Sequence record: NC_054924.1
DNA length: 64,000 bases
Source: Escherichia phage vB_EcoM_Lutter
Direction: 5' to 3' (one strand)
Shown here: one piece after another, positions 1 through 64,000 of the stretch
Layout of the letters: every line of letters starts with the position of its first letter
Numbering within the stretch: the first letter of the stretch is position 1
The notes under the pieces: model-generated
Told to the model about the DNA's origin: nothing
Seen by the model: the letters and a program-made list of their open reading frames with translations, nothing else
The model's database searches: none
Position numbers and translations under genes: made by a program

Positions 1-11
1 AATTTTCCTTA

Positions 12-2189
12 TTAGGCCGCAAGGGCCTTCATAGTTTTAGCGATTTGGGAAACTTCATCATCACTTAAAGAGTTGCGATAACCAATGAAGTCGGAAACAA
101 TACGGAATTTCTTGGTAAACTCAGCAACCATTTTATCACTATTTTTTGAAGCATTACGTGATAATTCATCAAAGAGATTAGTTACTGTCCAGATATCATG
201 ACCGATGGTATCTTTTCCACCATTGAAATACACACCGCGTAATGAACTAACCATATTACCAAGTCGTGTATATTCTTCAGAAACTTCATCTGTACTGAAG
301 TACTTCATCATAAAATCTAGTTCAGGATACTTGATAATTTTATCAATATATCGTTGAGCTGAACTTGAATAACCTACATACTTATCATAATCTACATCAT
401 CAAAAGCATCTACATATAAATCACGCAAAGCTTCAAAAATACATTGGCACTGACCGAGTTCTTTTACCTTTTTCTGTAAAAGCGGACGAATAACATAAAA
501 TTCATTAATGCCAATAAGATTAGCCATACGAATCAAAATATTCATAGATGGATGACAAAGAGATGTAGTACCATCCATAGAGAAAATATCAGAACGATGC
601 ATATACGCTACATAACCAGTAATTTCATCTGCTTCTGATGTGAGCGTAAATAATTCCTCTTTTTCCCAGCGCCCATCTTTAATTTCAAATTTAAATGCTG
701 TAGCAGCTTTAGGACGAGGAGCTTTACTTTTAACTACCTTTGGAATATAGCTTTTAACTAAAGCTTCGATTTCTGACAAATAATGAATGTTAACTTCATC
801 ACTTTCAAACATCGCCATAATATCAGGAAGTAAATCAATCTGCGATTCTACTTCTGGATTAATAAACAGAAGACGCTCGTTGTGATGAATATTTAAAGTG
901 TTATTAAATTCACTATCATCTAACGCATGTGCTAATCCACGAACAATATTAACACGATTTTTAATATTATCAATAACGATATTAATTTTTGTTGTATTAA
1001 TACCAAACAGACGATAACTTGATGCAACGGCTGAAGTTTCATGACTTTGCTTAATGCGCTTCAGTCGAGGGTCAAGATTTACTTCATACACAACTCCTGC
1101 ATTGCATAACTTACTGTCAGGTTCAAACATACTCTGCATCTTCTTATATGACAGATTTTTAGTCGTGAATTTGACTGAATTACTAATCATATAATCTCGA
1201 GCAGAATACCCCATCTTCATCAATTCACGATATGTGTGACGAGGAGATGTAGATTCTTTAAATCGTTTTACATCTTCATTAAATGCTTTCTCACTGAGTT
1301 CTTTAACTCGTTCAATGATATTTTTACGAGTGCGATCATCCAGTGAAAGAGCCTCGCGAGATGGAGCAATATCAAGTGAACCCATTGGAAATTTAATGTA
1401 ATTCACTTCATTGCGAATGCTTAGCCAGTTACGGTCTCTAATAACACCATCGATAGGATAAACAATACCGCCATAGATAGCATATAATCCACCACGATCA
1501 GGCCAGTATCTTTCTGGATTTACACCGTAATAGTCATCAAAATCCGGAAAATAATCAATTTCGCGGTCAAGACCATTAATGATAGCCAAATCTTTGAATG
1601 GTCGCATGATATAAGAAACTTCATAAGCAAAGTTTCTAAAGTCTTTTTCTTCAACTGGAACTACGATTTCAATACCAGTTTTATCATTTGGACCCATTTC
1701 TTTTACGAATGTAGGTTTAATTTGTGGACCATCGCCATCCATGTAAGCTACATAACCACGAATTTCGCCTTTATGATATGAAGTAATACTAAATGTATCA
1801 GTATAACTAAACGGAGATTTAGAACCTAAACCAAATCCGCCAATGAAATCGTTAGATTCAGCCTTAGATGAACTAAAGTATGAATTATACAACCCAGGAG
1901 AATTATCATCACCTTGAATATCAAAATCGCTCATACCCGGACCAAAATCTCGACAAACAAATCGTGGATCTAAACGTCCAGGAACTTGTATGATAAATTT
2001 TTCAGGATTTCCATTGAGAGCATGGGCATCAATCATGTTGGTAATCAATTCACGGACTACTGCGCGAATTTTGTTTGTATACAAATCAGATGACAGAATT
2101 TTAAATACTTTAGGAGATGCTGTGATGCTAAATGCTTTTGATTTAGAACCATTACCAAGAATTGTTTCTTTTTCAGTGGTGATAATCAT
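12..2189 (-). CDS. rIIA: rIIA protein (membrane-associated, GHKL-type ATPase-like N-terminus)
   Basis: 725-aa ORF; length and position at the start of a T4-like early region; followed by topoisomerase gene 39 as in T-even phages. Confidence 0.9.
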
Positions 2190-2199
2190 AATTTCCTCA

Positions 2200-2403
2200 T
2201 TAATTCATATTACGCTTAATAACTTCAGCAACTTCTAGTAGTTCATCTTTAGTTGCAGTGTCGGATTGAATTTTATCTCTAATATCCTTAAAGCGGTTTT
2301 TAAATTCTTCGGCTTCTCCCATATCGAAAAAGCGTTGAATGATTCTATATTCTCGATGAACTGCTTTATCAAAAAGTTCTAAATTTACTTTATATGATTT
2401 CAT
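2200..2403 (-). CDS. hypothetical protein (rIIA.1 position)
   Basis: 67-aa ORF directly upstream of rIIA with an early promoter just upstream. Confidence 0.55.
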
Positions 2404-2426
2404 TTCAATATCCTCATTTGCCCAAT

Positions 2427-2458
2427 TAATTATACCACATCCTTGTGGTAAAGTAAAC
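2427..2458 (-). promoter_or_regulatory. T4-type early promoter (GTTTAC -35, 17-bp spacer, GTATAAT -10)
   Basis: Minus-strand GTTTAC and GTATAAT with 17-bp spacing; ACCACA/TGTGGT inverted repeat in the spacer. Confidence 0.6.
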
Positions 2459-4278
2459 TACTGACTCATCCATTCTTTGCGAAGGTCAGCATTATCTCCC
2501 ATGAGCATTTCAAAAAGCTCTTTCCAGTTCTCAGGAAGTTTAACAACATCATATACTGGATTTTGAATCATTTCACGATATTCAGATTTTTCCAAAGAGC
2601 CAAGTCCTTTAATATAACGGATGCTATGTTTAGGTAGAGCATCTTTGGCACTCTCATATTCAGCGACTGTATAAAACCATTCTTGTTTTTTACCGACCTG
2701 AGCGATGATTACAGGAGTTTTGACGAAGCGAATTCTTCCTTGTTCAAACAGTTCTGGCCAATTACTAAAAAATCCGAGCAGAGAAGGATAAATGCTTCCT
2801 AGACCATCGTGGTCAGCATCGGTCATAATAGCAATATTATGATAATTCAAGTTTTCAGCCTTTTCACCAAGAACTAATCCAGTGATTGCGCAAATGTCAA
2901 ACAGTTCTTTGTTTTTAAGCATATCGGCATATGACATACCCCAACTGTTGAGAACTTTACCACGCAATGGATAACCACCATGAAGTTCTTTATCACGAAC
3001 ATCAATAAGATATCCGATAGCAGAATCACCCTCAGTCAAGAAAAGAGTAGTGTCAGCGTCTTTACCACAAAGATTCGCTTTAATATGTTTATGAACCTTA
3101 GCTTTAGAAGCCTTTTTAGCTGCTTTAGTTTCTGCTGCTTTTTCTGCCGCCAATTTACGAGCCAAGGCAGCTTCAATAATTGGCATCAGAATTGCTTCAT
3201 TATTTAGAATAGCGCGTGAAATCTTTTTAGCGTCAAGTTGAATATGACTACGAATTTCGCCAAATGGAGAAGTCAAACGCTCTTTAGTTTGAGAATCAAA
3301 TCGCATGTTTTTCATATCACGAACAAACATAACGATAGTCAAACATTCTTTAACACGCGCTTTAGTTACATCAATTTTGAACTTACGTTTGATTTGTGGA
3401 ATAAGGTCTTCACAAATATCATCCATAACACAGTCAATGTGATGGCCACCATTCTTAGTATGAATGTTATTGACGTATGTTAATTGACGAAAACCATCCG
3501 GTGAACGACCAACCGCAATAGAACAATTTTCTTGTTCTTGAACAATAGCATGCTCATCATATTGGCGTGCATATTTCTTAAAATTACCCTGAACCTTTTT
3601 ACCATTAAAGGTAAATTGAATATCAGGATAAACTACTGCAAGTGTCTGGAGGCGATCTAATGTAATGTCAAGATAAACTTGAGATAGCTCATTAGTTTCA
3701 AATGACATAAAATCAGGAATGAAAGTAACACGTGTTCCTTTCCATTTTCCAGGAATAGTTTCCCATGATTTATTTTCCATGCCATTTGAACAACGAACTA
3801 CAATATTATTTTGACCGTCGCCAGTTTCACCGACAAACATCACAGAAAAAATGTTTGTCAAACTAGAACCAACACCGTTCATACCGCCAGTGACGCGTTC
3901 TTTATCATCACCGAAGTTACCACCTGCTTTTGGAATAGTCCATGCAGCAACAGGACCAGGAATTTCTTCACCTGTAGGTGTTTTAACCATCGCCTGTGGA
4001 ATACCACGACCGTTATCTTCAACTGTTACTTGATTGTTTTTAATAGTAACATTAATTTTATTTGCGAATTTAAACTTAGTACGAATACCTTCATCTACTG
4101 AGTTATCGATAATTTCATCAATAAGCTTAACAAGACCAGGTACATACTGAACACTTTCCCATTTACCAAACAGAAAGCGCTCATGCATTTCATTAGCAGA
4201 AGAGCCAATATACATGCCGCTACGCTTTTTGATATGTTCAATATCGCTCAGAATTTTAATTTCATTCTTAATCATCAC
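2458..4278 (-). CDS. 39: DNA topoisomerase II large subunit, uninterrupted (gene 39 and gene 60 parts in one frame)
   Basis: 606-aa GyrB-like ATPase; the segment IAIMTDADHDG-LGSIYPSLLGFF is contiguous, so no bypass element or mobA insertion. Confidence 0.9.
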   Translation of the reverse strand: MMIKNEIKILSDIEHIKKRSGMYIGSSANEMHERFLFGKWESVQYVPGLVKLIDEIIDNSVDEGIRTKFKFANKINVTIKNNQVTVEDNGRGIPQAMVKTPTGEEIPGPVAAWTIPKAGGNFGDDKERVTGGMNGVGSSLTNIFSVMFVGETGDGQNNIVVRCSNGMENKSWETIPGKWKGTRVTFIPDFMSFETNELSQVYLDITLDRLQTLAVVYPDIQFTFNGKKVQGNFKKYARQYDEHAIVQEQENCSIAVGRSPDGFRQLTYVNNIHTKNGGHHIDCVMDDICEDLIPQIKRKFKIDVTKARVKECLTIVMFVRDMKNMRFDSQTKERLTSPFGEIRSHIQLDAKKISRAILNNEAILMPIIEAALARKLAAEKAAETKAAKKASKAKVHKHIKANLCGKDADTTLFLTEGDSAIGYLIDVRDKELHGGYPLRGKVLNSWGMSYADMLKNKELFDICAITGLVLGEKAENLNYHNIAIMTDADHDGLGSIYPSLLGFFSNWPELFEQGRIRFVKTPVIIAQVGKKQEWFYTVAEYESAKDALPKHSIRYIKGLGSLEKSEYREMIQNPVYDVVKLPENWKELFEMLMGDNADLRKEWMSQ

Positions 4279-4303
4279 TTATCCTCGTTTGGTTTCGGGA
4301 ATA

Positions 4304-4330
4304 TTATACTCCAATAATCATAAAGCTAAA
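4304..4330 (-). promoter_or_regulatory. Middle-type promoter candidate (MotA-box-like TTTAGCTTTA, N12, TATAAT)
   Basis: Minus-strand TTTAGCTTTA then 12 nt then TATAAT, immediately after a UUCG hairpin; the same module recurs at 37243..37280. Confidence 0.4.
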
Positions 4331-4345
4331 GGCCCGAAGGCCTTT
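4328..4345 (-). terminator. UUCG-tetraloop stem-loop (terminator or RNA stability element)
   Basis: Inverted repeat AAAGGCC-CGAA-GGCCTTT on plus strand, giving a UUCG loop in minus-strand RNA; follows an ORF stop. Confidence 0.5.
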
Positions 4346-4614
4346 TATTTAAAACGAATAGTCGAATCCTTGAAGAATAGACCAGAACATACTGTTCCTT
4401 CTACTTTCTGCCCAGTAGGTCCAATAGCACGAAATCCAGTATGCTGGAAATCATTTTCAGAGCAACCAAACCAATTGTATCCAGTGATTTCAATATTAGT
4501 AAAACCACTTGAAGACAAAACTTTGGTTGCATTATCAGCATCAGTACATCCTACTAAAGACACTGCTAATACTAATGCTGCAATAGAACGATTAATATAT
4601 TTCATAATTTTCAC
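4345..4614 (-). CDS. predicted lipoprotein (39.1 position)
   Basis: 89-aa ORF with signal peptide and lipobox LVGC. Confidence 0.5.
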   Translation of the reverse strand: MKIMKYINRSIAALVLAVSLVGCTDADNATKVLSSSGFTNIEITGYNWFGCSENDFQHTGFRAIGPTGQKVEGTVCSGLFFKDSTIRFK

Positions 4615-4988
4615 TTAAATTTAATGGCTTGAAGAAGACTAATAATTCTCAAGCGACTTCTTTCATCTTTAACTGTAAAGGAAAGGGGGTCACCAGATTT
4701 CATAGTGATAGTGCATCCAAAATCAAAATTTTCGGGAACTTCTTCGAAGAAGTCAAATTCTTCAGCATAAATTAGAACATTACTCTGCATACTGTGAAGA
4801 ATTTTTCCGTCATTTCCAGATGCTGTACTAATCATCGTAACATTATGACCTTTCATATCTTCAACGATAAATTCGCTTGTAGATATTACAGCATTAATAG
4901 AACCATTCCTATAAATAGCAGACATTAGATATTTCTTTTCTTCGCCTTCGCGAATACGATACTTCTTACCGATTTTAAACATAATCAC
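4611..4988 (-). CDS. hypothetical protein (39.2 position)
   Basis: 125-aa ORF, start/stop overlap with neighbours. Confidence 0.5.
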   Translation of the reverse strand: MIMFKIGKKYRIREGEEKKYLMSAIYRNGSINAVISTSEFIVEDMKGHNVTMISTASGNDGKILHSMQSNVLIYAEEFDFFEEVPENFDFGCTITMKSGDPLSFTVKDERSRLRIISLLQAIKFK

Positions 4989-5161
4989 CCTTTAAGTAAG
5001 TCGTAAAATCCACCATTCACATGCTTAGGAGCGGAAACTAACCGAATAGCAATCCGATGACAATCAGGACATACATCAGTATCCCTTTCAGAAATTTTCT
5101 TGATTTTTTCGTATTCTTTTGCGCAGTCTTTGGATTGACATTTATAATCATAAAGAGGCAT
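4985..5161 (-). CDS. small zinc-ribbon protein (CxxC...CxxC), 58 aa
   Basis: ORF below the track cutoff found by reading the minus strand: MPLYDYKCQSKDCAKEYEKIKKISERDTDVCPDCHRIA...; fills an otherwise empty gap. Confidence 0.35.
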   Translation of the reverse strand: MPLYDYKCQSKDCAKEYEKIKKISERDTDVCPDCHRIAIRLVSAPKHVNGGFYDLLKG

Positions 5162-5163
5162 AA

Positions 5164-5583
5164 TTATTCCTTAAAGTGAGCTTTCAACATCTGATACAAG
5201 GACCACGCCTGTTCATTATTTTCAATAGTAACTTTCATTACCGGGAATTCTGTGAAATCTTCTATTTGTTCTTGCTCTTCCTGCTCTTGCTCTTCAGCTG
5301 CCTGATATGGATTTTCCACTTCATCAAAGAACCCAGCTTCGTTAGTAGAGAGCCAGATAAAGTTTTCGTCAAGGATATCACCACCGGCACAACGTTTGAG
5401 TACACCTATGGATGTCATAATTTTAGTAGGACGCCCAAGATAATCAGCATCTAAAATTTTAAAAGGTTCCATACCTAAACGCCGCGCATAGATTCCGTTA
5501 TCAGTATGGTCTTTAATAAAATTTTCTTGAGCTTGTTTATTTTTAAATTGATACCATTTATTAACTTCAAATTTAATAGCCAT
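5164..5583 (-). CDS. hypothetical acidic protein (goF/comC-alpha position)
   Basis: 139-aa ORF; name inferred from size and synteny only. Confidence 0.45.
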
Positions 5584-5798
5584 TAATAAATTTCCTTCCA
5601 GTAAGTTGTGCCGTCTTCAGTAATTTCACGAAATACACCGTAAATTGGTTGTTTATCACCGACTTTCTCATACACATAAACAGAAGTCAAGTGAGTAAAC
5701 TTGCTAGTATGTTCCTTTTGAACTACTACCAAATTTGGATCAAATAATACATCTTCAAATTCATCATTAGTGCAATTCTGAACAATTTTACGTTTCAT
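5583..5798 (-). CDS. hypothetical protein (cef position)
   Basis: 71-aa ORF; name inferred from size and synteny only. Confidence 0.45.
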
Positions 5799-5970
5799 TA
5801 CAATTTCCTCATTAATTAAACATTGGAGCGATGCGTTTCAGAAGAGTATCAGCACCTTTAGCGAATTTCCATTTTATTCTCCAAGTTGTTTTCTGTATCA
5901 GTAGTTGATATTGATATAGTACCATAATCAACTACTGATGTATATAGTTTTATGAAAAAAATTTTAAACT

Positions 5971-6462
5971 TTATGCATAGCGAGCTTTGCTGTAGTGTTT
6001 AATCCAACTTTCAGGAATGACTTTGTATGTTCCTAAAAATACTGCGTTGTATAACTTAACGCCATCTTCTACCCATTGATCAGTAATGTATGCACACATA
6101 GCGCGAGTACGGTTAACAACACCTTCCTCACCTTCAGTAAATTCAAACTCATAAGGAGCAACGAACTTGATAGCTTGACCGAGTTTCCACTTAAAGTCTA
6201 CACCTACATGCGAAGTATCAATCGTTTCAATTCCTTTAGCGGGAACAGCTTTCAAAAACGCAGATTCAAGAAATTTCGCGCGAACATAACCAAACTGAGG
6301 TTTAGACTTTCCATCTTTAGGAATGATACGAACTTTTACTTCAGAATCTTCATCTTTAACACCGTGTTTAAGCTGAATGCTTACAATTTCGACCAATTTT
6401 CCTGCTGCTTTAGAGCGGGATTTATCAGATACACGAGCTAATTCACCAATATTAATAATCAT
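5971..6462 (-). CDS. motB: MotB-like protein
   Basis: 163-aa ORF at the motB position; shares a C-terminal motif (W.TDQW.EDGV.L.N.V) with the next ORF. Confidence 0.5.
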   Translation of the reverse strand: MIINIGELARVSDKSRSKAAGKLVEIVSIQLKHGVKDEDSEVKVRIIPKDGKSKPQFGYVRAKFLESAFLKAVPAKGIETIDTSHVGVDFKWKLGQAIKFVAPYEFEFTEGEEGVVNRTRAMCAYITDQWVEDGVKLYNAVFLGTYKVIPESWIKHYSKARYA

Positions 6463-6504
6463 AGTTATCTCTCACTTGTTAAAAAGATTTTATACTCCAC
6501 GGGA

Positions 6505-6538
6505 CCATTATACTCTGGTCCCAAGAGTTTGTAAACTA
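6505..6538 (-). promoter_or_regulatory. T4-type early promoter with -10 inside an inverted repeat
   Basis: GTTTAC, 17 nt, GTATAAT on minus strand; GGGACCA/TGGTCCC inverted repeat flanks the -10. Confidence 0.55.
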
Positions 6539-7081
6539 TTAATTCAAAATAGCTACCACTGCACTACGAGGTACTACGCTAAAATCACCTGCATGAACAA
6601 CGTTCAGAAGTTCAACACCATCTTCAATCCATTGGTCTGTTACCCAACCACAGACCGAAATAAATGGGGTCTTAATAGCTACCGCATGAGTCAAAAGGTC
6701 AGTAGGATCAACTTCTTTGAAGAGGATAAGCTCTGCTTCAAAGACTATAGTTTTAATTACTTCATCATTATCTAAACGGTGTACTCGAATCACGTAAGCT
6801 TTATTCTTATCATACCAGTTACTTTTTGAAAAGCTTTTAACCACAAACTCGCCTTCACCAAAAGCATTGACTAATGCTTTATAACCCAAATTTAGTTCAG
6901 TAGTTTTAATTTCAGTTTCAACCAGTTTGTAGGTTTTGCCAATTTCGATGGTCCGAGCAGTCATAAATGTTTCCTTAATTTCTAATGGTTTAACAAGAGT
7001 GCCGTACATGCTTGCTATATCCATGTCAAACGGTTTAGCTACCGGATTTGGTATGTATTCAGGATTATAATTAAATTTCAT
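6539..7081 (-). CDS. MotB paralog (motB.1 position)
   Basis: 180-aa ORF; C-terminal motif shared with the 5971..6462 product. Confidence 0.5.
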   Translation of the reverse strand: MKFNYNPEYIPNPVAKPFDMDIASMYGTLVKPLEIKETFMTARTIEIGKTYKLVETEIKTTELNLGYKALVNAFGEGEFVVKSFSKSNWYDKNKAYVIRVHRLDNDEVIKTIVFEAELILFKEVDPTDLLTHAVAIKTPFISVCGWVTDQWIEDGVELLNVVHAGDFSVVPRSAVVAILN

Positions 7082-7083
7082 AA

Positions 7084-7587
7084 TTATCTCATTTCAATAA
7101 AATCTACGAGTTCAGCATGCGATTTGCGGAACATTACTTGGTGCCCACCAATGATAACTTCATCTTCAGGAACTTCGTATACAGCAAGATAAAATCCTTT
7201 AGAAGATAATTCTTCACGCTCTTCTCGTGTGAACCATCTCATCATATCATATTCACTAGCGAAAGCAAAATGATAAAGAGCTATAAACCATCCAGGAATA
7301 TAATGATCTACGCCTACATATTCTTCTTTCTCAAAGTTAGTATTAATTGCTATATTAGCATTTTTAACTAATAATTTGTCTTCGCGTGGAAGAGGAATTC
7401 TTTTGTTATCATTACTATGATGCATAAAATTAGGTCTATCATAACCTACGTGTAATAACCATTCTTCGCTCCATGAATCTATTATACTCCTGTATGGCGT
7501 TATTTGAACACAAAGATTTCGACGTATTGTTATAGCATCTTCACAATTAAGAATACTAAAAGATGATTCAACACGATAAATTTTCAT
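7084..7587 (-). CDS. hypothetical protein (motB.2 position)
   Basis: Start placed at the internal ATG 7587 (MKIYRVESSF) with GAGGA SD, because the early promoter at 7612..7646 lies inside the longer track ORF. Confidence 0.5.
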   Translation of the reverse strand: MKIYRVESSFSILNCEDAITIRRNLCVQITPYRSIIDSWSEEWLLHVGYDRPNFMHHSNDNKRIPLPREDKLLVKNANIAINTNFEKEEYVGVDHYIPGWFIALYHFAFASEYDMMRWFTREEREELSSKGFYLAVYEVPEDEVIIGGHQVMFRKSHAELVDFIEMR

Positions 7588-7611
7588 TTTATTATCCTCA
7601 GTAGCTATGGT

Positions 7612-7646
7612 GTTATAATACCACAACTAACCGAGGAAGTAAACAA
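7612..7646 (-). promoter_or_regulatory. T4-type early promoter
   Basis: GTTTAC, 17-nt spacer, GTATTAT on minus strand. Confidence 0.5.
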
Positions 7647-7650
7647 CTTT

Positions 7651-8334
7651 TTATCGTTTTGTTGGAAGAGACAGAGGATCGCACTCTTCCTCTGACGGAG
7701 CATCTTCAAGACCCATAGCATATCGCAAAGCATACTTCATCATCAGGATGTCTTTCGCACAGTCATGAATAGAATTATGCGCAACAAATCCATCTAAAGT
7801 TCCCTTTGGAAGGGGACACGTTGTCATATCACGAACAAGTAGAAGTGCTTCAATTCTGGTACGAATATCACGCTGATTCCAAAATTTACAAGGTTCTAAC
7901 TTAAATGTATCAAGCTCATTCTCGGAAACACCATTAAGACGTTGAATATCGCGAATGAGATCGACTAAAATTGGAAAATCAAACGACATTCCACGGCACC
8001 AGCCCTGAGATTTCCAAGGATCGATGTTATGTGCATTGATGTAATCATTAAATTTTGCAATACCATCGATAGTGCTTACATCTTCATCTGATGGCGCAAT
8101 ATTTTTTCGAGCTTCGGGAGACTGATTTTTCCACCATTCAATAGTGCTTTTAGTAAAAAGACGATGTCCTTTTTGGCTTTTTAAATCAAACTTGATTTTA
8201 ATGCCACGTGAAACTAATTCATCAAATGTTTCAACTACTTCCGGATTAGGGTCAAAGGCAATAACAGCCAAATCAATAACAGCTGCCTTTTCACCGCTTC
8301 CCATTGTTTCAAAATCTATAATAAAATCAAACAT
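7651..8334 (-). CDS. dexA: exonuclease A (DnaQ-like 3'-5' exonuclease)
   Basis: 227-aa ORF with DnaQ-like exo motifs (FDFETMG start, H..D near C-terminus); T4 DexA length and position. Confidence 0.85.
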   Translation of the reverse strand: MFDFIIDFETMGSGEKAAVIDLAVIAFDPNPEVVETFDELVSRGIKIKFDLKSQKGHRLFTKSTIEWWKNQSPEARKNIAPSDEDVSTIDGIAKFNDYINAHNIDPWKSQGWCRGMSFDFPILVDLIRDIQRLNGVSENELDTFKLEPCKFWNQRDIRTRIEALLLVRDMTTCPLPKGTLDGFVAHNSIHDCAKDILMMKYALRYAMGLEDAPSEEECDPLSLPTKR

Positions 8335-8576
8335 TAAATTTTCCTCGCTAAATCGCGAATTTGACCTACAGTATAGTCTTGAATATAAACTTTATTAATG
8401 GGCTCATCAATAAATTTTGCCATAGATTCAATATCTTTTTGTATCTCTTCAAGACTGTATACTATCTTTAAAGCTTTTTCGCGAATAGTAACATTATCAG
8501 GTCCTGGATTTTCCTCAATGACAGCTTTGACATTTGTCATAAGAGATTTAAACTGATGCAAACTTAATTCAATCAT
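8334..8576 (-). CDS. hypothetical protein (dexA.1 position)
   Basis: Start placed at internal ATG 8576 to avoid a 41-nt overlap; small helical protein. Confidence 0.4.
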   Translation of the reverse strand: MIELSLHQFKSLMTNVKAVIEENPGPDNVTIREKALKIVYSLEEIQKDIESMAKFIDEPINKVYIQDYTVGQIRDLARKI

Positions 8577-8829
8577 TAATAATCGCCTTATAAAGATGGC
8601 TAATTTCACCTAAAATGTAATCACTGATTGTAACAGTTTTTACTTCACCACAAAAGAATTCTAACGCAATCAAATCTCGTTCAATTTCTTCCAATTGAAG
8701 CATTAACTTGCCTGATTCAATTTTTACATTTCTGCGATTTTTACTATAAGCTATTTCATATATTTCGCTCACTTTATCTTGAAGTAGATAAAACTGGTCT
8801 TTAGTTATTTCCACGAATAGCTTCCTCAA
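8569..8829 (-). CDS. hypothetical protein (dexA.2 position)
   Basis: 86-aa ORF. Confidence 0.4.
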   Translation of the reverse strand: MRKLFVEITKDQFYLLQDKVSEIYEIAYSKNRRNVKIESGKLMLQLEEIERDLIALEFFCGEVKTVTISDYILGEISHLYKAIIND

Positions 8830-8835
8830 ATTTAA

Positions 8836-10155
8836 TCATACGTAAAACACATCATAACGACCACGAGTGACACCAACATAAAGAAGCTGCTGAGCTAATT
8901 CAGCATCTGCATAATGAATACAAGGCGTATAGATGAAAGCACGGTCTACAGACATACCCTGAGCTTTATGGAATGTTGACGCAGGAAGTGCTTTCACTTT
9001 ACTAAACTGTGATTTAGCATCCCAAAAATCACTCCACGGAGCTTTTCCACCTTTATTCCAATTTTTGTAAGTTTCTGCCGTTTTACCTAAAAATAAGTTA
9101 AACTTATACAGCTCTTCATCAGATGAAATTATTTTAATCTTTTCACGATAATATTCATCATCGCCGTAAGTTTCTACTGTTAAATCCCAATGACGAATTA
9201 GATATTCTCCAGAAACACCACGAGCTTTAACAAAGGTTGATGTATACTCTGCTTCTATAATACGAACTAATTGTCCGTTATTAAAAATAATTTCTGACAC
9301 AGGCTTTCCATCAATTTTATATGTTTTAATTAATGGTTCCTGCATTACAATAATTTCACCGACAATAAAATCTTTATCAGTTTCAAAAATCTTTTTGCGA
9401 ATAATGCTATTTAACTTGTCAACAGATTTATTCGTAAATGCCATTACGCGATTTTCAAACAAATCATCTAGTGATTTTACGATTGAAAAATAATTTACCA
9501 TAAAATCGCGTAAAGCGGTATCACCAGTAAATCCACGTACTCCATGCCCGTCAACAACTTTATCATAAATCCACTTACCGTTACGAACGTCAGTAGCTAC
9601 ATCAATAATAGGAGCATTACTGCGTTTAACTTCAGTGAGTTCACACTGATAAAAATCTTTGTGTGTAAAGAATGGACTGATATAAGCAGTATTTTCTCCT
9701 GGGTCAACAGGTCTAATTTGCTTATTATCACCTATTCCAATTATAGTACACCAAGGTGGAATGGTTGAAAGCAGAATTTTAAATAGCTTTCTATCATACA
9801 TTGACACTTCGTCGCAGATTAATACCCTGCATTTAGCTAAATCTGGTACTTCCTTCTGTTCAAAAAGAACATTTTCTTCATATGTTACCGGGTTAATTTT
9901 AAGAATACTATGAATAGTACTTGCTTCTTTCCCAGATAGTTTTGAAAGAATCTTTTTAGCTGCATGAGTAGGAGCTGCTAAAATAATACCAGTTTCACCT
10001 GTAGATATTAGGGCTTCAATAATGAACTTAGTAAGAGTAGTCTTACCAGTACCAGCAGGTCCATTAATAGTTACATGATGTTTCTTTTCTTTGATAGCCC
10101 TCATAACGATGTTAAAGGCATTTTTCTGGCCTTCGGTCAAATCATCAAATGTCAT
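8836..10155 (-). CDS. dda: Dda DNA helicase (SF1)
   Basis: 439-aa ORF with Walker A GPAGTGKTT; length and position match T4 Dda. Confidence 0.9.
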   Translation of the reverse strand: MTFDDLTEGQKNAFNIVMRAIKEKKHHVTINGPAGTGKTTLTKFIIEALISTGETGIILAAPTHAAKKILSKLSGKEASTIHSILKINPVTYEENVLFEQKEVPDLAKCRVLICDEVSMYDRKLFKILLSTIPPWCTIIGIGDNKQIRPVDPGENTAYISPFFTHKDFYQCELTEVKRSNAPIIDVATDVRNGKWIYDKVVDGHGVRGFTGDTALRDFMVNYFSIVKSLDDLFENRVMAFTNKSVDKLNSIIRKKIFETDKDFIVGEIIVMQEPLIKTYKIDGKPVSEIIFNNGQLVRIIEAEYTSTFVKARGVSGEYLIRHWDLTVETYGDDEYYREKIKIISSDEELYKFNLFLGKTAETYKNWNKGGKAPWSDFWDAKSQFSKVKALPASTFHKAQGMSVDRAFIYTPCIHYADAELAQQLLYVGVTRGRYDVFYV

Positions 10156-10463
10156 CGTAAATTCCCTGCAATTGGAATACTAACAATACGCCCAGTATCT
10201 AGAATTCGCTGATATAATCTTTGTGTGTCTACATCAGGCTTAACATGTTTAACTTCTATTTTATTAAACCAAAATTTACGTGGAGTCTCAACTAATCTTG
10301 GAATTCCCTTGCCTAAAGCTAGTTGATACTGCTCTTTAAGAGTGGTAAATACTTTGTCAGCAATATTCCATTCAAAAAATACAGCAGGACGATGTTCATC
10401 AAGCGGAACTGGCGCCGTAAATCCGTCTTTGTCTCGGTAAACTATCGCATATACATAAACCAT
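10152..10463 (-). CDS. hypothetical protein (dda.1 position)
   Basis: 103-aa ORF, start/stop overlap with dda. Confidence 0.45.
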   Translation of the reverse strand: MVYVYAIVYRDKDGFTAPVPLDEHRPAVFFEWNIADKVFTTLKEQYQLALGKGIPRLVETPRKFWFNKIEVKHVKPDVDTQRLYQRILDTGRIVSIPIAGNLR

Positions 10464-10464
10464 A

Positions 10465-11211
10465 TTATCCTCGGATAAGTTTAAAAATTGAACAATTTAG
10501 CGGATATCCTCTTTTCAGTTTAAGTTTATCAATAAAAGACAAGTTTTGATACCGCTCTACACCTTGAATAATTTTATCACACATATCATATTGCATTTCT
10601 GCTTCTGACAACTTTTTCACAGTTTTCCAATCCGAGCCTTTAAGAAGAACGTTCAATTTAACAACTTCAGCGCCTTCTGCTATACGAGAACCATCAATAC
10701 GAGCTTTAAGTGCTATAATCGTTAGCTTAACGTCAGAAGTTTGTTTTGATTTAGAAAGCTGAGAAATGTGTTCAATTCGGTTTTCACGTTTTTTCTGTAT
10801 AGCTTTAATTTGATTATAGGTCTTTTTGATTTTAGCCCATTTCTTTTCATCTAAATTTAGTTTATGAACTTTTTTCGCAGATGAACGACCAATTCGCAAA
10901 GCAAATAAATCACGCTTTTCAATCAACTCTTCTAAAGTATAATCAGAACGAAATGTATTATACTTTTTCTTTACTGCAATAACATTCCCTTTAATGTATC
11001 CAACGTTATTATCAAAACGTTCTAATGATAATTTCTCTCCTTCAATACGATTATCAAAAGGTTCTCCCGAGTAAGCACAAACTTTTTGATCTAAAATGTT
11101 CTTAATGTAATTGAAGTCTAAGTTAAAATCTTTAGAACGTCTTTTTGCAGATGCCTGAGTATGCTCTAAGCGACGTTTAATTTTACGAATTTGATTATTA
11201 GACAGTTTCAT
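10465..11211 (-). CDS. srd: Srd-like protein
   Basis: 248-aa basic ORF between dda and modA; assigned by size and synteny. Confidence 0.5.
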   Translation of the reverse strand: MKLSNNQIRKIKRRLEHTQASAKRRSKDFNLDFNYIKNILDQKVCAYSGEPFDNRIEGEKLSLERFDNNVGYIKGNVIAVKKKYNTFRSDYTLEELIEKRDLFALRIGRSSAKKVHKLNLDEKKWAKIKKTYNQIKAIQKKRENRIEHISQLSKSKQTSDVKLTIIALKARIDGSRIAEGAEVVKLNVLLKGSDWKTVKKLSEAEMQYDMCDKIIQGVERYQNLSFIDKLKLKRGYPLNCSIFKLIRG

Positions 11212-11289
11212 ATTTTTCTCACATCTTACGGACGGTTGACTACTTATACTATAACATTTTTACTTTAACTTGTAAACAACTTTATGTAA

Positions 11290-11317
11290 AAATGCTTTAA
11301 AACTTTCGTGGTATAAT
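11290..11317 (+). promoter_or_regulatory. Plus-strand MotA box (TGCTTTA) with extended -10 (TGgTATAAT), antisense orientation
   Basis: aaTGCTTTA, 13 nt, TATAAT preceded by TGG, all on the plus strand; faces into minus-strand modA. Confidence 0.35.
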
Positions 11318-11334
11318 GAATCTAAGTCCTTCCA

Positions 11335-11937
11335 TTATAGATTAAATCCTTCAAAATCAAGAGTATAGATAGTGTATGTTGAATACTTTTTGTACTCATA
11401 TCTATCTGCAATTCTAAATACACTTCCAGCTGGTATCATTACTTCTTGTTCATCTGAAACTAATTCCATATTACGATAACGATGACTATCCGGAAACTTA
11501 AAGTTTGGATTGTATTCTTTACAGCGTAGAGCTTTTATAGCATACTCCTGGAAATTGAATACCATAGGAGCTTTGAATTCAAAAATAACTTGTGTGTTAT
11601 ACTCTAAACCGGAAGCAAAATGTAGAGCTATATTTTTATCATATGAAGCTGATACTACTTTATCAAATGTAATAATATCAATTCCTTGATTTAACACCTG
11701 CTTAGTCTCAGCTGGAACACCTCTCCAAAGAGGTTTATCGTTTGGAACCAAACGAGATTTGATTATTTCATTTAACCAAGTATGGTCATCTGGCTTATTA
11801 GTAATACAATGAATTAAAAGTTCAATTTCAGATAAATTAAACCCTTCAGAAAGTAATTCTTCACGAATAGAAGCACGCACCGATGCATCCATTGATTTTA
11901 TTTTAAAATCTTTTAGTTGCATTACTGAGTATTTCAT
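11335..11937 (-). CDS. modA: ADP-ribosyltransferase ModA
   Basis: 200-aa ORF with R / S-x-S / E-x-E ART motifs (LWRGV, SASYD, EQEVMIP). Confidence 0.8.
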   Translation of the reverse strand: MKYSVMQLKDFKIKSMDASVRASIREELLSEGFNLSEIELLIHCITNKPDDHTWLNEIIKSRLVPNDKPLWRGVPAETKQVLNQGIDIITFDKVVSASYDKNIALHFASGLEYNTQVIFEFKAPMVFNFQEYAIKALRCKEYNPNFKFPDSHRYRNMELVSDEQEVMIPAGSVFRIADRYEYKKYSTYTIYTLDFEGFNL

Positions 11938-12557
11938 TCAACTACCTCAATATCATAAACTTTAAATGTTCCAAATGAATCGTGTAATTTTTCTTTTGAA
12001 ATAGAAGTTATTCTATACTTTCCAATTGGAATCATCCATTCTTGTTCACGCACAATCATCATTAAGTTATCAGTACGCTCTGAATCTAGCCCATCAGTAT
12101 CTTCATACGTGTACTTAAACTCAGTATTAGGAGAAGAAAGTATAATATCGCTGATATGGTCAGAATAATTAAAAGCTTTATCAGTTTTTAAGCGAAATAT
12201 TATTTCAGTGAAATACTCAACATAAGAAAAACCACATGCTGTGTGCAAACTAGTAGTAAATGAATCTACCCTATTCGTTGAAAACACTTCTCCAACTTGT
12301 AAATCTTTAATGAGTTCTTTTGTCGATTTTGATATACCACGATATAACTGATAAGGTGATTTAGTTAAATGCTTTTTAACGATTTTATTCAACTGCCGAT
12401 GAAGAGCTTCATTCTTTTTAGCTTCCATACATTGCCAAAGAATTGACTGCTCAAAGTCAGTAAATTTTTCACAGACCTTTTTATACATATCATATTGAAA
12501 ATCAACGCTTTCAGCTTTTATAGATAACTGTTCAACATCTGCAAGATTAATAATCAT
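11934..12557 (-). CDS. modB: ADP-ribosyltransferase ModB
   Basis: 207-aa paralog of ModA with the same ART motifs (LYRGI, STN, EQEWMIP). Confidence 0.8.
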   Translation of the reverse strand: MIINLADVEQLSIKAESVDFQYDMYKKVCEKFTDFEQSILWQCMEAKKNEALHRQLNKIVKKHLTKSPYQLYRGISKSTKELIKDLQVGEVFSTNRVDSFTTSLHTACGFSYVEYFTEIIFRLKTDKAFNYSDHISDIILSSPNTEFKYTYEDTDGLDSERTDNLMMIVREQEWMIPIGKYRITSISKEKLHDSFGTFKVYDIEVVE

Positions 12558-12583
12558 GATAGCCTCCGTATACTTCAGAAGCT

Positions 12584-12615
12584 ATCATATCATCATTAGA
12601 AAGGAAAGTAAACAA
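12584..12615 (-). promoter_or_regulatory. early promoter candidate
   Basis: GTTTAC at the right distance from an AT-rich -10-like element upstream of modB. Confidence 0.35.
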
Positions 12616-12624
12616 CTTTTTGAA

Positions 12625-12807
12625 TTATTTTGCCCAGGGAGCCCAGGGCGGAGGGTCAAGATGGTATGAAGCTAGTTCTTCTAGAAGAGCATCTGGGGCT
12701 TCAATTCCATAATTCTGTAATACTATACGGTACTCTTTCTTATAATCACTAGAATCATTCCGGATATTCGTAGAATGATTATCTTCTAACATCTCAAATA
12801 AATCCAT
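12625..12807 (-). CDS. hypothetical protein
   Basis: 60-aa ORF. Confidence 0.35.
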   Translation of the reverse strand: MDLFEMLEDNHSTNIRNDSSDYKKEYRIVLQNYGIEAPDALLEELASYHLDPPPWAPWAK

Positions 12808-12815
12808 ATTAATTC

Positions 12816-13298
12816 CTAGCGATAAAAACCAAAATAACGATTAGCTTCAATAATCTTTCTTTCTTCTTCGGACATTCTCCAACGTAGTCCAACATCAAAA
12901 TGAGCCCAGACCATCCTAACAAATGCATTTATATCTTTAATATCTTCAATAATGAATGTTTTACTTTTAGAAGATTGACCTGCTAAATTAAGTGCTAATT
13001 TAACTTTATCGTCTTCAAACAGGTCAAAAAGACCATATTCATGAGCTCTTTTATAGCCTTTAATAGTTAAAGCTTCAGAAGAAGAAAACGGTGAATCAGT
13101 ATTCTGCAAAATATCTTCAGTATGCTTTATAATTAGAATAACATTTTCTGGATATTTTCTTTCTTTTATATCTTTAATTAAAATATCCGGATTTTCTGCT
13201 AAAGGAATAATTAATGAGCACTTTTTATCAAGTGTATTTACTGATTTACCTTCTTTAGACATAAATTCTATTGAATAATGTTTTGCTACTTCAATCAT
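12816..13298 (-). CDS. hypothetical protein
   Basis: 160-aa ORF. Confidence 0.5.
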
Positions 13299-13443
13299 GC
13301 GATTTCCTTTTGCCTACTAATGGACCATCAGGAATTTTGTTTTCCTGGATATATTTCTCATTTTCTTCCATCATTTTACTGCCAATTTTAAGAAGCAAAT
13401 TTAAAGCTTCATTTGCTTTAGCTTTAGCCTCTTCTAGCGTCAT
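13291..13443 (-). CDS. hypothetical small protein (50 aa)
   Basis: ORF below cutoff; ATGA-type overlap with the downstream gene. Confidence 0.3.
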
Positions 13444-13451
13444 ATCTCTGT

Positions 13452-13655
13452 TCACGATTTATCCCCATAAATGTCTCTCATCAATTTAAGCGCTGAGCGT
13501 TCTAATTTCTTTTCTTTCTCAACGCTAATCATTGATTTCATCCATTCTTCTGATTCGTTCTGCATTTCTTTATTTGCTTGTTCAACCCAACCATCATCAA
13601 TGTACATTGAGTTTGGTCTACTGAACCATTCAAACATTTTCTTCAGAACTTTCAT
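13452..13655 (-). CDS. hypothetical protein
   Basis: 67-aa ORF. Confidence 0.4.
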
Positions 13656-14127
13656 TTGTTTTACCTAAAACAACAGTAGGAGCATCATCGAATTCATGAA
13701 TTTTTAGCAAATTTGGATGTAAACTATTCCATATAGAAGAAATAAAGTATGATAAAGCATCTTCACTCACAATTATAAATTTATTTCCTTTATCTATTTT
13801 CCAACTATATACTGAATCATACGAATAGAAAGATATAGGTTTATCATTATATTGTTCTGCGCTAACATTAATGTATTCGGATTTAGTAAATGCTTCAATT
13901 GCTCTAAACGGAATATTTGGTACAGTTTCAATAATACCAATCTTTTTAAGTTTTATTTCAGCATCTTCTGGAACTGGCATTGAAACGAAATTTTCTACGA
14001 GATACATTGGGTCACAATAACCCTTATCAATCATTACTGCTACAGTAATTGGAACGTCTTTAGCAAACGACATACTATTACTGCTAATATACATTTCAAA
14101 CAAAATCGCTTCCATAATTTTCCTCAA
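13630..14127 (-). CDS. hypothetical protein
   Basis: 165-aa ORF. Confidence 0.5.
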
Positions 14128-14465
14128 TCACAAGATGTAGATGAACAACTAGAATCACAAGAACTTCCACACGAATCGCCCGTCCATACATGAACAGGAA
14201 CATTAGTGTCATATGAATCAGAACTAGACTGTGTATTCTGTGTATTAGATGATGTAATAGGTGTTGACCAGCGCCAAGGATTTTTATAATATTCTTGGGC
14301 TTCTTCATAAGTCATAGTAACTGCTTCTACTGTTCCATCTCCCATATAAACATATTCAACTACAGTTAAAGGAAGGTAGTCATTTGAAATAGGAACTACA
14401 CCTTCTCCAGGAGTTGTAGAGAAAAAATCTGTAAAGAAGCTTTTAAACCAATTAAAGATAAACAT
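14124..14465 (-). CDS. hypothetical protein with Cys/Ser-rich C-terminus
   Basis: 113-aa ORF ending [18 protein letters not shown]. Confidence 0.5.
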
Positions 14466-14671
14466 TACAAAAAGCCTCTCTTGAATTCGACTTGCTTCTC
14501 GCCATAATCATATCGAATTTCTGCATTAAATTCGACAGAACCATCTGCGTACATCATAAATGAATGCACAACAACTTCTGTAGACCATGGCTGCAGTTCA
14601 TATTTCTTCATTACATGCCGTGAAATGATAATATCTAAATCTTCATTTGGTTTAATCCAACGATTTAACAT
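14465..14671 (-). CDS. hypothetical protein
   Basis: 68-aa ORF. Confidence 0.45.
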   Translation of the reverse strand: MLNRWIKPNEDLDIIISRHVMKKYELQPWSTEVVVHSFMMYADGSVEFNAEIRYDYGEKQVEFKRGFL

Positions 14672-14695
14672 AGTGCTCTCCTCTATAAGATAATT

Positions 14696-14729
14696 CTATT
14701 ATACCATACTCATTTTGGAAAGTAAACCA
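14696..14729 (-). promoter_or_regulatory. T4-type early promoter
   Basis: GTTTAC, 17 nt, GTATAAT on minus strand just downstream of the soc terminator hairpin. Confidence 0.55.
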
Positions 14730-14741
14730 GTAAAATGAAAA

Positions 14742-14763
14742 AAGGACTCCCGGAGGAGTCCTT
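14742..14763 (-). terminator. rho-independent terminator after soc
   Basis: GGACTCC-CGGA-GGAGTCC stem-loop followed by a U-rich tract in the minus-strand RNA, right after the soc stop. Confidence 0.6.
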
Positions 14764-14767
14764 GAAA

Positions 14768-15013
14768 TTATTCACCAGTTACTTTCCACAAATCTTCGTT
14801 TGCAGTAATCCAGTCAGTACGTTGATTTTCTTCATATACTGTAGAATATGCTGCTTTTTCTGAAGGGAATATTTGATAATGAGCTCCAGAAATTTTGTGA
14901 ACGTCAGAATAAAGAGGGAAAGCTACTGAAATTTCCTTTCCTTCAATTTTCTTATTTCCATCTAATTTCTGCTCAAATGTTTTGATATTAACATAACCGC
15001 GAGTACTAGCCAT
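14768..15013 (-). CDS. soc: small outer capsid protein Soc
   Basis: 81-aa ORF matching T4 Soc (MASTRGYVNIKTFEQK...), preceded by a late promoter. Confidence 0.9.
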   Translation of the reverse strand: MASTRGYVNIKTFEQKLDGNKKIEGKEISVAFPLYSDVHKISGAHYQIFPSEKAAYSTVYEENQRTDWITANEDLWKVTGE

Positions 15014-15044
15014 GTAATTCTCCTTTTTATTTAAATTACATGAT

Positions 15045-15052
15045 TATTTATA
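15045..15052 (-). promoter_or_regulatory. T4 late promoter TATAAATA
   Basis: Exact TATAAATA on minus strand about 30 nt upstream of the soc ATG. Confidence 0.65.
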
Positions 15053-15081
15053 ATAAATTCTCGCGGCTTTAAGACAAGCTG

Positions 15082-15600
15082 TTAATAACCTCGGTCTTGA
15101 CGAGCAAAGTTTTCAGCATTTTTCAGATAATAAAGTTTAAAGATTTCTTCAGCCGTAAGACCGAGACCTTGGAACATGTTCAGAACGAAATGAAGAATAT
15201 CAATCATTTCGAATTTAATTTCCAACTGGTCTTGTGGAGACAAATCAGTAATCAGAGTTTCACGACGTTCACCATGTTGAGCTTTCCAAGGCTTCCATAC
15301 AGCAGATGCATCTTTTTCGCCATTGCTCATACCACCGAGAGAAGTCAGAAGTTCGCGGAATTCATCATCAATATAATCTTTCTGATTGCGCAGCCAATCA
15401 ACAACTTCACCTGCAGTAGCCAAATCATCAGGATGACGGTTATATTCAGGTTTATCTTTAGCTAAACGAACCTGCAAAGATTTCTGCATATCAAGCATAA
15501 CCTGCAGCGGGTCTTTTTCATCACCGAGAATATCCCAGTATTCATTTTGAGCTTTATCAGCACCTTCGATCAGTTGTGAACATTCATTAAAATATGCCAT
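15082..15600 (-). CDS. 56: dCTP pyrophosphatase (MazG-like)
   Basis: Start placed at MAYFNECSQLIEG (ATG 15600) with SD; matches T4 gp56. Confidence 0.85.
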   Translation of the reverse strand: MAYFNECSQLIEGADKAQNEYWDILGDEKDPLQVMLDMQKSLQVRLAKDKPEYNRHPDDLATAGEVVDWLRNQKDYIDDEFRELLTSLGGMSNGEKDASAVWKPWKAQHGERRETLITDLSPQDQLEIKFEMIDILHFVLNMFQGLGLTAEEIFKLYYLKNAENFARQDRGY

Positions 15601-15660
15601 TATTTTTCCTTTCAATTCATCAATAAGTTAAATAATTATATCATTTGAATATGTAAGCAA

Positions 15661-17000
<1,340 letters not shown>

Positions 17001-17023
17001 TATATCATCCTCAGCAATTTATT

Positions 17024-17056
17024 TTATAATACCATAACAAGCTGAGAAAGTAAACA
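17024..17056 (-). promoter_or_regulatory. T4-type early promoter
   Basis: GTTTAC, 17 nt, GTATTATAA on minus strand. Confidence 0.55.
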
Positions 17057-17099
17057 AATTTATGAAATTTGTGATAAATATTAATTTAAAGGAGGACAT

Positions 17100-17300
17100 A
17101 TGGTACAAAAATTAATGGCACTTGTTAATGCCATAAAAGGTAATAAAAAACGTATAGCTTTTACTATTTCTGCTATGGTAGGAATTTTACTCTGGAACTT
17201 TATTTTATCACCAATTGCAATTGCGCATGGTGTTAATATTCCAGTAGTTACTCTTGATACATTCGTAGATCTAGCATTTGCTTTAGTTGGGTTAATTTAA
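17100..17300 (+). CDS. small hydrophobic membrane protein candidate (66 aa), plus strand
   Basis: Only plus-strand ORF in an otherwise ORF-free 300-bp interval; AAAGGAGG SD 4 nt before ATG; two predicted TM helices; late-promoter-like GATAAATA upstream. Confidence 0.3.
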   Translation: MVQKLMALVNAIKGNKKRIAFTISAMVGILLWNFILSPIAIAHGVNIPVVTLDTFVDLAFALVGLI

Positions 17301-18325
17301 ATCTTGGCATATTTAGATAGCCGCATTTTAGCCATCAACCCCTGGGCAATATTATTTTTCATATATTCCATAATTTGTTCAGGGGTTGCACCTTCCTTTC
17401 TAATCATATCATTAACATCTTTTGATTTCCAGGGAGATTTATCCCAAAACATAACCCTTTCTCCTGCATCAACTAATTTAGTCATTCGTTTAATAGTGTC
17501 AGGGTGACGAGGTTCATTATCTAAAACCCACACTCGTCTATCTTTAAATGGAACAACTTCTAGGTCTAATTGACCACCCGTAATAGCTATACCATTTTCA
17601 ATAAAAAGTGAATCTATAGGTCCTTCTAGAACATATACATCACCATCTTTAACTCGTTCGACTCCATAGATTTTTGTTGCTTCAGGATAAGCTTTGATGG
17701 TGATATATTTTTGAGGAGCATCTTTCTTTAATGCACGTCCTTGAAACGACTCAGCTTTTCCATTAGCATTATAAATTGGAATAACAAGACGAGGCTCAGA
17801 AATTTCCTTTTTATATGTTCCCGGTGCTATGCTATTAACCAATTTAGGCCATTCGGTTGTAAACCAAAGATATTTCCATTTATCCTTTGGAATACAACGA
17901 GCTTTTACATATTTTATAATTGGATGGTCTTCCGCCAGTTTATCTAATCTAACACATGACGGAAGAGATTTAATTATTTTCTTCTCAGGTTGTTTAGGAA
18001 GTTCTTTAGGTTTTTCTACTGGACGACTTTTACCTTTTTCTTTTCTTATTTCAAAAATATACTCACGATATAAATCGGGTTCAAACTCCTTTAAATATAT
18101 TCCGATTGGTGCATGATAGTTACAGTTATAACAATGAATATTTCCTTCATTATTATCGCCATAATACCATCCACGGGCTTTATTTTGGTCGGTTTTTGAA
18201 TCTCCACAAACAGGGCATCTAAACCGCAATTTAAAAGTTGAACTATTATTTACTTGTGTGAATTTAGGTAAATGAGCTAATGCACGGTATGCAAACTCAT
18301 TATCAATCCAAGGTATTGATGACAT
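17297..18325 (-). CDS. 61: DNA primase
   Basis: 342-aa ORF with zinc-ribbon (CPVCGD...CYNC) and TOPRIM-like region; T4 gp61 length. Confidence 0.9.
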   Translation of the reverse strand: MSSIPWIDNEFAYRALAHLPKFTQVNNSSTFKLRFRCPVCGDSKTDQNKARGWYYGDNNEGNIHCYNCNYHAPIGIYLKEFEPDLYREYIFEIRKEKGKSRPVEKPKELPKQPEKKIIKSLPSCVRLDKLAEDHPIIKYVKARCIPKDKWKYLWFTTEWPKLVNSIAPGTYKKEISEPRLVIPIYNANGKAESFQGRALKKDAPQKYITIKAYPEATKIYGVERVKDGDVYVLEGPIDSLFIENGIAITGGQLDLEVVPFKDRRVWVLDNEPRHPDTIKRMTKLVDAGERVMFWDKSPWKSKDVNDMIRKEGATPEQIMEYMKNNIAQGLMAKMRLSKYAKI

Positions 18326-18327
18326 TT

Positions 18328-18492
18328 TTACTCTTCTTTTTCTTTAGATTCCTCTTTCTTCTTTTTAGGAATCTGTTCAGGACCTTTATTTACTACAGCA
18401 CCTGACGTTGTTCCAGTAGAGATATTTTCAGGATTACCACCTGAATCTCCAGCGACCATATCTTCTTTAATAAATTCTTTATATGTTTTCAT
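18328..18492 (-). CDS. hypothetical small protein (61.1 position, 54 aa)
   Basis: ORF below cutoff (MKTYKEFIKEDMVAGDSGG...), fills the gap upstream of 61. Confidence 0.45.
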   Translation of the reverse strand: MKTYKEFIKEDMVAGDSGGNPENISTGTTSGAVVNKGPEQIPKKKKEESKEKEE

Positions 18493-18493
18493 A

Positions 18494-18850
18494 TTAACCT
18501 CTATTCATAAAAGCATTAAAAATTTGGTCATCAATAGATGGTGCAGTAATATTTTCTGCATCATTTAGCAAATCATTAATTTCATCAGATAGCATAACAC
18601 ATGTACCTTTATTTCCTGTAATTGTTACTGCACAATTACGAACGTTTTCTTTATCAAATTTTAGGTTAATATTTTCGTAGTGAAAATCCTTTAATGCCGA
18701 ATATATCTTTAAAATGAAATTGTCTTTTACTACAATAAACCCAACCTCACTATTAAAACGCGGTTCATGGAAACTGTAATAAACCTTTTCATCTATAAAA
18801 TCGTATGAAATTTTTTCCATTTTTAAATATGAAAATTCAGAACTATACAT
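18494..18850 (-). CDS. single-domain paralog of the 61.2-position protein
   Basis: 118-aa ORF; last 14 codons plus the stop/start junction nearly identical at DNA level to the end of the 18852..19484 gene. Confidence 0.55.
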   Translation of the reverse strand: MYSSEFSYLKMEKISYDFIDEKVYYSFHEPRFNSEVGFIVVKDNFILKIYSALKDFHYENINLKFDKENVRNCAVTITGNKGTCVMLSDEINDLLNDAENITAPSIDDQIFNAFMNRG

Positions 18851-18851
18851 A

Positions 18852-19484
18852 TTAACCTTTATTCATAAAAGCATTAAAAATTTGATCGTCAATAGAAACT
18901 TTTACTTTAGGCTGTTCTTCAAACGGTAATTCATATCCACATATTACAATTTTGTGATCGATACCAAAATACACAGAAGCAATATTATTAATATTATTTT
19001 CAGTGAAATCTAAATCAACATCAATATCTTTTTGACTAACGCTCAAAGGATAATTAATACGAATAATTCGATTATCTTTAACAAAGATTCCACCGACATA
19101 CTCTGTGCTGCGTTTAAAGTTTACACGTTTCCTAAATGAAAAATATTCAGGTTCTTTATGGGCTCGACTCATAGGGCTTAAAGTGTATTCCGAATATGAA
19201 ATATCAAATCCTACACCTTCAATATGAGCCAAAGTATCATGATTAAACCAATTATAATCGTATGCCAAATCCATTAAATTGTAATATGTGAAAGGCACCG
19301 GATTAACATCATATGTTGTACCTTTAAAATCTGCCCAGGCAACGATTTCGTTATCTTTAACAATTACAAAAATTGTGCCAATAAGATATCTACGGTTATT
19401 TTCATCAGGTGTTATATTATAACATTGTGCATCAGGAAATTTACCGTATTTAAACGGTGGATTTTTGTGCATATAATAAATCAT
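18852..19484 (-). CDS. two-domain protein (61.2 position)
   Basis: 210-aa ORF with two internal repeats of a VKDN-containing domain. Confidence 0.55.
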   Translation of the reverse strand: MIYYMHKNPPFKYGKFPDAQCYNITPDENNRRYLIGTIFVIVKDNEIVAWADFKGTTYDVNPVPFTYYNLMDLAYDYNWFNHDTLAHIEGVGFDISYSEYTLSPMSRAHKEPEYFSFRKRVNFKRSTEYVGGIFVKDNRIIRINYPLSVSQKDIDVDLDFTENNINNIASVYFGIDHKIVICGYELPFEEQPKVKVSIDDQIFNAFMNKG

Positions 19485-19485
19485 A

Positions 19486-19779
19486 TTATTCGCCTGTGAT
19501 TTCGGTTACGATATTTTTGTTATTAAAGTTTTTATCGCAATACAGAACATAATTATACTGCATTACACCACCAGACTTAAGTTGTTTTTGCACTTCAGCT
19601 TTCATTTCAGGACGATCACGCTCAACGATATTCATAATATCTGCTTCAATTTGAGTTTCAACCTCAGTCTGATCTGCAGTCATAGACCATTCACACAAAT
19701 CTTTATCATAACCTGCCATAGCAGGCTGAGCAGCACAAGAAGCTAAAGCAAAAATTGTAGCAAAAATAAATTTTTTCAT
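19486..19779 (-). CDS. sp: spackle periplasmic protein (superinfection exclusion)
   Basis: 97-aa ORF with cleavable signal peptide; matches T4 Sp size and location. Confidence 0.75.
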   Translation of the reverse strand: MKKFIFATIFALASCAAQPAMAGYDKDLCEWSMTADQTEVETQIEADIMNIVERDRPEMKAEVQKQLKSGGVMQYNYVLYCDKNFNNKNIVTEITGE

Positions 19780-19837
19780 GATAATCTCCTCAGTAGTTTA
19801 TGTTTATAGTATCTCAATTTCCAACAAAAGTAAACAG

Positions 19838-20095
19838 CTATTTTAAAACTTCTGCATAATCACATGTTACAAACTGTTTCTCTAGCTTAACGATCTTACG
19901 AAAATACCTTTTACACTGACGAATCTGCCGCTTCGTAGGGCGAACAGCAAACTTAATAAATTCCACTCGACCAAATGGAGGACTTTCTTCTGCTGGAATA
20001 TCTAACACCAATTCCCACGTATCGGCAATAAGTGCTTTGAATTGCGTATTTTTCCTGACGTTATACGGAGTAGGTTTAAATAAAACAATATGCAT
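19838..20095 (-). CDS. hypothetical protein (61.4 position; possible TifA-type anti-toxin factor)
   Basis: 85 aa from internal ATG 20095 with GAGG SD; basic protein adjacent to dmd. Confidence 0.45.
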   Translation of the reverse strand: MHIVLFKPTPYNVRKNTQFKALIADTWELVLDIPAEESPPFGRVEFIKFAVRPTKRQIRQCKRYFRKIVKLEKQFVTCDYAEVLK

Positions 20096-20096
20096 A

Positions 20097-20279
20097 TTAT
20101 CCTCGGCAATCCACTTCACATACTTTCTTGTCATCAATGAAAGCTTTAACTAATGCTTTATTAACTTCAGCATACTGAGTAGTAGCCCATTGAACGTCAT
20201 CTTTCATCATTGTGATTTCTTTAGTAAACATGCTTTCATTCTTAAACCACCCCATAAAAACTACCTTTACCAATTCCAT
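20097..20279 (-). CDS. dmd: Dmd-like antitoxin (inhibitor of RnlA/LsoA toxins)
   Basis: 60-aa ORF between 61.4 and 41; size and position match T4 dmd. Confidence 0.65.
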   Translation of the reverse strand: MELVKVVFMGWFKNESMFTKEITMMKDDVQWATTQYAEVNKALVKAFIDDKKVCEVDCRG

Positions 20280-20308
20280 AACAATCTCCTCATTTAACCA
20301 ACAAGACT

Positions 20309-20339
20309 ACTATACCATAGTCTTGTCAGCTTGTAAACT
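20309..20339 (-). promoter_or_regulatory. T4-type early promoter with -10 inside a 9-bp inverted repeat
   Basis: GTTTAC, 17 nt, GTATAG; ACAAGACTA/TAGTCTTGT inverted repeat brackets the -10. Confidence 0.5.
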
Positions 20340-21765
20340 AAAATTTTAATTCATTCGCCAAAGCATCTAACTGAGCTCGAGTCGATTCGTTTCTTTGATA
20401 GCGATTCTGTTCAGCCTGAATCTGTTGTGAACCTGCTACTTCGTTCACTTCAGTTGGAGTAGAATCTTGTTCAATTTCTACCCATTTCTGATTTCCTTTT
20501 TGAACACCCATCAAAAACTTATTCCATTTATTCTTATCACCATATCGTGATTTGATTTGCTTAATGAGTTGTTGTTCAGCAGCTGCTAACTCCTCGGTTT
20601 CAATGACCGCAAGCATAAAATCAGCTGTCGCTGGAAGACCAGCAGATTCTGCGATATCACTCATGTTAACATCGGAAGAGTCCCAAGCTTGTTTACCAAC
20701 CTGTGCTGCAGTCCAAAGAACAGTTTCAGTTTCAACAGCCAGAGCACGCAATTCTTCTGCGATGGCTTTAACAGCTGTGTAACTATTTTCTGAATAAACT
20801 CTGATGCGGCAAGATTTACAAATACCTAGATAGTCGACAATAATGATTGTTGGAACAAAATTTTTCTTGAGCTTCAATTCATTCAAGAGAGACCTGAATG
20901 TGTTAGCATCTGCCCCACCAGTAGGATACTGTTTAACGATTAAACGACCGAGAGTAGATTTCTCACGCCATTTTTCCATTTTTCCTTTATACTCAGCGTA
21001 AGAAATATGCCCATCATCAATGTCATCAAGAGAAACATCAAGCATATTAGCATCAATACGCTTAGCACAGACTTCTTCTGCCATTTCCATGGAGATGTAA
21101 AGAACATTATGTCCGAGCTGCAAATAATCTGCTGCCAATGAACACAATCCTAATGACTTACCAACGTTAACGCCAGCCATTAAAACGTTCAGTGTTCCAG
21201 TCTCAGCTCCGCCTTTAGTAATTTTGTTCAGAATTCTGAGTTTAAATGGAACCTTACGAGCTTTATTCATATAAGATAGCCAACGTGCTTCGTAGTCATC
21301 CATCCAATCATGACCAACGTAACTATCAAATGAAATTGATAATGCTTGGCGCATGATGTCAGGAATAGCACCAACATCCGGCATTTTCTTATTTCGTTTT
21401 TCCGGAGGAAGTTCAGCATTAGTTTGAATTTCGATTATTTTAGACGTAGCATTAAACATCGCCCTTTGCTGAACATATTTTTCTGTTTCTTTTATTAACC
21501 AACTGTGGTCTTCCGGAGAATCAGCCAGTTTTGAAATAAGTGTTTTTACACCAGAATATTCTGTTTCAGTAAATGAACTATTTTCTAATGCAACATTTAA
21601 CGCATTAATAGATGGAACGCTATGATACTCATTGACATGAGATTTAATTAATTTGAATGTATTTTTAGCTGGACCACTTTCAAAATATTCTGAATCCATA
21701 TATGGCCAAACTTTTGAAAAATAAGCTTGATCAAATATGAGATGAGAAAGAATAATTTCTACCAC
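20338..21765 (-). CDS. 41: replicative DNA helicase (DnaB-like)
   Basis: 475-aa ORF with Walker A GVNVGKS; T4 gp41 length. Confidence 0.9.
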   Translation of the reverse strand: MVEIILSHLIFDQAYFSKVWPYMDSEYFESGPAKNTFKLIKSHVNEYHSVPSINALNVALENSSFTETEYSGVKTLISKLADSPEDHSWLIKETEKYVQQRAMFNATSKIIEIQTNAELPPEKRNKKMPDVGAIPDIMRQALSISFDSYVGHDWMDDYEARWLSYMNKARKVPFKLRILNKITKGGAETGTLNVLMAGVNVGKSLGLCSLAADYLQLGHNVLYISMEMAEEVCAKRIDANMLDVSLDDIDDGHISYAEYKGKMEKWREKSTLGRLIVKQYPTGGADANTFRSLLNELKLKKNFVPTIIIVDYLGICKSCRIRVYSENSYTAVKAIAEELRALAVETETVLWTAAQVGKQAWDSSDVNMSDIAESAGLPATADFMLAVIETEELAAAEQQLIKQIKSRYGDKNKWNKFLMGVQKGNQKWVEIEQDSTPTEVNEVAGSQQIQAEQNRYQRNESTRAQLDALANELKF

Positions 21766-21774
21766 ACTTACTCC

Positions 21775-22119
21775 TTAAAAGAATTTAAATTTTTTCTTTG
21801 ACCTTTTATTAAATGCATCTTGCAGTTGCATTGTAATACATTTTTCTACATGAGGAGCTAACTCAGCTTTTCTTTCTTGGTCAAGAACAGCAAAGTCCAT
21901 TACAACCTTTCCATCAACCCAATCTAATTTTGTCACATACACAATGTGTGTAGAACCATCTTCTAGTTTAATGACAATCTCCTGGATAACATTTTCCATG
22001 GCAGATTTAATTATCTTAAGAGATTCATTAAAAAGACGTTCTTTTCTTTCTTCTTCCCCCTCCGAAGAGGGGGATTCGTCGATAATTTCTAGATCTAAGT
22101 CTAAATCATCTTTATTCAT
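21775..22119 (-). CDS. 40: head vertex assembly chaperone gp40
   Basis: Start placed at internal ATG 22119; acidic N-terminus; position between 41 and uvsX. Confidence 0.65.
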   Translation of the reverse strand: MNKDDLDLDLEIIDESPSSEGEEERKERLFNESLKIIKSAMENVIQEIVIKLEDGSTHIVYVTKLDWVDGKVVMDFAVLDQERKAELAPHVEKCITMQLQDAFNKRSKKKFKFF

Positions 22120-23293
22120 TAAATTCTTCCATATCACTTAACTGCTCGAGGTCAGTTTCTAAATCAGCTGCTGATTTACTTTTACTTTCTGGAGATTTAA
22201 ATTTTTCAACCTTTGAGTTAATCAATTCATCAACTTCAGCTTCAACAATTTCATTACTATCAATAGCACCTAACTGATAAGCACGTTTAATAGCATCTCG
22301 GAATGGTTGATGCTTAAATAAAGGACCCCAGAATGTAGTGCAGTTGGTATCTTTTGCACGCCAAGATTTTTCTTCGCGAATCATCTCGCCGGTTTCTTCA
22401 TCAAGAAATTCACGAGCATACCAGCCATTTTTAGGTTTTACCACGAATCCTAATTCTAGAGCCATATCTAACAATCCAGAATAAGGATCGATACCACCGT
22501 CAAATTTAACATCAATAAAGAATTTACTTTTTTCTTTAACGGTACGAGATTTTTCTACATTTAGAACAAATTGATACCCCTGAAGATCAGAACCATCTTT
22601 AATCTGACGCTTACCGATAATGAATACAGTATCAGCCGAATACATTACGCCTGTACCACCTGTCATCACGGTTTTACTAAACATTTCAATTGTTTCAATT
22701 GTATGGTTAACCGCAACGCACGGAATATTTTTAATGCTAAAATAAGGAGTAACAATACGGAATAATGACTTCAGTGATTTAGCACGAGTCATATCTGCCA
22801 CAGATTTTTCATTCAAGGCATCTTCCGTTTCTTTCTTAGAAGCCATATTACCGATTGAGTCGATGAATACAATAACCTTTTCACCACGCTCAATAGCTTC
22901 AAGCTGGTTCACCATATCAATTTTCAGTTGTTCAACTGACTGAATCGGCGTATGAATTACTCGTTCCGGGTCAACTCCCATGGATCGCAAATAAGCTGGA
23001 GTAATACCAAATTCGCTATCATAGAATAGACAAACCGCGTCAGGATATTTGTTCAAATACGCCGCAACCATAGTCAAAGACATATTTGATTTAAAGTGTT
23101 TAGAAGGCCCTGCGAAAATAGTTAAACCAGACTGCATACCACCATCAATCGCACCAGAAATAGCAATATTAAGCATTGGAATTTTTGTACGAATTACATC
23201 CTTTTCATTAAAGAATTTAGATGTAGTCAGTTCAGCAGTCATTTTAGAAGTGGAAGCTTTAATCAAACGGGATTTTAAATCTGCAATAGACAT
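22112..23293 (-). CDS. uvsX: UvsX recombinase (RecA-like)
   Basis: 393-aa RecA-fold ORF with Walker A (GPSKHFKS). Confidence 0.9.
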   Translation of the reverse strand: MSIADLKSRLIKASTSKMTAELTTSKFFNEKDVIRTKIPMLNIAISGAIDGGMQSGLTIFAGPSKHFKSNMSLTMVAAYLNKYPDAVCLFYDSEFGITPAYLRSMGVDPERVIHTPIQSVEQLKIDMVNQLEAIERGEKVIVFIDSIGNMASKKETEDALNEKSVADMTRAKSLKSLFRIVTPYFSIKNIPCVAVNHTIETIEMFSKTVMTGGTGVMYSADTVFIIGKRQIKDGSDLQGYQFVLNVEKSRTVKEKSKFFIDVKFDGGIDPYSGLLDMALELGFVVKPKNGWYAREFLDEETGEMIREEKSWRAKDTNCTTFWGPLFKHQPFRDAIKRAYQLGAIDSNEIVEAEVDELINSKVEKFKSPESKSKSAADLETDLEQLSDMEEFNE

Positions 23294-23370
23294 TCATTTT
23301 TTCCATAGGCATCATTATATTTTCCTCACTGGTTAAAGATAGAGTAATTATAACACAATAAATTTAGGCA

Positions 23371-24219
23371 TTAATCAACTGCTATTGGATGAATAGCATT
23401 AAACTTATGAAATGCTTCTGATTTTTCTTTACGAGAAACACACATGCGAAGAACCTTTAATGGCTCGTCTTCTTCACCCAACGATTTTCGTTTTTCAATA
23501 TTAGAAGTTTTCCAACGAGCTTGCTCTGGAAACTCTCTATTGATTTGTTCAAGCGCTCTATTATGTTTAGAATTACTACGAATTGAACTGCACCCGCCGG
23601 GAGCGTGTGATTTTCCAGATACAACTAGATATTTGAACAAGGCCAAATGCGGATAACCTTGATTAATTAAATTGAGAAATGCGTACATATCTTCACATAA
23701 ATCAATTTTTCCATACCCAATTTGTTCTGTCGTAAGTTTTCCGAGGTCATACCATGTATTCGTGAATCCATATGAGTTTTCACGATAATTACCCCAAGAT
23801 GAAGTAATTTTAAAAATTGGTAGACGAGCATGACCGTGATAATACCCGCAATCCATAGCATCCTCAACGTATTGAATTAATTCATAGAACTGTTCACGAG
23901 TTAATTGATTAATTTTATCTACGCGCCGTTTATCGTCTCTCTTTCGTATTGAACTCATACGAATAGTAGTATCATCATCAATCATCCAGATTCGTTGACC
24001 TGCATACATATCAGTAATTGCTTTACGAGTACCGGCAATTCCATTAACATCATCAGGAATAGTTACAATTTTAGCTCTAGACCCATAAGCATCATAATAA
24101 GCTTTTTCTTCGTGTTCACGCACTACAATATGTGGTTCATAATCAGTCGGAAACATATCAAGGGCAGAAACTGCCCCTACGCGTTGATAGCTTGGAATTA
24201 CGAATTGAATCATTTCCAC
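23371..24219 (-). CDS. putative beta-glucosyl-HMC-alpha-glucosyltransferase (T2/T6-type)
   Basis: 282-aa ORF in the slot where T4 has the 351-aa beta-gt; size fits the T2/T6 enzyme; glycosyltransferase-like DDD motif. Confidence 0.5.
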   Translation of the reverse strand: MEMIQFVIPSYQRVGAVSALDMFPTDYEPHIVVREHEEKAYYDAYGSRAKIVTIPDDVNGIAGTRKAITDMYAGQRIWMIDDDTTIRMSSIRKRDDKRRVDKINQLTREQFYELIQYVEDAMDCGYYHGHARLPIFKITSSWGNYRENSYGFTNTWYDLGKLTTEQIGYGKIDLCEDMYAFLNLINQGYPHLALFKYLVVSGKSHAPGGCSSIRSNSKHNRALEQINREFPEQARWKTSNIEKRKSLGEEDEPLKVLRMCVSRKEKSEAFHKFNAIHPIAVD

Positions 24220-24950
24220 TCACCGTTATAATCTTTTTTCACAATATGAGTTTCGCCAGTATTCCACCAATGATCAACCAAGTAAAAATGACGAGAATAT
24301 ACATGAAGACTTCCAACATTCCATATAATAGAACCTGCTTTATACTGACGAGTTGAATCGCCTGCATTCAAATCAGATACTAATTTATCTAATACGTATT
24401 TTTGCCATGCATAATCATTACGGAATCCGAAGACCACGTCATTTGAGCGCATGCTTACTACTGCATTGACTTTCTTATCACGAATCAGGTACTGTACTGT
24501 ATTCGTACACATGAAATCTGACATACCATCTTTATTGTAGTCAAATTGCATGGATGGACGAGTATAAATCATGATACCACGTCGAGAATCAGGATTTTGA
24601 CCAAGTTCAGCTAAACACATATCATACTGAGCATAGTTATCTTCTGACCAGATAGCCCAACCATAATTCGAGTTAATTTCGCCTTTAGAAGATGCTACCT
24701 GCTGCCAAATCTTCGGTGTTTCACCTGGAATATCTTTAACGAACAAGCTCTTAGATTTATACCATTCAAGTTCACGCTGAATGTATTCATCATTAAGAGC
24801 GCCAAAAATAAAAGGTTCATCTGCTACAAATGATGCACCAATAATTTCAATAGTTTTAACCCCGGTTTTATCAATTACGAAATCTTTTTCCTTTAATGCA
24901 AGACCCAAATCAAGACGGATTTCTTCAACTGTCATATAATCGTTAATCAT
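24210..24950 (-). CDS. 42: dCMP hydroxymethylase
   Basis: 246-aa ORF, thymidylate-synthase-like fold; matches T4 gp42. Confidence 0.9.
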   Translation of the reverse strand: MINDYMTVEEIRLDLGLALKEKDFVIDKTGVKTIEIIGASFVADEPFIFGALNDEYIQRELEWYKSKSLFVKDIPGETPKIWQQVASSKGEINSNYGWAIWSEDNYAQYDMCLAELGQNPDSRRGIMIYTRPSMQFDYNKDGMSDFMCTNTVQYLIRDKKVNAVVSMRSNDVVFGFRNDYAWQKYVLDKLVSDLNAGDSTRQYKAGSIIWNVGSLHVYSRHFYLVDHWWNTGETHIVKKDYNGEWK

Positions 24951-24954
24951 TTAA

Positions 24955-25107
24955 ACCTCAATTGATGCATTCATATTTAATTTGTAACAGTAATAAACTC
25001 CAACCTAAAATAATAGTTGGAATCATAAGAGGAACCGTTACACTATAGTATATACTTATTATAACCATCAAGATTAAAAGCAACACTGCTATAATTTTGC
25101 TTTTCAT
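24955..25107 (-). CDS. small hydrophobic protein (50 aa)
   Basis: ORF below cutoff with ATGA overlap onto the imm stop; single TM helix. Confidence 0.3.
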
Positions 25108-25355
25108 TCCTTCTCTCTGATGATAATTACCTGATTTGGCTGCGCAGACTTTTTAGTTTCACCTACAATTGACCAAATAAATGTAATAAACCAACCAATA
25201 ATTGACCAGTTAAACAGTAAAGATGTGAAAAAGATTCCTACTGTCGATTTTGACCCACGCATCAAGGCGATAAACCATGGAAGCATGTATATAATAATAG
25301 CCAACACGCCTGATACTAAAACCATAAAAATTGAACCTGCTACTAAAGTTTCCAT
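25104..25355 (-). CDS. imm: immunity protein Imm (superinfection exclusion)
   Basis: 83-aa two-TM membrane protein at the T4 imm position. Confidence 0.8.
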   Translation of the reverse strand: METLVAGSIFMVLVSGVLAIIIYMLPWFIALMRGSKSTVGIFFTSLLFNWSIIGWFITFIWSIVGETKKSAQPNQVIIIREKE

Positions 25356-25362
25356 GTTTTCC

Positions 25363-25743
25363 TCACTTAGTCAAATTTTTTACGCATGAATTATAAGAAT
25401 TCACTACATACTCCATCGGAGCATTTTTACCAGTACGCCATTGGTAATTATTAGCCCAATTAGCCCAAATTTCGGCGCAGTAGTTTTCAATTTTTTCTTC
25501 GCGTGTAATTACATCAGAATTACGATATGCTTGAGCAGATTCATCTGGACGAATAGCTTCGTCAAAATTCGCCTGCATTTGTTCGACTGTTTGCTTTGGA
25601 GCTTCTTTATAACACTTGACATTAGGATTATAAAATTTGCTTGAACAGTTTACAATTTTTCCTGCATCAGACTGATTTACTACCGGTCCTTGAGCTACAC
25701 AACCAGTAAGACCTAATGCAATAACCAAAATAGCGATTTTCAT
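25363..25743 (-). CDS. predicted lipoprotein
   Basis: 126-aa ORF with signal peptide and lipobox LTGC. Confidence 0.5.
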   Translation of the reverse strand: MKIAILVIALGLTGCVAQGPVVNQSDAGKIVNCSSKFYNPNVKCYKEAPKQTVEQMQANFDEAIRPDESAQAYRNSDVITREEKIENYCAEIWANWANNYQWRTGKNAPMEYVVNSYNSCVKNLTK

Positions 25744-25753
25744 AATAATTTCC

Positions 25754-25990
25754 TCAAATACAAGTAGTAATTACTCCAGTAGTGCTTACACAGATATTAC
25801 CTAATTGAACACCCAGCGTTCCATTAGTATTCACATGAAGATTATCATCAATTTTAACTGATATTTTACCATTAGTGTGAATAACGGTGCTAGATTCAAT
25901 CACAGGTTGAGTATCATTTTCAACACTAACAAATGGAACTGCTGCTAATGCAACTAAACAAACTGCTAAGCATCCCATAACAATTTTCAT
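25754..25990 (-). CDS. small secreted protein
   Basis: Start placed at MKIVMGCLAV (ATG 25990) with GGAG SD; the longer track ORF translates the upstream promoter. Confidence 0.45.
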   Translation of the reverse strand: MKIVMGCLAVCLVALAAVPFVSVENDTQPVIESSTVIHTNGKISVKIDDNLHVNTNGTLGVQLGNICVSTTGVITTCI

Positions 25991-26022
25991 TTTATTCTCC
26001 AAATCCGTATTAGTTGATAATT

Positions 26023-26055
26023 GTATAGTACCACAGAGGAACAGTCTTGTAAACA
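26023..26055 (-). promoter_or_regulatory. T4-type early promoter (member of an 85-bp repeated cassette)
   Basis: GTTTAC, 17 nt, GTACTATA; near-identical cassette at 54426..54513. Confidence 0.55.
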
Positions 26056-26141
26056 GTTTTGTGAAAAAATTTTTAATGAATTTACAGGACCTAGAATCAT
26101 CTATTTTTCCTAAGTATAGATTTATATTACTTGTATGAAAA

Positions 26142-26159
26142 AGGGACCCGGAGGTCCCT
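26142..26159 (-). terminator. stem-loop terminator after gene 43
   Basis: GGGACC-CGGA-GGTCCC inverted repeat just downstream of the gp43 stop. Confidence 0.5.
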
Positions 26160-26171
26160 AGATTTATTCTA

Positions 26172-28868
26172 TCAGCCAAACAGGAAGTCTAACGAAGCTT
26201 TTTCTTCATAGTCCATACCAGCCGATTCACACATGCCCGCAAGCGGTTTAACAAACGATTTTTGGAACAAAGTTGAGTAGTCAATCCAAGATAGTACATC
26301 AGAACGAATTTCTTTTGGAAGTTCTGTGCCCGACGGCCAAGCAATGCACTTGTCACCAAATGGATTTCCTTCACGCAATGGAAGAACCATTACTTTATTT
26401 CCATCCAAAATTGGAGCTACACCCAGACCACTAACAGCTCGACGATAAGTTAGCACACCGCGAATATGGAACGGACATTTAAATCCTGGCCAACCTTTAT
26501 CATCATATTTTGCTATATCGTTCGCAGTTTTTACTTCAGCAATAACTTTATAGTCAAGTTGACGATATTCTTTCTCGAAGTTCTTGTAGTATTCTTGGAC
26601 AGACTCTTCACCTTCCTGAAGAATACGACGAATACTTTCTTCGAGAGCTTCTTGCACTGCTTTTGGTGTTGAACTCTGTTGAGTTTCCATACCCATGATT
26701 TTTAGATGCGGTTCAGCAAATCGTTTATCTTCCATATCATAAACGTTCAGAGCATAACGCTTTTTCGCTTTCCAAAATCCACCAACGCCCTTTGAACCAA
26801 GTGGAGGGCAAGAAATAGCTTCACGGTCCATATGCATCAGATGCTCGCGATTATTCATATAATCACATAACTCACGATATGCAACATCAATCATAGGTTC
26901 CATCTTTTTCTTACCAAACTGATTCATGAATTCAACTAAATCATTTTGTTCTTTAAAGCGGTCAAGACCTACTTTTTCAATTACTTTATCTACACAAACA
27001 TATACCGAATCAGTATCACCCGCGGCAATGAAATCTTCACCATCAGTTCCACATACTTTATTTAGATATTCATTAATTTTACGAGCAATCCACTGAATAC
27101 CGACTTGACCGAAAATTGTGATAGCAGTAGCATTTCGCAAATCATAGTAACGGAAATGAATATTACCAAGAGCACCATAAAGACTGTTAATAAGAATTTT
27201 ACGGTTCAGCTGATTTGTGTTAGCAAGTGTAGCTGCTTTTTCACATTCCTCAATCAGACTATTGAGAACGGATTCGGTGTAATTCGATAGTTCATTTAAG
27301 AAATCATCACTGAACTTAACATATCGTTCAACTTCTGGTTTAGTTGAACAAGACCCTGCGCCTTTCATAATAATCTTTTTAATAGCTTCGGCATTCATTT
27401 CTTCAGCGAACATTTTCTTTTTCCAATCTTTACGCTGGAAAAATACTTTAGCGATTTCCTTTGGAATGATACCTTCTTGATGCTTATCATACATCCATCC
27501 ATTCGGAGAACAAGAATATTCATCACTTGGCTTAGGAGCTGTTCCTGCGATATATTCATGAATTGGATGAACTTTAAATTGTCCACGAATAGTCTCAGGA
27601 CTAATGTTAACCTGACGAATAATGCTAGGATACAGAGACGTCAAGTCAAAACTCATAATGTATCGACGAGCAATCGGTTTAGGTTCAAACACAAATGCAC
27701 CTGGAAAACTCTGTTTAACGTGCGAACCTTGTTGAGGAATAACCTTATGTTCACCTTTCAGTGAGTTAAAAATAATAGCGTCCCAAGTTTTAATAGGACT
27801 CATTACGCCAGAAAAAGGCATTTTAGCGTAATAAGACATACTTAAAACTAGATCGATAAACCCACGAATTTTATCAATTGCTTGAACTGATTCTACGTCA
27901 ATGATGTTATAACTAATGTATCGTTGATGATTAGTCTCACGAAGTTTATTAATAGGACCATCGTACGGCAATTTACCTTTTTTGGTTTCGTGCTGAGCAA
28001 CTGATTCCAAAGAGAATGATGGCAAATTAGTAAATGCGAATTTTTTGTACAAATCTAAATAATCAAGAATAGATACGCCATCAATAGAATAAATTTCTTT
28101 GCTACCGTACATATTTTGAATTAGTTTAGATTTTACTCGACCGATTGGAGAGAAACGTTTCATACTACGTTCACCGAGAACCATTTTAACACGATTCATG
28201 ATATACGGAACGTCAAATCCCTCAATATTCCAACCAGTAAAAATAGCAGGTCGTTTCTGTTCCCAGAGATTAATATATTCCATGAGCATATCACGCTCAT
28301 TATCAAATGGCATATAAATTACTCGGTCAAGAATTTCTTGAGGAACTTCATCACCACCTTCACAGTCAAGTTTAGCAGCTAACTTTGCATCCCATTTTGA
28401 TACTGAACCATACATTGAATTCAATAAATCAAAGACGTAAAAACGGTCATCAATTGAATCATAATGAGTGATAGCATCAATTTCATATTCAGCTTTCATT
28501 GGGTCAGGAAATTTATCACCAGTAACCTCAATGTCACAGTTAGCTACACGAACAAATTTTCGGTCATAAACAATTTCTGAACCATATGTATCACTGATAT
28601 AAGCGAGTTTAAAATCGTTCATACCGAGAGCTTCGAGACCGATGTCTTCCATTCGTTTCATCCAATCTCGAGCATCTTTCATTGATGGAAATTTTTGAGG
28701 AGCGCAGTTTTTACCATAGATGTCTTTGTACTTTGACTCTTCCTTACAATGCCTAAACATAGTCGGAAGATATTCTACTTCACGAGTACGTTCCTTTCCG
28801 TTTTCATCAATATAACGTTCAACGATGTTATTTCCGACTGTTTCAATAGAGATATAAAATTCTTTCAT
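26172..28868 (-). CDS. 43: DNA polymerase (family B) with 3'-5' exonuclease
   Basis: 898-aa ORF with exo and polymerase motifs (YGDTDS-like DTDS); T4 gp43 length. Confidence 0.95.
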   Translation of the reverse strand: MKEFYISIETVGNNIVERYIDENGKERTREVEYLPTMFRHCKEESKYKDIYGKNCAPQKFPSMKDARDWMKRMEDIGLEALGMNDFKLAYISDTYGSEIVYDRKFVRVANCDIEVTGDKFPDPMKAEYEIDAITHYDSIDDRFYVFDLLNSMYGSVSKWDAKLAAKLDCEGGDEVPQEILDRVIYMPFDNERDMLMEYINLWEQKRPAIFTGWNIEGFDVPYIMNRVKMVLGERSMKRFSPIGRVKSKLIQNMYGSKEIYSIDGVSILDYLDLYKKFAFTNLPSFSLESVAQHETKKGKLPYDGPINKLRETNHQRYISYNIIDVESVQAIDKIRGFIDLVLSMSYYAKMPFSGVMSPIKTWDAIIFNSLKGEHKVIPQQGSHVKQSFPGAFVFEPKPIARRYIMSFDLTSLYPSIIRQVNISPETIRGQFKVHPIHEYIAGTAPKPSDEYSCSPNGWMYDKHQEGIIPKEIAKVFFQRKDWKKKMFAEEMNAEAIKKIIMKGAGSCSTKPEVERYVKFSDDFLNELSNYTESVLNSLIEECEKAATLANTNQLNRKILINSLYGALGNIHFRYYDLRNATAITIFGQVGIQWIARKINEYLNKVCGTDGEDFIAAGDTDSVYVCVDKVIEKVGLDRFKEQNDLVEFMNQFGKKKMEPMIDVAYRELCDYMNNREHLMHMDREAISCPPLGSKGVGGFWKAKKRYALNVYDMEDKRFAEPHLKIMGMETQQSSTPKAVQEALEESIRRILQEGEESVQEYYKNFEKEYRQLDYKVIAEVKTANDIAKYDDKGWPGFKCPFHIRGVLTYRRAVSGLGVAPILDGNKVMVLPLREGNPFGDKCIAWPSGTELPKEIRSDVLSWIDYSTLFQKSFVKPLAGMCESAGMDYEEKASLDFLFG

Positions 28869-28870
28869 AG

Positions 28871-28905
28871 ATATTCCTTAGTTTATAGCCCGAGTTATTA
28901 GGCTC
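28871..28905 (-). promoter_or_regulatory. gene 43 translational operator hairpin plus SD
   Basis: Minus-strand GAGCC-UAAUAACUC-GGGCU hairpin immediately upstream of AAGG SD and the gp43 ATG; this loop is the known gp43 RNA-binding site. Confidence 0.65.
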
Positions 28906-28926
28906 TTGATATATTATACTCCAAAT

Positions 28927-28944
28927 AAGGGGCCGAAGCCCCTT
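28927..28944 (-). terminator. UUCG-tetraloop stem-loop
   Basis: AAGGGGC-CGAA-GCCCCTT inverted repeat followed by TTGGAGTATAAT. Confidence 0.45.
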
Positions 28945-28946
28945 GC

Positions 28947-29168
28947 TTAAATTAGTACTATTTGTCGGTGAAAAATTGTCATTCCATCTGCATTAATTGA
29001 CTTAACGACTGCGGTAAAGTGTTTTTGTTCTGGATGAATTAATTTTTGAAATTCTACCTGAAATTTTAGTTGAAGGTTTTCTGGTAAATCAAAAAGTGTT
29101 TCTGTTGCAGAAAGATTATATTTTTCTTTAAGAGACGCCATGTATTCTTGCGGAGTTATAGCAGTCAT
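28947..29168 (-). CDS. hypothetical protein
   Basis: 73 aa from internal ATG 29168, which sits one nt after the regA stop. Confidence 0.3.
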   Translation of the reverse strand: MTAITPQEYMASLKEKYNLSATETLFDLPENLQLKFQVEFQKLIHPEQKHFTAVVKSINADGMTIFHRQIVLI

Positions 29169-29169
29169 A

Positions 29170-29538
29170 TTAATTACCAATCGTATATTTAGGAACGAGC
29201 TTCCATTCATGTTTTTGTTTAAAAGAAATAACTCGGAAGTTATTAGTTAAATCTTTCATAAAAGTTCTTTGACCAGGAACGATTTCAATCAGTCCCCAAT
29301 CTTCTAACAGCCATGCAATCGAATCACGACGAACTTCATCTTCTTCTGTCATTTCAACTTGGCGACCATCCATACGAAGCATTTCTTTAAAATGAACGAT
29401 ATAGTATAGTCCTTTTTTCTGAAGAATATGACAGGACTGATACAGAACTTTATCTTTATTATTAGCAATTCCCATACGAGTCAAAGTTTCTTTTACTTTC
29501 AGAAAATCTTCAGGTTTTTTAAGAGTAATTTCAATCAT
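29170..29538 (-). CDS. regA: translational repressor RegA
   Basis: 122-aa ORF at the T4 regA position. Confidence 0.85.
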   Translation of the reverse strand: MIEITLKKPEDFLKVKETLTRMGIANNKDKVLYQSCHILQKKGLYYIVHFKEMLRMDGRQVEMTEEDEVRRDSIAWLLEDWGLIEIVPGQRTFMKDLTNNFRVISFKQKHEWKLVPKYTIGN

Positions 29539-29539
29539 T

Positions 29540-30103
29540 TTACCATTCCAATACTAGTTTTTTGAGTTGTTTCTGTTCTTTTACGTTCTTAGTCACTTCT
29601 TTCAAAAAATCATCCGTGACTAAACCTTTTAGTTCTTTTAATACTAAAGGAAGTTTTCCATTTTTAGTAAGAATTGATTTATAGTTAATTGCATCATTTG
29701 TATTAACTTGATACCGTTTAGCAAGTAACTTAATAATCAATACTTCGGTGGAATCTTCAACCAGTTTTGCCCATTTACCATATCTTTTACCACGAGGAAC
29801 TGCAGCCATTAGATAATTAAAATGAGATTCATCACTTAATCCAGAACCGATTAAATTCATTGCATATACAGCTGGCATGCACTCTGGAAATTGTGATAAT
29901 GCATTTTCAACCATGAATTTTGAATAATCTTTTTGAGCAATAGAGCATTTAGTTTTATTATTAATAGCTCCAATTATTTCAAAAAATTCATTTTCAGCTT
30001 TTTCTTTAAAAGAATCAGCAGCGGATTGGACAGCTGTCCAATCTTTTGAATACCAAGCAACTTGATGCTCGTTTAATTGAATATCATCTTCAAATAAGCT
30101 CAT
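29540..30103 (-). CDS. 62: clamp loader small subunit
   Basis: 187 aa from ATG 30103 ([10 protein letters not shown]); T4 gp62 length. Confidence 0.85.
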
Positions 30104-30104
30104 A

Positions 30105-31064
30105 TCACTTCCACTGCATTTCACATGCTAACTGAATGAAAAGATAAGCTAGATGCAATTCAGTATTAGCTGCAATACCATGATACTGGTTATTTTCACC
30201 AACAATTTCATACATACGAATAATACTTTGCGGAGTTACGCGTGTATAGATTTCTTCGGCAAGTTTACCCACGAACCACGAATAATCAGCTGCATATTTT
30301 GGTGCTAAAGCTCTGAGTTGTTTAACATCTTTATTTTTGAGAGACTCAAGAACATCATCAATAGCACCACGATCGTTAGTAACCAGTGATAAAATACCAG
30401 CATCCAAAACACCTTTAGATGAATAACTATCGAGCTCGCCAATAGTTTTACGAAAATCAGGAAAATTCTTTTTAACCAAAGCTGCTACAACTTTCATATC
30501 AGCTATAGCAATTCCTTCATGCTTACAGATTTCAGTCAATCGACGAATCATCTGCTTCATCATTTCAATTTTATCTTCATCGGTCGGTTGACCGAATGTA
30601 ATAACTCGGCAGCGTGACTGAAGCGGTTTAATAATACCATCAATATTGTTAGCAGTAATAATAATACTACAGTTTGAACTATAAGCTTCCATAAATGAAC
30701 GAAGATGTCGCTGAGACTCTGCTAGCCCTGAACGGTCAAATTCATCAATAACGATTACTTTTTGACGACCATCAAATGAAGCTGCACTGGCAAAATTAGT
30801 CAAAGGACCGCGAACGAAATCAATTTTACAGTCTGATCCATTTACAAACATCATATCAGCATTTACATCATGACACAATGCTTTTGCTACAGTTGTTTTA
30901 CCTGTTCCTGGAGAAGGAGAATGAAGAATAATATGTGGAATCTTACCTTTACTTGTAATAGATTTAAAGGTTTCTTTATCAAAGGCGGGAAGAATACATT
31001 CATCGATAGTAGATGGACGATATTTCTGTTCAAGAATGTGTTCTTTTTCATTTACGGTAATCAT
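30105..31064 (-). CDS. 44: clamp loader ATPase subunit (AAA+)
   Basis: 319 aa from ATG 31064; Walker A GTGKTT and SRC motif. Confidence 0.9.
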
Positions 31065-31098
31065 AATTTCCTCATTCAAGTTTTAGTGTAAATTATAA

Positions 31099-31112
31099 AG
31101 GGCCGAAGCCCT
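31099..31112 (-). terminator. UUCG-tetraloop hairpin between 45 and 44
   Basis: AGGGC-CGAA-GCCCT inverted repeat in the intergenic region. Confidence 0.45.
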
Positions 31113-31115
31113 CTA

Positions 31116-31802
31116 TTAAAAATCGTGGGTAGAATCAGCTTCAAGAGCTACTACATAATTCGCGTGTTCACCTTCAAATTTAGCAGCGCCTTGTTTACCT
31201 TTTGCCCAGAGCAGAAGTTTATAATTTCCTGGTTGCATTTTCATATTTGCCATATTGATAATGAAATTAAATGTATTTTCACCATCATAATCACCAAGAG
31301 TCAAAGAATATTTAACACGGGTCAGAGCAGAATCTTCTACTTTATTAAAACCGTTAATTACGATTTTACCTTCTTTTACCGTGATAGCAATTGTATCAAT
31401 TTGCAGACCACGAGATACACGCAACAGTTGTTGAAGGTCTTCAGCTTTAATTTCAGTAACAACAGATGCTACCGGGAATGGAATCGGTTTATTAGGAGCA
31501 ACTACTGTACTCGGATCGGCTGCTGGCCAAAAAATTGTTGAACGAGCATCAGCAATTTTAATATTTCCATCTTCTGACTTGGAAATTTCTGCATCATCAT
31601 TAACTAGAGACAGAATACCGAGAAAACCGTTCAAATCGTAAATTGCTACATCAAAATCAATAACGTCAGAAATATTTGCTTCCGCATAAGTTGTACCATT
31701 AACTGCGCGAGTCATAATAAATTGACCGGATTTAAGCATAATGCCAGAGTTAATAGTAGCGAAATTTTTCAAAATATTCAGTGTATCTTTAGACAGTTTC
31801 AT
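31116..31802 (-). CDS. 45: sliding clamp
   Basis: 228-aa ORF at the T4 gp45 position and length. Confidence 0.9.
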   Translation of the reverse strand: MKLSKDTLNILKNFATINSGIMLKSGQFIMTRAVNGTTYAEANISDVIDFDVAIYDLNGFLGILSLVNDDAEISKSEDGNIKIADARSTIFWPAADPSTVVAPNKPIPFPVASVVTEIKAEDLQQLLRVSRGLQIDTIAITVKEGKIVINGFNKVEDSALTRVKYSLTLGDYDGENTFNFIINMANMKMQPGNYKLLLWAKGKQGAAKFEGEHANYVVALEADSTHDF

Positions 31803-31857
31803 GTAATTTCCTTCAATTCAAATGAGATTTAATTTTATAACTAATTTAATAAAGCAA

Positions 31858-32247
31858 TTAACGATTAAAATCAGCCGCAATTGTTTCCGCAACAATTTGA
31901 GCAGCAACAATTAGACGTTCATCTGCATTACCGCAATAATCATCTTCAAGACGTTCACCACATGAAGTCATAATAAATTTAGCACCGGCGTTTAGGGATT
32001 CTGTAGTATGTTTGCGCATTAGTTCAATCCATTTATTACTTACTTCACGATCGATAGCTTCATAATACGCATGACGAGCAGGTGCAGATTTAATTTTGTT
32101 CTGAATAACTTCCATTGCGTTATCAGAAAGAGACAAAACCCATGCTCGACGAATTTTATTTTGGTTTTGTGGATTTGATTCAGAACGCACGTGTTTTGGC
32201 TGAATATCTTTTACATCAACGTTATAATTCACAGTAATTTTAGTCAT
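31858..32247 (-). CDS. rpbA: RNA polymerase binding protein RpbA
   Basis: 129-aa ORF between 45 and 46. Confidence 0.75.
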
Positions 32248-32256
32248 AATACACCT

Positions 32257-32445
32257 TTAGTCATAATAATCAGTAACAGTCCAAGCTTCATTTCTATTGG
32301 ACATTATTTTTGTATATTCTGCTTTAAATGCATTCCTAAGCATAGATTCAGTAACTATATGCTCTTCATTAGAAAAATTATTTCTCAGAATATATCGTTT
32401 TATTTCAGGAATAGTTAATAGATGCTGTCCAGTTGAATATTCCAT
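32257..32445 (-). CDS. hypothetical protein (45.2 position)
   Basis: 62-aa ORF. Confidence 0.45.
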   Translation of the reverse strand: MEYSTGQHLLTIPEIKRYILRNNFSNEEHIVTESMLRNAFKAEYTKIMSNRNEAWTVTDYYD

Positions 32446-32500
32446 GTTTTTCCTCCATAGAGATTATACTCTAATAAATTAAAGCATAATCTCTTATAAA

Positions 32501-34183
32501 TTAAACCATTACAGTAAATCGACCAACTTTCTTCATTTGAAGATGCTGACCATATTCTTGCGGGTCATGGTCTTTATGCGAAATTATAAAAACATTAGTG
32601 TTTTTCATTGAATTTATAATATTAGCTACACCTTTAATACCTTCGGCATCAAATGACCCATCAAACACTTCATCGAGTATTAATGTACTAATACTAACAC
32701 CAGATACAATAGAAGCAATATCACGCCAAGTAAATAAAAGAGCAATATCAATTCTTGCTTTTTCACCTTCACTAAATGAAGCATAACTAAAATCTTCGCG
32801 ACCACGGGATTTAATTGTCTCATTAAATTCTTCATCTAATGTAAACACATAATCCGCTTCCATTATTTTAAGATAATGGTTAATCTGCTTATTAAATAAT
32901 GGAATGTACTTTTTAATAATAGCACCTTTAATACCAGAATCTTTGAGCATATCAGTCAAAATTCCTCGGTGGTATTTTTCCATTACTAAATTAGTTTTTG
33001 TCTTAACAATTTTATCAAGTTCTTCTTGAAGCAGTGCTATTTCATCAGCATGGTCAATAAACTCAGAAGATGCTTTTTCTATAGCCGCTTTAACTTTTTT
33101 AGCTTTATCTACTGCTGCGATCAGAGATTGCTTTTTATTGCGAATATCATTTGCCAACGACTGCTGAGTTTTAATATTATCTCGGTATTCATCAACAAGA
33201 ACTTTTAAATTATCACGATGTGTTGAAAGCTGTTCAAACGAATGCGTGCATTCAGAAACTTTATCTTTAATTTTAGAAACAACTTTATCACCGGAACTCA
33301 ATTGTGACAAACAGGTTGGACATAATCCACCTTCGTGATACATATTAATGACTTTATTATATGAGTCAATTTTTGATTTAATTAAAACTGCTTCTTGACC
33401 GATTTTATTAAATGCATCAGTCGGGTCTTCATCTAAAACAATATTAACTAATCTTTCATTAGCTTCTTCTATTTCCGATTTTAGCGTTCTAGCTTCTTTT
33501 GCCAAATCATCATACATATTTTGCAGACGAATAAGGTTTTCACCAGTTAATTTTTTCTGGCGTTCAACGTTATCATTATATATTTTAATTTGTTGGATAA
33601 TACTATCTTTTTTAACATCAAGCACTTGGTTTTGTGAATTTAATTCACGTATTAGTGCTTTATTAAGCTTATCCATTTCAGCTAATGTTCCTACCTCGAG
33701 CAGGTCTTCCACAAGCTTTCTTCGCGCAGGGGTCGACAAACCCATGAAAGGGGTATACCCTGCTGTACCAAGGACAACAATCTGCTTGAAACTGGCATAT
33801 GACATTCCGATAAGCTGTTCAAATTCTGCTTGGAAATCTTTACTGCTGGCAGATTCATTAAGACGTGTACCGTTAACGGTGATTTCGAAAACGTTCGGTT
33901 TTTGTCCTCTTTTGATATAGTACTTTTTCTCATCATATTCCATCCACAGTTCAACTAAAAGTTCTTTCTTATTTGTGCTGTTTATTAATTGACCTTTCTT
34001 TACATCACGAAATGGCTTGCCAAAAAGCCCAAATGTGATGGCTTCTAGCATAGTAGACTTACCACCGCCATTTCGTCCAGTAATAAGAGTTTTTTGAACC
34101 TTATCTAATTGAATGTCAACTCCATTTTGACCAACTGACATTATATTTTTATATTTTACTCTATTAAGTTTAAATGATTTCAT
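32501..34183 (-). CDS. 46: recombination endonuclease subunit (Rad50/SbcC-like ATPase)
   Basis: 560-aa ORF with N-terminal Walker A (GRNGGGKST), coiled-coil middle, C-terminal signature and Walker B (LILDEVFDGSFD). Confidence 0.9.
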   Translation of the reverse strand: MKSFKLNRVKYKNIMSVGQNGVDIQLDKVQKTLITGRNGGGKSTMLEAITFGLFGKPFRDVKKGQLINSTNKKELLVELWMEYDEKKYYIKRGQKPNVFEITVNGTRLNESASSKDFQAEFEQLIGMSYASFKQIVVLGTAGYTPFMGLSTPARRKLVEDLLEVGTLAEMDKLNKALIRELNSQNQVLDVKKDSIIQQIKIYNDNVERQKKLTGENLIRLQNMYDDLAKEARTLKSEIEEANERLVNIVLDEDPTDAFNKIGQEAVLIKSKIDSYNKVINMYHEGGLCPTCLSQLSSGDKVVSKIKDKVSECTHSFEQLSTHRDNLKVLVDEYRDNIKTQQSLANDIRNKKQSLIAAVDKAKKVKAAIEKASSEFIDHADEIALLQEELDKIVKTKTNLVMEKYHRGILTDMLKDSGIKGAIIKKYIPLFNKQINHYLKIMEADYVFTLDEEFNETIKSRGREDFSYASFSEGEKARIDIALLFTWRDIASIVSGVSISTLILDEVFDGSFDAEGIKGVANIINSMKNTNVFIISHKDHDPQEYGQHLQMKKVGRFTVMV

Positions 34184-34198
34184 TTTGTATCCAATTGT

Positions 34199-35053
34199 TC
34201 ACAATGAAGAAAATTCTTTAACTAAAGCCTGTAATGAAGCCTCTATTGGATATCCGTTCTTAACTAACATTTTCCTAAACATCACATGTTTAGGACGATT
34301 ATATGATATCCACAATTCATACAATTTATCTTTATTATCCCAATGATAGCCTTTTCGTCGAGATGCTATATGAGCTTTTCTAATCTCCGGATTTTTCCAA
34401 CTAGCAGCTACTGAATTTGATATAGCTATTTTATATTCAGGTTTTGATAAAGCAGCACGAACAGCCTTTTGGTGTTTAATTTTATTTTCTTCGTTATTAA
34501 ACCATTCCCTTGAAGCCATTGAAATTTTTTGTTTTGTTTTAAAACTATTTAATCTTTCTTTGTTATCTTTCCTATTTTTTGCTACTGAAAAATATTTTAA
34601 TGCCCTTTCTCTAGCAGCATTTCTATTTTGCGGATTTGAATAATATTGTTGAAGCCTTTTTGATATTGTGTCACTTACATCTTGTTTTATAAAACTATAT
34701 TCAGCAGCTATTAAATCAACTTCGGCTAAAGATAAATTTTTATATGTTTTTCCTGACATCATTCTATTTAAAGCATTTAGCATTTTTCCATTTTTACCTT
34801 TTGCTAATAAGAAATGTGCTTTAAAATGATTAAAATGACTTAAATTAACTAAATTCCATGTAGATTTTAAATATTCAGGAAATATTGATTTAGGAAGCAC
34901 GTGATGTGCTTCCGTTTTACCTGGAGTTTTAACAGTTGAATTCATAGAAATAAAATTAATGTAAGACTTGGCGTCTTCTTCACTCAACGCTAATTTTTCA
35001 ACTAATTCCTTTATTAAAAATTCATCATTAATGTCAAGTTTAAAATTCTTCAC
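34199..35053 (-). mobile_element. free-standing HNH homing endonuclease gene (GTG start)
   Basis: 284-aa ORF with HNH motif (EAHHVLPKS...NLVNLSHFNHFKAH) and a basic repeat-rich C-terminal DNA-binding region; inserted between 46 and 47. Confidence 0.7.
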
Positions 35054-35256
35054 AAAAGATTCCTTTTAATGTATCTTTTAGACCATTCTATCATATCATC
35101 ATAATCTAAAAAGTATTCATCAAATTCAGCCATGCAAACAACACCTTGTGCTGTTTTTGATGTAATATAAATTATTCCAACATATCTAGAATCTTCTTCG
35201 GTATAATCAATGTTTGCTATGAATTCATCATTAATGTCAAATGTCGAAAACTTCAC
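35050..35256 (-). CDS. hypothetical protein (46.1/46.2 position); start uncertain
   Basis: Track ORF runs to 35313; likely GTG start at 35256 with AAGGA SD, homologous to the HNH gene initiation region. Confidence 0.35.
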   Translation of the reverse strand: MKFSTFDINDEFIANIDYTEEDSRYVGIIYITSKTAQGVVCMAEFDEYFLDYDDMIEWSKRYIKRNLL

Positions 35257-35500
35257 AGTATGCATCCTTAATACAAGATACGGCCATATCTCGCAATGAT
35301 TTAGGTGTGTCATTATCTAAAATGTTGAAGTTAAAAGATACAGCCCAATCTGTACAGACCGTAACTTTTTTAATACAATTATCTTCAACCTCTAGCGGTT
35401 CAAACCAATATTCAATAATTTCTTTATGCCCAATATCATCTTTTACTTCACATTCAAAATGCTGACTCATCATAACATTTTTAAATTCATCAAAAGTCAT
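35237..35500 (-). CDS. hypothetical protein (46.2 position)
   Basis: 87-aa ORF. Confidence 0.4.
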   Translation of the reverse strand: MTFDEFKNVMMSQHFECEVKDDIGHKEIIEYWFEPLEVEDNCIKKVTVCTDWAVSFNFNILDNDTPKSLRDMAVSCIKDAYCEVFDI

Positions 35501-36516
35501 TGTGTTGCCTCTACATATAACTGATTTGCATATTGAATAAGTGCTTCACGGTCAGAATCAGTGATGTCTGGAATTGCATTAATGTATTCTTCCATCAACG
35601 TCTGAAGAGATTGAACTTCAACTTCTTCACTGTCATCTGACTCGACAGAGTTATCAATCTTTGACACAACTCGTAATGAATGCACAACTTTTTCTAGTTC
35701 AGATTCGAACTTCGTCAGATTTTTGTCTACTTCAGTTACTATAACACGTACTGATAGATTTGTAAAATCTTTATAGTCAATTTTTCCTTTAAATGGATAA
35801 TGAATTCTACGATGCCAGGTAGTATTGTTTGGAATAAATTCCATTCGTTCTGTTTCTGTATCAAACATCCAGAACCCACGAGGGTCATTCTCGTCACCTG
35901 CAGTTAGTGTCCATGGTGTCCCAATATATCTGACGTTTGCAGCCTCAGAGATAGTATGGAAGTGACCAGACCACACCTCTTTATAAGTCTTAAGGAAATC
36001 AGGTTCAAGACCGTGAGATTTCATTCCTTTATAAAAATAAAATCCATTCAGTTCCCAGTGACCAACACAAAAAGAAGCAGATGAAGTTTTGATGTGCTCA
36101 AGAATTTCACCAGTATTTTCTTCGCACATCCAAGGAATTAAATCAATTAAACATCCGTCAAAATCGACTGTAGTAGGCTTATCATATACTTTAACATTAG
36201 GATATTTAGCCAAAAGCTCAGTAGAAGCATTTGGATGCATTACATTTTTGTAGTGGAGATCGTGATTTCCTACAATAGTATGTAATGTGATTCCAGCGTC
36301 ATCAAGCATTTGAACTATTTCACGGGCAAACTCCATAGTTTTATGTGTGATTGCTTTTCGCACATCAAAAATATCACCATATTGAATCCATACAGTAATT
36401 CCATTTTTCTTAGAATATTCTATCGCTTGCTTAATTCCATCAATTTGAATACCGCGAATCCACTCATCATCAGCTTTAACGCCTAAATGCCAATCACCCA
36501 AGTTTAGTATTTTCAT
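35497..36516 (-). CDS. 47: recombination endonuclease subunit (Mre11/SbcD-like phosphoesterase)
   Basis: 339-aa ORF with calcineurin-like motifs (DWHLG, GDIFD, GNHD). Confidence 0.9.
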   Translation of the reverse strand: MKILNLGDWHLGVKADDEWIRGIQIDGIKQAIEYSKKNGITVWIQYGDIFDVRKAITHKTMEFAREIVQMLDDAGITLHTIVGNHDLHYKNVMHPNASTELLAKYPNVKVYDKPTTVDFDGCLIDLIPWMCEENTGEILEHIKTSSASFCVGHWELNGFYFYKGMKSHGLEPDFLKTYKEVWSGHFHTISEAANVRYIGTPWTLTAGDENDPRGFWMFDTETERMEFIPNNTTWHRRIHYPFKGKIDYKDFTNLSVRVIVTEVDKNLTKFESELEKVVHSLRVVSKIDNSVESDDSEEVEVQSLQTLMEEYINAIPDITDSDREALIQYANQLYVEATQ

Positions 36517-37117
36517 GGTGTCTTTTCCATCCTAATTTAGCTGCTTTTGAAACCAGTTCTTTAATTTTTCCTTTTGTCCATTCAGGACCAGGAGGTTCAT
36601 GACATAACAATTGCTTAACTCCGTTATTATACCATTTTTTACCTTTATTATGTGATGAAGCTTTAAATTTATTTGACCTTCCTTTTACATAACCTTCTGG
36701 AATATAAGGCAAAAAGGCAGATTTTCCTGTTAATGGATCATGTGAATGTATATTTCCTTTACAATTATGAGAACCATATAATGGATGATTTTGTCCTTTA
36801 TTATCTCTTCCAAATGAACCTTTTGGAGCAGCATATGACATATTAAAGAATAATGGATTTTTAACTGCATCATGCAATCGTTGATAATATAACTCGCATT
36901 TAATAGCTTCTTCACGTGTATCAAATTCAGCTAAAATGCATGAATCAAATAAGTGAGGATTATCTAAAAGCTCTTTATTATAAATTTTCTTATACTTTTT
37001 AGATAAAACTGAACCATGATATCCAGCTAAATGCCTATCTAAAGACGTAGATCCAATATAAAAAGGAGGAAGTTTATCTCCACTATATATTGTTAAATAA
37101 GTTATATATTTTTTCAT
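36494..37117 (-). mobile_element. GIY-YIG (Seg-like) homing endonuclease gene
   Basis: 207-aa ORF with GIY-YIG motif (YITYLTI...FYIGST, R, E) and NUMOD3-like repeats (GQNHPLYG, KGKKWYNNG); 3' end overlaps the start of gene 47 by 23 nt. Confidence 0.6.
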
Positions 37118-37244
37118 ATATCAAGAACCGTCATTGAAATGCAAAATAAAATTAATGAAATAAATCCATCTGGAGTGCTAAAGAACCCAATCCAACATGC
37201 TCTAGTGAACAAATAAAACGCTAGAAAAAGTATCACATATCCAA
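37107..37244 (-). CDS. small hydrophobic protein (45 aa)
   Basis: ORF below cutoff with GGAG SD; weak. Confidence 0.2.
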
Positions 37245-37277
37245 GAAATATCATTATATCAAACTCCGTATAAAGCT

Positions 37278-37296
37278 AAAGGGCCGAAGCCCTTTA
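37278..37296 (-). terminator. UUCG-tetraloop hairpin after a-gt
   Basis: AAAGGGC-CGAA-GCCCTTT inverted repeat overlapping the a-gt stop; same 30-nt module as at 4321..4350. Confidence 0.5.
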
Positions 37297-38496
37297 TTTT
37301 GTAATAATGTCAAACTGTTCTTTAAAGCAGAAGCTTGAATCTTGATGCTGATACAAAAATTCATAAGCTTTTTCGCGTTCACGGTCATAAAGAGCTCGGT
37401 CAGATGACAGTTCTTTAATACGCTCAAATGTTGATTCCATGTCATTTTCATCAAACCAAACGATACCGCTATCATGAGAAATTAACGGAGTATTATCAAC
37501 ACGGAATTTTAAATTTTCACCAGTAGATTTCCAAAATACTGGAATTGTTCCGCATGCACCAAGCTCGAGATGAGTGTATTCTAAAGAACGTTGTAGATAT
37601 TTTTTATCTAATTTACTCAGCTGATAACCAAATCCGGATTTACTCATACGTTCAAGCATTTCGCTATTTACATAACGGTCGAGAATTTGCGTTGACAAAT
37701 TAGGAGCAATTTTAATTTGGTCTACTTGATGAAGACGATAATACTCGTATGGAATTCCTTTTTCTTTAATAGGAATGAACGCTGGAGAACGTTCCAGACC
37801 TTCCATAATAGTACTCAATCCCGCAGGTTTAAGATGTTTTTCATGAAAATCAAACATCTGATAAAAGCCTTTCCATGTAGTAGTACGACCAATCCAACGG
37901 TTGATATTCATGTTAATTTCAGAAACATCTTTCCAGTAGGTTGATCGAACCTTCGCAATATCCATAGGAGGCTGAAAGTTATATACGGTCGGTGCTTCTT
38001 CAATATCATCAAACAGAGAAACTGTTTCTGGATACCATTCTTTCATCAGAACTTTATTAAAATCGCCATTATCAGAATGGCTAAAAATAACATCAGCTCG
38101 ACGAACAGTTTCTTCTAATCCCAAATTTCGGCGCAAAGAAAGAGAAGAATGGTCATGTTGATAAACTACAACACGAACCGAAGGTTTAATGTTATCAATA
38201 ATTTTTTTATAGTTATTAATAGTGTCTTCTTCGACTGAAGTAGCAGGAACTGAATTGATAATTAGAATATCACAATCATTTACCAGCTTAAGTGTTTTAT
38301 CGTATTCTTTTGCCAATAAAACCGGAATTGAAAATGACTTATAATCATGCGCGCAATTACGAGTAAATGATTTATCTTTAGCATAAACCAAAGTTACTTC
38401 ATGACCATTTTTAATAAACCAATCACGTTGCTCAAGAGAAAATTTAGTTACGCCACAACCTTCAAGACCTCGAGCCATAAAAATGCATACTTTCAT
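37294..38496 (-). CDS. a-gt: DNA alpha-glucosyltransferase
   Basis: 400-aa ORF matching T4 alpha-gt in length and N-terminus (CIFMARGLEGCGVTKFSLEQ). Confidence 0.9.
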   Translation of the reverse strand: MKVCIFMARGLEGCGVTKFSLEQRDWFIKNGHEVTLVYAKDKSFTRNCAHDYKSFSIPVLLAKEYDKTLKLVNDCDILIINSVPATSVEEDTINNYKKIIDNIKPSVRVVVYQHDHSSLSLRRNLGLEETVRRADVIFSHSDNGDFNKVLMKEWYPETVSLFDDIEEAPTVYNFQPPMDIAKVRSTYWKDVSEINMNINRWIGRTTTWKGFYQMFDFHEKHLKPAGLSTIMEGLERSPAFIPIKEKGIPYEYYRLHQVDQIKIAPNLSTQILDRYVNSEMLERMSKSGFGYQLSKLDKKYLQRSLEYTHLELGACGTIPVFWKSTGENLKFRVDNTPLISHDSGIVWFDENDMESTFERIKELSSDRALYDREREKAYEFLYQHQDSSFCFKEQFDIITK

Positions 38497-38560
38497 TTAA
38501 TATCCTCATTGTTTTGGTTTATTTTACCAAAAATTTATAAAGCAATATAGGAGCCGAAGC

Positions 38561-38734
38561 TCCTATCCACATAATACACCATACAGAGGCTCATTAGAGC
38601 TTCTAAATTTTATACGCTTATATGTTATAGTTCCTTCTGCTTTAGCTTTATCATGAGACTCTTTAAAGCGTCTCATCATTTCTACTTTAGAGGAACGAAT
38701 TTTATTATAATCTATTTCAGAAGTCTGGGTGTTC
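38561..38734 (-). CDS. hypothetical small protein (57 aa)
   Basis: ORF below cutoff upstream of a-gt. Confidence 0.3.
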
Positions 38735-38739
38735 ATCTT

Positions 38740-38946
38740 TCACAGTTGCCACCATTTTTTGACTTGATAGGAATCAACCCACACTTTCATATTAGGGTCT
38801 GCTCTTACAATAGGAGGATTAACTTCTTTAATTGAACTATCGTGGTACTCTTTTTCAGAAATTTTCACGCAAAGATGACCATTCAAAGATTCAGTAAATC
38901 CTGCATTAATTTTAAGACGCTTGAATTTTACGTGTGTAAGCATCAA
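38740..38946 (-). CDS. hypothetical protein
   Basis: 68-aa ORF. Confidence 0.4.
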   Translation of the reverse strand: MMLTHVKFKRLKINAGFTESLNGHLCVKISEKEYHDSSIKEVNPPIVRADPNMKVWVDSYQVKKWWQL

Positions 38947-39229
38947 TCATATCCTCAATTTGCGATCTAGTAGTCTTCCAAAGAATACTGATGAGTTCAT
39001 CGTTATATGGCTGTTTTAGAATATCCCGACTTTTCTTGATAGCATATTCGTATTGAGCAAAATTATTGTTTTCAGCTGCGATCTGAGCGTGCTTATAAAG
39101 ACGATTCAGTTCGCGTTTGTTTTTAGACAATAACTTATTTGCTTTTCTTTCTGCTTCAAGACGGTTCTTTTCTTCAATAGAAGAAATAAGCTTTTCCACT
39201 TCATCATTAATTTCGGGTTTATCAGTCAT
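38912..39229 (-). CDS. hypothetical protein
   Basis: 105-aa helical ORF. Confidence 0.4.
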   Translation of the reverse strand: MTDKPEINDEVEKLISSIEEKNRLEAERKANKLLSKNKRELNRLYKHAQIAAENNNFAQYEYAIKKSRDILKQPYNDELISILWKTTRSQIEDMIDAYTRKIQAS

Positions 39230-39230
39230 A

Positions 39231-39449
39231 TTATTTCTCTAATATAAAATAAAAATCATCATCTGTTAAATGATACCGATAGTTTAATTCTACACCATTA
39301 GATTTAAAAGCGGTATCATACGGATTTTCTGGATCAATATCAATGTCAAGAGCTAAAACTTCCCTGAGATACATTTTAAGTAAATAGGGAATAGCTTCAA
39401 CTTCAGGTATTTCTTCCAAGAATCCGGAGAGGTTAATCGTTAGCCTCAT
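39231..39449 (-). CDS. hypothetical protein
   Basis: 72-aa ORF. Confidence 0.4.
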
Positions 39450-39990
39450 ATAAAAAATCCAAACTAGGAGAATCGTCTACAACACTTTTCTTTTCAGCCC
39501 CTGGTGTTCTATAGGTTGATTCTTCGTAATGCGTCATTTTATCGTAGATGTCTTGAATAAAAGTTTCATCTACTAACGCAACCATATCGTCGTCACGACT
39601 GTCATAGACATTGTGAACGAAGTAACTATATTTCTTTGCAACTTCCTTACGTTCTTTTTTAATACGTTGGACGAATGCATTAAAACAAGCTTGAGTTATA
39701 TACGCATGTGGGTTTTTATATTTCGTTTCATCAAAATTGTGAAGCCCCTTAATAGAAGCTTCTATACCATCTGCAATCATTTCTTGTTTCCAAGACTGGG
39801 TGTATCCTGAAAAGTTGAAACGTTTAGATAAGCCTTCTGCAATAAGCATAATGGCTAATCCGATAGTATCATTCTGACGAACTACTTTATTTGGGTCTTT
39901 ATTATTTGCTAATTCTGTTTTCCAATCAATAATAGCTTGTAAAAGCTCTTTATTGTTTACGTAATTATATTTAGGCTTAGTTTCTGACAT
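39433..39990 (-). CDS. 55: late-transcription sigma factor gp55
   Basis: 185 aa from ATG 39990 ([17 protein letters not shown]); matches T4 gp55. Confidence 0.85.
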
Positions 39991-40068
39991 TTTCACCTCT
40001 TAGCTCAATTCATAGATCTATTATATCATAATATTTGAAGATCTATCTTAAAGCACAGAGGATATCAG

Positions 40069-40338
40069 TTATCTAAGTAAGCAGTATGCTTGGAACACTT
40101 TCTCCATCATCTTTTTAAATTCATGAATATCTATATAATGACTAGTTAAATCAGCATGATATAAAAAGTCTAAAAACTTTTTATGGGTATTAGAATATTT
40201 ACTTCCAGTTAATTCAGAAACATGGCTTTCCCAATATCCAACACCAGTTTTATTTGGGAAAAATGAAATTTTCATGTATTGGTCAACATAGAAAATACCA
40301 AAATTTTCAATAGCAATAGAAATATTAATTAATTTCAT
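40069..40338 (-). CDS. hypothetical protein
   Basis: 89-aa ORF. Confidence 0.4.
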   Translation of the reverse strand: MKLINISIAIENFGIFYVDQYMKISFFPNKTGVGYWESHVSELTGSKYSNTHKKFLDFLYHADLTSHYIDIHEFKKMMEKVFQAYCLLR

Positions 40339-40550
40339 ACATTCATCAACTTAGCCGCTTCAAGAGCTGCATCTAGTGAATCAAATTGGTCAACATATTC
40401 AATCAATTCGCCGTAATTGGCATATAACCACCATTGGCTAAATTCATACTCAAGGATGAATCCATTTCCTTCAATTTGAGTTAAACCAATGCCATTTGTA
40501 TTTACTTCATATCCGGCAAGACGCAAATCGTTAATAAGAGCTTCGTTCAT
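40335..40550 (-). CDS. hypothetical protein
   Basis: 71-aa ORF. Confidence 0.4.
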   Translation of the reverse strand: MNEALINDLRLAGYEVNTNGIGLTQIEGNGFILEYEFSQWWLYANYGELIEYVDQFDSLDAALEAAKLMNV

Positions 40551-40552
40551 AA

Positions 40553-40879
40553 TTATACCTTAGTAATTTTCAGGTCTGCAAATTTTTTCTTGCGTTGATT
40601 TTTCATGCGACGAATAGTTTTATCGGAAATTTCATGCTTTTGATAAGCTTTAGATTCTACACCAAAAGCTTTAACATCAAATTCTGACAAGATATATTGA
40701 ACCAACAATTCACGGACAGTATTGCGTCCAATCTTCTGATCATTCTGTTTCATCATCTGATGAAGCTCTTTTTCCCATTTATCCAAAATTTGAGGAGTTA
40801 CAATATCGCCTTTTTCTAGCAAAGAAACTACTTTATCGTATGCGTAAGAATTAATGACGTTTTTAATTTGAATAGTCAT
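40553..40879 (-). CDS. hypothetical protein
   Basis: 108-aa ORF. Confidence 0.4.
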   Translation of the reverse strand: MTIQIKNVINSYAYDKVVSLLEKGDIVTPQILDKWEKELHQMMKQNDQKIGRNTVRELLVQYILSEFDVKAFGVESKAYQKHEISDKTIRRMKNQRKKKFADLKITKV

Positions 40880-40917
40880 ACATTATCCTCAATTACGTTA
40901 AAATTTTATTATCCAAA

Positions 40918-40933
40918 AAGGGCCGAAGCCCTT
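40918..40933 (-). terminator. UUCG-tetraloop hairpin
   Basis: AGGGC-CGAA-GCCCT inverted repeat overlapping an ORF stop. Confidence 0.4.
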
Positions 40934-41132
40934 AGCTAAACTGTTTGGCACCCTTCCAGCCTTCGTACATCATTGCAGCTGATATTAATATTGCTCCTGC
41001 GCATTTTGAATATTTGTGATTCCAAAACCAGTTCAGAAAAACTTCGTCATCAATACCCTGGGCTATCATATTTTCAAAGAACTGGCGACGAGCTTCAGCA
41101 ATTCGTTGCGATAATTTAGATTCAGGATTCAT
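40932..41132 (-). CDS. hypothetical protein
   Basis: 66-aa ORF. Confidence 0.4.
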   Translation of the reverse strand: MNPESKLSQRIAEARRQFFENMIAQGIDDEVFLNWFWNHKYSKCAGAILISAAMMYEGWKGAKQFS

Positions 41133-41264
41133 TTAAATTTTCCAATTACCATTTTCATCAATAAATTTAATCCAGTCATTTACTGACCACTTGGTCGTAT
41201 CGCCTTTTGGAGCAACATTTAAAGTATATAATCCCTGTTTAAAAAGCATGCGTTTGATATTCAT
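41133..41264 (-). CDS. hypothetical small protein
   Basis: Start placed at internal ATG 41264 with GAGGA SD to resolve overlap. Confidence 0.3.
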   Translation of the reverse strand: MNIKRMLFKQGLYTLNVAPKGDTTKWSVNDWIKFIDENGNWKI

Positions 41265-41271
41265 ATTTTCC

Positions 41272-41565
41272 TCAGCTGTAACGATAGCACTCGTTTGATT
41301 TACGCTTAGCAACTCGTTGAGAAGTATTGTAATCAAAATCATCGTCAATGTAAACTGATTTTTTCAACTTTCTTACTTCACCACGTAATTGACGATTTAA
41401 CTCATCTTTAACTTCTGAATCAATGCCTTTCATTCTACGCCATTTATCTGAGCGAAAAATGTTTTCAACCATATCTTTATGACTTACACCATCAGGAGCT
41501 TTACGCTTTCCGAAATAGTCATAATCACGTACTTTTAAATCTTTACGACGATACGTTTTACCCAT
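41272..41565 (-). CDS. hypothetical basic protein
   Basis: Start placed at internal ATG 41565 with AGGA SD. Confidence 0.4.
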   Translation of the reverse strand: MGKTYRRKDLKVRDYDYFGKRKAPDGVSHKDMVENIFRSDKWRRMKGIDSEVKDELNRQLRGEVRKLKKSVYIDDDFDYNTSQRVAKRKSNECYRYS

Positions 41566-41733
41566 GGAGTTTAATTTCCTTAGCAACTGAACTAAATACA
41601 GCACGATCGCAAATCATCTGTTTATTCCATTTAAGTACAGTATAATGAACATCTAGATCATCTACTGCTGTAACAATAACAATATGTCCGTTAACACGAT
41701 AATACTGATCCTTTTTAATCTCTTTATCAACCA
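41557..41733 (-). CDS. hypothetical small protein (58 aa)
   Basis: ORF below cutoff downstream of the early promoter at 41766..41805. Confidence 0.3.
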
Positions 41734-41765
41734 TATCAAATCCTCAAAGGCAATTCATATGTTAA

Positions 41766-41805
41766 TAATACCACAGTTTGAACTTCTTGTAAACAACTTT
41801 GTGAA
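41766..41805 (-). promoter_or_regulatory. T4-type early promoter
   Basis: GTTTAC and GTATTATTAAC -10-like element on minus strand. Confidence 0.45.
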
Positions 41806-41872
41806 ATTATTTTAGGGAACGATAAGAAGGGAACGATAGCTTAGAATGGTAATATACAGAATGCGAGAAAGA

Positions 41873-41889
41873 AAGGCCCAGAGGGCCCG
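41873..41889 (-). terminator. stem-loop terminator after nrdH
   Basis: GGCCC/GGGCC inverted repeat followed by a T-rich run in minus-strand sense. Confidence 0.4.
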
Positions 41890-41891
41890 TC

Positions 41892-42200
41892 TTAGTCTTC
41901 TATGATATCTCTATCATATCCAAGTGAAATGAGAGTTTCTTTGAAGTGTTTAATGTTCTTTTGTCTAGAATCATTGATGAAAATGACTGGATAACGAATG
42001 TTAAGAGATGTGAATCCAGCGCGTTTAGCAAGAGATACAATCAGTGGACGATCATACTCAATCTTACCATTATTTGTAAGAACTTTATAGAAAGTAAAAG
42101 GAGCATTGAGCTCCTTTAGAAGTTTTGTAACTGATTGACATCCAGGACAACGACCTACTTCATCTGGAATTCCATAGACTTCAATCTTGTTTTGTTTCAC
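41892..42200 (-). CDS. nrdH: glutaredoxin-like protein NrdH
   Basis: 102-aa ORF with CPGC redox motif. Confidence 0.75.
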   Translation of the reverse strand: MKQNKIEVYGIPDEVGRCPGCQSVTKLLKELNAPFTFYKVLTNNGKIEYDRPLIVSLAKRAGFTSLNIRYPVIFINDSRQKNIKHFKETLISLGYDRDIIED

Positions 42201-42202
42201 AA

Positions 42203-42415
42203 CTATTCCTTACTAAGAGCAGCATTCAGCTTGTTAGTAATTTTATCCAGACGCTCATTGAACTCACTAGAAGATAGTCCTTTTTCTGGAGAAATCAAAC
42301 TAATCACGAAAAATATAGCAATAAAAGGAATAAGGAAAATAGCTCCAACTGCCATAAACAGAAAGAATGTTACAGTTGTAAGAAAATCAGCTAAACCTTT
42401 ACGAAATTTATACAT
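42203..42415 (-). CDS. small membrane protein
   Basis: 70-aa ORF with two hydrophobic helices. Confidence 0.45.
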   Translation of the reverse strand: MYKFRKGLADFLTTVTFFLFMAVGAIFLIPFIAIFFVISLISPEKGLSSSEFNERLDKITNKLNAALSKE

Positions 42416-42530
42416 ATTTTACCCTTAATTGATTAACCAAGCATTGATAAGCACTAAACTATATTGGGAATAAAATTCTGGACCAAAATGAAAAATCATA
42501 TCATTTATAGTATCCATAATGTAATTCAAT

Positions 42531-43001
42531 TTAATCATGTTTCCACACCCCATCGGTATTTGACCAAAGCCGCTGATTATCTGATCCTCGCCACAGCTTT
42601 TTAGTCGGAAGATTTTTCTCATACTTCCCATCAATAATAACATCAACATATTTAAGCATTTCTAGCTGTTTAACATCTTCAAACTTATATCCTGTCCACA
42701 ACCAAATGCTTTTATTGGGATAAAGATTTTTTACTGTTTGAACAATGCAATGAATAACATCTCGGTTATCAGGATAGAGAGGGTCACCTCCAGTTATAGT
42801 CAATCCTTCTATATAATCATTATTCAAACATTCAATTAATTGCTCTAGTGTTTCACCAGTGAATGGAACGCCATTTCTAGCGTTCCATGTTGATTTATTA
42901 TAACACCCTTCACATTTATGCAAACAACCTGTAACGAAAAGAACGACCCTGCATCCAGGGCCATTCACAAAATCGCAAGGATAAAATCTATCATAATTCA
43001 T
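42531..43001 (-). CDS. nrdG: anaerobic ribonucleotide reductase activating protein (radical SAM)
   Basis: 156-aa ORF with CxxxCxxC cluster (CLHKCEGC). Confidence 0.9.
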   Translation of the reverse strand: MNYDRFYPCDFVNGPGCRVVLFVTGCLHKCEGCYNKSTWNARNGVPFTGETLEQLIECLNNDYIEGLTITGGDPLYPDNRDVIHCIVQTVKNLYPNKSIWLWTGYKFEDVKQLEMLKYVDVIIDGKYEKNLPTKKLWRGSDNQRLWSNTDGVWKHD

Positions 43002-44815
43002 TGGTGTTTAACCCTATGCATGATTTCTTTATTTTTGCCGAGATTAAATCCACGTTCGTTCGGATTTCCCAAATAACCACAAGTTCTTCTTATTGTGTTC
43101 ATCTTTTTAGGATCAGTTTCTCCACAAATAGAACAAACAAACCCGTTTTCAGTAGGAGTCATTTCATGGGTACTTCCGCATGTAAAACACTTATCTACTG
43201 GCATATTAACACCAAAATAATCTAAATGCTGTGCAGCATAATCCCACACGGCCTCAAGACCTTTTAGGTTATTTTTCATATCAGGAAGTTCAACATAAGA
43301 AATGTGACCACCTGTCGCAATGAAATGATATGGCGCTTCACGAGAAATCTTTTCAAACGGAGTAATATTTTCTTCTACTGAAACATGGAAACTATTAGTG
43401 TACCAGCCTTTATCAGTAACATCCTTTACACTTCCATATTTCTCAGTATCAAGTTTACAGAAGCGATAGCACAGGTTTTCAGCAGGAGTAGAATACAAGC
43501 TAAAAGCAAAACCAGTTCTTTCAGTCCACTGCTTAAGACGAGCATTCATTTTAGTTAAAATTTCTCGTCCAATATCACGACCGACAAGAATATTCAATTC
43601 GTGAATACCAATGTATCCTAGGGACACTGAACTTCTACCGTTTTTAAATAACTCAATTATGTCGTCATCAGGTTTAAGACGAACCCCGAATGCACCTTCT
43701 TGGTAAAGAATAGGAGCAACAGTAGCTTTAACTCCTTTTAAGGAACTAATTCTACACATCAAAGCTTCAAAACATAAATCCATTCGTTCATTAAATAGCT
43801 CAACAAATTTCTGTTCATTGAATTGTGTTCCAATATAAGAATCTAACGCGATGCGAGGAAGATTCAGTGTTACAACACCAAGATTATTACGTCCATCAAG
43901 AATTTCATTACCAGTCGAATCTTTCCATACGCTCAAGAAACTACGGCAACCCATTGGAGAAACAGGAACAGATGAACCGGTGATAGCTTTATTGTTCTTA
44001 GCTGAAATAATATCAGGATACATTCTTTTGCTTGCACACTCTAGAGCAAGCTGCTTAATATCATAGTTCGGATCGTCTTTGTAAAGATTAACGCCTTCTT
44101 CGACGAACATAACAAGCTTAGGAAAAATAGGAGTTATCCCATCACGACCGAGACCTTTAATGCGGTTTTTAAGAATTGCCTTCTGAATCATTCGTTCAGT
44201 CCAGTCAGTTCCCGTACCAAATGTAATTGTTACAAAAGGAGTCTGTCCGTTTGAACTAAAGAGAGTATTTACTTCATATTCATAAGCTTGGAATGCATCG
44301 TATACGTCTTTTTCTGTTTTAGATTGAGCATAATTCAACGCATCAGCGATTTGCCATTTTTCTGCATCCTCAATATGTTTTGCATAGGTGCGTTTAACAT
44401 AAGGAGAAAGTACTTTATCTACATTCGCAAAAGTCGTTCCGCCATATTGGTGAGAAGCAACCTGTGCAGTAATTTGTGCCATAATTGCAGTAGCAACGCC
44501 AATTGATTTAGGAGTTTCAATCTGTGCATTACCTAGCTTAAATCCATTCTCAAGCATCCCCTTTAAATCTACTAAACAACAATTAGTAAAGGGCAATGAT
44601 ATACTGTAATCTAAATCATGAAAATGAATTAATCCAACATTATGGGCATTTACAATATGACTTGGAAGAATACGACAAGCGATATGTTTAGAAACAATAC
44701 CGGCCATTAAATCTCTTTTTGTTGGAAAGACACGAGAATCTTTGTTGGCGTTTTCGGTATTTAATTCTTTATCTTTATTTGAAATAAAATTTAAAACATC
44801 TTTCTCTAAAGACAT
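42998..44815 (-). CDS. nrdD: anaerobic ribonucleoside-triphosphate reductase, intronless
   Basis: 605-aa continuous ORF with C-terminal glycyl radical motif (RRTCGYLG) and zinc ribbon. Confidence 0.9.
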   Translation of the reverse strand: MSLEKDVLNFISNKDKELNTENANKDSRVFPTKRDLMAGIVSKHIACRILPSHIVNAHNVGLIHFHDLDYSISLPFTNCCLVDLKGMLENGFKLGNAQIETPKSIGVATAIMAQITAQVASHQYGGTTFANVDKVLSPYVKRTYAKHIEDAEKWQIADALNYAQSKTEKDVYDAFQAYEYEVNTLFSSNGQTPFVTITFGTGTDWTERMIQKAILKNRIKGLGRDGITPIFPKLVMFVEEGVNLYKDDPNYDIKQLALECASKRMYPDIISAKNNKAITGSSVPVSPMGCRSFLSVWKDSTGNEILDGRNNLGVVTLNLPRIALDSYIGTQFNEQKFVELFNERMDLCFEALMCRISSLKGVKATVAPILYQEGAFGVRLKPDDDIIELFKNGRSSVSLGYIGIHELNILVGRDIGREILTKMNARLKQWTERTGFAFSLYSTPAENLCYRFCKLDTEKYGSVKDVTDKGWYTNSFHVSVEENITPFEKISREAPYHFIATGGHISYVELPDMKNNLKGLEAVWDYAAQHLDYFGVNMPVDKCFTCGSTHEMTPTENGFVCSICGETDPKKMNTIRRTCGYLGNPNERGFNLGKNKEIMHRVKHQ

Positions 44816-45627
44816 AATTCTAATTTATCCTTTTGAAATTCTTCGTCTAAATATGGGTTCCAACCCATTTTAAACCTTTTGATGAAATTATCAATTCTAA
44901 ATTTCGGTAAGTTTAAATCCGCAAAAATAGATGATTTACTTTTAAAATCTGGACCTAAATAATCATATAAAATTTCTGCGTATTTTAACCATAATATACA
45001 AGTACCAGATTTAATTGCGTTCGGATGTTTCCAAGGTTTTACACCATACATCGGATTTCCACTTCCTTTATGCCTGATAGAAGATGAAATTCCAATTTTA
45101 ATTTTAGCTTCCTTTGTATGCGAAAATCCACGATGCGGATTTTCTTTCCAGTATTTTTTAGAAGCTTCTGATATTTTCTTTCTGGCTAAATTAGTATGAT
45201 GCTTTCCATAAAATCCATGATTTTTGCCTTTATTACGATTTCTTTTAATCATGGTTATTGATTGCTTTTCTCTAGTTTCTTTAGAAGGAGAAACACCGTA
45301 CGTTGTAAATTGACCATCAGCATATGCTAAATTAAAATACTCTTTATTCCATACATCTTTTTCTATATTCTTTTGAAATTCAGCTTCAATGCTAGTTATT
45401 TGTTCATCTCCGACTAATTGAAAATATAATATTTCAACTTTCGGCGTTTCTTTCAATAAGGCTTTTTGAAATTCGGAAGATGACGAAGACGAATAATAAA
45501 ATTTACCATTTTTATCAATAATATTCGTTCCATCAAAAGTGCAATTGGTTTTACTTCCAATGTAATAATATGGTGGGGTTTTAGCATTAATTCTATTAAT
45601 AAATGATAGTTTATATACTACGTTCAT
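44806..45627 (-). mobile_element. GIY-YIG (Seg-like) homing endonuclease gene
   Basis: 273-aa ORF with GIY-YIG-like N-terminus (VYKLSF...YYIGSKT) and NUMOD3-like repeats (GKNHGFYG, SGNPMYG); between nrdD and 49. Confidence 0.6.
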
Positions 45628-46097
45628 TTTAAACTCTTTCTAAGCTGCTTCTTAAATGAAGCTATTAACTGTGTTTTGGTGTCAGATTCATTATATTCAA
45701 ATCCTCTTTGAAGCATCTCGGCCATCATTTCCTCTTTTCCTAAACGAGAAAATTCCTTTGATTTATCTCCAACAAAGTTAGGGTGAATATTATTTTGGGT
45801 GTAATCGGATTTTAAATAAGTAAGTAAATTTTCTAACCATTCAAGATAATCAACACCTTGTCCCTTTAAGCCAGAACGATTAAATTTATGTTTCATTTGA
45901 CCTTCTGCGGCATTGCAGAGATTACAAAGCAATCCACGTACCTTTCCTGCTTTTGGTCCATTTAATTCATGGTCATGGTCGAGGTGATTAGCTTGAACAT
46001 CAGGATTTAGTTCTCGTTGGCAAATTAAGCATTTACCGTTTTGTGCATCATAAAATTTCTGTTTTTCTTCTTTATATAATTTGCCAGTCAATAACAT
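45624..46097 (-). CDS. 49: endonuclease VII (Holliday junction resolvase)
   Basis: 157-aa ORF with zinc-binding and H-N-H-like core (CLICQRE...HLDHDHE...CNLCN). Confidence 0.9.
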   Translation of the reverse strand: MLLTGKLYKEEKQKFYDAQNGKCLICQRELNPDVQANHLDHDHELNGPKAGKVRGLLCNLCNAAEGQMKHKFNRSGLKGQGVDYLEWLENLLTYLKSDYTQNNIHPNFVGDKSKEFSRLGKEEMMAEMLQRGFEYNESDTKTQLIASFKKQLRKSLK

Positions 46098-46138
46098 AAT
46101 AAACCCTTACCTTAAATAGATAAGGGTATTTATTATTT

Positions 46139-46642
46139 TCAAGTATTGTAAAACATTTGATTCAATCGCTTATATTGCCGAATCTTTTGGTCAGAAAAAG
46201 AAATTTGGGTTTCAAGCCATTCAATATATTCTGCCGCAGCTTGCATCAGGTTACCTTCATAGCCATCGTTATTTTCTTGTGCAGCTAATTTAGCTAATGC
46301 GTATGAAATACGTTCACCTTGAAAATCGGCTTTAGGCTTCTGAACAACTTGATTAGTTCGCTCTACAACTTCTTCAATTTCGCCATTTTCTACTGATTCA
46401 GTATTCCACAAGCACCAATACGTAATTGGCTTATCATAGATGTTAATAATCTTTCCGTCGGAAAGTTCAATTTCAATAATTCCAGTATCAGGCTCTATAT
46501 CATCTTCACATTCTTTTGCAAGTTCACGAACTTTAAAGACAGTACCTGCACTAAGTTCCGGCCAGTAATTACACAGCCCTGTATCAGCACGATTAATTCT
46601 AAACCACTTATCTACTGTAATCATGTCCCATCTCCATATCAA
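46139..46642 (-). CDS. hypothetical protein (pin position)
   Basis: 167-aa ORF between 49 and nrdC; name from synteny only. Confidence 0.4.
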   Translation of the reverse strand: MIWRWDMITVDKWFRINRADTGLCNYWPELSAGTVFKVRELAKECEDDIEPDTGIIEIELSDGKIINIYDKPITYWCLWNTESVENGEIEEVVERTNQVVQKPKADFQGERISYALAKLAAQENNDGYEGNLMQAAAEYIEWLETQISFSDQKIRQYKRLNQMFYNT

Positions 46643-46663
46643 TTAAGTCATTTATCGTTGGTT

Positions 46664-46696
46664 CATTATATACTGTTTCTTCATCAGTGTAAACCG
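46664..46696 (-). promoter_or_regulatory. T4-type early promoter
   Basis: GTTTAC, 16 nt, TATATAAT in a 104-bp interval with no startable ORF. Confidence 0.5.
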
Positions 46697-46746
46697 GTTC
46701 TTCCGGCTCTGGCTCTACAGTTTCCCATCTAACCGCCCACCAAGGT

Positions 46747-46956
46747 TTAACCCCGAAGCTTATTAAGTTCTTCATAATCAATCCAGGATTCTAGTCCTGA
46801 TGGCAAATCAGATTCAATTTCCCAAAGAAGCTCTTCAATTTTCTGAAGACGATCTAGTTCTTCGGCTGGAATAGTAACCATTGACGGAGTTCTTGATACA
46901 CTAATATCGTAAATCATATTTACCCCAGTTTGACCATACAATCGCCATATTTCCAT
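46747..46956 (-). CDS. hypothetical protein
   Basis: 69-aa ORF. Confidence 0.4.
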   Translation of the reverse strand: MEIWRLYGQTGVNMIYDISVSRTPSMVTIPAEELDRLQKIEELLWEIESDLPSGLESWIDYEELNKLRG

Positions 46957-47135
46957 TTAGAAATAGACTTTTCACCGTTAGAATAATAAACTTCGAGTTT
47001 AGCACGGTTATTTTTAATTTGAATAACTTTGGCTGTCATCAAAGTTCCATACCCGTAATAAACTGCAACCTCATCACCTACATATACCGCGCTTCCGCGG
47101 TAGTCATGGATATAATCAGTTCCTTCGAGAATCAT
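46920..47135 (-). CDS. hypothetical protein
   Basis: 71-aa ORF. Confidence 0.4.
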   Translation of the reverse strand: MILEGTDYIHDYRGSAVYVGDEVAVYYGYGTLMTAKVIQIKNNRAKLEVYYSNGEKSISKWKYGDCMVKLG

Positions 47136-47395
47136 TTAAAGTATTCCCGCAATTTGTCAAATCCACCAATATAACTTCCATCAGGAGCAAATACCTGGGG
47201 CATTGTCAAGCCGATTTGAGTATCACGACCTAGTTTAGTCAGAAGCTCAGCGATTTTCTCATCATCAAAAACACCTTTTTCCGGCATAATGTTGATAAAT
47301 TCAAACGGTTGTTTCTTCACTGTCAAAAGACGTTTTGCATTATCGCAATACACACATTTGTGGATGTTGCTATCATAACCATATACTTTAAACAT
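47132..47395 (-). CDS. nrdC: thioredoxin/glutaredoxin NrdC
   Basis: 87-aa ORF with CVYC active site. Confidence 0.85.
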   Translation of the reverse strand: MFKVYGYDSNIHKCVYCDNAKRLLTVKKQPFEFINIMPEKGVFDDEKIAELLTKLGRDTQIGLTMPQVFAPDGSYIGGFDKLREYFK

Positions 47396-47396
47396 A

Positions 47397-47639
47397 TTAT
47401 TCCTTAATTCCTAGTACTTGTTTAAAAGTCTCGTCGTAATCAAGACTTTGGCCCGTTTGTTCTTTATGTTTGTATATAATATCACTTACTTCTGATAGCA
47501 TATTTTTATATGAACGAGTTAAAGCAGATTTAAGCACGCTGTATCTATCAGGAAATTTACCGTGTTCATTATAATAAGCTATTGCTAATTCACGGACTGC
47601 CTTTTCAGCAGTCTCCATATATTCTTTACGCTTGGTCAT
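47397..47639 (-). CDS. hypothetical protein (nrdC.1 position)
   Basis: 80-aa ORF. Confidence 0.45.
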
Positions 47640-47641
47640 TT

Positions 47642-48031
47642 TTAATCCAAAATATTATTAGGCATTGGTTGAACACTCGCAAGTTCTTTAAAGAACTCAG
47701 TAGAGTCAGGTAATTTAACCATTTCCGGAGCATGCTTACTAAATTTATGTTTGCAATGACGGCATTTATATTCAAGTTCCGGTTTACGCCAGTTAATCAA
47801 TTGAACTTGTTCAGTACCGCATTCAGGACAATTAGGAACGTTTTTAGAAGCCCTTTCGCGACGTTTAACCATAACCATAATAGCATCCCAGGCTGGAGGT
47901 TTAAAATCTAAATCATCACAACCATGAATCTTTCCGCGCATTTCCAGATCGTCTTCTTCACCAGCCATAATAATTTTAATTAGACTGGAATTACTTGAAG
48001 CTGCAATATCTTCTAATAGACGCTTTTTCAT
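47642..48031 (-). CDS. zinc-ribbon protein (nrdC.2 position)
   Basis: 129-aa ORF with CPECG...CRHCKHKF. Confidence 0.45.
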
Positions 48032-48957
48032 TTCAATACCTCAATAGCATTACGTAAACCATTTGCTTTTGCATTAAGAGCTTTTAACAATTTAGTGTGT
48101 TCGGCAATCTGAGCTTCAACTTCAACTAGTCGAGATTTGAGGTATTCACGTTCTTCGCTCAAGTTATCAATCTTTTCTACTTTAGGCTCTTTTACAACTG
48201 TCTTATATGTATTAGGGTTCTTCAGTTTAATTAAAATGCGTGAACTGTATAACATTGAACCATTATCTTCGGTTTCGTCATACATTTCTACTACGTCCAT
48301 GATTTTTAACATCATGCGGAGTTTATAAGATAACGAACGAATAGTTTTGTTGTGCTTATTAATTTCTCTAGAGTTCATGGTGCCGAGATTACGTGAGTAA
48401 TAATAAGGAACCTGGATATTAATTAATACTGATGAACCACCTGGCTTGTGTGTTACTTCATCAGCAATAACCCAATCCTTAACATGAACTGTATTTGTAC
48501 GGTCATCGCCCGCGGTAAATAGTTTGCGAGCATGCTTAAAAAGCATATTCACTTGGTCATTGAATTGACAAGCAAATTTATCAGCAAATTTAGTTTCAGG
48601 AATGGTAGATAACCAATCAGCCAAATGGGTCTTTTTAACATCGTTAACAATAGTAAATTCAACCAAATCAGTTATAGATGTCTCAGATTTAATAAAGCTC
48701 GGCTTCATAAAGTTTTTAATGTTATCGCGAGCTACAGTAGAAGATAACATACGAGAACGTTTAAACCATTGAAGCAAATTGCCCAACGAATGAGAATAAG
48801 CGTTTTGAGTATCTTTACAGATATGATTTTCCTGGCCAACATATTGAAGGAAATCACGAAGAATATTATTGATTACTGCTCTGTGTCCGATCTGATAATT
48901 ACGGTGTTTAGTAATAAGACTGTCAAAATAATCAATATAATGTTTACGAGTTTTCAT
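48028..48957 (-). CDS. hypothetical protein with C-terminal coiled coil
   Basis: 309-aa ORF. Confidence 0.5.
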   Translation of the reverse strand: MKTRKHYIDYFDSLITKHRNYQIGHRAVINNILRDFLQYVGQENHICKDTQNAYSHSLGNLLQWFKRSRMLSSTVARDNIKNFMKPSFIKSETSITDLVEFTIVNDVKKTHLADWLSTIPETKFADKFACQFNDQVNMLFKHARKLFTAGDDRTNTVHVKDWVIADEVTHKPGGSSVLINIQVPYYYSRNLGTMNSREINKHNKTIRSLSYKLRMMLKIMDVVEMYDETEDNGSMLYSSRILIKLKNPNTYKTVVKEPKVEKIDNLSEEREYLKSRLVEVEAQIAEHTKLLKALNAKANGLRNAIEVLK

Positions 48958-49009
48958 GTTCTTCTCACTTGGTTAATGATTTATACTCCGAGCCATCCTT
49001 GGCTTTAAA

Positions 49010-50011
49010 TTACTTAATTAACTGTAAAGCTTGTTCCAGACGATCAAGACGATTAACAGATTCTTCCCAAATCCTTTTAGCCTGCTCATATTCTTTCTGC
49101 GCTTTATTAGAAATTTCTAGAACTTCTTTATAAGCTTTTTCTAGTGCAATAACTTCTGGACGAATTTCTACCGGTTCAGGTGAATCGTCAAGACATTCCA
49201 TTAGTTCCTCAAGGGTAGTTTCTTCTTTAGGAGTATTCACAATTTCATCACATTTTTGTTGGTAAATTTCTTTATCAGTAGGTGAATAAGCACATTTCAC
49301 TTCACGAAGACTAATTACAATTTTATATCCTTCCCAACCGCATATATTCTTAAAAGGATAAGTATGAATATTTTCTACTGTTTCCATACAAAGTAATGCG
49401 GTCTCTAATTGACGAGTTATAGTGCTAGCAATTGAGAAAAATTTATTAATATTCTTTTGGTTAGTTTCTGGTGTAAAAAATCCATAATTCACAAAAATAG
49501 ATACTTTATTTTTATCAAGTTCATATTCTTTTACGATAATCATATCAGAAGCCAAAGGATGAATTTGACGATAATCGCCATAACATAATTTAGAAGCTGA
49601 TTTTAGAATCTGTCCTTTGAAAAGTCTGAAATTACTAATCCAACGACGAGTAAAAATATTCTCAGGGTCTTCTTTATTATTAAGATGATAAGAATTAACA
49701 TCACCGAACCAATTATATCCTACTACATCTTTAGTTCGTTTAATTTCTTTCCCAAAATTACCAAGAATATCCCGATTAACCAAATATGAAAGAAGACGAG
49801 ACTCTTTAAAGGTTTTCTTGATAACATCTTTATCTACACGACTAGAAATTTTACGAATTTCATGAATAAATTTAGTAGAAGAAACAATACTTGCATCAAC
49901 ACTATTGAGCCATTGATTGATAATAGAAAGAACGATATTTTGACCAAACATCGGTATAGCTTTATCATCAATAACGCTATTGAATGATTTGATATATTCG
50001 TTACGAGTCAT
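49010..50011 (-). CDS. hypothetical protein with C-terminal coiled coil
   Basis: Start placed at ATG 50011 (MTRNEYIKSF) with GAGGAG SD; the longer ORF overlaps the promoter. Confidence 0.5.
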   Translation of the reverse strand: MTRNEYIKSFNSVIDDKAIPMFGQNIVLSIINQWLNSVDASIVSSTKFIHEIRKISSRVDKDVIKKTFKESRLLSYLVNRDILGNFGKEIKRTKDVVGYNWFGDVNSYHLNNKEDPENIFTRRWISNFRLFKGQILKSASKLCYGDYRQIHPLASDMIIVKEYELDKNKVSIFVNYGFFTPETNQKNINKFFSIASTITRQLETALLCMETVENIHTYPFKNICGWEGYKIVISLREVKCAYSPTDKEIYQQKCDEIVNTPKEETTLEELMECLDDSPEPVEIRPEVIALEKAYKEVLEISNKAQKEYEQAKRIWEESVNRLDRLEQALQLIK

Positions 50012-50039
50012 ATTAATCTCCTCAGTAGAAAGTAAGAGC

Positions 50040-50070
50040 ATTATACCACATCCTTGTGGCAAAGTAAACT
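50040..50070 (-). promoter_or_regulatory. T4-type early promoter
   Basis: GTTTAC, 17 nt, GTATAAT; 30 bp identical to the promoter at 2427..2458. Confidence 0.55.
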
Positions 50071-51094
50071 AGTTCAGTGCATTTAGTGCATTGTTCAGTT
50101 TAGAACGTTGCTTTGTCAGATTTTGAACCCTTGACTGAGCTTGTTTTAACACCTTTTCAGCTTCTAGCACTTCATTAGTTGCTTTAACGAGTTCATCATC
50201 TACTGCCTTAAGAGACTTCTCAATCGCATCCGCGTGCCATTTTTCAACAGGTTTAAGACTCGGATTTTCAACAGGAAGAAAATTCACTTTATTGAATTTC
50301 CATGCATCTTTATTACCTGAACTATACATCCAAAATTTAGGATCGTTTGATAAGTAATTGGATAAATTTAAATTTAAGTTATCTTGTACTTCCTGCTTTT
50401 TCTCTTGCGGGACTTCGTCCTTTCTCAAAAATTCATATTTAAATGAAACGATCATATCAAGTTCATATGATGTTGTATCTAACTTAAATCGTTCAAAACG
50501 AGGTAAAATCTTAGATTGAACAGCAGCAACAACATCCATATACTTAAATGCTTCTGTCAACTGTGATTTAAGGCATTCACAAATTGAAAGAGAATTTTTT
50601 GTATTAGGTTTAAAGCTAATTCGTGCAGTTCTATTATTTTCTTTTAACGGTCTTACTTCCATCTGAAGAGTATAACCATCAAATTTCAGGTTCTTTAAGT
50701 TAATATCAGAACCTTTTAATCGACTAGCAGTAGACAAAATTTGCTTTAATTGTTTACGGAATAGAGCAATAAATCTCCATTCAAGACGATAATGATTTGG
50801 ATTGAAAAATCCAGATGATAAATCAACCTTACTTTGACCAACGCCTTGAACAAATAGAGGATTTTTATAATCAATAGTTTTACAGAAATCGGTGAGCTGC
50901 TCACGAGCAGTCATTTGTGTAATATACCCAGCTTTACTAAAATGACGTAACCATTCACTGCTATTCATATACTTAAAGTGAATATCACGATTAACTTTAT
51001 CAGGGTCTAAATTATTTTGGCACAAAAATGTCATAACATCACGAGTATAGCTGGCATTACGAACCATATCTTCAATTTGAGAACGAGTTTTCAT
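50069..51094 (-). CDS. hypothetical protein with C-terminal coiled coil
   Basis: 341-aa ORF. Confidence 0.5.
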   Translation of the reverse strand: MKTRSQIEDMVRNASYTRDVMTFLCQNNLDPDKVNRDIHFKYMNSSEWLRHFSKAGYITQMTAREQLTDFCKTIDYKNPLFVQGVGQSKVDLSSGFFNPNHYRLEWRFIALFRKQLKQILSTASRLKGSDINLKNLKFDGYTLQMEVRPLKENNRTARISFKPNTKNSLSICECLKSQLTEAFKYMDVVAAVQSKILPRFERFKLDTTSYELDMIVSFKYEFLRKDEVPQEKKQEVQDNLNLNLSNYLSNDPKFWMYSSGNKDAWKFNKVNFLPVENPSLKPVEKWHADAIEKSLKAVDDELVKATNEVLEAEKVLKQAQSRVQNLTKQRSKLNNALNALN

Positions 51095-51102
51095 GGTGTT
51101 CC

Positions 51103-52005
51103 TTAAGATTTAAGTAAATCAACAATTTTAATTAATTTTTCACGCTCAGATTTAGCTTTACTACTCAATCCAGATAGTCTGAAAATTTCATCGTCATACT
51201 GTTGAATAGAAATATTCAGCTCTTCAATTTGCTTATTAAAATAATCAATTTGCTCAGAATGTTTTTCATTACTGCGAACTGGTACAGGTTTTGTAGGCAA
51301 TTTAGTTAAACTGGATTCATCCGGGCGATAAATTAAAATACAACTTGAACCAATCGGGCATTTAGCACCAGACACATATTCTAATGTTCCGGCTTCTTTT
51401 AAAACTTCAAAAGCTAAACAGAGATGATGCCCCATATTAACATAATCTGTAGAGCGAGCTCTGACGTAATAATCATCGCCGCGAATACTAAATTTAAAGC
51501 ATTTAAGGTCTTCTGTATTATTGGTCTTAAAAATCATTTGTTTATCTAGACCTTTAGCTAATCGAGCGCCTAATGCTAATAATCGTCGTTGATTTTCCCA
51601 CAAATCTGCGATCATTTGGTCAAATGATAATTTCGGCATTAGTCGACCGTAAAGATCATAGCCTTTATTATAATTGCGAAGAATTTCACTTGCATTAATA
51701 CGAGACAATGCTCCAATTTTATTAAGGGCTTTCATAATGCGATTAGATAAACCCATTCCAGACCCGTTTGTTCGCTGCAAATGTTTTTCTAATCCAAATC
51801 CAATATCAACTTTAAATTTATCTAAAATTTCAGCATGAACATCTCTGTCAATAACATTCAAATCCAAAGTTGGGTTAAATCTATGAAAAAATTTATCTGG
51901 CTCTCCACGACGAAGTACAGTCCATTCATTTAATTTTTTATTAGCTAAAGATTTAATTACTGCATTGACATTATTAATTACTACTGACATATTTTCCTCA
52001 CTCAA
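51103..52005 (-). CDS. hypothetical protein with C-terminal coiled coil
   Basis: 300-aa ORF. Confidence 0.5.
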   Translation of the reverse strand: MSEENMSVVINNVNAVIKSLANKKLNEWTVLRRGEPDKFFHRFNPTLDLNVIDRDVHAEILDKFKVDIGFGLEKHLQRTNGSGMGLSNRIMKALNKIGALSRINASEILRNYNKGYDLYGRLMPKLSFDQMIADLWENQRRLLALGARLAKGLDKQMIFKTNNTEDLKCFKFSIRGDDYYVRARSTDYVNMGHHLCLAFEVLKEAGTLEYVSGAKCPIGSSCILIYRPDESSLTKLPTKPVPVRSNEKHSEQIDYFNKQIEELNISIQQYDDEIFRLSGLSSKAKSEREKLIKIVDLLKS

Positions 52006-52412
52006 TTTTCAATTTTAATTTTACTAAATACGCAGAATATGATGGAAAAGACTATATAAGCACCACACACAGATTGAACTAATACCATTCCAAAGAACCA
52101 AACAATATTATCAAACAATGTCTGTTTTACGTCGAAAGGACGTAAACTTACAGTAATATTATCACCTTTTTCTATTGAAGAATACATCTCTGGGGAAATA
52201 TATTCGCTAAATCTATAACCGTCTTTGAGTTCATATACGGCAATAAACGATAAACTAGACCCTTTTCCTTGTGTTCCTGTAATGGTATTAACTACAGTAA
52301 CATCATAATCTTTATAATGCATATAATCATTAATTGCGTAATAACCATATGCAACTACTACACATAAACAACATATCAATAAATTCAATCTTTTAATTAT
52401 CAACTGTTTCAT
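52002..52412 (-). CDS. membrane protein (two TM helices)
   Basis: 136-aa ORF with hydrophobic N- and C-terminal segments. Confidence 0.5.
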   Translation of the reverse strand: MKQLIIKRLNLLICCLCVVVAYGYYAINDYMHYKDYDVTVVNTITGTQGKGSSLSFIAVYELKDGYRFSEYISPEMYSSIEKGDNITVSLRPFDVKQTLFDNIVWFFGMVLVQSVCGAYIVFSIIFCVFSKIKIEN

Positions 52413-52467
52413 AATAATCTCAATTAAAAGGGCTTAGAACCATTATACCATCCTTGGTATAAAGCGG

Positions 52468-52995
52468 TTATGCGAGTACCGTCTTTAACCGTTCTTCAAA
52501 CTTCCGAAGAGTATTCTGGCGTTCAGCTCTTTGCTTTTTGTAAGTTTCAATACGCTCTGAAATGAGAGTGTATCGTTCATTTACTGATTCTTTCATAAAA
52601 TCAGGAATTTCACGAGAAGATTTAATCTCGTCAAATTTATCAATAACAGCTTGCTCTTCAGCAATTAAGTTATCATACATCAAAATATCTTTCTTGATGA
52701 ACTCAATATCTTCTTGAGTTACACGAGATAATTTAGATGCTTTATCCTTTTTGTACTGTTCATTAGTATCACGAGACCAGTGTAATGTACGATTTTTATT
52801 CGTATTTTTGTAAATTTCTACAATACCGATCTCATCAATAATAACGATCCAATTCCAACGAGATTTGTAAATTTGCCCTCCATCAACCGTGATTTCACCT
52901 CCGATTGAGATGTCATTAAAGAACTTGCTTTGTGCTTCAGATTTAAATTTACCATCATTGTAGTTTACCAAGTTGAAAATATCTTTAGCATTCAT
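52468..52995 (-). CDS. hypothetical protein
   Basis: Start placed at ATG 52995 (MNAKDIFN) with GGAGGAA SD; upstream part of the track ORF is promoter sequence. Confidence 0.5.
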   Translation of the reverse strand: MNAKDIFNLVNYNDGKFKSEAQSKFFNDISIGGEITVDGGQIYKSRWNWIVIIDEIGIVEIYKNTNKNRTLHWSRDTNEQYKKDKASKLSRVTQEDIEFIKKDILMYDNLIAEEQAVIDKFDEIKSSREIPDFMKESVNERYTLISERIETYKKQRAERQNTLRKFEERLKTVLA

Positions 52996-53021
52996 TTTCT
53001 GTTCCTCCGTAGTTGATAGTT

Positions 53022-53054
53022 GTATAGTACCACAGAGGAACGGTCTTGTAAACA
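53022..53054 (-). promoter_or_regulatory. T4-type early promoter
   Basis: GTTTAC, 17 nt, GTACTATA. Confidence 0.55.
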
Positions 53055-53055
53055 A

Positions 53056-53370
53056 CTAAAAGAAACTTCTTTCACAATTTTTTCCACTGAACCACGCGCT
53101 CACTGCTTTCTTAGTCTCAGGAGCAGTGTTATCCATAAACCATTCAAAGGCAGCCTTTTTATGATTCTGGAGAGCTTCTCGGGCTTTAATCTGCTCACGG
53201 TCTATTAACACTAACATATGAGCCTTTCTTGTCACCAAGGGCTTCTTATGATTCTTGGAGTATTCCCAGTCATTTGTCCAACGCATTGTCGTTGCGAACT
53301 GATGAACCGCGTCTTTAATTTTAGTTTCGTAAATTTCACGAGCCTTTGAGTATAACATCACTACCTCCAT
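53056..53370 (-). CDS. hypothetical protein
   Basis: 104-aa ORF. Confidence 0.45.
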   Translation of the reverse strand: MEVVMLYSKAREIYETKIKDAVHQFATTMRWTNDWEYSKNHKKPLVTRKAHMLVLIDREQIKAREALQNHKKAAFEWFMDNTAPETKKAVSAWFSGKNCERSFF

Positions 53371-53459
53371 TTACCAGTTTAATTCTAATCATCTTTTTGA
53401 TGGCAGTCCATATAATCTATTTCTGAACTGCCTTTTTGTCATAGAAGTCCTCTTATGAA

Positions 53460-54428
53460 TTATTTCAGAAGAGTAACCTCAGCGATTTCTTGCCAACCGT
53501 TTTTGTCGGTCATAATAAAGTCAGCAAGATAAAGTGCAGTACGCAGTGAAACATTGCGTAAACGGTTAACATTGACTTTCATCCATGATAATGCTTTATA
53601 AGTTTCTTCATCAGAAAGACCGCGCTTTTGCATCATGTCGGTTGAAAGAATAACATCTTCAACCCTGACCATAATTTCTTCATTAGTGTGAACACCCAAA
53701 TCTAAATAAACTGAGCGGGACACTAACGCTTGTAAGTGTGGGGCAAGTTTAGTACCACGGTCTAATTCGCGGTCAATGTCAACGTTTGTGATAAAAACAA
53801 TCGTTCCTTTAAATTCAAACTCACGCTCAATGTCTTTTTCTTCTAAGTAAGAAGATGCAGTGCTCCAGCAGACTTTACGGGTCTCTCCGGTGTCCAGAGC
53901 GGCTTTTAGAAGATTAAGAATGTCCATATCAGAGAAAACATCCACATCATCAATCAAAAGGACAGAATTCTCTTCACGATTATTCCAGAGCTGTTCATAA
54001 AGACCAATACCAGAGATTTTACCGTTAATGCTTTTATATTCAATGTATCCATTATCATTTGCTTTATTCAAAGCTTTATCTAAAGAATACGTTTTACCAA
54101 TACCCGCCGCACCAGAGATAATTAATGAACGAATGTTTCCGTTAATAATACCATTCGTCATCATTCCCATAACATTAAATCTTTTATTAATGCGGGTTTT
54201 CATATCTTCATATGATTCTTTAACTTCTTCAACTTTTACACCATCATATGAAATGTCTGATTTGTAAACCCAAACACCGCGACGTTTACCGTCAATTTCA
54301 ACAAAAACTTTACCATCTCCTTGTGCATCTACCGGAGCATTATCTGGGAACCATTCGCCTAAGAGCTCAAAAGTTCCAGAGATTTCTTTACCGAAGTAGA
54401 TACCCTTATTGATAGTTACAGTTTTCAT
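53460..54428 (-). CDS. P-loop NTPase (AAA+-like ATPase)
   Basis: 322 aa from ATG 54428; Walker A GAAGIGKT and Walker B VLLIDDVD. Confidence 0.6.
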   Translation of the reverse strand: MKTVTINKGIYFGKEISGTFELLGEWFPDNAPVDAQGDGKVFVEIDGKRRGVWVYKSDISYDGVKVEEVKESYEDMKTRINKRFNVMGMMTNGIINGNIRSLIISGAAGIGKTYSLDKALNKANDNGYIEYKSINGKISGIGLYEQLWNNREENSVLLIDDVDVFSDMDILNLLKAALDTGETRKVCWSTASSYLEEKDIEREFEFKGTIVFITNVDIDRELDRGTKLAPHLQALVSRSVYLDLGVHTNEEIMVRVEDVILSTDMMQKRGLSDEETYKALSWMKVNVNRLRNVSLRTALYLADFIMTDKNGWQEIAEVTLLK

Positions 54429-54460
54429 TTTATTCTCCAAATCCGTATCAGTTGATAGTT

Positions 54461-54493
54461 GTATAGTACCACAAAGCTCTATGCTTGTAAACA
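54461..54493 (-). promoter_or_regulatory. T4-type early promoter (second copy of the 85-bp cassette)
   Basis: GTTTAC, 17 nt, GTACTATA; cassette nearly identical to 25988..26075. Confidence 0.55.
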
Positions 54494-54520
54494 ATTTTGT
54501 GAAAAAATTTTAAAATAAAA

Positions 54521-54540
54521 AGGGAGCCCGAAGGCTCCCT
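54521..54540 (-). terminator. UUCG-tetraloop terminator hairpin
   Basis: AGGGAGCC-CGAA-GGCTCCCT inverted repeat immediately after an ORF stop. Confidence 0.5.
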
Positions 54541-54541
54541 A

Positions 54542-55555
54542 TCATTTATAATAACTTCGATGGTTTTCAAGATAGACCTTCTCAAGGAAGTCATCCCAGA
54601 AACTCATGTCTACTTTTTGCTGCATACCGTTCTTAGAAGCTTCAGTAGATGCTGCTTCTACTTGATCGACCACATCTTCCAAAAACTCTTGAACTGTTTT
54701 AAATGGGTGTTTACCCAACTTCACGTCGAGAATAAATGGAGCATCTTGGAGTGGATAAACCAAGTCACCAGTTTTGTAAATTTCCAATAGTTGGAGTCCA
54801 CCACGGCAGGCATGGCTCAGAGCTTTCCAGTCAATGCCTTCATTGGCTTCGGCCTTACGAGCGCGTTCACCGTATTCAGCATCTAATTTGTTCAGTGACT
54901 GCTTAAGCTCAATAAGAGAAAGCGTTGTCTGATATTTACGACCCAACACAGTGTAGAACATTTGTGGGCCTGTTTTCTCATGATTATGGAACACCCATTC
55001 ACAGAATTCGTTTTCTGGAAGACGATGCTTAATATCTTCAACTTTAGTACGACGCTGCTTAATAGAACCATCTTCTTGGTAATCAATCCATTGCTCAGGG
55101 ATTTGATTAACTACTTTCAATACATCACGTAATGCAGCCAAACGAGAACCCTTGACGCCATATTTAGAAGCTTGCTTACGGACATATCCTAAATAGGATT
55201 TCATGTTAGTCGTATAAAAACGAGAACGGTTGTCTTGAATAAACTTCCACACATCAGGCAAATCAGATTTAACCACTAGTTCAGGTGGAGTGTGAAGCAT
55301 ATCCAATGCTACAGTTTCACCATCTGCTGCTAATTTAAAGAAATATTTAAGACTGTATAGTTCATGGTCAATATCATCTTTAGTGTTTTTAGATGATGTA
55401 TTGTTGGTATTTTTACTCATATGCTCTTTAACATTTCCGATAAGAATATCACGAGCAGGAGGAACAAAGATTTCTTTAAAATCTACATCAGATTCTGGGG
55501 TAGAAGTTCCATAAAGATGACTACCAAAATAGCTTTTCATTACTGTTTTCATCAT
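54542..55555 (-). CDS. Pol-beta-superfamily nucleotidyltransferase-like protein
   Basis: 337-aa ORF; N-terminal YFGSHLYGTSTPESDVDF matches the G-S-x9-13-D-x-D nucleotidyltransferase signature. Confidence 0.5.
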   Translation of the reverse strand: MMKTVMKSYFGSHLYGTSTPESDVDFKEIFVPPARDILIGNVKEHMSKNTNNTSSKNTKDDIDHELYSLKYFFKLAADGETVALDMLHTPPELVVKSDLPDVWKFIQDNRSRFYTTNMKSYLGYVRKQASKYGVKGSRLAALRDVLKVVNQIPEQWIDYQEDGSIKQRRTKVEDIKHRLPENEFCEWVFHNHEKTGPQMFYTVLGRKYQTTLSLIELKQSLNKLDAEYGERARKAEANEGIDWKALSHACRGGLQLLEIYKTGDLVYPLQDAPFILDVKLGKHPFKTVQEFLEDVVDQVEAASTEASKNGMQQKVDMSFWDDFLEKVYLENHRSYYK

Positions 55556-56013
55556 TCAGCCTTATATTCAATAACAGGACATACTTTAGCTTTACGAGCC
55601 TTTAAAAATTCGACGATAATCGATTTCTTAGGTTGAATAGGAGGTAAACCTTTATACGCCCTATCAATATTTTCTACGTGTAAAGCATAATCCTTTTTCC
55701 ATTTATAATCTTTATATTTTTCACGCAGTTGTGCAGGAATAACAAATGAACCGATAATAAGTAAAACAAGCAAAATGGCAAGTATAAATGCTGATGGAAT
55801 AAGAGTCCATAAACTACCAAAAATAAGCCAACGTTGTAGGCTTTCTGCACAAATAATTGTTAACCCTACGAGTATAGCACACCCAAAAATAGAAACGAAA
55901 AATGTAGGAATGGCAATAGACCAAAAATATGCGCACAGTGTCTTAGGTCGTTTCCATTCGTCGTTAAACATTTTGAATAATTTATAATGCCAAGAGTTTT
56001 CATTAATAATCAT
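55552..56013 (-). CDS. membrane protein
   Basis: 153-aa ORF with several hydrophobic helices. Confidence 0.5.
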   Translation of the reverse strand: MIINENSWHYKLFKMFNDEWKRPKTLCAYFWSIAIPTFFVSIFGCAILVGLTIICAESLQRWLIFGSLWTLIPSAFILAILLVLLIIGSFVIPAQLREKYKDYKWKKDYALHVENIDRAYKGLPPIQPKKSIIVEFLKARKAKVCPVIEYKAE

Positions 56014-56015
56014 AA

Positions 56016-56537
56016 TTATCCTTTCATTGAAGGTGTAACAGTTGTTAAATACTTAATCATAGCTTCAGCTTCTGATTTTGATAATGAAATTTCTCCATTG
56101 TTTTGACGAATAGAAATAAAATCCGGATGACGGTCACCACCAGCTTTTAAAACACACATATAAGTATCAGTTTCATCTTCAATATTTGAAATGATTGAAG
56201 CAGTTCCACATGAATGTGGTTTTTGATAAATCAATGCAGCTTTTCTTCCGCCATTTGACTGTTCATAAACTTTTAACACATCAAACAAATCGCTTCTTTT
56301 ATCAATAGCTAAGATGTTGTTTTCATCTTCAATATTAAATCCTTCGGATACTTCATAAAGTGTCACCCATAAATCACCAATATCAATAACAGCGTTCACT
56401 TTTCCATGACTTTCAAGAGCATTACAAATTTTCTTAATTTCATCATAACTCATTTTAATAATATCATCTCCTTGAATAAGGAAGATGTCATTTTTAAATT
56501 CAACACGAATTAAACCACTTCCACTTGAAATAAACAT
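56016..56537 (-). CDS. hypothetical protein (tandem paralog A)
   Basis: 173-aa ORF; C-terminus resembles that of the next ORF. Confidence 0.45.
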   Translation of the reverse strand: MFISSGSGLIRVEFKNDIFLIQGDDIIKMSYDEIKKICNALESHGKVNAVIDIGDLWVTLYEVSEGFNIEDENNILAIDKRSDLFDVLKVYEQSNGGRKAALIYQKPHSCGTASIISNIEDETDTYMCVLKAGGDRHPDFISIRQNNGEISLSKSEAEAMIKYLTTVTPSMKG

Positions 56538-56543
56538 ATTTCC

Positions 56544-57101
56544 TCACTTTGAAATCATAGTTGGAATAACAGAATCAAGATAAGTCTTTAGTGCAATAGC
56601 TTCGTCTTTGTTTAATGTAATGATATGTGATCGAAAATCGTCAATTTGACGAATAGATACTACATCTCCCTCTTCATAGCATTTTGACACATTTAAAATA
56701 GTTTCATCATTATGATTACAGGAGTTAGTAATAATAGCATTACATTTTTTAAACCATTTTAAATTATGTTTTCTTTTAGTAGAATCATAAAAATATTTAA
56801 TGTTAGTTATAAAATTATCCCAATTATTAATTGATAAGCACATTGACTCGCTTTTAATATTAAATCCTGGGCATGAAGAATAAAAATGAATTTTATGCTC
56901 ATCATTAATGCTTACAATTTTATCAGTGTAAGCATATTCAATTTGGGTTAAACGAACAATTTCGCTAGGCGTAAAATATAACATGTCATCTTCTTGCGTC
57001 AAACGATACATGTTATTTACTTTTTCTATAGCCAATTCACCAAAAAGTGGACTAACTTCTAATACTAATCGTTTCATATTGATTCTCTTCGACTCGCTCA
57101 C
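56544..57101 (-). CDS. hypothetical protein (tandem paralog B)
   Basis: 185-aa ORF; C-terminus TLNKDEAIALKTYLDSVIPTM versus SLSKSEAEAMIKYLTTVTPSM in the previous ORF. Confidence 0.45.
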   Translation of the reverse strand: MSESKRINMKRLVLEVSPLFGELAIEKVNNMYRLTQEDDMLYFTPSEIVRLTQIEYAYTDKIVSINDEHKIHFYSSCPGFNIKSESMCLSINNWDNFITNIKYFYDSTKRKHNLKWFKKCNAIITNSCNHNDETILNVSKCYEEGDVVSIRQIDDFRSHIITLNKDEAIALKTYLDSVIPTMISK

Positions 57102-57268
57102 AATTACATACTCCTTTGAATAATATCAATAATGTTGTTCACCAAATTATAAGTAAACATTGGGTAATTATATTGAATCATCACATACACAACAAACAAA
57201 ACTTTCATTCTCTTCTCCTTGGCAGTTGACAAGATTACTATACCATAACCTTGCCAACTTGTAAACCA

Positions 57269-57442
57269 TTAAATGACGTTTTCAATAAAATTCTGAAGCT
57301 TTGTGTGAGCATCAACCATGATTTTCATTTCTTCCTTTGCGAAAGCTGTACCTCTTTCCCGAGCAGAATACTCATAGTCAGAAACTGCATTAGCATATTC
57401 TTCAATTAGCTTCATTAAAAACATCTGCTTTTCAGTTTTCAT
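57269..57442 (-). CDS. hypothetical small protein (57 aa)
   Basis: ORF below cutoff. Confidence 0.25.
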   Translation of the reverse strand: MKTEKQMFLMKLIEEYANAVSDYEYSARERGTAFAKEEMKIMVDAHTKLQNFIENVI

Positions 57443-57626
57443 TATTCCACCTAATCATTTCAAGATATTGAACTAACTTAGCTTTAGATTTGTCCAAATC
57501 CTTTTTAGCTGCTTCTATACCATCGTATGAATATCCTTCACAATGCTCAACTGCTAATTGGTATGAATCTATTTCAATATCATGCGCTAATTTAATGATT
57601 TTTTCAAACTGTTCGCGTGTTAGCAT
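57432..57626 (-). CDS. hypothetical protein
   Basis: 64-aa ORF. Confidence 0.4.
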   Translation of the reverse strand: MLTREQFEKIIKLAHDIEIDSYQLAVEHCEGYSYDGIEAAKKDLDKSKAKLVQYLEMIRWNNEN

Positions 57627-57628
57627 AA

Positions 57629-57847
57629 TTAAACTCTCGTATTATGATCGATAATTTCATCAAGAAACATATCTAACGCTTCTAAAGCATTATCAACTTT
57701 AGCTTCAAATTCTTCAATACTTGATAAGGCAAAGTTAATGCGTTCCTCATCTGCTTTACGAATTAAAGCTACCAATTCCTTAATTTTATCCGCTTGTTCG
57801 ATACTAATCATTATTCCACCACATATGAAAGAGAGAATATTGCACAC
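57629..57847 (-). CDS. hypothetical protein
   Basis: 72-aa ORF. Confidence 0.4.
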
Positions 57848-57999
57848 GCCATGTGAGTTGCAACTTCATCACACATATTATAACGTTTCTTAAGAAGTTC
57901 TACAAGTTCTTCACTAGTAACTTCATCCATGTCGACGAAAAAATCACCATTAATGATGACGTAGATATTTCCTTCTTGATTGAGTGCTTCAATTTTCAT
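57811..57999 (-). CDS. hypothetical protein
   Basis: 62 aa from ATG 57999 (MKIEALNQ) with GGAGAA SD; the upstream part of the track ORF is promoter. Confidence 0.4.
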
Positions 58000-58025
58000 G
58001 ATGTTCTCCTCTTTATCCGATAGTT

Positions 58026-58058
58026 GTATAGTACCACAGCTCAAACGGAAAGTAAACC
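58026..58058 (-). promoter_or_regulatory. T4-type early promoter
   Basis: GTTTAC, 17 nt, GTACTATA. Confidence 0.55.
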
Positions 58059-58070
58059 GGTAAAATGAAA

Positions 58071-58092
58071 AAAGTCTCCCGAAGGAGACTAA
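58071..58092 (-). terminator. rho-independent terminator after rI.-1
   Basis: AGTCTCC-CGAA-GGAGACT stem-loop plus U-run; same module as 14742..14763 with compensatory stem changes. Confidence 0.55.
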
Positions 58093-58094
58093 TG

Positions 58095-58481
58095 TTATTC
58101 GAGGGAAAGAAGATACTTACTCTGGTAAAACATTCCAGTAATATCATCTATCGTGCTTTGGATGGCTGGAGGCATTTCTTTATAAATGCTGTTAGATTGG
58201 TCTAGTATGCGATCAATCATTTTAATTGTGTCGGTAGGAAGTTTACTGGCATCTGGAATTGAAGGTGTGTATTTTCTACCAGAATACCCCAAATATTGCT
58301 CACCAAATTTATCAATCAAATCTGGCAACTCGGAAAAAATAAAATCGTATGCTTTGTGTCTAGCATAACTTTTAGTTTCAAAATGTGCAGAATGAAAATA
58401 AGCTTGTGCAGCCATTAATAAACCTAAGTATTCATCTGCCTTTGAAGGTTTTCCACTTTGTGAAAAGTCGCTGAATTTCAT
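58095..58481 (-). CDS. hypothetical protein (rI.-1 position)
   Basis: 128-aa ORF immediately downstream of rI. Confidence 0.45.
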
Positions 58482-58771
58482 TCAGTCTCCAATTTAATGT
58501 TCATAATTCTAGCGTATGATTGTGCCATCTCCGCGCCTCGTTCTATACATTCAAAATCAGAAGAGCACGGGTCATTTTTATAGGTCGTTCTCATAAAACT
58601 ATAGAATTGTTCAGACGATTCTACGCTTTTATTTTCAAAAAGCATATAAACGTGCCTAATACCAGATTCCATAAATTTATCAAAATGAGGATCGACATTC
58701 GCTTCAATCGGTGGAGATAAAGCAAACGCTAATCCTAGCATGGCAAATAGTGCCGTTGCTTTTAAGGCCAT
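58478..58771 (-). CDS. rI: lysis inhibition regulator RI
   Basis: 97-aa ORF with N-terminal signal-anchor (MALKATALFAMLGLAFALS), matching T4 RI. Confidence 0.8.
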   Translation of the reverse strand: MALKATALFAMLGLAFALSPPIEANVDPHFDKFMESGIRHVYMLFENKSVESSEQFYSFMRTTYKNDPCSSDFECIERGAEMAQSYARIMNIKLETE

Positions 58772-58783
58772 AAAGGCCTCCTA

Positions 58784-58996
58784 TCATTTTTGTCCTGTAT
58801 TTACTTTATGCCGATGCACGGCCTTAACTTTATCAAGGTATTTTTCAAAATTTCGCAATCTAGTATAGTCTGCCGGAGATTGGTTGAGTGATACTTCTCG
58901 ACGCAAAGCTGAAATGATATTTCCAACTTCCCTACGAATTTCATCTAATTGAAGAACGGTAAGATTGCGAAGTTGCTTTTCAGTTAATTGTAGCAT
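58784..58996 (-). CDS. hypothetical protein (rI.1 position)
   Basis: 70-aa ORF. Confidence 0.45.
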
Positions 58997-59038
58997 ATAT
59001 ACCCCTTTAGTTAGATAAACCTATTTATAACTTTTGCA

Positions 59039-59620
59039 CTAACCGAGCTTTTTAGTTAATTCATTCCAATGTTTTCTACACAAAGAAACATAAATTTCAT
59101 CACCAATACAGATTTGATTACCTTCTTTAACTGGTGTTCCATCTTCCATTAATCGAGCTGTCATAATAGCTTTTTTACCACAATGACAAACTGCCTTTAG
59201 TTCAATAAGTTTATCTGCAATCGCCAAAAGTTCTTTAGAACCTTCAAATAATTTTCCAGCGAAATCAGTCCTTAGTCCATAAGCCATAACAGGAACATTA
59301 TATGTATCAACAATTCGGCTTAATTGATGCACTTGTTCAGTTTTTAAAAACTGAGCTTCATCTACAAATACACAATGAATATCTTTTTGTGCTTCAGCCC
59401 ATTTATAGAACTCAAAAATATCCATATCATCCGTAATAATATTCGCTTCCTGTTTAATTCCAATGCGAGAAACGACTTCACAGACAGAATCGCGAGTATC
59501 AATAGCAGGCTTAAGAACTAATACACTCATTCCACGTTCTTTATAATTATGCGCAGCAGTCAAAAGAGAAGCAGATTTTCCAGCATTCATTGCTGCATAA
59601 GTAAAAATTAAACTCGCCAT
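59039..59620 (-). CDS. tk: thymidine kinase
   Basis: 193-aa ORF with P-loop (AMNAGKS) and zinc ribbon CHCG...C. Confidence 0.9.
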   Translation of the reverse strand: MASLIFTYAAMNAGKSASLLTAAHNYKERGMSVLVLKPAIDTRDSVCEVVSRIGIKQEANIITDDMDIFEFYKWAEAQKDIHCVFVDEAQFLKTEQVHQLSRIVDTYNVPVMAYGLRTDFAGKLFEGSKELLAIADKLIELKAVCHCGKKAIMTARLMEDGTPVKEGNQICIGDEIYVSLCRKHWNELTKKLG

Positions 59621-59629
59621 ATCACCTTC

Positions 59630-59815
59630 TTAAAGCGTATTCACATAAGCTATTAATTCATTTTCTTTCTTATCAAACCGATCAGCAAATTCTTCCTGCT
59701 GTTCAGGAGATAGCGGGCCGTATTCATCATAAAAGGTGTTTGCTTCTGTATGCTCATCTAGAAGTTCATGGATAAGCTCAAACAATTTATCTTTTTGTTC
59801 TTTGCTTAGGCTCAC
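59630..59815 (-). CDS. hypothetical protein (tk.1 position)
   Basis: 61-aa acidic ORF. Confidence 0.4.
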   Translation of the reverse strand: MSLSKEQKDKLFELIHELLDEHTEANTFYDEYGPLSPEQQEEFADRFDKKENELIAYVNTL

Positions 59816-59984
59816 AGTATGTCAATCCCCAAAAGTTTTAAAATGACTCGTTTCTGATTCATAACTGCTACGATTGAATGACCGTTGGGGTCTTTTTGAC
59901 CTGATCCAATTATAAATCCTTTTTGCGCAGAAAGTTTAATCAAAACATCAAGTTCACGTAATAATTGATATTTTAAATCATCAT

Positions 59985-60212
59985 TCATTTTGGTTTACCT
60001 TCTTTAACGAAATCAGGATAAGGATAAAATCCTGAATAAAATCCTTCACCTTTATGATTGATGCATCCTTTATTAGAACAATAGCACCAATAATCGAAAT
60101 CACAAGTCATTTCATCGTTGCATAAAGCAAAAACAACCGGCCACTTACACTTTTCGCAGTGGGCATTTTTAAGAATACTAGTTTGGCTCATAACCATGTA
60201 ACCTTTAAGCAA
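59985..60212 (-). CDS. Cys-rich small protein
   Basis: 75-aa ORF with many Cys/His. Confidence 0.4.
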   Translation of the reverse strand: MLKGYMVMSQTSILKNAHCEKCKWPVVFALCNDEMTCDFDYWCYCSNKGCINHKGEGFYSGFYPYPDFVKEGKPK

Positions 60213-60415
60213 TATTCTTCTACATGTTGTTTACGACCTTTCTTATCAATAAAGGTATATTCAACGAATGTTCCAATGTAGTCTTTATCTACATCATGTG
60301 GACTATTAATTGGACATTTAGTACGGCAAATGCGTTCCCATTGACGAATAATTACTGCCTTATTCTTTGGGTCATACGGATGTGGATAATGTATATTCAT
60401 AATAACGGTTCCCAA
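60188..60415 (-). CDS. hypothetical protein
   Basis: 75-aa ORF. Confidence 0.4.
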   Translation of the reverse strand: MGTVIMNIHYPHPYDPKNKAVIIRQWERICRTKCPINSPHDVDKDYIGTFVEYTFIDKKGRKQHVEEYCLKVTWL

Positions 60416-60864
60416 TCAACAATCACAATTTCTAATTTAGAGGAATATGTATCTAAAATCCCCTCAATAATATCCCAGTTCCCTTTACCTATGCCTGCAC
60501 CAATCCTAGGCATATAGATTGTAGGTTTAATCAGTTTATTTTCACCAAACTCATTTAATTCTAACATACAATTCATTAAAGCGGAATACTCAAAATTTGG
60601 CCCCGGTTGAAATTGAGTATAAAGATTGAAGCAGTAAGCTTTATGAGTCCTAAAGTATTTTTCATAGACTGAGTAAGAACCGAGTTTAGTTACATCGCCC
60701 CATTCTGTCTGTAATTTATCAGCTTCCAAAATTTTAGGGAAAGCTTTAGTTAATTGACCTGCGACTCCAGCTTTCATCGTGTGAAAACAGTTACACCCAT
60801 GCGCAATAATATTACCTTCAAGAAAGAGGGCGACAATATCGCCCTTGATATATTTTACAATCAT
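60397..60864 (-). CDS. macro domain protein (ADP-ribose binding/processing)
   Basis: 155-aa ORF with macro-domain signatures (KGDIVALFLEGNIIAHGCNC...AGVAG and IYMPRIGAGIGKGNW). Confidence 0.6.
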   Translation of the reverse strand: MIVKYIKGDIVALFLEGNIIAHGCNCFHTMKAGVAGQLTKAFPKILEADKLQTEWGDVTKLGSYSVYEKYFRTHKAYCFNLYTQFQPGPNFEYSALMNCMLELNEFGENKLIKPTIYMPRIGAGIGKGNWDIIEGILDTYSSKLEIVIVDWEPLL

Positions 60865-61208
60865 CTAGTACTCAATCCTCGATTATAAGAATCTACCAAA
60901 CGGTCAACCATTGAATGACAAGCGGCTTTATCTTTCTCCTCCGCAACTGAACATTCTAAGGTATTCCACTTTTTAGCATATCGTTTTAACAATGTATCAT
61001 TTTTGTATCTGCTTGATTTATCTCTTTCTCCGTCTTTATATGCATATATTAATTTCTGCGCAAATTCAGCTTGGCATGCTTTATTTTTCCCGCAATAATC
61101 CGCTGCAGTACGGTTTACATACTCTCTAATTTCAGTATATGATGTATCTGCTAACGCAGAAGCAGAAAATGAAATTAATCCTATACATAAAACCAAAATT
61201 TTAGTCAT
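60861..61208 (-). CDS. secreted protein (vs position)
   Basis: 115-aa ORF with signal peptide; size matches T4 Vs but assignment is by synteny only. Confidence 0.4.
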   Translation of the reverse strand: MTKILVLCIGLISFSASALADTSYTEIREYVNRTAADYCGKNKACQAEFAQKLIYAYKDGERDKSSRYKNDTLLKRYAKKWNTLECSVAEEKDKAACHSMVDRLVDSYNRGLSTR

Positions 61209-61746
61209 TTACTATTTCCAAAAGTTTATTATTTTTAAGGTAATTAGCCTTTTCTAGGACTTCAGAAGCATATTTAGAACCAGCTTTAACATTCCATCCC
61301 GAATTATAAGAGGATATTGCTTTTCTTATATCGCCCTTATGTATATTTAACCAATAAGAAAGTTCAATGTACGCCCAGGAAGCTGAATTGGATCGTTTAT
61401 TCAACATTCTTTTTATTTCAGCATCGGTCATATTATAACCAAGTTCCTTAACTCTCGCTCGCATAGTAGGCAAATAATTTTGGAACATTCCGTAGGCGTG
61501 ATGCTTTGGTTTAGATTTTAAATTAACTCCGCCAGAGCTTTCTTGCCATAAAATGGCTGCCATTATATGACCTAATCCGCTCTTGTGGATATTTTTGTGT
61601 GTTTTATATTTTCCATCCTTAGAAAATTGTTCCCCGAATTGATACGCGTAACGCATGTTATCGAGTTGGACATTACTGAAAGTATGCTCGGAGCTATGCG
61701 CCATCATTGAAATGGCCAATAGACCAGCGAGTAGTGCTTTTCTCAT
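61201..61746 (-). CDS. lytic transglycosylase-like protein (SLT domain), secreted
   Basis: 181-aa ORF with signal peptide and SLT motifs (ILWQESSGG, AYGMFQ). Confidence 0.6.
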   Translation of the reverse strand: MRKALLAGLLAISMMAHSSEHTFSNVQLDNMRYAYQFGEQFSKDGKYKTHKNIHKSGLGHIMAAILWQESSGGVNLKSKPKHHAYGMFQNYLPTMRARVKELGYNMTDAEIKRMLNKRSNSASWAYIELSYWLNIHKGDIRKAISSYNSGWNVKAGSKYASEVLEKANYLKNNKLLEIVND

Positions 61747-61753
61747 GCTTACC

Positions 61754-62215
61754 TCATTGAGTTTTAATTACTGCTTTAGAAGCCTTTCCTGGTAAACGAC
61801 GACTGTTGATAATTGCCATCCTGCATTGAAGTGACGGGTTTTTGAACTTCTCATTAGGCTTACAAACTGTAAATCCAAGCCAAAGATTTCCATCTGTGAT
61901 TTCTAAACGTCCAGGACGATATTCAACCCCATCAATAAAATCCTCATCAATGTCAGGACGCGGAGGCATACTCAGGAATTCATTAACTTCTAAAACATGG
62001 TCTTTTATTTTATGGAATAATTCAAAAACATATGTCTCATCAATCTCCCGTTGAATTGCACGATCAAGAAGATGCTGAGAATATTTTAGATGAAACGATG
62101 AGACCCCTGCTGCTTTTGATGCCTCACGAATCTCATTGTTAATTTGACGAAACTCCGACTCAAAGTGACGACGAAGCTTATTTCGACGGATAAAAACTTC
62201 TGTATTGATAGTCAT
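61754..62215 (-). CDS. regB: endoribonuclease RegB
   Basis: 153-aa ORF matching T4 RegB in length and position, with an early promoter upstream. Confidence 0.8.
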   Translation of the reverse strand: MTINTEVFIRRNKLRRHFESEFRQINNEIREASKAAGVSSFHLKYSQHLLDRAIQREIDETYVFELFHKIKDHVLEVNEFLSMPPRPDIDEDFIDGVEYRPGRLEITDGNLWLGFTVCKPNEKFKNPSLQCRMAIINSRRLPGKASKAVIKTQ

Positions 62216-62242
62216 GTTATTCTCCTCTTAACTGATAGAAAA

Positions 62243-62273
62243 ATTATACCACAGTCAAGAGGAAAAGTAAACA
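62243..62273 (-). promoter_or_regulatory. T4-type early promoter
   Basis: GTTTAC, 17 nt, GTATAAT. Confidence 0.55.
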
Positions 62274-62274
62274 G

Positions 62275-62553
62275 TTATTCTTTAAATCTAATCAATTTAT
62301 TCATAGACTTTGAAACTTCTGCACGAACCTCATGTAGATTTTTGAGCTGTTCAAGACGCTGCTCATAGTAAGCAATTTCATCTTCTTCGAGACAGTCCTG
62401 TGAATCTTCTTTAAGATAACGTGCATAGTCCTGGAAAGCTTTACGGACTACTTCCTGGAAGTCATCAAGACTTTGAATTTTCTTAGGAGCAACAGATACA
62501 CGACGAGGGGCAGTATAATACTCATAACCAAACCCTGCGCTTAATTGAGCCAT
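62275..62553 (-). CDS. hypothetical protein (vs.3 position)
   Basis: 92 aa from internal ATG 62553. Confidence 0.4.
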
Positions 62554-62819
62554 TAGTATTTTTCCTCTGGTTGGAACACAGCACGGCAAGCCCACATACT
62601 GGCTTCTTTGAGTTTCGTTTTAGCAATAGTTAACTGATCGAGGCTTTCGGCGTAATTCTTCGCGAGTTCATCATCTTCACAGCTATCAAATGCTTCCCAG
62701 AATTCATCATATAAAGCATCAAAGATAAGCCCTAAACGAACTTCAGCATCTTTGATAGCATTCACTTTACTGATTTTATCGTCAGTATGTGGTTTATAAC
62801 CTTTAATGTCTTCAATCAT
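62553..62819 (-). CDS. small acidic protein (vs.4 position; possible Acb2-type cyclic-nucleotide sponge)
   Basis: 88-aa ORF at the position where T4 vs.4/Acb2 lies; assignment by size and synteny only. Confidence 0.4.
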
Positions 62820-63033
62820 ATTTTACTTCCTCACCTGTTCCCAAATCATATTCAACTAAACGAATAGGTTCATGAATGCCATATCCTTGAACAGAAATTT
62901 CTGTCGTAGGATAAATTCCATTAATATCACCCATGTTCCATACTTCGTTAAATTGCTGTTCGCCTGAATTACTAAACCACTCGGCGAAAGCATTTAGCAC
63001 ATCTTCAGAACCTTCAATAATTATCTTTGCCAT
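62812..63033 (-). CDS. hypothetical protein
   Basis: 73-aa acidic ORF. Confidence 0.4.
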   Translation of the reverse strand: MAKIIIEGSEDVLNAFAEWFSNSGEQQFNEVWNMGDINGIYPTTEISVQGYGIHEPIRLVEYDLGTGEEVKYD

Positions 63034-63395
63034 TACAAACTCTCGGTGAAGGTACGAGCGATAACGTCGCGCTGCTGTTCCGGAGTCAGAGAGTTAAAGC
63101 GAACTGCATAACCGGATACACGGATGGTCAGCTGCGGATATTTTTCCGGATGCTTAACTGCATCTTCCAGAGTTTCACGACGCAGAACGTTAACGTTCAG
63201 GTGTTGACCACCTTCAATTTTAACTGTAGGCTGTTGCTCAATTTCAATTTCACGGGCATGCAAACCATAGAAAATTTCTGGGTCTACAAAAGAGTCCTCT
63301 TTAAAGGTTTTAGAGACAATAATTCGTGCTTGAATACCATCTTCAAAATAAATAGTACCTTTATGTGTGCCTTCAAGAATTTGATATGCTTTCAT
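63033..63395 (-). CDS. autonomous glycyl radical cofactor (GrcA/YfiD-like, T4 Y06I-type)
   Basis: 120-aa ORF; C-terminal ~60 aa essentially identical to E. coli GrcA including RVSGYAVRF; that half is markedly GC-rich. Confidence 0.85.
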
Positions 63396-63402
63396 ATAAA
63401 CC

Positions 63403-63732
63403 TCAATTAGAAAATAAATTTATCCAAGATTGTTCTTTAATTAAAAATGGCTCAGAATCATATGCCATTAAACTCTGTGTGATTAGTCCTTTAAAAGGCC
63501 CATCAATAAATTCCATGGTAAAATATGGAATTTTATTCATTAGCCGTGCATTAGGAGCAGTACACAAAACTCTGCATCCTTTGAATACGCCTTTTTGTAA
63601 TTTGTATTGCTTAGGATAAAATTCGCTCAAGACGTTGTTATTTGCCAAAATTTCAAAATGATTCACCAATTTATTTTTAATAGTTTTTGGCGAAAAATAA
63701 AGATATTCGAAAAGCTGAGTGTCTGTCATCAT
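63403..63732 (-). CDS. hypothetical protein
   Basis: 109-aa ORF. Confidence 0.45.
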
Positions 63733-63859
63733 TGCATTCCGATTACGAAAAACTGTGGACGAGTAATACCATCAATGCAACATTTAATATTACAGCAGCA
63801 GTGTACAGTGTCAATATGGACACTATAAATCTTATCCATATCAGGAGATTTGACAGGCT

Positions 63860-64000
63860 CATCAATTATATACAAAATTCGCGAAAGCGATAAACCTCTG
63901 AACTTGCTTCCTTTATTACCAATAAACTGCGCACAGAATCAGTAAATAAACGAAAACGTATATCATCATTAGAATAACGCGAAAATTCCTTTTTAATGTT
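63860..64000 (-). CDS. hypothetical protein, 3' end only (start lies beyond window)
   Basis: Minus-strand frame open from the window edge to a stop at 63860. Confidence 0.3.

Follow-up and report, generated by a model that had tools for sequence, protein, structure and literature searches.

A predicted MotA-dependent middle promoter without a gene of its own faces modA in Escherichia phage vB_EcoM_Lutter and mod genes in many T4-like relatives

Results

Promoter elements in the spacer between srd and modA

The window analysed in this study is a 64,000-nucleotide stretch of Escherichia phage vB_EcoM_Lutter (NC_054924.1). The phage is a Tequatrovirus, and the order of its genes dda, dda.1, srd, modA, and modB is the same as in T4. 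The 2.2-kb stretch around the candidate promoter described here has 95-99% identity to about 500 Tequatrovirus records. The five genes and all nearby ORFs lie on the minus strand, whereas the candidate reads along the plus strand, so the antisense orientation given in a preliminary description of the locus is correct. The candidate is intergenic and occupies the 123-bp spacer from the modA stop codon (11335-11337) to the srd start (11211). Its parts and its neighbours are listed in Table 1.

Table 1. Features of the candidate promoter and the surrounding genes, in window coordinates
Feature	Position	Strand	Basis or remark
MotA box aaaTGCTTTA	11290-11299	+	10/10 match to the consensus (a/t)(a/t)(a/t)TGCTTtA
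12-bp spacer	11300-11311	+	last three bases TGg (TG at 11309-11310) form the extended -10
Sigma-70 -10 hexamer TATAAT	11312-11317	+	sequence reading
Predicted transcription start, A	11324 (= T4 11897)	+	7 nt past the -10; analogy with mapped starts
Initially transcribed sequence AAGTCCTTCCATTA, conserved	11324-11337	+	overlaps the modA stop codon (11335-11337) from +12
modA, first gene covered antisense by the predicted transcript	11335-11937	-	annotation and ORFs
modB, second gene covered if the transcript goes on	11934-12557	-	annotation and ORFs
srd, behind the candidate, transcription heading away from it	10465-11211	-	annotation and ORFs
srd early promoter	11248-11277	-	GTTTACA (-35, 11277-11271), 17 bp, TGT and TATAGT (-10, 11253-11248), predicted start 11241

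The consensus of the MotA box is centred near -30 (PMC2988021), and the canonical spacing between box and -10 is 12 +/- 1 bp (Hinton 2010, PMC2988021). The MotA box and the extended -10 were found with the sequence and coordinates first described for them, but the spacing of 13 nt reported at that time was a miscount. The gap between TGCTTTA and TATAAT is 12 bp, and that between TGCTTTA and TG is 9 bp. The only sequence at 17-bp spacing that could serve as a -35 element is AAAATG; since it fits TTGACA at just one of six positions, the candidate is regarded as having no -35 element, and a sigma-70 promoter scan did not report a -35/-10 pair for it. Hence the candidate combines the features of a MotA/AsiA middle promoter, namely the box, a -10 with TGn at 12 bp, and the lack of a -35 element. 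The genes motA and asiA are located beyond the 64-kb window, and both are present in T4. We placed the predicted start by the mapped starts of PuvsY (T4 115371) and PnrdC.7 (T4 53325), which have the same TATAATg..tctA context. The modA stop codon is 11 nt away from this start.

The candidate stands back-to-back with the srd early promoter, and the MotA box is at roughly -52 to -58 relative to the latter. Records of related phages annotate the srd promoter as a predicted early promoter, and a NAD-capped RNA specific to srd has been described. No intrinsic terminator was found on the sense strand from modA to srd. The 5' UTR of srd contains a hairpin on the minus strand (window 11222-11234, CGUC-CGUAA-GAUG), in which T4 has a G.U pair. 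The corresponding hairpin is CGTC...GACG in Mosigvirus and Mexia-type phages and GATG/CATC (T4-like) in Dhakavirus. In Mexia it lies within the spacer of the antisense promoter, and the fold alone is weak (-2 kcal/mol).

Motif strength and genome-wide rank

The 58 published T4 middle promoters were extracted via their mapped starts (Hinton 2010, Table 1, PMC2988021), and 49 well-aligned members were used for a two-block matrix of box and -10, with the candidate left out. At 23.3 bits, the candidate ranks first on both strands of the window, where the 21 matches that follow it all belong to the minus strand. In 200 random sequences of 64 kb, no score as high as 23 bits occurred (best 22.8). Two exact matches to TGCTTTA-N11-13-TATAAT are present in the window, compared with 0.09 expected from shuffles. 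The matrix scan of both strands of the whole T4 genome likewise places the candidate at rank 1. An unlisted plus-strand site with its start at 76000 scores 22.7 bits, and PuvsY scores 22.0 bits. After the candidate and the 76000 site, the next plus-strand site of T4 is found at rank 39 with 15.3 bits.

The candidate is missing from the 58 middle promoters in Table 1 of Hinton 2010, where the nearest entries are Pdda.1 (11138) and P56/69 (16813). The site could perhaps have been assayed earlier and have proved inactive, which would account for the omission. In our literature search, no specific report of a MotA promoter in antisense orientation or of an antisense RNA to modA came up.

Several other matches on the minus strand of the window are described here for completeness. 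Those at 52435-52469 and 45683-45718 are homologues of the mapped PnrdC.7 and PnrdD promoters. Together with the candidate and PuvsY, they have a common start context, TATAATg(g/a)(t/a)tct(a/g)A, a possible sign that some middle promoters form a sub-family whose initially transcribed sequence is conserved. Two near-identical P61-like motifs, TAATGCTTTT-N12-TAATAT, lie 358 bp apart at 18484-18518 and 18842-18876. P61 is single in both the T4 scan and the Hinton list (start 19122), and the pair may represent a local duplication in vB_EcoM_Lutter.

Kinship with known promoters

The closest relative of the candidate among the mapped promoters is PuvsY, the promoter of oriF with its start at T4 115371. 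The stretch TGGTATAATGAATCTAAGTCC, from -15 to +6, is identical in the two, and about 30 of 32 positions agree through +17. The initially transcribed sequence is identical or near-identical in PuvsY/oriF and in the orphan site at T4 76000, and T4 has three near-identical copies of the element, at 11897 (+), 76000 (+), and 115371 (-). The reads of uvsY fall from 11,917 to 165, i.e. 72-fold, in T4 motA-amber (PMC6024815); therefore a PuvsY-type promoter is strong and strictly MotA-dependent in vivo. PuvsY and the candidate both have a MotA box, a 12-13 bp spacer, and A+T-rich downstream DNA. They differ in that PuvsY drives uvsY in the usual minus-strand direction and is a proven origin, whereas the candidate points along the plus strand into modA and is followed by no ORF.

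The 58 catalogued T4 middle promoters have the same architecture of box, spacer, and -10 as the candidate, and two of those with mapped starts, PnrdC.7 and PnrdD, also have the TATAATg(g/a)(t/a)tct context around the start. All catalogued promoters recovered by the matrix, however, belong to the minus strand and lie within or ahead of the genes that they express. P34i of oriG resembles the candidate in being of the middle type, with a non-coding transcript that runs against the gene it reads into (34), but P34i is on the usual minus strand inside late gene 34, and its similarity is confined to promoter consensus positions. Outside T4, the closest counterparts are bacterial systems of cis-antisense transcription or convergent interference, in which a gene carries at its 3' end a promoter that fires back into it and stands face-to-face or back-to-back with a sense promoter. 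Unlike these systems, the candidate would be timed by a phage activator, and its effect on the target is hypothetical. Antisense RNAs in T4 have precedents in the antisense RNA of gene 32, at which antisense transcription was reportedly described by Belin et al. in 1987, and in the antisense starts found by dRNA-seq. The T4 dRNA-seq preprint gives 150 phage start sites, 22 of which are antisense.

Conservation across T4-like phages

In close relatives the spacer is 98% identical, and the only substitution in its 12-bp stretch between box and -10 is G/A at 11308. As such identity makes close relatives uninformative, the srd loci of diverged phages were used. An antisense box with TATAAT between mod and srd is present in Mosigvirus, Dhakavirus, Karamvirus, Gelderlandvirus, and two groups of Klebsiella phages, and is absent from one Krischvirus. 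We then searched both strands of 51 srd loci (285 kb) from an IMG/VR set with a strict box and TATAAT pattern. The antisense strand gave 38 matches, all 38 at the position of the candidate and none elsewhere, while the 36 matches on the sense strand are at ordinary middle-promoter positions. A CGCTT variant of the box adds three Mosigvirus loci, so that the element is found in 41 of the 51 loci.

The -10 reads TATAAT in all 41 loci, an invariance by construction, as the hexamer was required by the search pattern. Among 34 distinct sequences, the GCTT core is invariant, and so are two bases downstream, the G next to the -10 and a T three positions further on; GCTT and TATAAT were demanded by the search, and neither of the other two bases was. 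Across genera, the flanks of the element have diverged beyond alignment. A ModA/ModB homologue lies 12-142 nt past the predicted start in 41 of the 41 loci with the element, counts that are not phylogenetically independent, and of the ten loci lacking the element, six have no mod homologue at this place.

The position of the element relative to the srd early promoter varies. In Tequatrovirus, Mosigvirus, and Dhakavirus, it is upstream of the early promoter in a back-to-back arrangement, with the box 2-17 bp behind the early -35. In Karamvirus and Gelderlandvirus, it follows the early promoter, within the 5' UTR of srd, and the antisense -10 faces the early -10 (TAGAAT) across 13 bp. The predicted starts therefore coincide, and occupancy of the two promoters would be mutually exclusive. 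The element is downstream of the early promoter in Mexia-type phages as well. The kv_tblp2 group has an inserted dmd-like ORF; here the element lies beside mod in a 68-nt spacer, 265 nt from srd. A box serving merely as an UP element of the srd early promoter is thus insufficient to explain these arrangements, given the downstream location in Karamvirus, Gelderlandvirus, and Mexia-type phages and the non-adjacent location in the kv_tblp2 type.

Conservation in T4 and its relatives had been proposed as a check on the preliminary description, and the motif is indeed kept in T4 and across genera with a constant antisense orientation. That box, -10, and orientation are kept despite diverged flanks and two rearranged geometries argues for selection on promoter function.

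Predicted transcript

The first plus-strand ORF past the predicted start is a 35-codon GTG ORF (11372-11479). It overlaps modA, and its conservation would therefore be uninterpretable. According to the ORF list, nothing on the plus strand downstream of the candidate is coding-like. The first 100 nt of the predicted transcript fold no better than shuffles (z -1.2), the transcript has no match to an Rfam family, and no conserved intrinsic terminator was found on the antisense strand within 1.6 kb in 17 loci. With no conserved terminator, no structure, and no Rfam match, a discrete small RNA is unsupported. Inside modA, two adjacent perfect hairpins are located at window 11719-11755, in the codons for ...SRLVPNDKPLWRG..., the catalytic region with LWRG. 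Read on the plus strand, they resemble weak terminators about 400 nt from the predicted start, and they are not conserved in other genera.

A predicted sibling promoter between T4 genes 3 and 2

The 76000 site lies outside the window, on the plus strand of T4 (AF158101, 75966-76000) between the late genes 3 and 2, and reads TAATGCTTTA-N13-TGGTATAATgggtctAAGTCCCTTCCATT. Like the candidate, this sibling is missing from the Hinton 2010 list, although it is at rank 2 in the T4 genome. It faces gene 2, and its antisense orientation is kept in Mosigvirus, Gelderlandvirus, Karamvirus, and Dhakavirus. A 9-bp inverted repeat (CTTCCATTC...GAATGGAAG) lies downstream of the sibling, and Mosigvirus NBG1 and Karamvirus EnC15 have complementary arms of other sequences at the same place.

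Expression data for T4

Gene-level counts for T4 wild type and motA-amber at 5 min have been published by Patterson-West et al. 2018 (PMC6024815, Table S1). The libraries are stranded, the counting mode (strand-specific or pooled) is not stated, and the data represent a single time point and a global mutation. In this dataset, the reads of gene 2 are middle-like, i.e. MotA-dependent and DksA-insensitive, unlike those of the flanking late genes 3, 4, and 53. The densities in the dksA host are 147, 825, and 104 reads/kb for genes 3, 2, and 4 with T4 wild type, and 28, 52, and 13 reads/kb with T4 motA-amber, respectively. Upstream of gene 2, the minus strand has no predicted middle promoter (best 6.3 bits), and the only minus-strand late promoter around genes 2-4 is upstream of gene 4. 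The simplest reading is that the gene 2 signal comes from a MotA-dependent plus-strand RNA of about 0.9 kb made from the sibling, which was counted because the counting was unstranded. This pattern suggests that reads from both strands were combined in the published counts, which would then also bear on how other genes facing antisense promoters are interpreted. It also suggests, indirectly, that orphans such as the candidate and its sibling do fire, making kilobase-scale antisense RNA.

At the candidate locus, the ratios of motA-amber to wild type at 5 min are 0.30 for dda, 0.23 for dda.1, 1.48 for srd (p about 9e-4), and 1.24 for modA.2. Many other early genes, goF and cef among them, are at about 2-fold. 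For modA and modB, the ratios of 0.88 and 1.11 are non-significant, and their counts show no rise in motA-amber at this time point. These flat counts mean either that the idea of mod being shut off is weakened or that sense and antisense reads were pooled. The modA/modB read ratio, used as a measure of an antisense component, gives an equivocal picture: it agrees with such a component in the wild-type host, points the other way in the dksA host, and favours neither in ppGpp0. The total coverage of modA is about 7% of the uvsY level, so the antisense RNA would be scarce or short if the counts are unstranded.

Discussion

T4 middle transcription is the textbook example of sigma appropriation, with promoters that have been listed for decades. 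At the level of sequence, the assignment of the candidate as one of them is strongly supported by its consensus strength, its kinship with PuvsY, and its conservation across genera, and we regard it as probably an active MotA/AsiA-dependent middle promoter. The best explanation for the locus as a whole, to which we give slightly less than an even chance, is a gene-less middle promoter of the MotA/AsiA sigma-appropriation type that acts in cis on mod. AsiA-remodelled sigma-70 RNA polymerase and MotA would bind the box at -30 and TGnTATAAT from about one minute after infection. Initiation at A 11324 would yield a plus-strand RNA that is not translated; after 11 nt it would reach modA and pass through this gene in antisense, in the direction of modB. 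Either convergent transcription or the sense/antisense overlap could then limit ADP-ribosyltransferase expression once the early period is over, and crowding of the abutting srd early promoter would be a side effect. We infer firing in vivo, the end point of the RNA, and its effect on mod or srd expression.

Cis interference with mod, or antisense control of it, is favoured as the selected function because the element tracks mod genes through rearrangements; we put it forward tentatively. The preliminary description had proposed that a transcript from here shuts off the ADP-ribosyltransferases at middle times. Its promoter identity is borne out by the first rank of the motif, the conserved orientation, and the likeness to PuvsY. 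The shut-off, on the other hand, is still a proposal, which the constant company of a mod gene supports and the modA and modB ratios in motA-amber speak against.

An oriF-type origin element would account for the same promoter differently, as its RNA would form an R-loop in easily melted downstream DNA and prime a clockwise leading strand or seed recombination-dependent replication, with the antisense orientation being incidental. oriF and oriG are known to consist of a middle promoter and a downstream unwinding element, with the RNA forming an R-loop primer (PMC3016281). From -15 to about +17 the candidate almost duplicates the promoter and first transcribed bases of oriF, there is neither an ORF to express nor a conserved terminator, and oriG itself is a middle promoter antisense to its host gene (34). 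The DNA from +1 to +100 of the candidate is in the least stable 3.5% of T4 100-bp windows and that of oriF in the least stable 9.6%, but this measure is not diagnostic, as oriG is at 29% and the 76000 sibling at 30%. Moreover, the usage of T4 origins is incompletely explained, and the toxicity of modA would probably have hampered cloning of the fragment in plasmid screens, which yielded only oriF and oriG (PMC3016281). Nascent-DNA arrays covering the whole genome nevertheless revealed five origins, none at 11.9 kb (PMC3016281), and oriA is already located at T4 16763, 4.9 kb away and in the minus direction (T4 record). An origin role does not predict the strict partnership with mod. It is also disfavoured by the pyrimidine-rich 5' end of the candidate RNA, for pyrimidine-rich RNA disfavours stable RNA:DNA hybrids. 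On balance we consider an origin element unlikely. A broader version, in which the candidate and the 76000 sibling are unrecognised R-loop primer promoters of the oriF type, the sole clockwise-firing ones, conserved across Tevenvirinae genera, is less likely still. The mapped origins near the two are oriA, near soc/56, and oriE, in gene 5. As the candidate and the sibling are each 3-5 kb 'left' of a mapped origin and point to it, they could feed origin peaks or launch the opposite fork. Identity of the candidate with oriA is ruled out by the position and direction of oriA, which is primed by the gene 56 transcript.

Two further readings dispense with a function of the RNA. Occupancy by MotA/AsiA polymerase could act at the DNA level, occluding or crowding the srd early promoter and blocking read-through from modB-modA into srd-dda at middle times. 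The mutually exclusive -10 elements 13 bp apart in Karamvirus and Gelderlandvirus fit this idea, as does the box, which in Tequatrovirus, Mosigvirus, and Dhakavirus lies 2-17 bp behind the early -35, where an UP element would be. Published primers treat modB-modA as a discrete transcript despite the lack of a sense terminator between modA and srd, from which a barrier might be surmised. The rise of srd in motA-amber is in the expected direction but below the general rise of early genes in this mutant. The 68-nt spacer of the kv_tblp2 group leaves no room for an early promoter, with srd 265 nt away, and the sibling between genes 2 and 3 has no promoter partner on the sense strand; occlusion or a barrier at this site is therefore improbable in our judgement. 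The element could also be a promoter-like module without a regulatory role, either silent in glucosyl-HMC T4 DNA or a repeated gene-conversion cassette that serves as a recombination substrate. It is the best consensus match and yet stands outside the curated set of 58 experimentally identified middle promoters, modA read counts are low, and copying from site to site would fit the three near-identical copies in T4. Certain T4 sequences that resemble the consensus are in fact inactive in vivo (PMC2988021), but these have GATT boxes and the candidate has the canonical GCTT. The lack of any role is further at odds with the high activity of the twin promoter PuvsY, the matching MotA-dependent signal of the sibling over gene 2, and the maintenance of box, -10, and orientation across genera with diverged flanks and in two rearranged geometries, and we hold it to be very unlikely.

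The best middle-promoter consensus match of the genome thus runs against all of its neighbouring genes and is missing from the Hinton 2010 catalogue. In every locus that has it, the gene ahead codes for an ADP-ribosyltransferase, a toxic product required in the early period alone. If active, the candidate would offer a mutable handle on how T4 ends early expression, a shut-off that modA deletion or MotA knock-down fail to explain. It would equally be a handle on whether T4 has R-loop origin elements beyond oriF and oriG.

Follow-up and report, generated by a model that had tools for sequence, protein, structure and literature searches.

A probable T4-type anti-toxin-antitoxin island between the primase and helicase genes of Escherichia phage vB_EcoM_Lutter, with a single-domain relative of AdfA

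Between its primase gene 61 and its helicase gene 41, Escherichia phage vB_EcoM_Lutter carries a run of six small genes, which raises the question of whether this cluster is a counter-defence island, as a preliminary description had proposed, or a collection of early genes without a common purpose. We analyzed a window of 64 kb, which represents the left portion of a Tequatrovirus (T4-like) genome. The primase and helicase genes bracket six minus-strand genes located at 18328-20279 (Table 1), in agreement with the layout given in the preliminary description. All six open reading frames are genuine genes rather than chance ORFs. Pfam matched five of the six proteins (E 1e-7 to 2.5e-139; the exception is 61.1) and PHROG matched all six (E 7e-34 to 4e-133), with zero NCBIfam matches for the six proteins, and dN/dS values against homologues range between 0 and 0.32 for all six genes, which indicates purifying selection. 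Four of the five junctions within the cluster read TAATATG, in which a single base separates the stop codon of one gene from the start codon of the next, and the genes are therefore tightly coupled. No terminator-like sites were found in 17200-20500, and Rfam returned nothing at the gathering threshold over the entire window. The 2.2-kb stretch at 18200-20400 has matches in 663 phage records, with 99.0% identity to phage JK1 and 98-99% identity to over 100 Tequatrovirus genomes in the databases, and many of the near-identical deposited genomes are already annotated with gp61.1, gp61.2, spackle, gp61.4 and Dmd.

Table 1. Genes and sequence features in and around the primase-helicase gap of phage vB_EcoM_Lutter (positions in the 64-kb window)
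Feature	Position	Strand	Remarks
Primase 61	17297-18325		borders the cluster
61.1	18328-18492	-	54 aa, acidic/low-complexity
118-aa gene	18494-18850	-	single-domain paralogue of AdfA C-terminal domain
49-nt direct repeat, copy 2	18490..18538	.	3' end of 118-aa gene and ATG of 61.1
49-nt direct repeat, copy 1	18848..18896	.	adfA 3' end (tail DDQIFNAFMNKG, stop) and ATG of 118-aa gene
adfA/61.2	18852-19484	-	210 aa, anti-DarT factor A family
Asn167 codon (AAT) of AdfA	18984..18986	-	equivalent to RB69 R164 (CGT) and T4 H165 (CAT)
sp (61.3), Spackle	19486-19779	-	97 aa, periplasmic
tifA-sp intergenic spacer, 58 bp	19780..19837	-	weak promoter-like site 19806..19778
tifA/61.4	19838-20095	-	85 aa, pI 9.8
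dmd (61.5)	20097-20279	-	60 aa
Putative T4-type early promoter	20309..20337	-	TTTACA, 17 nt, TG-TATAGT; upstream of dmd
Helicase 41	20338-21765		borders the cluster

Based on the evidence presented below, the region is very probably a T4-type anti-TA island of Tequatrovirus, that is, a set of coupled early genes between 41 and 61 with the roles proposed here and with repeat-driven turnover of a 118-aa cassette. The "anti-TA island" concept in T4 is that of Srikant, Guegler and Laub (2022, eLife; PMC9391042; TifA also in PMC10853763). The preliminary description had assigned functions by synteny and size, and the sequence searches have since found the homology to Dmd, TifA and AdfA that these assignments had anticipated.

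The first gene of the cluster encodes the 60-aa protein that had been described as Dmd-like, and BLASTP aligned it with T4 Dmd at 100% identity over 60 aa. It matches Pfam PF17587 (E=1.6e-46, profile 1-60 of 60) as well as PDB entry 5HY3_B, 'Antitoxin Dmd' (E=1.8e-37). Because the sequence is identical to that of the characterized T4 protein (PMC9391042, PMC5308261), Lutter Dmd is predicted to inhibit the RnlA/LsoA toxins directly, as an antitoxin mimic of RnlB/LsoB; Dmd is known to act on RnlA (PMC5308261, PMC8266594). The putative early promoter upstream of dmd looks strong and was the top promoter-like site of our scan, with 10 of 12 matches and an extended -10 TG. In T4, both dmd and tifA are transcribed from an early promoter that precedes dmd (PMC9391042), and the site in Lutter would do the same.

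The tifA gene lies directly downstream of dmd, via a TAATATG junction. For 61.4, the ORF list gives a 99-aa form starting with TTG; the ATG at 20095, which is preceded by a GAGG Shine-Dalgarno sequence 7 nt upstream, fits the 85 aa annotated for T4. The resulting basic protein (computed pI 9.8) is 98.8% identical to T4 gp61.4 over 85 aa, with I83V as the sole change, and matches Pfam DUF7279 (PF23945, E=1.8e-20), so that the TifA-type assignment of the preliminary description is borne out; a PDB sequence search with TifA produced no match. T4 gp61.4 has been renamed TifA; it binds the ToxN endoribonuclease jointly with RNA and thereby inhibits it (PMC9391042). The substitutions F41S or F41H lead to stronger ToxN binding by TifA, F41 TifA at single copy is too weak against ToxIN, and wild-type T4 overcomes ToxIN only once the dmd-tifA region has been amplified (PMC9391042, PMC10853763). 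Lutter TifA shares Phe at residue 41 with the T4 protein and lacks the Ser or His associated with strong ToxN inhibition; it is thus of the weak F41 form. The spacer between tifA and sp contains a promoter-like site with 9 of 12 consensus matches, and T4 has a promoter downstream of tifA (PMC9391042); we consider the Lutter site a candidate promoter.

The next gene encodes the periplasmic spackle protein that had been anticipated, with matches to Pfam PF25676 (full length, E=3.5e-45) and PDB 6X6O (E=2e-60). It is 95% identical to T4 Sp, and three of the five substitutions fall within the last six residues. Residues 23-97 are covered by 7CN6, a crystal construct of the mature protein, and its start at residue 23 is consistent with a signal peptide of 22 aa. 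Spackle acts as an inhibitor of gp5, the lysozyme of superinfecting phage; it is a superinfection-exclusion, phage-versus-phage factor that is directed at other phages and not at a host defence (PMC7677548). The label of counter-defence island therefore stands for the members of the Dmd, TifA and AdfA families and fits only a part of the cluster, since neither Spackle, which targets the gp5 lysozyme of other phages (PMC7677548), nor gp61.1 is a known counter-defence factor. At the other end of the cluster, gp61.1 is 96% identical to T4 gp61.1 and belongs to PHROG 1823 (E=7e-34), a family without a function label; Pfam and NCBIfam both gave no match for it.

AdfA of RB69 and T4 was reportedly presented in LeRoux 2022 as anti-DarT factor A. 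The 210-aa protein at the 61.2 position matches the corresponding Pfam family, PF23813 (AdfA), over its full length (E=2.5e-139, profile 1-210 of 211), and aligns end to end with both T4 AdfA (73% identity) and RB69 AdfA (83%). As judged by sequence, its membership of the AdfA family is solid, as the preliminary description had expected. The flanking genes are ~98% T4-like compared to 73% for AdfA, and adfA is therefore regarded as a mosaic cassette; over its first 70 codons, dN against T4 is 0.48. The AlphaFold model of AdfA (pLDDT 67.6) comprises two beta-sheet/helix units and a C-terminal helix, and a PDB sequence search with AdfA gave no match. Both halves contain an hVKDNxI hairpin motif and a recurring secondary-structure pattern, and when they were compared by hhalign, the match covered 12 columns only (E=0.003, probability 11%); an internal duplication within AdfA is thereby suggested, not established.

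[quoted passage not shown] Both the alignment and the codons show that Lutter AdfA carries neither of these residues at the RB69-164 equivalent, where Asn167 is found; the codons CGT, CAT and AAT are linked by single-base steps. Asparagine at this position was found in only one of the 16 AdfA protein clusters, which is that of Lutter itself, and the exact 37-aa context of Asn167 is present in 47 of the 485 phage records that bear AdfA. AdfA would be a toxin-binding protein of the anti-DarT family with a target range set in part by this residue, of which asparagine is a third form.

The extra 118-aa protein, which the preliminary description had called a paralog, aligns with AdfA residues 111-210 (BLASTP, 37% identity, E=4e-10). 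Its Pfam AdfA match of 31.9 bits (gathering cut-off 27 bits) covers profile positions 113-211 only; the N-terminal domain is missing and the protein does not have the two-domain architecture of canonical AdfA. When the 118-aa family was compared with the C-terminal half of AdfA, hhalign returned a probability of 98.5% (E=2e-15). Taken together, the alignments establish true paralogy between the protein and the C-terminal domain of AdfA, which narrows the earlier description to this one domain. It also matches PHROG 4122 (E=2e-72). The AlphaFold model is compact and confident (pLDDT 81); its five-stranded sheet is followed in turn by helix, strand and helix, and a poorly packed helix forms the C-terminus. 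No informative structural neighbour outside their own family was found for the models of this protein and of AdfA. The family is rare, with 10 matches among 1.84 billion representative proteins, all of them from T4-like phages. Single-domain AdfA relatives occupy the position after sp in other genera as well, and the helix residue aligned to AdfA 164 varies in this family: the Lutter 118-aa protein has Asn, a 75%-identical homologue has His, and Asp occurs in other genera. In T2, the 118-aa gene is the sole AdfA-family member and is located between sp and 61.1. T2 has been described as naturally without an adfA homologue (PMC11825919), a statement that, given this sequence relationship, needs qualifying.

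The 118-aa gene is flanked by two 49-nt direct repeats that are 94% identical, and their spacing of 358 nt corresponds to exactly one 118-aa gene unit. T4 has only one copy of the 49-nt repeat, and it is precisely there that the alignment with T4 is interrupted. In the alignment with T2, adfA forms a clean 623-bp insertion from the sp stop codon to the start of the 118-aa gene, and the spacer in T2 is similar to the final bases of the tail sequence. In the phage collection, full-length adfA is present in 485 records, the 118-aa gene in ~297 and the adfA-to-118 junction in 156, so that ~330 records carry adfA only, ~140 the 118-aa gene only and 156 both; these tallies are approximate and are based on protein counts and the Lutter-type junction. 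Junction counts obtained with megablast (213 T2-type, 233 T4-type) were set aside as inflated, since pieces less than ~625 nt apart were joined. Homologous recombination between the 49-nt repeats, which encode the tail, would account for gain and loss of the 118-aa cassette, and thereby for the three arrangements, i.e., adfA only (T4), the 118-aa gene only (T2) and both (Lutter).

All AdfA paralogues end with DDQIFNAFM followed by three residues (N/K, R/K and G/D), and a 145-aa Gaprivervirus protein has the same DDQIFNAFM tail while sharing otherwise the fold alone. Across genera, the codons of the tail vary synonymously and the peptide is invariant; selection must therefore operate at the protein level, beyond the embedded Shine-Dalgarno sequence or the repeat. 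In the models of AdfA and the 118-aa protein, the tail is predicted with low confidence as a terminal helix that follows a flexible linker, as would be expected for a docking peptide. There is no further copy of the DDQIFNAFM motif in the window. We also considered the tail as a sliding-clamp-binding peptide and set this idea aside, as it fits neither the PIP-box nor the QL[SD]LF consensus.

The content of the primase-helicase gap differs among T4, T2, RB69, a Gaprivervirus and metagenomic relatives, with extra small ORFs present too. RB69 has imm and imm.1 in the gap, and a 173-kb metagenomic relative has an HNH homing endonuclease there. Since the gap genes of RB69, the Gaprivervirus and the metagenomic relatives differ in this way, the earlier remark on a hot spot of gain and loss is justified. 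These additional genes, as well as Spackle, a superinfection-exclusion factor, and gp61.1, both off the anti-toxin theme, are also what would be seen if unrelated non-essential early genes had gathered in an insertion-tolerant gap and their clustering were without functional meaning. However, for three to four of the six genes, anti-toxin activity has been demonstrated by experiment in the family concerned, so that the enrichment is real, and the reading as an anti-TA island is already found in PMC9391042; we therefore consider clustering without meaning unlikely.

With respect to the 118-aa gene, its similarity to the C-terminal half of AdfA only, the flanking repeats, which are typical of unequal recombination, and its absence from T4, where it was not found, could be explained if it were a decaying remnant of a partial adfA tandem duplication, functionless and kept only by its transcribed and translationally coupled block. 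This is barely credible in view of the dN/dS values of 0.11 against T2 and 0.32 against the 75%-identical metagenomic homologue, and of the intact full-length ORFs of 118-125 aa that occupy the same position in the Gaprivervirus and the 173-kb metagenomic phages at 30-46% identity, both of which argue for a working gene. The compact, confident model also speaks against decay, as does the fact that T2-type phages (~140 records) have no family member other than this gene. A working gene could still serve AdfA rather than act as an independent inhibitor, as a partner or modulator, or as a competitor for the docking site of the tail, which tunes AdfA; the invariant tail and domain fold that both proteins have in common, and the adjacent, translationally coupled position of the two genes in ~156 records, are consistent with such a function. 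Nevertheless, ~140 records including T2, plus the distant 173-kb phages, have the single-domain form without a two-domain AdfA, which requires the 118-aa protein to be capable of acting by itself and makes a purely modulating role very improbable. We thus prefer the reading of the 118-aa gene as encoding a stand-alone AdfA C-terminal domain, which most likely acts as a further toxin-binding inhibitor of distinct specificity.

This preferred reading may be extended to a tentative model, which could well prove wrong. The 118-aa protein and its relatives of 118-125 aa in Tevenvirinae might represent the ancestral stand-alone form of modular toxin-binding inhibitors, composed of a variable specificity domain and an invariant flexible docking helix. 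The AdfA-164 equivalent would toggle (R/H/N in AdfA, N/H/D in single-domain proteins), the 118-aa protein and Asn AdfA might neutralize further DarT variants or other toxins, and the 49-nt repeat might be a recombination linker by which cassettes are shuffled between co-infecting phages.

For the island as a whole, we propose that the early promoter upstream of dmd would lead to the expression of dmd and tifA. Dmd would bind the RnlA/LsoA RNase toxins and block them, while TifA together with RNA would bind ToxN and hold it in an inactive ribonucleoprotein complex, for which the F41 form would need over-expression. Spackle would be exported to the periplasm and there inhibit gp5, the tail lysozyme of T-even phages that superinfect the cell.

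Since the anti-TA island has already been published and near-identical genomes have been deposited, the finding as a whole is ordinary and adds little. The new points are minor: the Asn form of AdfA (47 of 485 AdfA-bearing records), the recognition of the 118-aa protein, including that of T2, as a single-domain member of the AdfA family, the repeat-mediated gain and loss of the 118-aa cassette, and the conserved DDQIFNAFM tail, which is under selection as a protein sequence. They provide two reagents for the DarT/AdfA arms race, a natural Asn AdfA and a single-domain paralogue (~300 records), and highlight the conserved C-terminal peptide as a candidate binding element. These small points merit a short experimental follow-up and would be no surprise to specialists.

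In comparison with known systems, the dmd-tifA-sp-adfA-61.1 region of T4 has the same position between 41 and 61, the same order and the same strand as in Lutter, and an early promoter upstream of dmd is common to both. Four of the Lutter proteins are close to those of T4 (Dmd 100%, TifA 98.8%, Sp 95% and gp61.1 96% identity), whereas Lutter AdfA, with merely 73% identity, is nearer to RB69 AdfA (83%). T4 Spackle (gp61.3; PDB 6X6O/6XC0/7CN6) has the signal peptide and the full-length Pfam match that are also seen in Lutter Sp. AdfA of RB69 and T4 shares with Lutter AdfA the full-length PF23813 match, the length and the invariant C-terminal tail, although the forms assayed in the literature do not include the Asn form of Lutter. 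Unlike T4, Lutter carries the additional 118-aa gene between adfA and 61.1. The counterpart of this gene in T2, "gp61.2" (HY01_0032, PHROG 4122, a 118-aa hypothetical protein), encodes a protein with 97.5% identity to that of Lutter; the 118-aa gene replaces adfA in T2, whereas it adjoins adfA in Lutter.

Based on amino acid sequence comparisons, the anti-DarT factor gene adfA appears to have a different history from that of its neighbors. The window AdfA is 83% identical to AdfA of RB69, a Mosigvirus, versus 73% to T4 AdfA, while the genes flanking adfA encode products with 95–100% identity to their T4 counterparts. With AdfA nearer to RB69 and the flanks T4-like, adfA is a mosaic, and the comparison suggests that this single cassette was exchanged between genera.

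The AdfA form with Asn at the position equivalent to RB69 R164 and T4 H165 is also present in a metagenome locus (ENA ERZ28619829, scaffold_181), in which TifA is shortened to 73 aa and an additional 84-aa ORF sits between tifA and sp. At 2040-2460 of this locus, a run of N splits dmd, with the same ~55 nt on both sides; the interruption is most likely a scaffolding artefact and not a real dmd duplication.

In the Gaprivervirus EAWsc9 locus, the 145-aa paralogue (2062-2499), which shares the C-terminal DDQIFNAFM tail, is labelled 'serine/threonine protein kinase', and a 122-aa paralogue is labelled 'DUF2528 domain-containing protein'. The AdfA-family tail is the sole part common to the EAWsc9 145-aa protein and the window 118-aa protein; for the phage VR25 relative of the former, the fold matches too. 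Both labels look like annotation errors, the Pfam scan having covered the window's 118-aa relative, which gave neither a kinase nor a DUF2528 match.

Coordinates and family assignments of adfA and of genes near primase gene 61 and dam
Feature	Position	Strand	Family or match
dam, Dam methyltransferase	15661-16440	-	PF02086, E=6.5e-51
186-aa ORF	16440-17000	-	PHROG 8706, function-unknown family
66-aa ORF	17100-17300	+	PHROG 2024, E=1.5e-31, function-unknown family
adfA	18852-19484	-	

The sole plus-strand gene in this part of the window, the 66-aa ORF, is convergent with primase gene 61, their 3' ends overlapping by 4 nt; its annotation elsewhere is either 'holin family' or predicted membrane protein.

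The stop of the 186-aa ORF overlaps the dam start (16440). In Pfam it has weak, sub-threshold matches to two restriction enzyme families, DpnII (GATC endonuclease; E=0.0045) and BanI, and a PDB sequence search with this ORF returned no match. The ORF may encode a nuclease that targets GATC sites and forms a pair with the phage's own Dam. At the corresponding place, T4 has a ~310-bp gap with no annotated gene, and T2 carries a homologue-sized ORF of 181 aa.

Follow-up and report, generated by a model that had tools for sequence, protein, structure and literature searches.

Two neighbouring genes in the genome of Escherichia phage vB_EcoM_Lutter (NC_054924.1) end in nearly the same DNA and hand over to the next gene at nearly the same stop and start codons. 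A preliminary description of this locus took the repeated junction to be the footprint of a gene duplication or of an inserted cassette. The question is whether the repeat records such an event, or has another origin. The window, by which we mean the whole analysed stretch of 64,000 nt, belongs to a T4-like phage (Tequatrovirus). Its gene order is as in T4, and all genes of the stretch lie on the minus strand. The features needed here are:

Gene 41: 20338-21765, minus strand.
dmd: 20097-20279, minus strand.
61.4 homologue: between dmd and sp in the listed order, minus strand.
sp (spackle): 19486-19779, minus strand; upstream edge of the variable cassette slot, ending GAA TAA T ATG and abutting adfA.
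adfA (T4 gene 61.2 homologue), 210 aa: 18852-19484, minus strand; two VKDN-containing halves and a PF23813 match.
Repeat copy A: 18848-18896, minus strand; the last 14 codons of adfA, TAA, a spacer T and the next ATG.
118-aa gene (RB32ORF033c / phrog_4122): 18494-18850, minus strand; predicted to encode a short, single-domain, AdfA-related protein.
Repeat copy B: 18490-18538, minus strand; the last 14 codons of the 118-aa gene, TAA, a spacer T and the next ATG.
Gene 61.1, 54 aa: 18328-18492, minus strand; downstream of the second tail copy.
Primase gene 61: 17297-18325, minus strand.

The junction repeat between the two genes is real. A repeat search returned a direct repeat of 49 nt (18490-18538 and 18848-18896) with 46 of 49 positions identical and a start-to-start distance of 358 nt. 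It had earlier been placed near 18488-18536 and 18842-18895 with about four mismatches; the location was right, but the borders were a few bases off and the mismatches number three. A search allowing up to three mismatches found these two copies only in the 64-kb window, and none in 100 dinucleotide-preserving shuffles. On the coding (minus) strand both copies read S I D D Q I F N A F M N (R/K) G, then TAA, T and ATG. Copy A consists of the codons at 18855-18896 (ending SIDDQIFNAFMNKG), TAA at 18852-18854, T at 18851 and the ATG of the 118-aa gene at 18848-18850. Copy B consists of the codons at 18497-18538 (ending SIDDQIFNAFMNRG), TAA at 18494-18496, T at 18493 and the ATG of gene 61.1 at 18490-18492. 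Coding sequence of the upstream gene (14 codons and the stop) accounts for 45 of the 49 nt, and we refer to the 14-residue peptide as the tail. Between the 210-aa and 118-aa genes there was no further DNA similarity: the next-best repeats were of 12-23 nt, at chance level, and blastn of the two genes without their tails gave a best E of 0.076 over 11 nt.

The 210-aa gene encodes, by its sequence, the anti-DarT factor AdfA, which is the product of gene 61.2 in T4. The window protein matched the Pfam profile PF23813, 'Anti-DarT factor A', from end to end (E = 2.5e-139, residues 1-210 on profile positions 1-211), with 72% identity to T4 gp61.2 and 82% to RB69-like AdfA. The published AdfA numbering begins at the second Met, which is M5 of the window protein (PMC11257639). 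The family is already known, having been described by LeRoux et al. 2022 (as cited in PMC11257639 and PMC9391042); its 118-aa relative has been annotated, yet is uncharacterised. The 118-aa protein is 99% identical to RB32ORF033c, annotated as 'similar to gp61.2' in the RB32 record. The PHROG families of the two proteins differ, the 118-aa protein belonging to phrog_4122, with no annotated function, and AdfA to phrog_3781. The 118-aa ORF is a real gene, because it is under purifying selection (dN/dS 0.11-0.35 across pairs) and its AlphaFold2 model is of good confidence (mean pLDDT 82). The model shows one domain with one VKDN hairpin: a five-stranded sheet and two helices, with a sixth short strand between those helices. 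At the C-terminus a low-confidence linker (residues 102-105) is followed by the tail as a separate short helix (106-115). Structural homologues in the PDB gave no functional lead for this protein, and the family had no NCBIfam matches. A phmmer search over 1.84 billion representative proteins returned three related clusters and one weak match (P0022, 1267 aa, E = 3.6e-4) that is probably spurious; with so few clusters, the family is narrow.

How closely the 118-aa protein is related to AdfA depends on how the tail is treated. The whole protein scored 31.9 bits against PF23813 (cut-off 27, E = 1.1e-7), on profile positions 113-211 only. The precomputed Pfam label on its database clusters is also PF23813, and with the tail included it is 37% identical to AdfA residues 111-210. 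Without the 14-residue tail there was no Pfam match at E≤10, and hhalign gave a probability of 19%, on an alignment to the N-terminal and not the C-terminal half of AdfA. Much of the apparent similarity is the tail itself. Some similarity was found in the bodies: BLASTP without the tail aligned residues 21-91 with AdfA 111-186 (32% identity over 79 aa, E = 2e-4), and the phrog_4122 profile matched AdfA 112-210 at 44 bits (E = 4.5e-11), where cross-matches of the tail alone reach about 17-20 bits. Foldseek searches of viral models with the 118-aa model returned a 212-aa protein, a possible AdfA by its size (E = 4.7e-5), and a 145-aa protein of the Gaprivervirus phage VR25 (E = 1.7e-4). The AdfA model was poor (pLDDT 50), and structural comparison through it was dropped for this reason; only the order of secondary structure elements was used, which is hairpin-strand-helix in both halves. 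As had been noted earlier, both proteins contain VKDN, at residues 41-44 of the 118-aa protein and at 42-45 and 135-138 of the 210-aa protein. The architecture of two domains in about 208-216 aa is not that of the 118-aa protein, which has one domain. We conclude from these comparisons that the 118-aa protein is probably a distant, ancient single-domain relative of AdfA. To call it a single-domain version of the two-domain protein is fair, provided that the kinship, which is with the C-terminal half, is understood as distant and old.

The tail is not confined to these two genes. In all loci examined, proteins of three body types end alike, in [S/D][I/V]DDQIFNAFM[N/K][R/K][G/D]. Tequatrovirus and RB69-like phages have this ending on AdfA. 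On the 118-aa type it occurs in Tequatrovirus, in Gaprivervirus and in the more distant P0014 and P0020, and on a 145-aa type (phrog_8539) in Gaprivervirus and related contigs of about 170 kb. With tails removed, no profile-profile similarity was found between the 145-aa type and either AdfA or the 118-aa type, and its sequence link to the family is the tail alone. After the tail, all loci examined have a stop, a single base and then an ATG, which starts a gene of one of four kinds: 61.1, a 118-aa type gene, a 73-aa gene or a 63/65-aa gene. Among the tails examined the DDQIFNAFM core had no amino-acid changes, while seven of its eight degenerate third positions varied between genera; the constraint is therefore on the peptide. 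A degenerate form of the pattern was confined to T4-like contigs, each with one or two occurrences: 16 contigs of IMG/VR and 12 from metagenomes had it. It was absent from the bacterial and archaeal genomes searched, one for each of 185,579 species, and host mimicry by the tail was rejected. The tail helix may be a functional element common to the family.

If the peptide is constrained, near-identity of the DNA need not record a DNA-level event, and the two were compared using codon usage from the long ORFs of the window. Ten of the 12 degenerate codons are identical between the window tails, against 6.65 expected (P = 0.04, or 0.16 when weighted by codon rarity). All tail codons are preferred ones except one GAC per copy, at the two differing positions. 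Since the excess of matching codons is only marginal, the identity of the tail DNA in the window is largely explained by a conserved peptide together with codon bias. Evidence for homogenisation at DNA level is marginal here, and the earlier argument that identical DNA implies a recent DNA event is weak. The picture is different in other genomes. In Kha5h and RB32 the tail pairs match at 48 of 49 nt. In three Gaprivervirus loci (L005, L007 and L011) the tails of a 145-aa gene and a 118-type gene (117-119 aa) have the rare codons GCC, TTC, AAG, CGA, CAG and GAC in common, with P = 2-6e-5 in the loci tested (L005/L011 and L007). Tails of different genes in one genome differed at 1-3 of 42 nt, and tails of the same gene type in different genera at 7 of 42, which is the reverse of the pattern in the gene bodies. 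The shared rare codons and the within-genome similarity indicate concerted evolution of the tails, probably by gene conversion, in at least some lineages.

The occupancy of the locus varies between phages. Comparison with T4, T2, T6 and the RB phages, which had been proposed earlier, showed that the 118-aa gene is missing from T4, T6 and RB3 and present in T2 and RB32; with T4 and T6 lacking it, the ORF is not universal among T-even genomes. Four states were found:

AdfA only: T4 and T6.
Both genes: this window, RB32, Kha5h and slur03.
118-aa gene only: T2.
Neither gene: RB3.

Counted at a coverage of at least 80% in the phage record collection, the 118-aa gene is present in 297 records, 156 of them with the AdfA-118 junction and 141 with sp directly followed by the 118-aa gene. 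About 359 further records have a single tail, on AdfA only. The half-size relative is found in about 45% of sequenced T4-like coliphage records, and it is the sole family member in about 21%, including T2, a phage treated in the literature as naturally without an adfA homologue (PMC11257639). The single tail of T4 aligns to both window copies with an offset of 358 nt, and the empty site is exactly one repeat unit. This T4 tail is wholly of the copy-B (61.1-proximal) type, with no visible hybrid. A connector, TTAGAGG(T/C)TA(G/A)T, joins sp to the next ATG in loci of the T2 and RB3 types; its T2-type form ahead of the 118-aa gene, TAGAGGTTAGTATG, matches the end of the tail at 13 of 14 bases. 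Genomes with both genes occur with T4-type and with window-type adfA alleles, and the parts therefore reassort. The Gaprivervirus-like locus L043 has no 118-type gene and its 145-aa gene abuts the 73-aa gene; it retains a tail of the upstream type (..KRD), which a simple mid-tail crossover would not yield.

Two further variants were seen in this region. The sp gene of T2 (L002, about 1445-1472) has one base inserted when compared with L008, T4 and the window, and ends ...NKNNHR* instead of ...NKNI(I/V)(A/T)E(V/I)(V/T)GE*; the cause is either a true frameshift or an error in the sequencing. RB3 (L023, 1284-1538) has an extra gene, annotated 'goF mRNA metabolism modulator', between 61.4 and sp, a further cassette variation in the same island.

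Which explanation fits these data? A tandem duplication in recent times, which copied the 3' half of adfA to give the 118-aa gene and left the repeat as a remnant of the duplicated DNA, would account for two adjacent genes in the same orientation and for the alignment of the 118-aa protein, tail included, to AdfA 111-210. We regard it as barely credible. DNA similarity is confined to the 49 nt, and the bodies (the 118-aa protein against the C-terminal part of AdfA) have a dN of 0.77 and a saturated dS. Full-length relatives of the 118-aa gene (116-122 aa, 46% identical) occupy the same locus position in Gaprivervirus and keep the motifs EPRFN, GYIIVKD and NV..CA..ITGN. The dS between window and Gaprivervirus is 1.66 for the 118-type gene and 1.45 for the neighbouring sp, and these similar values would make the gene, judged by synonymous divergence, as old as the split between Tequatrovirus and Gaprivervirus. 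The same tail also stands in single-copy genomes and on the third body type. The footprint of a recent duplication that had been suggested is not borne out, as the bodies are synonymous-saturated, another genus has 118-type relatives and every family member bears the tail. Of the broader proposal of duplication or insertion it holds that the repeat bounds a presence/absence polymorphism, but not that it is the scar of a recent event. A mobile element with a target-site duplication was also rejected: the one ORF in the 358-bp unit is that of 118 aa, with family matches to AdfA/PHROG only, and the 'repeat' already exists as the tail of single-copy family members. It is also highly improbable, though less so than recent duplication, that the nucleotide sequence itself is selected, as a promoter or as a hairpin masking the Shine-Dalgarno sequence for translational coupling, with the peptide incidental. 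The AGAGGT in the last two codons of copy B is likely the Shine-Dalgarno sequence of 61.1, the arrangement of stop, one base and ATG is invariant, and ATT TTT AAT is nearly invariant at third positions. The RNA at the 118-61.1 junction (window 18460-18560, minus strand) folds with z = -2.17, 3 of 200 shuffles folding as well, and pairs UCUAUU (the Ser-Ile codons at the tail start) with AAUAGA (Asn-Arg, at the tail end), covering the Shine-Dalgarno. However, the adfA-118 junction has no equivalent fold (z = +0.37), and by inspection the pairing is lost in Gaprivervirus and RB69-like tails; the masking hairpin was set aside as present at one junction only and not conserved, by inspection, in other genera. 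Against selection on nucleotides also stands the variation of the core's third positions between genera with its amino acids unchanged. No sigma-70-like promoter or terminator was found at either repeat copy and promoter-like sites were not enriched, so the promoter or terminator reading was rejected. A MotA-type middle promoter (AATGCTTTTA, 12 nt, TAATAT) was considered in the repeat; its predicted start would fall within the next gene.

Less remote, but still unlikely, is an insertion in this lineage: recombination with a co-infecting phage, across the short homology in the tail or the Shine-Dalgarno sequence, would have brought a 118-aa cassette, complete with its tail, into an sp-adfA-61.1 locus of T4-like form. 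The both-gene state would then be derived and the repeat an insertion joint. The single repeat copy at the empty site of T4 and T6 is as this would predict, the T2-type connector could be the crossover site, the two adfA alleles found in both-gene genomes imply reassortment, and T4 is known to recombine at microhomologies (PMC9391042). The tail, however, pre-exists on every family member and was not made by the event; Gaprivervirus likewise has a tail-bearing gene followed by a 118-type gene, so that the tandem layout is old; and the direction of the event is not readable from the tails. Insertion differs from the explanation that we prefer only in the polarity of the last event. We consider it probable that the repeat reflects tandem AdfA-family members sharing a conserved tail and junction, with cassettes gained and lost at that tail. 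Two anciently diverged members would lie head to tail between sp and 61.1. Every member, whatever its body, would carry the same tail, stop, one base and next ATG, and the shared tail on adjacent members would therefore produce a direct repeat of about 49 nt. Selection on the protein would keep the tail constant, modelled as a short C-terminal helix on a flexible linker, and the last two tail codons would supply the Shine-Dalgarno for a translationally coupled downstream gene. Strong codon bias, plus gene conversion in some lineages at least, would hold the tail DNA near-identical. Because cassettes share no DNA homology other than the tail, recombination within it would add or remove exactly one whole unit; through the 49-nt repeat the 118-aa cassette would be precisely lost, or gained in a mixed infection. 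All four combinations (AdfA only, both, 118 only, neither) are found in nature, with breakpoints at the tail. The repeat is the expected by-product of two family members in tandem and no scar of a recent event.

The strength of the putative Shine-Dalgarno sequence differed with the gene downstream. Where a tail lies just upstream of a 118-type gene, its last two codons were AAA GGT, AGA GAT or CGA GAT in 17 of 17 loci examined (window 18851-18860, compared with 18493-18502, and L003, L004, L005, L007, L009, L010, L011, L024-L027, L047, L048, L051, L055 and L059). Each of these endings weakens the GAGG Shine-Dalgarno. Ahead of 61.1 and of the 63/65/73-aa genes the tail still ends in (A/C)GA GGT, L043 being the sole exception, and in T2-type phages a full AGAGG stands ahead of the 118-aa gene. 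The weakened sequence upstream of 118-type genes may tune translation of the downstream cassette.

Family and location make a small toxin-binding inhibitor, of a specificity unlike that of AdfA, the most likely role for the 118-aa protein. It has the C-terminal tail, the VKDN hairpin motif and the operon slot of AdfA, and its body is weakly similar to the C-terminal half; it differs from AdfA in being half the size with a single domain, in belonging to a separate PHROG, in losing its Pfam match with the tail, and in the residue aligned with position 164 of RB69 AdfA. That residue has been reported to decide whether RB69 AdfA neutralises DarT1, His doing so and Arg not (PMC11257639). The aligned residue is His in T4, Arg in the RB69-like locus L018, Asn in the window AdfA (N167 from the first Met, N163 in published numbering) and Asn72 in the 118-aa protein, so neither window protein has the DarT1-neutralising His. 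The Asn of the window AdfA is a third allele state at this specificity-determining site.

A bolder reading is possible, though we hold it doubtful: that the tail is a portable C-terminal docking helix, that the slot between sp and 61.1 is a combinatorial anti-toxin array swapped tail to tail, and that the 118-aa protein independently inhibits a DarT variant or another toxin. Units would then be exchanged, lost and gained by tail-to-tail recombination, as a coding-sequence analogue of PeSL shuffling. With PeSLs the present repeat has in common that short conserved sequences flank accessory genes, that indels between related phages fall exactly there, and that recombination between neighbouring copies is the proposed mechanism. 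PeSLs, in contrast, are intergenic and hold a strong sigma-70-like promoter and a terminator stem-loop, whereas the repeat is coding sequence plus a stop/start junction without promoter or terminator consensus. It was rejected as a PeSL regulatory cassette, with 45 of its 49 nt coding and no promoter-like or terminator-like site at either copy. Closer in place are the T4 events at dmd-tifA, in the same neighbourhood, in which a segment is precisely lost or gained with one repeat left (PMC9391042). In this same region T4 readily deletes and amplifies DNA bounded by direct repeats of only 6-10 bp (PMC9391042). The dmd-tifA events were seen in laboratory work, at arbitrary matches of 6-10 bp (PMC9391042), whereas the present repeat is of 49 nt, conserved and functional, and its events are inferred from natural variation.

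AdfA is one of few characterised phage inhibitors of toxin-antitoxin defence. Together with dmd and tifA it makes up the 'anti-TA island' of T4-like phages, whose other genes have been flagged as candidates (PMC9391042). Published surveys score phages as adfA-plus or adfA-minus only, and the half-size relative goes uncounted. If the 118-aa protein is active, the reading of DarTG resistance patterns in T-even phages would change. The repeat in itself is an ordinary consequence of tandem family members; more is gained from the tail's presence on three body types, from the four-state polymorphism and from the uncounted AdfA-like gene. The shared tail provides a testable handle both on the indispensable part of AdfA-type proteins and on the reshuffling of cassettes in the 'anti-TA island'.

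Variation was also observed within adfA and its surroundings. Between the window and T4 (L001) adfA has 85% nucleotide identity and the adjacent 61.1/61 segment 97.5%. The N-terminal 60 or so residues of the window AdfA are very unlike those of T4 and nearly identical to those of RB69-like AdfA, and this near-identity suggests exchange of alleles across genera. In Elenatom (L003, 868-1490) adfA is split into ORFs of 98 and 64 aa, and it is intact in the near-identical metagenomic locus L009 (2358-2990); the short gene is kept in both, as a diverged allele of 119 aa with 76% identity to that of the window. Elsewhere in the window, a 186-aa ORF (16440-17000, minus strand) gave a sub-threshold match to the Pfam DpnII restriction endonuclease family (E = 0.0045, 16.8 bits against a cut-off of 23). 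The ORF has a D...EIK motif, adjoins the dam methyltransferase gene and has no counterpart there in T4; a possible GATC-related nuclease beside Dam would merit attention.

Follow-up and report, generated by a model that had tools for sequence, protein, structure and literature searches.

A free-standing Mob-type HNH endonuclease gene that appears to use the translation start of gene 46 in a T2-like phage

Described endonuclease cassettes and the gene between 46.1 and 46

In phage T4, the gene for the Mob-type HNH enzyme MobE lies between nrdA and nrdB, is promoter-less within the operon, and starts on the stop codon of the upstream gene (PMC2988022). MobE nicks the 5′ part of the downstream nrdB, and polymorphisms there have been proposed to protect the mobE-carrying genome (PMC2790892). 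Free-standing endonuclease genes can also be inherited with flanking sequence, as in the intronless homing of SegF and SegG (PMC2988022). The Seg enzymes belong to the GIY–YIG family, their cleavage sites can be hundreds of base pairs away, and no captured N-terminus has been described for them. All that a 2010 review of T4 mobile elements says of mobC is that it overlaps the open reading frame (ORF) upstream, and no word beginning with “duplicat” occurs in that text.

Here, we analyzed a 64,000-nucleotide stretch of Escherichia phage vB_EcoM_Lutter (NC_054924.1), referred to as the window. A 284-aa ORF (34199..35053, minus strand, as are all features below) runs from a GTG, the first possible start downstream of an in-frame stop, to a TGA at 34201-34199. 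The first-pass annotation had read it as a free-standing HNH homing endonuclease between the subunits of the recombination nuclease, and our results agree on both points. The ORF is separate and lies between 46.1 and gene 46, inside the 47–46 nuclease operon; gene 46 is contiguous downstream, and the ORF lies in neither an intron nor an intein. The ORF matches PHROG 655 (“homing endonuclease”, E=2.4e-45), tblastn returned T4 mobD and the mobC of phage PST, and T4 MobC aligned to it, HH...N...H motif included (BLASTP, E=7e-8). The catalytic residues H50, H51, N67, H76, and H80 were invariant in an alignment of 16 related sequences. No Pfam HNH model scored above threshold and a PDB sequence search gave no HNH match; the family assignment is based on PHROGs, BLAST, and alignment. 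On this basis, we take the protein to be an uncharacterized member of the known Mob-type HNH family. The gene is an ordinary kind of mobile element, and what is instructive is its mode of insertion.

Like mobE, this gene lies in an operon, where it is presumably promoter-less, its start overlaps the upstream stop, and its target, judging from substitutions in gene 46, would lie in the 5′ part of the downstream gene. Like segF and segG, it seems to have been inherited with flanking sequence. It differs from mobE in its locus, 46.1/46. Moreover, the ORF is fused to the first six codons of the downstream gene and to six of the upstream gene, and PMC2988022 and PMC2790892 report neither for MobE.

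Parallels to the mode of insertion are found at nrdG. T4 mobC starts with the nrdG initiation region and 7 codons (the window has the mobC empty site, and the repeat is 21 nt), and the AndreasVesalius Mob gene at nrdD/nrdG begins with 13 nrdG codons. In both, as in the window, the ORF stands on the original start of the downstream gene, and the 3′ end of the insert restores that gene with substitutions. The proteins of this type are 25–36% identical to the window’s enzyme. The target gene, however, is a different one, and there is no second patch from an upstream gene. In the window, the start codons of gene 47 and nrdD are likewise occupied by two GIY–YIG genes, which share just 4–7 nt. The T4 mobA/gene 60 cassette, studied by Bonocora et al. 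in 2011, reportedly carries sequence that alters the neighboring gene.

The empty site and the rebuilt start of gene 46

Comparison with phages lacking the insert, which the first-pass annotation had proposed, defined its boundaries to the base. BLAST homology between the window and T4 extends through endonuclease codon 6, stops at 35036, and resumes at 34174 with the TTTAAACTT of gene 46. The intervening 861 bp (34175..35035) hold the endonuclease gene from codon 7 on, a 15-nt spacer, and a rebuilt ATG AAA TCA of gene 46. In T4, the empty site reads AAAAGGAATCTTTTGTGAAGAATTTTAAACTT, followed directly by AATAGAG; this is the 3′ end of 46.1, whose stop overlaps the gene 46 GTG, and then the first six codons of gene 46. 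In the window, the same AAAAGGAATCTTTTGTGAAGAATTTTAAACTT stands exactly in front of the endonuclease body. Because T4’s gene 46 start is found at this place, the endonuclease appears to have taken over the initiation region of the downstream gene where it stood. The captured region (35036..35065) is 100% identical to the T4 gene 46 start and comprises AAGGA (35065-35061), a 7-nt spacer, the GTG (35053-35051), and, beginning with this GTG, codons 1–6 (GTG AAG AAT TTT AAA CTT).

The 5′ end of gene 46 is apparently what was duplicated; its rebuilt form, ATGAAATCATTTAAACTT, stands where the insert has its 3′ end. Gene 46 (32501..34183), which encodes the Rad50/SbcC-like subunit, now reads MKSFKL... 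from an ATG (34183-34181) 15 nt past the endonuclease stop, whereas T4 has VKNFKL... from a GTG. The cassette supplies both the partly recoded start, GGATACAAA ATG AAA TCA TTT AAA CTT, and its initiation region (34181..34198), with the spacer ACAATTGGATACAAA and a weak GGA Shine–Dalgarno. The 9-bp direct repeat TTTAAACTT has its left copy at 35036..35044, within an 18-nt imperfect duplication of gene 46 codons 1–6, and its right copy at 34166..34174, in codons 4–6 of the rebuilt gene. A transposon-type target-site duplication, which is exact and of fixed length following a staggered cut, was considered and rejected. Across related cassettes the repeat lengths vary (4–7, 9/18, 21, and 39 nt), and the copies consist of downstream-gene coding sequence that has diverged. 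The flanking repeats represent regeneration of a gene 5′ end and are no transposase footprint.

The endonuclease GTG overlaps the 46.1 TGA in a GTGA (35053-35050), and in T4 the same overlap serves gene 46. Through it, the endonuclease would be translationally coupled to 46.1. Motif scans, which cannot prove the absence of a promoter, predicted no sigma-70-like promoter on the coding strand just upstream of the endonuclease and found neither the late motif TATAAATA nor a MotA box in 34000-36700. This is in line with the earlier suggestion that the gene is expressed from a resident translation-initiation region without a promoter of its own. Two other candidate signals were set aside. A TTGACA within the 19-nt repeat shared with 46.1 resembles a −35 box, and no sigma-70-type, late, or MotA-type promoter is predicted there on the coding strand. 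As for RNA structure that would mask the ribosome-binding site in the manner of mobE or I-TevI, just a weak AU-rich hairpin was predicted at the endonuclease start (z = -1.66, not significant). At the new gene 46 start, structure prediction gave nothing.

Among ~516 Tequatrovirus records, the contiguous T4-type junction was found in 446 and the insert in 69–70, a presence/absence polymorphism among close relatives. The 5′ allele of gene 46 is the same in 69/69 carriers (allele A). It also occurs in 74 non-carriers, T4 among them, and a different one (allele B) in the roughly 370 other non-carriers. The T4-type junction could be secondary, with T4 and the other 73 allele-A non-carriers having lost the cassette by deletion between the TTTAAACTT repeats, and the GTG region originally the endonuclease’s own. 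T4 does share the allele of all carriers over gene 46 nt 10–65, in which the ~370 others differ, and deletion between the 9-bp repeats yields exactly T4’s sequence. However, allele-B non-carriers and the divergent non-carriers VR20 and L009–L011 share a GTGAAGA.TTTTAA start that overlaps the 46.1 stop, and STML-198 has an equivalent GTGAAAACATTTAAG start that overlaps the gene 47 stop. We regard a secondary junction as rather doubtful. Because equivalent starts are found in allele-B and divergent non-carriers, the initiation region would predate the cassette whether or not T4 is a former carrier. The GTG AAG A start of gene 46, present in VR20, L009–L011, and STML-198, is apparently ancestral, and GTGAAGAATTTTAAACTT is the gene 46 start expected in close non-carrier relatives.

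The resemblance to gene 46.1

Upstream of the endonuclease lies gene 46.1 (35050..35256; DUF5487; 68 aa from GTG), whose stop overlaps the endonuclease start. A homology of about 50 bp between the 5′ ends of the two genes had been noted previously, and alignment bears this out as a gapless 45-nt direct repeat, 78% identical, at an offset of 203 nt. It includes a 19-nt exact match, TTGACATTAATGATGAATT, with copies in the endonuclease (35019..35037) and, located by exact-match search, in 46.1 (35222..35240). Both copies sit at nt 17–35 of their own ORFs; that of the endonuclease equals codons 6/7–12 of 46.1 (..DINDEF), and 17 of its nucleotides lie beyond the T4 homology. Such a match could in principle arise by chance or by convergence on favored early codons, given an AT-rich genome and the frequency of M/V-K at the beginning of T4 genes. 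However, the 19-mer occurs nowhere else in the window even with two mismatches and appeared in 0/100 shuffles. Over nt 4–35, the two genes are identical in register at 26 of 32 positions, more than any of 4851 control pairs of window ORF 5′ ends (maximum 23). We consequently rejected coincidence or convergence, which is hardly conceivable.

Another alternative is the one put forward in the first-pass annotation, in which a duplication of the 46.1 5′ end gave the endonuclease its ribosome-binding site, GTG, and N-terminus. The in-register repeat and its excess over the controls fit such an origin, as do the AAGGA and GTG AAG found in both genes. In addition, a second 46.1 allele (L011) is identical to the first 36 nt of the endonuclease at 28 positions by manual count, and the whole endonuclease 5′ end may, given this identity, be of 46.1-type origin. 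However, the Shine–Dalgarno, spacing, GTG, and codons 1–6 are those of the T4 gene 46 start without a single difference, and they are contiguous with the 46.1 3′ end. Endonuclease nt 4–21 match T4 gene 46 at 18/18 positions and 46.1 at just 12/18, and the AAGGA/GTG AAG likeness of 46.1 and gene 46 is present already in T4, without the insert. The 8-nt distance from AAGGA to GTG that had been given for the endonuclease is that of 46.1; the endonuclease has 7 nt. The copying of a neighbor’s ribosome-binding site was thus a plausible reading that we consider unlikely and wrong, and which is corrected here. The part that stands concerns codons 7–12 of the endonuclease, which alone appear to come from 46.1 (19 exact nt, 17 of them past the end of the T4 homology). 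The ribosome-binding site, GTG, and codons 1–6 would be gene 46’s own, as seen at the T4 empty site.

The comparison of 5′ ends depends on where each gene starts. An upstream in-frame ATG, which the first-pass annotation had named as a possible objection, does not exist for the endonuclease, whose GTG follows an in-frame stop. For 46.1 there is one 9 nt upstream of the GTG, and many automatic gene calls use it (71 aa). The GTG position is nevertheless the probable start of 46.1 because this ATG abuts AAGGA, RefSeq T4 starts 46.1 at the GTG, and a divergent 46.1 allele has an ATG at the equivalent position.

The direction of transfer could also be reversed, with DINDEF native to the endonuclease and acquired by 46.1 from an earlier endonuclease insertion. 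Some Mob homologues do begin MDIN... or MKNLFLIKEL.... However, divergent 46.1 alleles of non-carriers keep the motif (FNLGDEF, FSIGDGY, FNLGNGW) and the closest endonuclease orthologues are without it; in alignment, the first ~12 residues of the endonuclease are an extension relative to its Mob homologues. A reversed transfer is therefore very improbable. We favor instead the reading in which codons 7–12, identical to codons 7–12 of 46.1, are a recombination relic and not a functional copy of the 46.1 initiation region.

Orthologues in other genera suggest how such a relic might arise. Mosigvirus (AV113, F2), Gelderlandvirus (Melville, CF-SP2), and L021 encode a 45% identical protein at the same 47/46 locus. 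As in the window, the 3′ end of the insert supplies the gene 46 start, and the same changes are found at gene 46 codons 12, 17, and 19. The left junction differs in each lineage: gene 46 codons 1–6 plus 46.1 codons 7–12 in the window, with 46.1 kept; a fusion to 46.1 codons 1–7 in Mosigvirus (AV113), with the rest of 46.1 replaced or deleted; and a start on an ATGA overlap at the gene 47 end in Gelderlandvirus and L021. The Melville-type and T2-type flanks have 24 identical nt in common, TTTAAACTTAATAGAGTAAAATAT. The cassette may once have been fused to the 46.1 5′ end, as the Mosigvirus orthologue still is; because 46.1 and 46 have similar 5′ ends, a crossover between these could then have moved it to the next gene downstream. 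Alternatively, template switching in the course of the original insertion could have supplied the 17 nt. We looked for an ancestor in which 46.1 codons 1–12 are fused directly to the endonuclease and 46.1 is not otherwise intact. In the phage collection, BLAST of a synthetic junction gave two-piece matches only, and exact-pattern scans of IMG/VR and the JGI metagenomes gave none. The region around the endonuclease stop (TCTTCATTGTGAACAAT) was rejected as a relic of an old 46.1/46 junction, as its alignment score was reached by 7–8% of shuffles or random genomic 70-mers.

Predicted homing, gene 46 alleles, and spread

Taken together, it seems likely that a promoter-less, free-standing Mob-family HNH cassette entered gene 46 in frame, behind codon 6, at the overlap of the gene 46 GTG with the 46.1 stop. 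The endonuclease would then be translated from gene 46’s original AAGGA and GTG, coupled to 46.1 by the GTGA overlap, and its residues 1–6, VKNFKL, would be those of gp46. Different genera conserve the N-terminal residues of gp46, which are presumably needed, and this would be why the 3′ end of the cassette holds a rebuilt start that is partly recoded. Gene 46 nt 10–65 would travel with the cassette in the form of a linked variant. By analogy with T4 MobE, the enzyme may act on phages without the cassette by nicking or cutting their gene 46 in its 5′ part; repair from the carrier genome would copy the cassette and short flanks, and the linked substitutions would protect carriers. In this way, a selfish gene would have landed on a downstream start, and gene 46 would now depend on an invader-borne start signal. 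Such a landing would explain how a promoter-less endonuclease gene is translated, and it would account for the N-terminal extensions of these genes, which differ from lineage to lineage. The cassette should also be hard to lose, because nothing short of a precise deletion would restore gene 46. In annotation, the protein family is best taken to exclude the first codons of free-standing endonuclease genes.

Relative to non-carriers, carriers in Tequatrovirus, Mosigvirus, and Gelderlandvirus have changes in gene 46 at codons 12 (Q to K/S), 17 (GTR to GTT), and 19 (G to Q). This three-genus comparison points to these codons as marking the target and immunity site, and gives a concrete prediction, nt 34–57 of gene 46 (34127..34150), the block in which carriers differ from non-carriers. 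The non-carrier lineages VR20, L009, and L011 have K12 and Q19-like variants, and these, together with the 74 allele-A non-carriers, mean that the substitutions are not strictly diagnostic. Within Tequatrovirus, common descent instead of co-conversion could account for the allele linkage. The predicted natural recipients are T4-like phages with allele B, such as KarlGJung and HY03, and the mobility of the uncharacterized T2/T6 endonuclease could be tested in classical crosses.

The metagenomic contig L013 indicates, from its mosaic sequence, transfer of a T2-type cassette between genera with short flanking (co-conversion) tracts. Its backbone is that of a Mosigvirus, 97–100% identical to AV113, and a T2-type tract 97–100% identical to the window takes in the final ~90 nt of 46.1, the cassette, and gene 46 up to nt ~65. 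Exact-pattern scans suggest that the T2-type endonuclease gene is absent from IMG/VR and the JGI metagenomes altogether.

The junction before gene 46 might, more speculatively, be a stacking site, where first 46.1 and then the endonuclease each took the gene 46 start and first codons, which were rebuilt downstream. In-frame capture of downstream codons with a recoded copy would be a general insertion rule for Mob (and perhaps Seg) genes. We offer this only tentatively and think it more probably wrong than right. If true, the chimeric N-terminus of six gp46 and six gp46.1 codons would be a fossil record of two successive insertion positions, and the rule, undescribed so far, would in a single step provide for expression and retention, and possibly for self-immunity. 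Support comes from VR20, L009, and L011, where the 46.1 body matches T4 at 95–100% identity and the adjoining gene 46 downstream at ~70%, and where the upstream 46.2 side did not align in register. In the same phages, the first 46.1 codons resemble the local gene 46 start at 13–14 of 18 nt. Likewise, a 46.1-like gene distinguishes S16 and STML-198, and a ~11-nt repeat of the gene 46 start flanks it. As for the endonuclease gene itself, its ORF is intact in T6 and PP01, for example, and frameshifted in T2 and in RB51/RB68.

A Mob-like endonuclease on the start of gene 46

This region of the window comes from a T2-type genome of the T-even phages (Tequatrovirus), with the minus-strand gene order a-gt, 47.1, a GIY-YIG gene, 47, 46.2, 46.1, the HNH gene, 46, 45.2, rpbA and 45. 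The HNH homing endonuclease ORF (34199-35053, minus) encodes 284 aa from a GTG. The first-pass annotation's description of a free-standing HNH endonuclease was borne out by a match to PHROG 655 (E=2.4e-45) and by a BLASTP alignment to T4 MobC (E=7e-8) that spans the HH...N...H motif, whose residues do not vary across 16 aligned relatives. A tblastn search matched T4 mobD and phage PST mobC, while searches against Pfam and PDB sequences gave no match. Judged by sequence, the enzyme is a phage HNH endonuclease of the Mob group, and RefSeq already labels it “homing endonuclease” in T2, T6, RB68, and others. The element, itself uncharacterised, falls within a known family and has an insertion architecture common to T4 mobC. 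A 1.9-kb query around the gene matched 517 phage records, 70 of them with full cover (T2, RB51/RB68, PP01, and others); vB_EcoM_C2-3 and T6 have the insert at 100% and 99.3% identity to the window, respectively. The endonuclease is intact in the window, T6, and PP01, and is decaying in some hosts: a 2-nt deletion has made it a pseudogene in T2 (NC_054931, 2800-3652), where two ORFs are annotated, and the loss of 1 nt in RB51/RB68 shortens the product to 208 aa.

The origin of the initiation region is revealed by T4, which is without the HNH gene and in which the stop of 46.1 (35050..35256 in the window, minus) overlaps the GTG of gene 46 (...ATTAAAAGGAATCTTTTGTGAAGAATTTTAAACTTAATAGAGTA...). 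Homology between the window and T4 runs through GTG AAG AAT TTT AAA CTT (35053-35036) and resumes with TTTAAACTT AAT AGA from 34174; therefore, the insert is 861 bp (35035-34175), flanked by a 9-bp direct repeat. Endonuclease nt 4-21 are identical to T4 gene 46 at 18/18 positions and to 46.1 at 12/18. Given this empty site, the AAGGA, 7-nt spacer, GTG, GTGA overlap with 46.1, and codons 1-6 of the endonuclease are the initiation region of gene 46. The 3' end of the insert supplies gene 46 (32501..34183, minus) with a new beginning, ATG AAA TCA TTT AAA CTT (MKSFKL versus VKNFKL). It lies 15 nt past the endonuclease stop, behind a weak GGA, with ATG as the start codon and an altered third codon. 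The T4-type start was also considered as a by-product of insert loss, which we rejected since GTGAAGA.TTTTAA overlapping the 46.1 stop is present in Tequatroviruses with a different gene 46 allele (allele B), in VR20, and in metagenomic contigs L009-L011, and the equivalent start in STML-198, GTGAAAACATTTAAG, overlaps the gene 47 stop. The contiguous junction occurs in 446 records and the insert in 69-70. The first-pass annotation had proposed that the endonuclease gained its ribosome-binding site and N-terminus by duplicating the 5' end of 46.1. That mechanism was right in spirit, because a resident initiation region is borrowed; on the basis of the T4 empty site, however, the donor is gene 46, not 46.1, and the direction of copying does not hold.

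The 46.1 patch and its possible origin

The noted likeness of the two 5' ends is real and extends well beyond a few nucleotides, aligning as a gapless 45-nt repeat with 78% identity and a 203-nt offset. Within it lies a 19-nt exact match (nt 17-35 of each ORF), which is found nowhere else in the window and in 0/100 shuffles. None of the 4851 control pairs of ORF 5' ends from the window reaches the in-register identity of this pair (26/32). Where T4 homology stops, the insert opens with 17 nt (GACATTAATGATGAATT, codons 7-12, DINDEF) that are identical to codons 7-12 of 46.1. The motif F-[DNS]-[IL]-x-[DN]-[EG]-[FYW] is native to 46.1, because divergent 46.1 alleles of phages without the cassette keep it. 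It is not native to the endonuclease family, since HMMER matches in a 1.8-billion-protein library start at about query residue 13-30 (homologue residues ~2-20), and the N-termini of the closest orthologues differ from the DINDEF-type start. These comparisons indicate that the DINDEF patch really derives from 46.1. In L013, a Mosigvirus-like metagenomic contig, the local 46.1 5' end differs, yet the endonuclease start is still VKNFKLDINDEF; consequently, the patch now moves as part of the cassette.

An in-frame ATG upstream of the shared start could have undermined this resemblance. For the endonuclease, the GTG is the first possible start; 46.1 does have an ATG 9 nt upstream of its GTG, chosen by many or most automatic gene calls (71 aa). 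This ATG abuts AAGGA, inside the AAGGATG that is the Shine-Dalgarno for the GTG (35254-35265). The start in RefSeq T4 is GTG, and a divergent 46.1 allele has ATG exactly at that position. The 46.1 start is annotated inconsistently across databases.

The 5' ends of 46.1 and gene 46 are themselves alike, at 10/18 positions in T4 and 13-14/18 in L009 and L011, against a control maximum of 14. In VR20 (Gaprivervirus), L009, and L011, the 46.1 body (about codon 10 to the gene 46 start; 35050-35230) matches T4 at 95-100% identity, with ~70% identity to T4 in the downstream gene 46 and no in-register alignment on the upstream 46.2 side. S16 and STML-198 are distinguished by a 46.1-like gene with a repeat of the gene 46 start at its flanks. 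Taken together, 46.1 has the look of an earlier cassette that took over the first codons of gene 46 likewise, and the near-identity of its body between diverged flanks makes this DUF5487 gene look like a horizontally moving mini-cassette. The likeness of the two 5' ends allows two routes to the chimeric endonuclease N-terminus, and the choice between them is the least certain step. An ancestor could have had the endonuclease fused to 46.1 codons 1-12, followed by a crossover between the 46 and 46.1 5' ends that would restore an intact upstream 46.1. The Mosigvirus orthologue still shows such a fusion, with 7 codons; the 12-codon ancestor was looked for in the phage collection, IMG/VR, and JGI metagenomes and was not found. 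Alternatively, template switching at the founding insertion may have copied a few bases from 46.1 before re-annealing at GATGAATT.

Capture-type insertions elsewhere

T4 mobC opens with the initiation region of nrdG and its first seven codons (MNYDRIY); behind mobC, nrdG is restored, which gives a 21-nt repeat. The window, without mobC, has the empty site at 42981-43001, where the nrdD stop overlaps the nrdG start. A different Mob gene occupies the nrdD/nrdG junction of AndreasVesalius. Its first 13 codons are those of nrdG, identical to the undisturbed nrdG of the window, and the regenerated nrdG copy has several substitutions. The orthologue of Mosigvirus AV113 (45% identical) retains Mosigvirus 46.1 codons 1-7 (MTKTDYE), with the rest of 46.1 replaced; 46.1 is intact in the non-carrier APCEc01. 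In Gelderlandvirus and contig L021, the orthologue starts on an ATGA overlapping the gene 47 stop, where the STML-198 empty site has the GTGA of gene 46. The two GIY-YIG genes of the window sit where gene 47 (7-nt repeat ATGAAAA) and nrdD formerly had their start codons. These junctions indicate that capture-type insertion is general. A 2010 review of T4 mobile elements describes such genes as promoter-less cassettes with upstream-ORF overlaps and possible translational coupling; no word beginning “duplicat” appears in its text. The endonuclease insertion is not a new kind of system; what it offers is a neat general rule and a target prediction that can be tested.

The first GIY-YIG gene (seg-like, 207 aa; 36494-37117, minus), between 47.1 and 47 and missing from T4 and T2, is a 594-bp insert with the flanking repeat on the old ATGA start of gene 47, and its 3' end overlaps the rebuilt start by 23 nt. 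Contigs L011 and L012 have a related gene in the same place with a different N-terminus (MFVAYLTIY). The second (seg-like, 273 aa; 44806-45627, minus), between gene 49 and nrdD and missing from T4, has an ATG overlapping the gene 49 stop, the nrdD start position in T4. Over its first ~225 nt, the window nrdD has diverged strongly from that of T4 (MSLEKDV.. versus MTIEKEI..). Relative to T4, the window is also without mobB (38487-38512) and the nrdD intron with I-TevII (44277-44280), and has three more insertions of ~215-260 bp at 25744-25976 (near imm.1/43), 28955-29169 (43/regA), and 40064-40323 (55/55.1).

Mobility and a predicted target

The backbone of contig L013 is that of a Mosigvirus, matching AV113 at 97-100% identity on either side of a tract, from the last ~90 nt of 46.1 to about nt 65 of gene 46, that is 97-100% identical to the window. 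This pattern indicates transfer of the cassette between genera with short flanking tracts. All 69 Tequatrovirus carriers share one allele of gene 46 nt 10-65 (NRVKYKNIMSVGQNG), which is also found in 74 Tequatrovirus non-carriers, T4 included; the remaining ~370 do not match it. Allele B, NRVRYQNIMSVGGNP, was present in 3/3 of the non-matching non-carriers whose sequence was inspected (KarlGJung, HY03, and phiC600P9). Carriers differ from same-genus non-carriers at gene 46 codons 12 (Q to K or S), 17 (GTR to GTT), and 19 (G to Q) in Tequatro-, Mosig-, and Gelderlandvirus, and K12 and Q-type variants also occur in some non-carrier lineages (VR20, L009, and L011). The Gelderlandvirus carrier flank has 24 nt identical to the T2-type flank, though the enzymes are only 45% identical. 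T4 MobE nicks at nt 122-126 of the downstream nrdB, and polymorphisms at that site were proposed to spare the mobE-carrying genome (PMC2790892). By analogy with MobE, and from the carrier-linked codon differences, we predict gene 46 nt 34-57 (34127-34150) as the target and immunity block.

Phage Ac3 (OK040907.1, 31.95-35.23 kb) has a ~3.3-kb stretch of 45-50% G+C, against 35% in its backbone, spanning an antisense 238-aa HNH gene, gene 46, and a T2-type endonuclease. The T2-type amino acids are encoded through almost entirely synonymous changes, and frameshifts are present; the stretch resembles synthetic codon-optimised DNA or an assembly chimera rather than a product of natural divergence. 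The antisense product matches, in length and corresponding position, a 238-aa HNH-type ORF of a metagenomic T4-like contig (L010, 4392-5108), where it lies between gene 46 and 45.2 and is read from the opposite strand.
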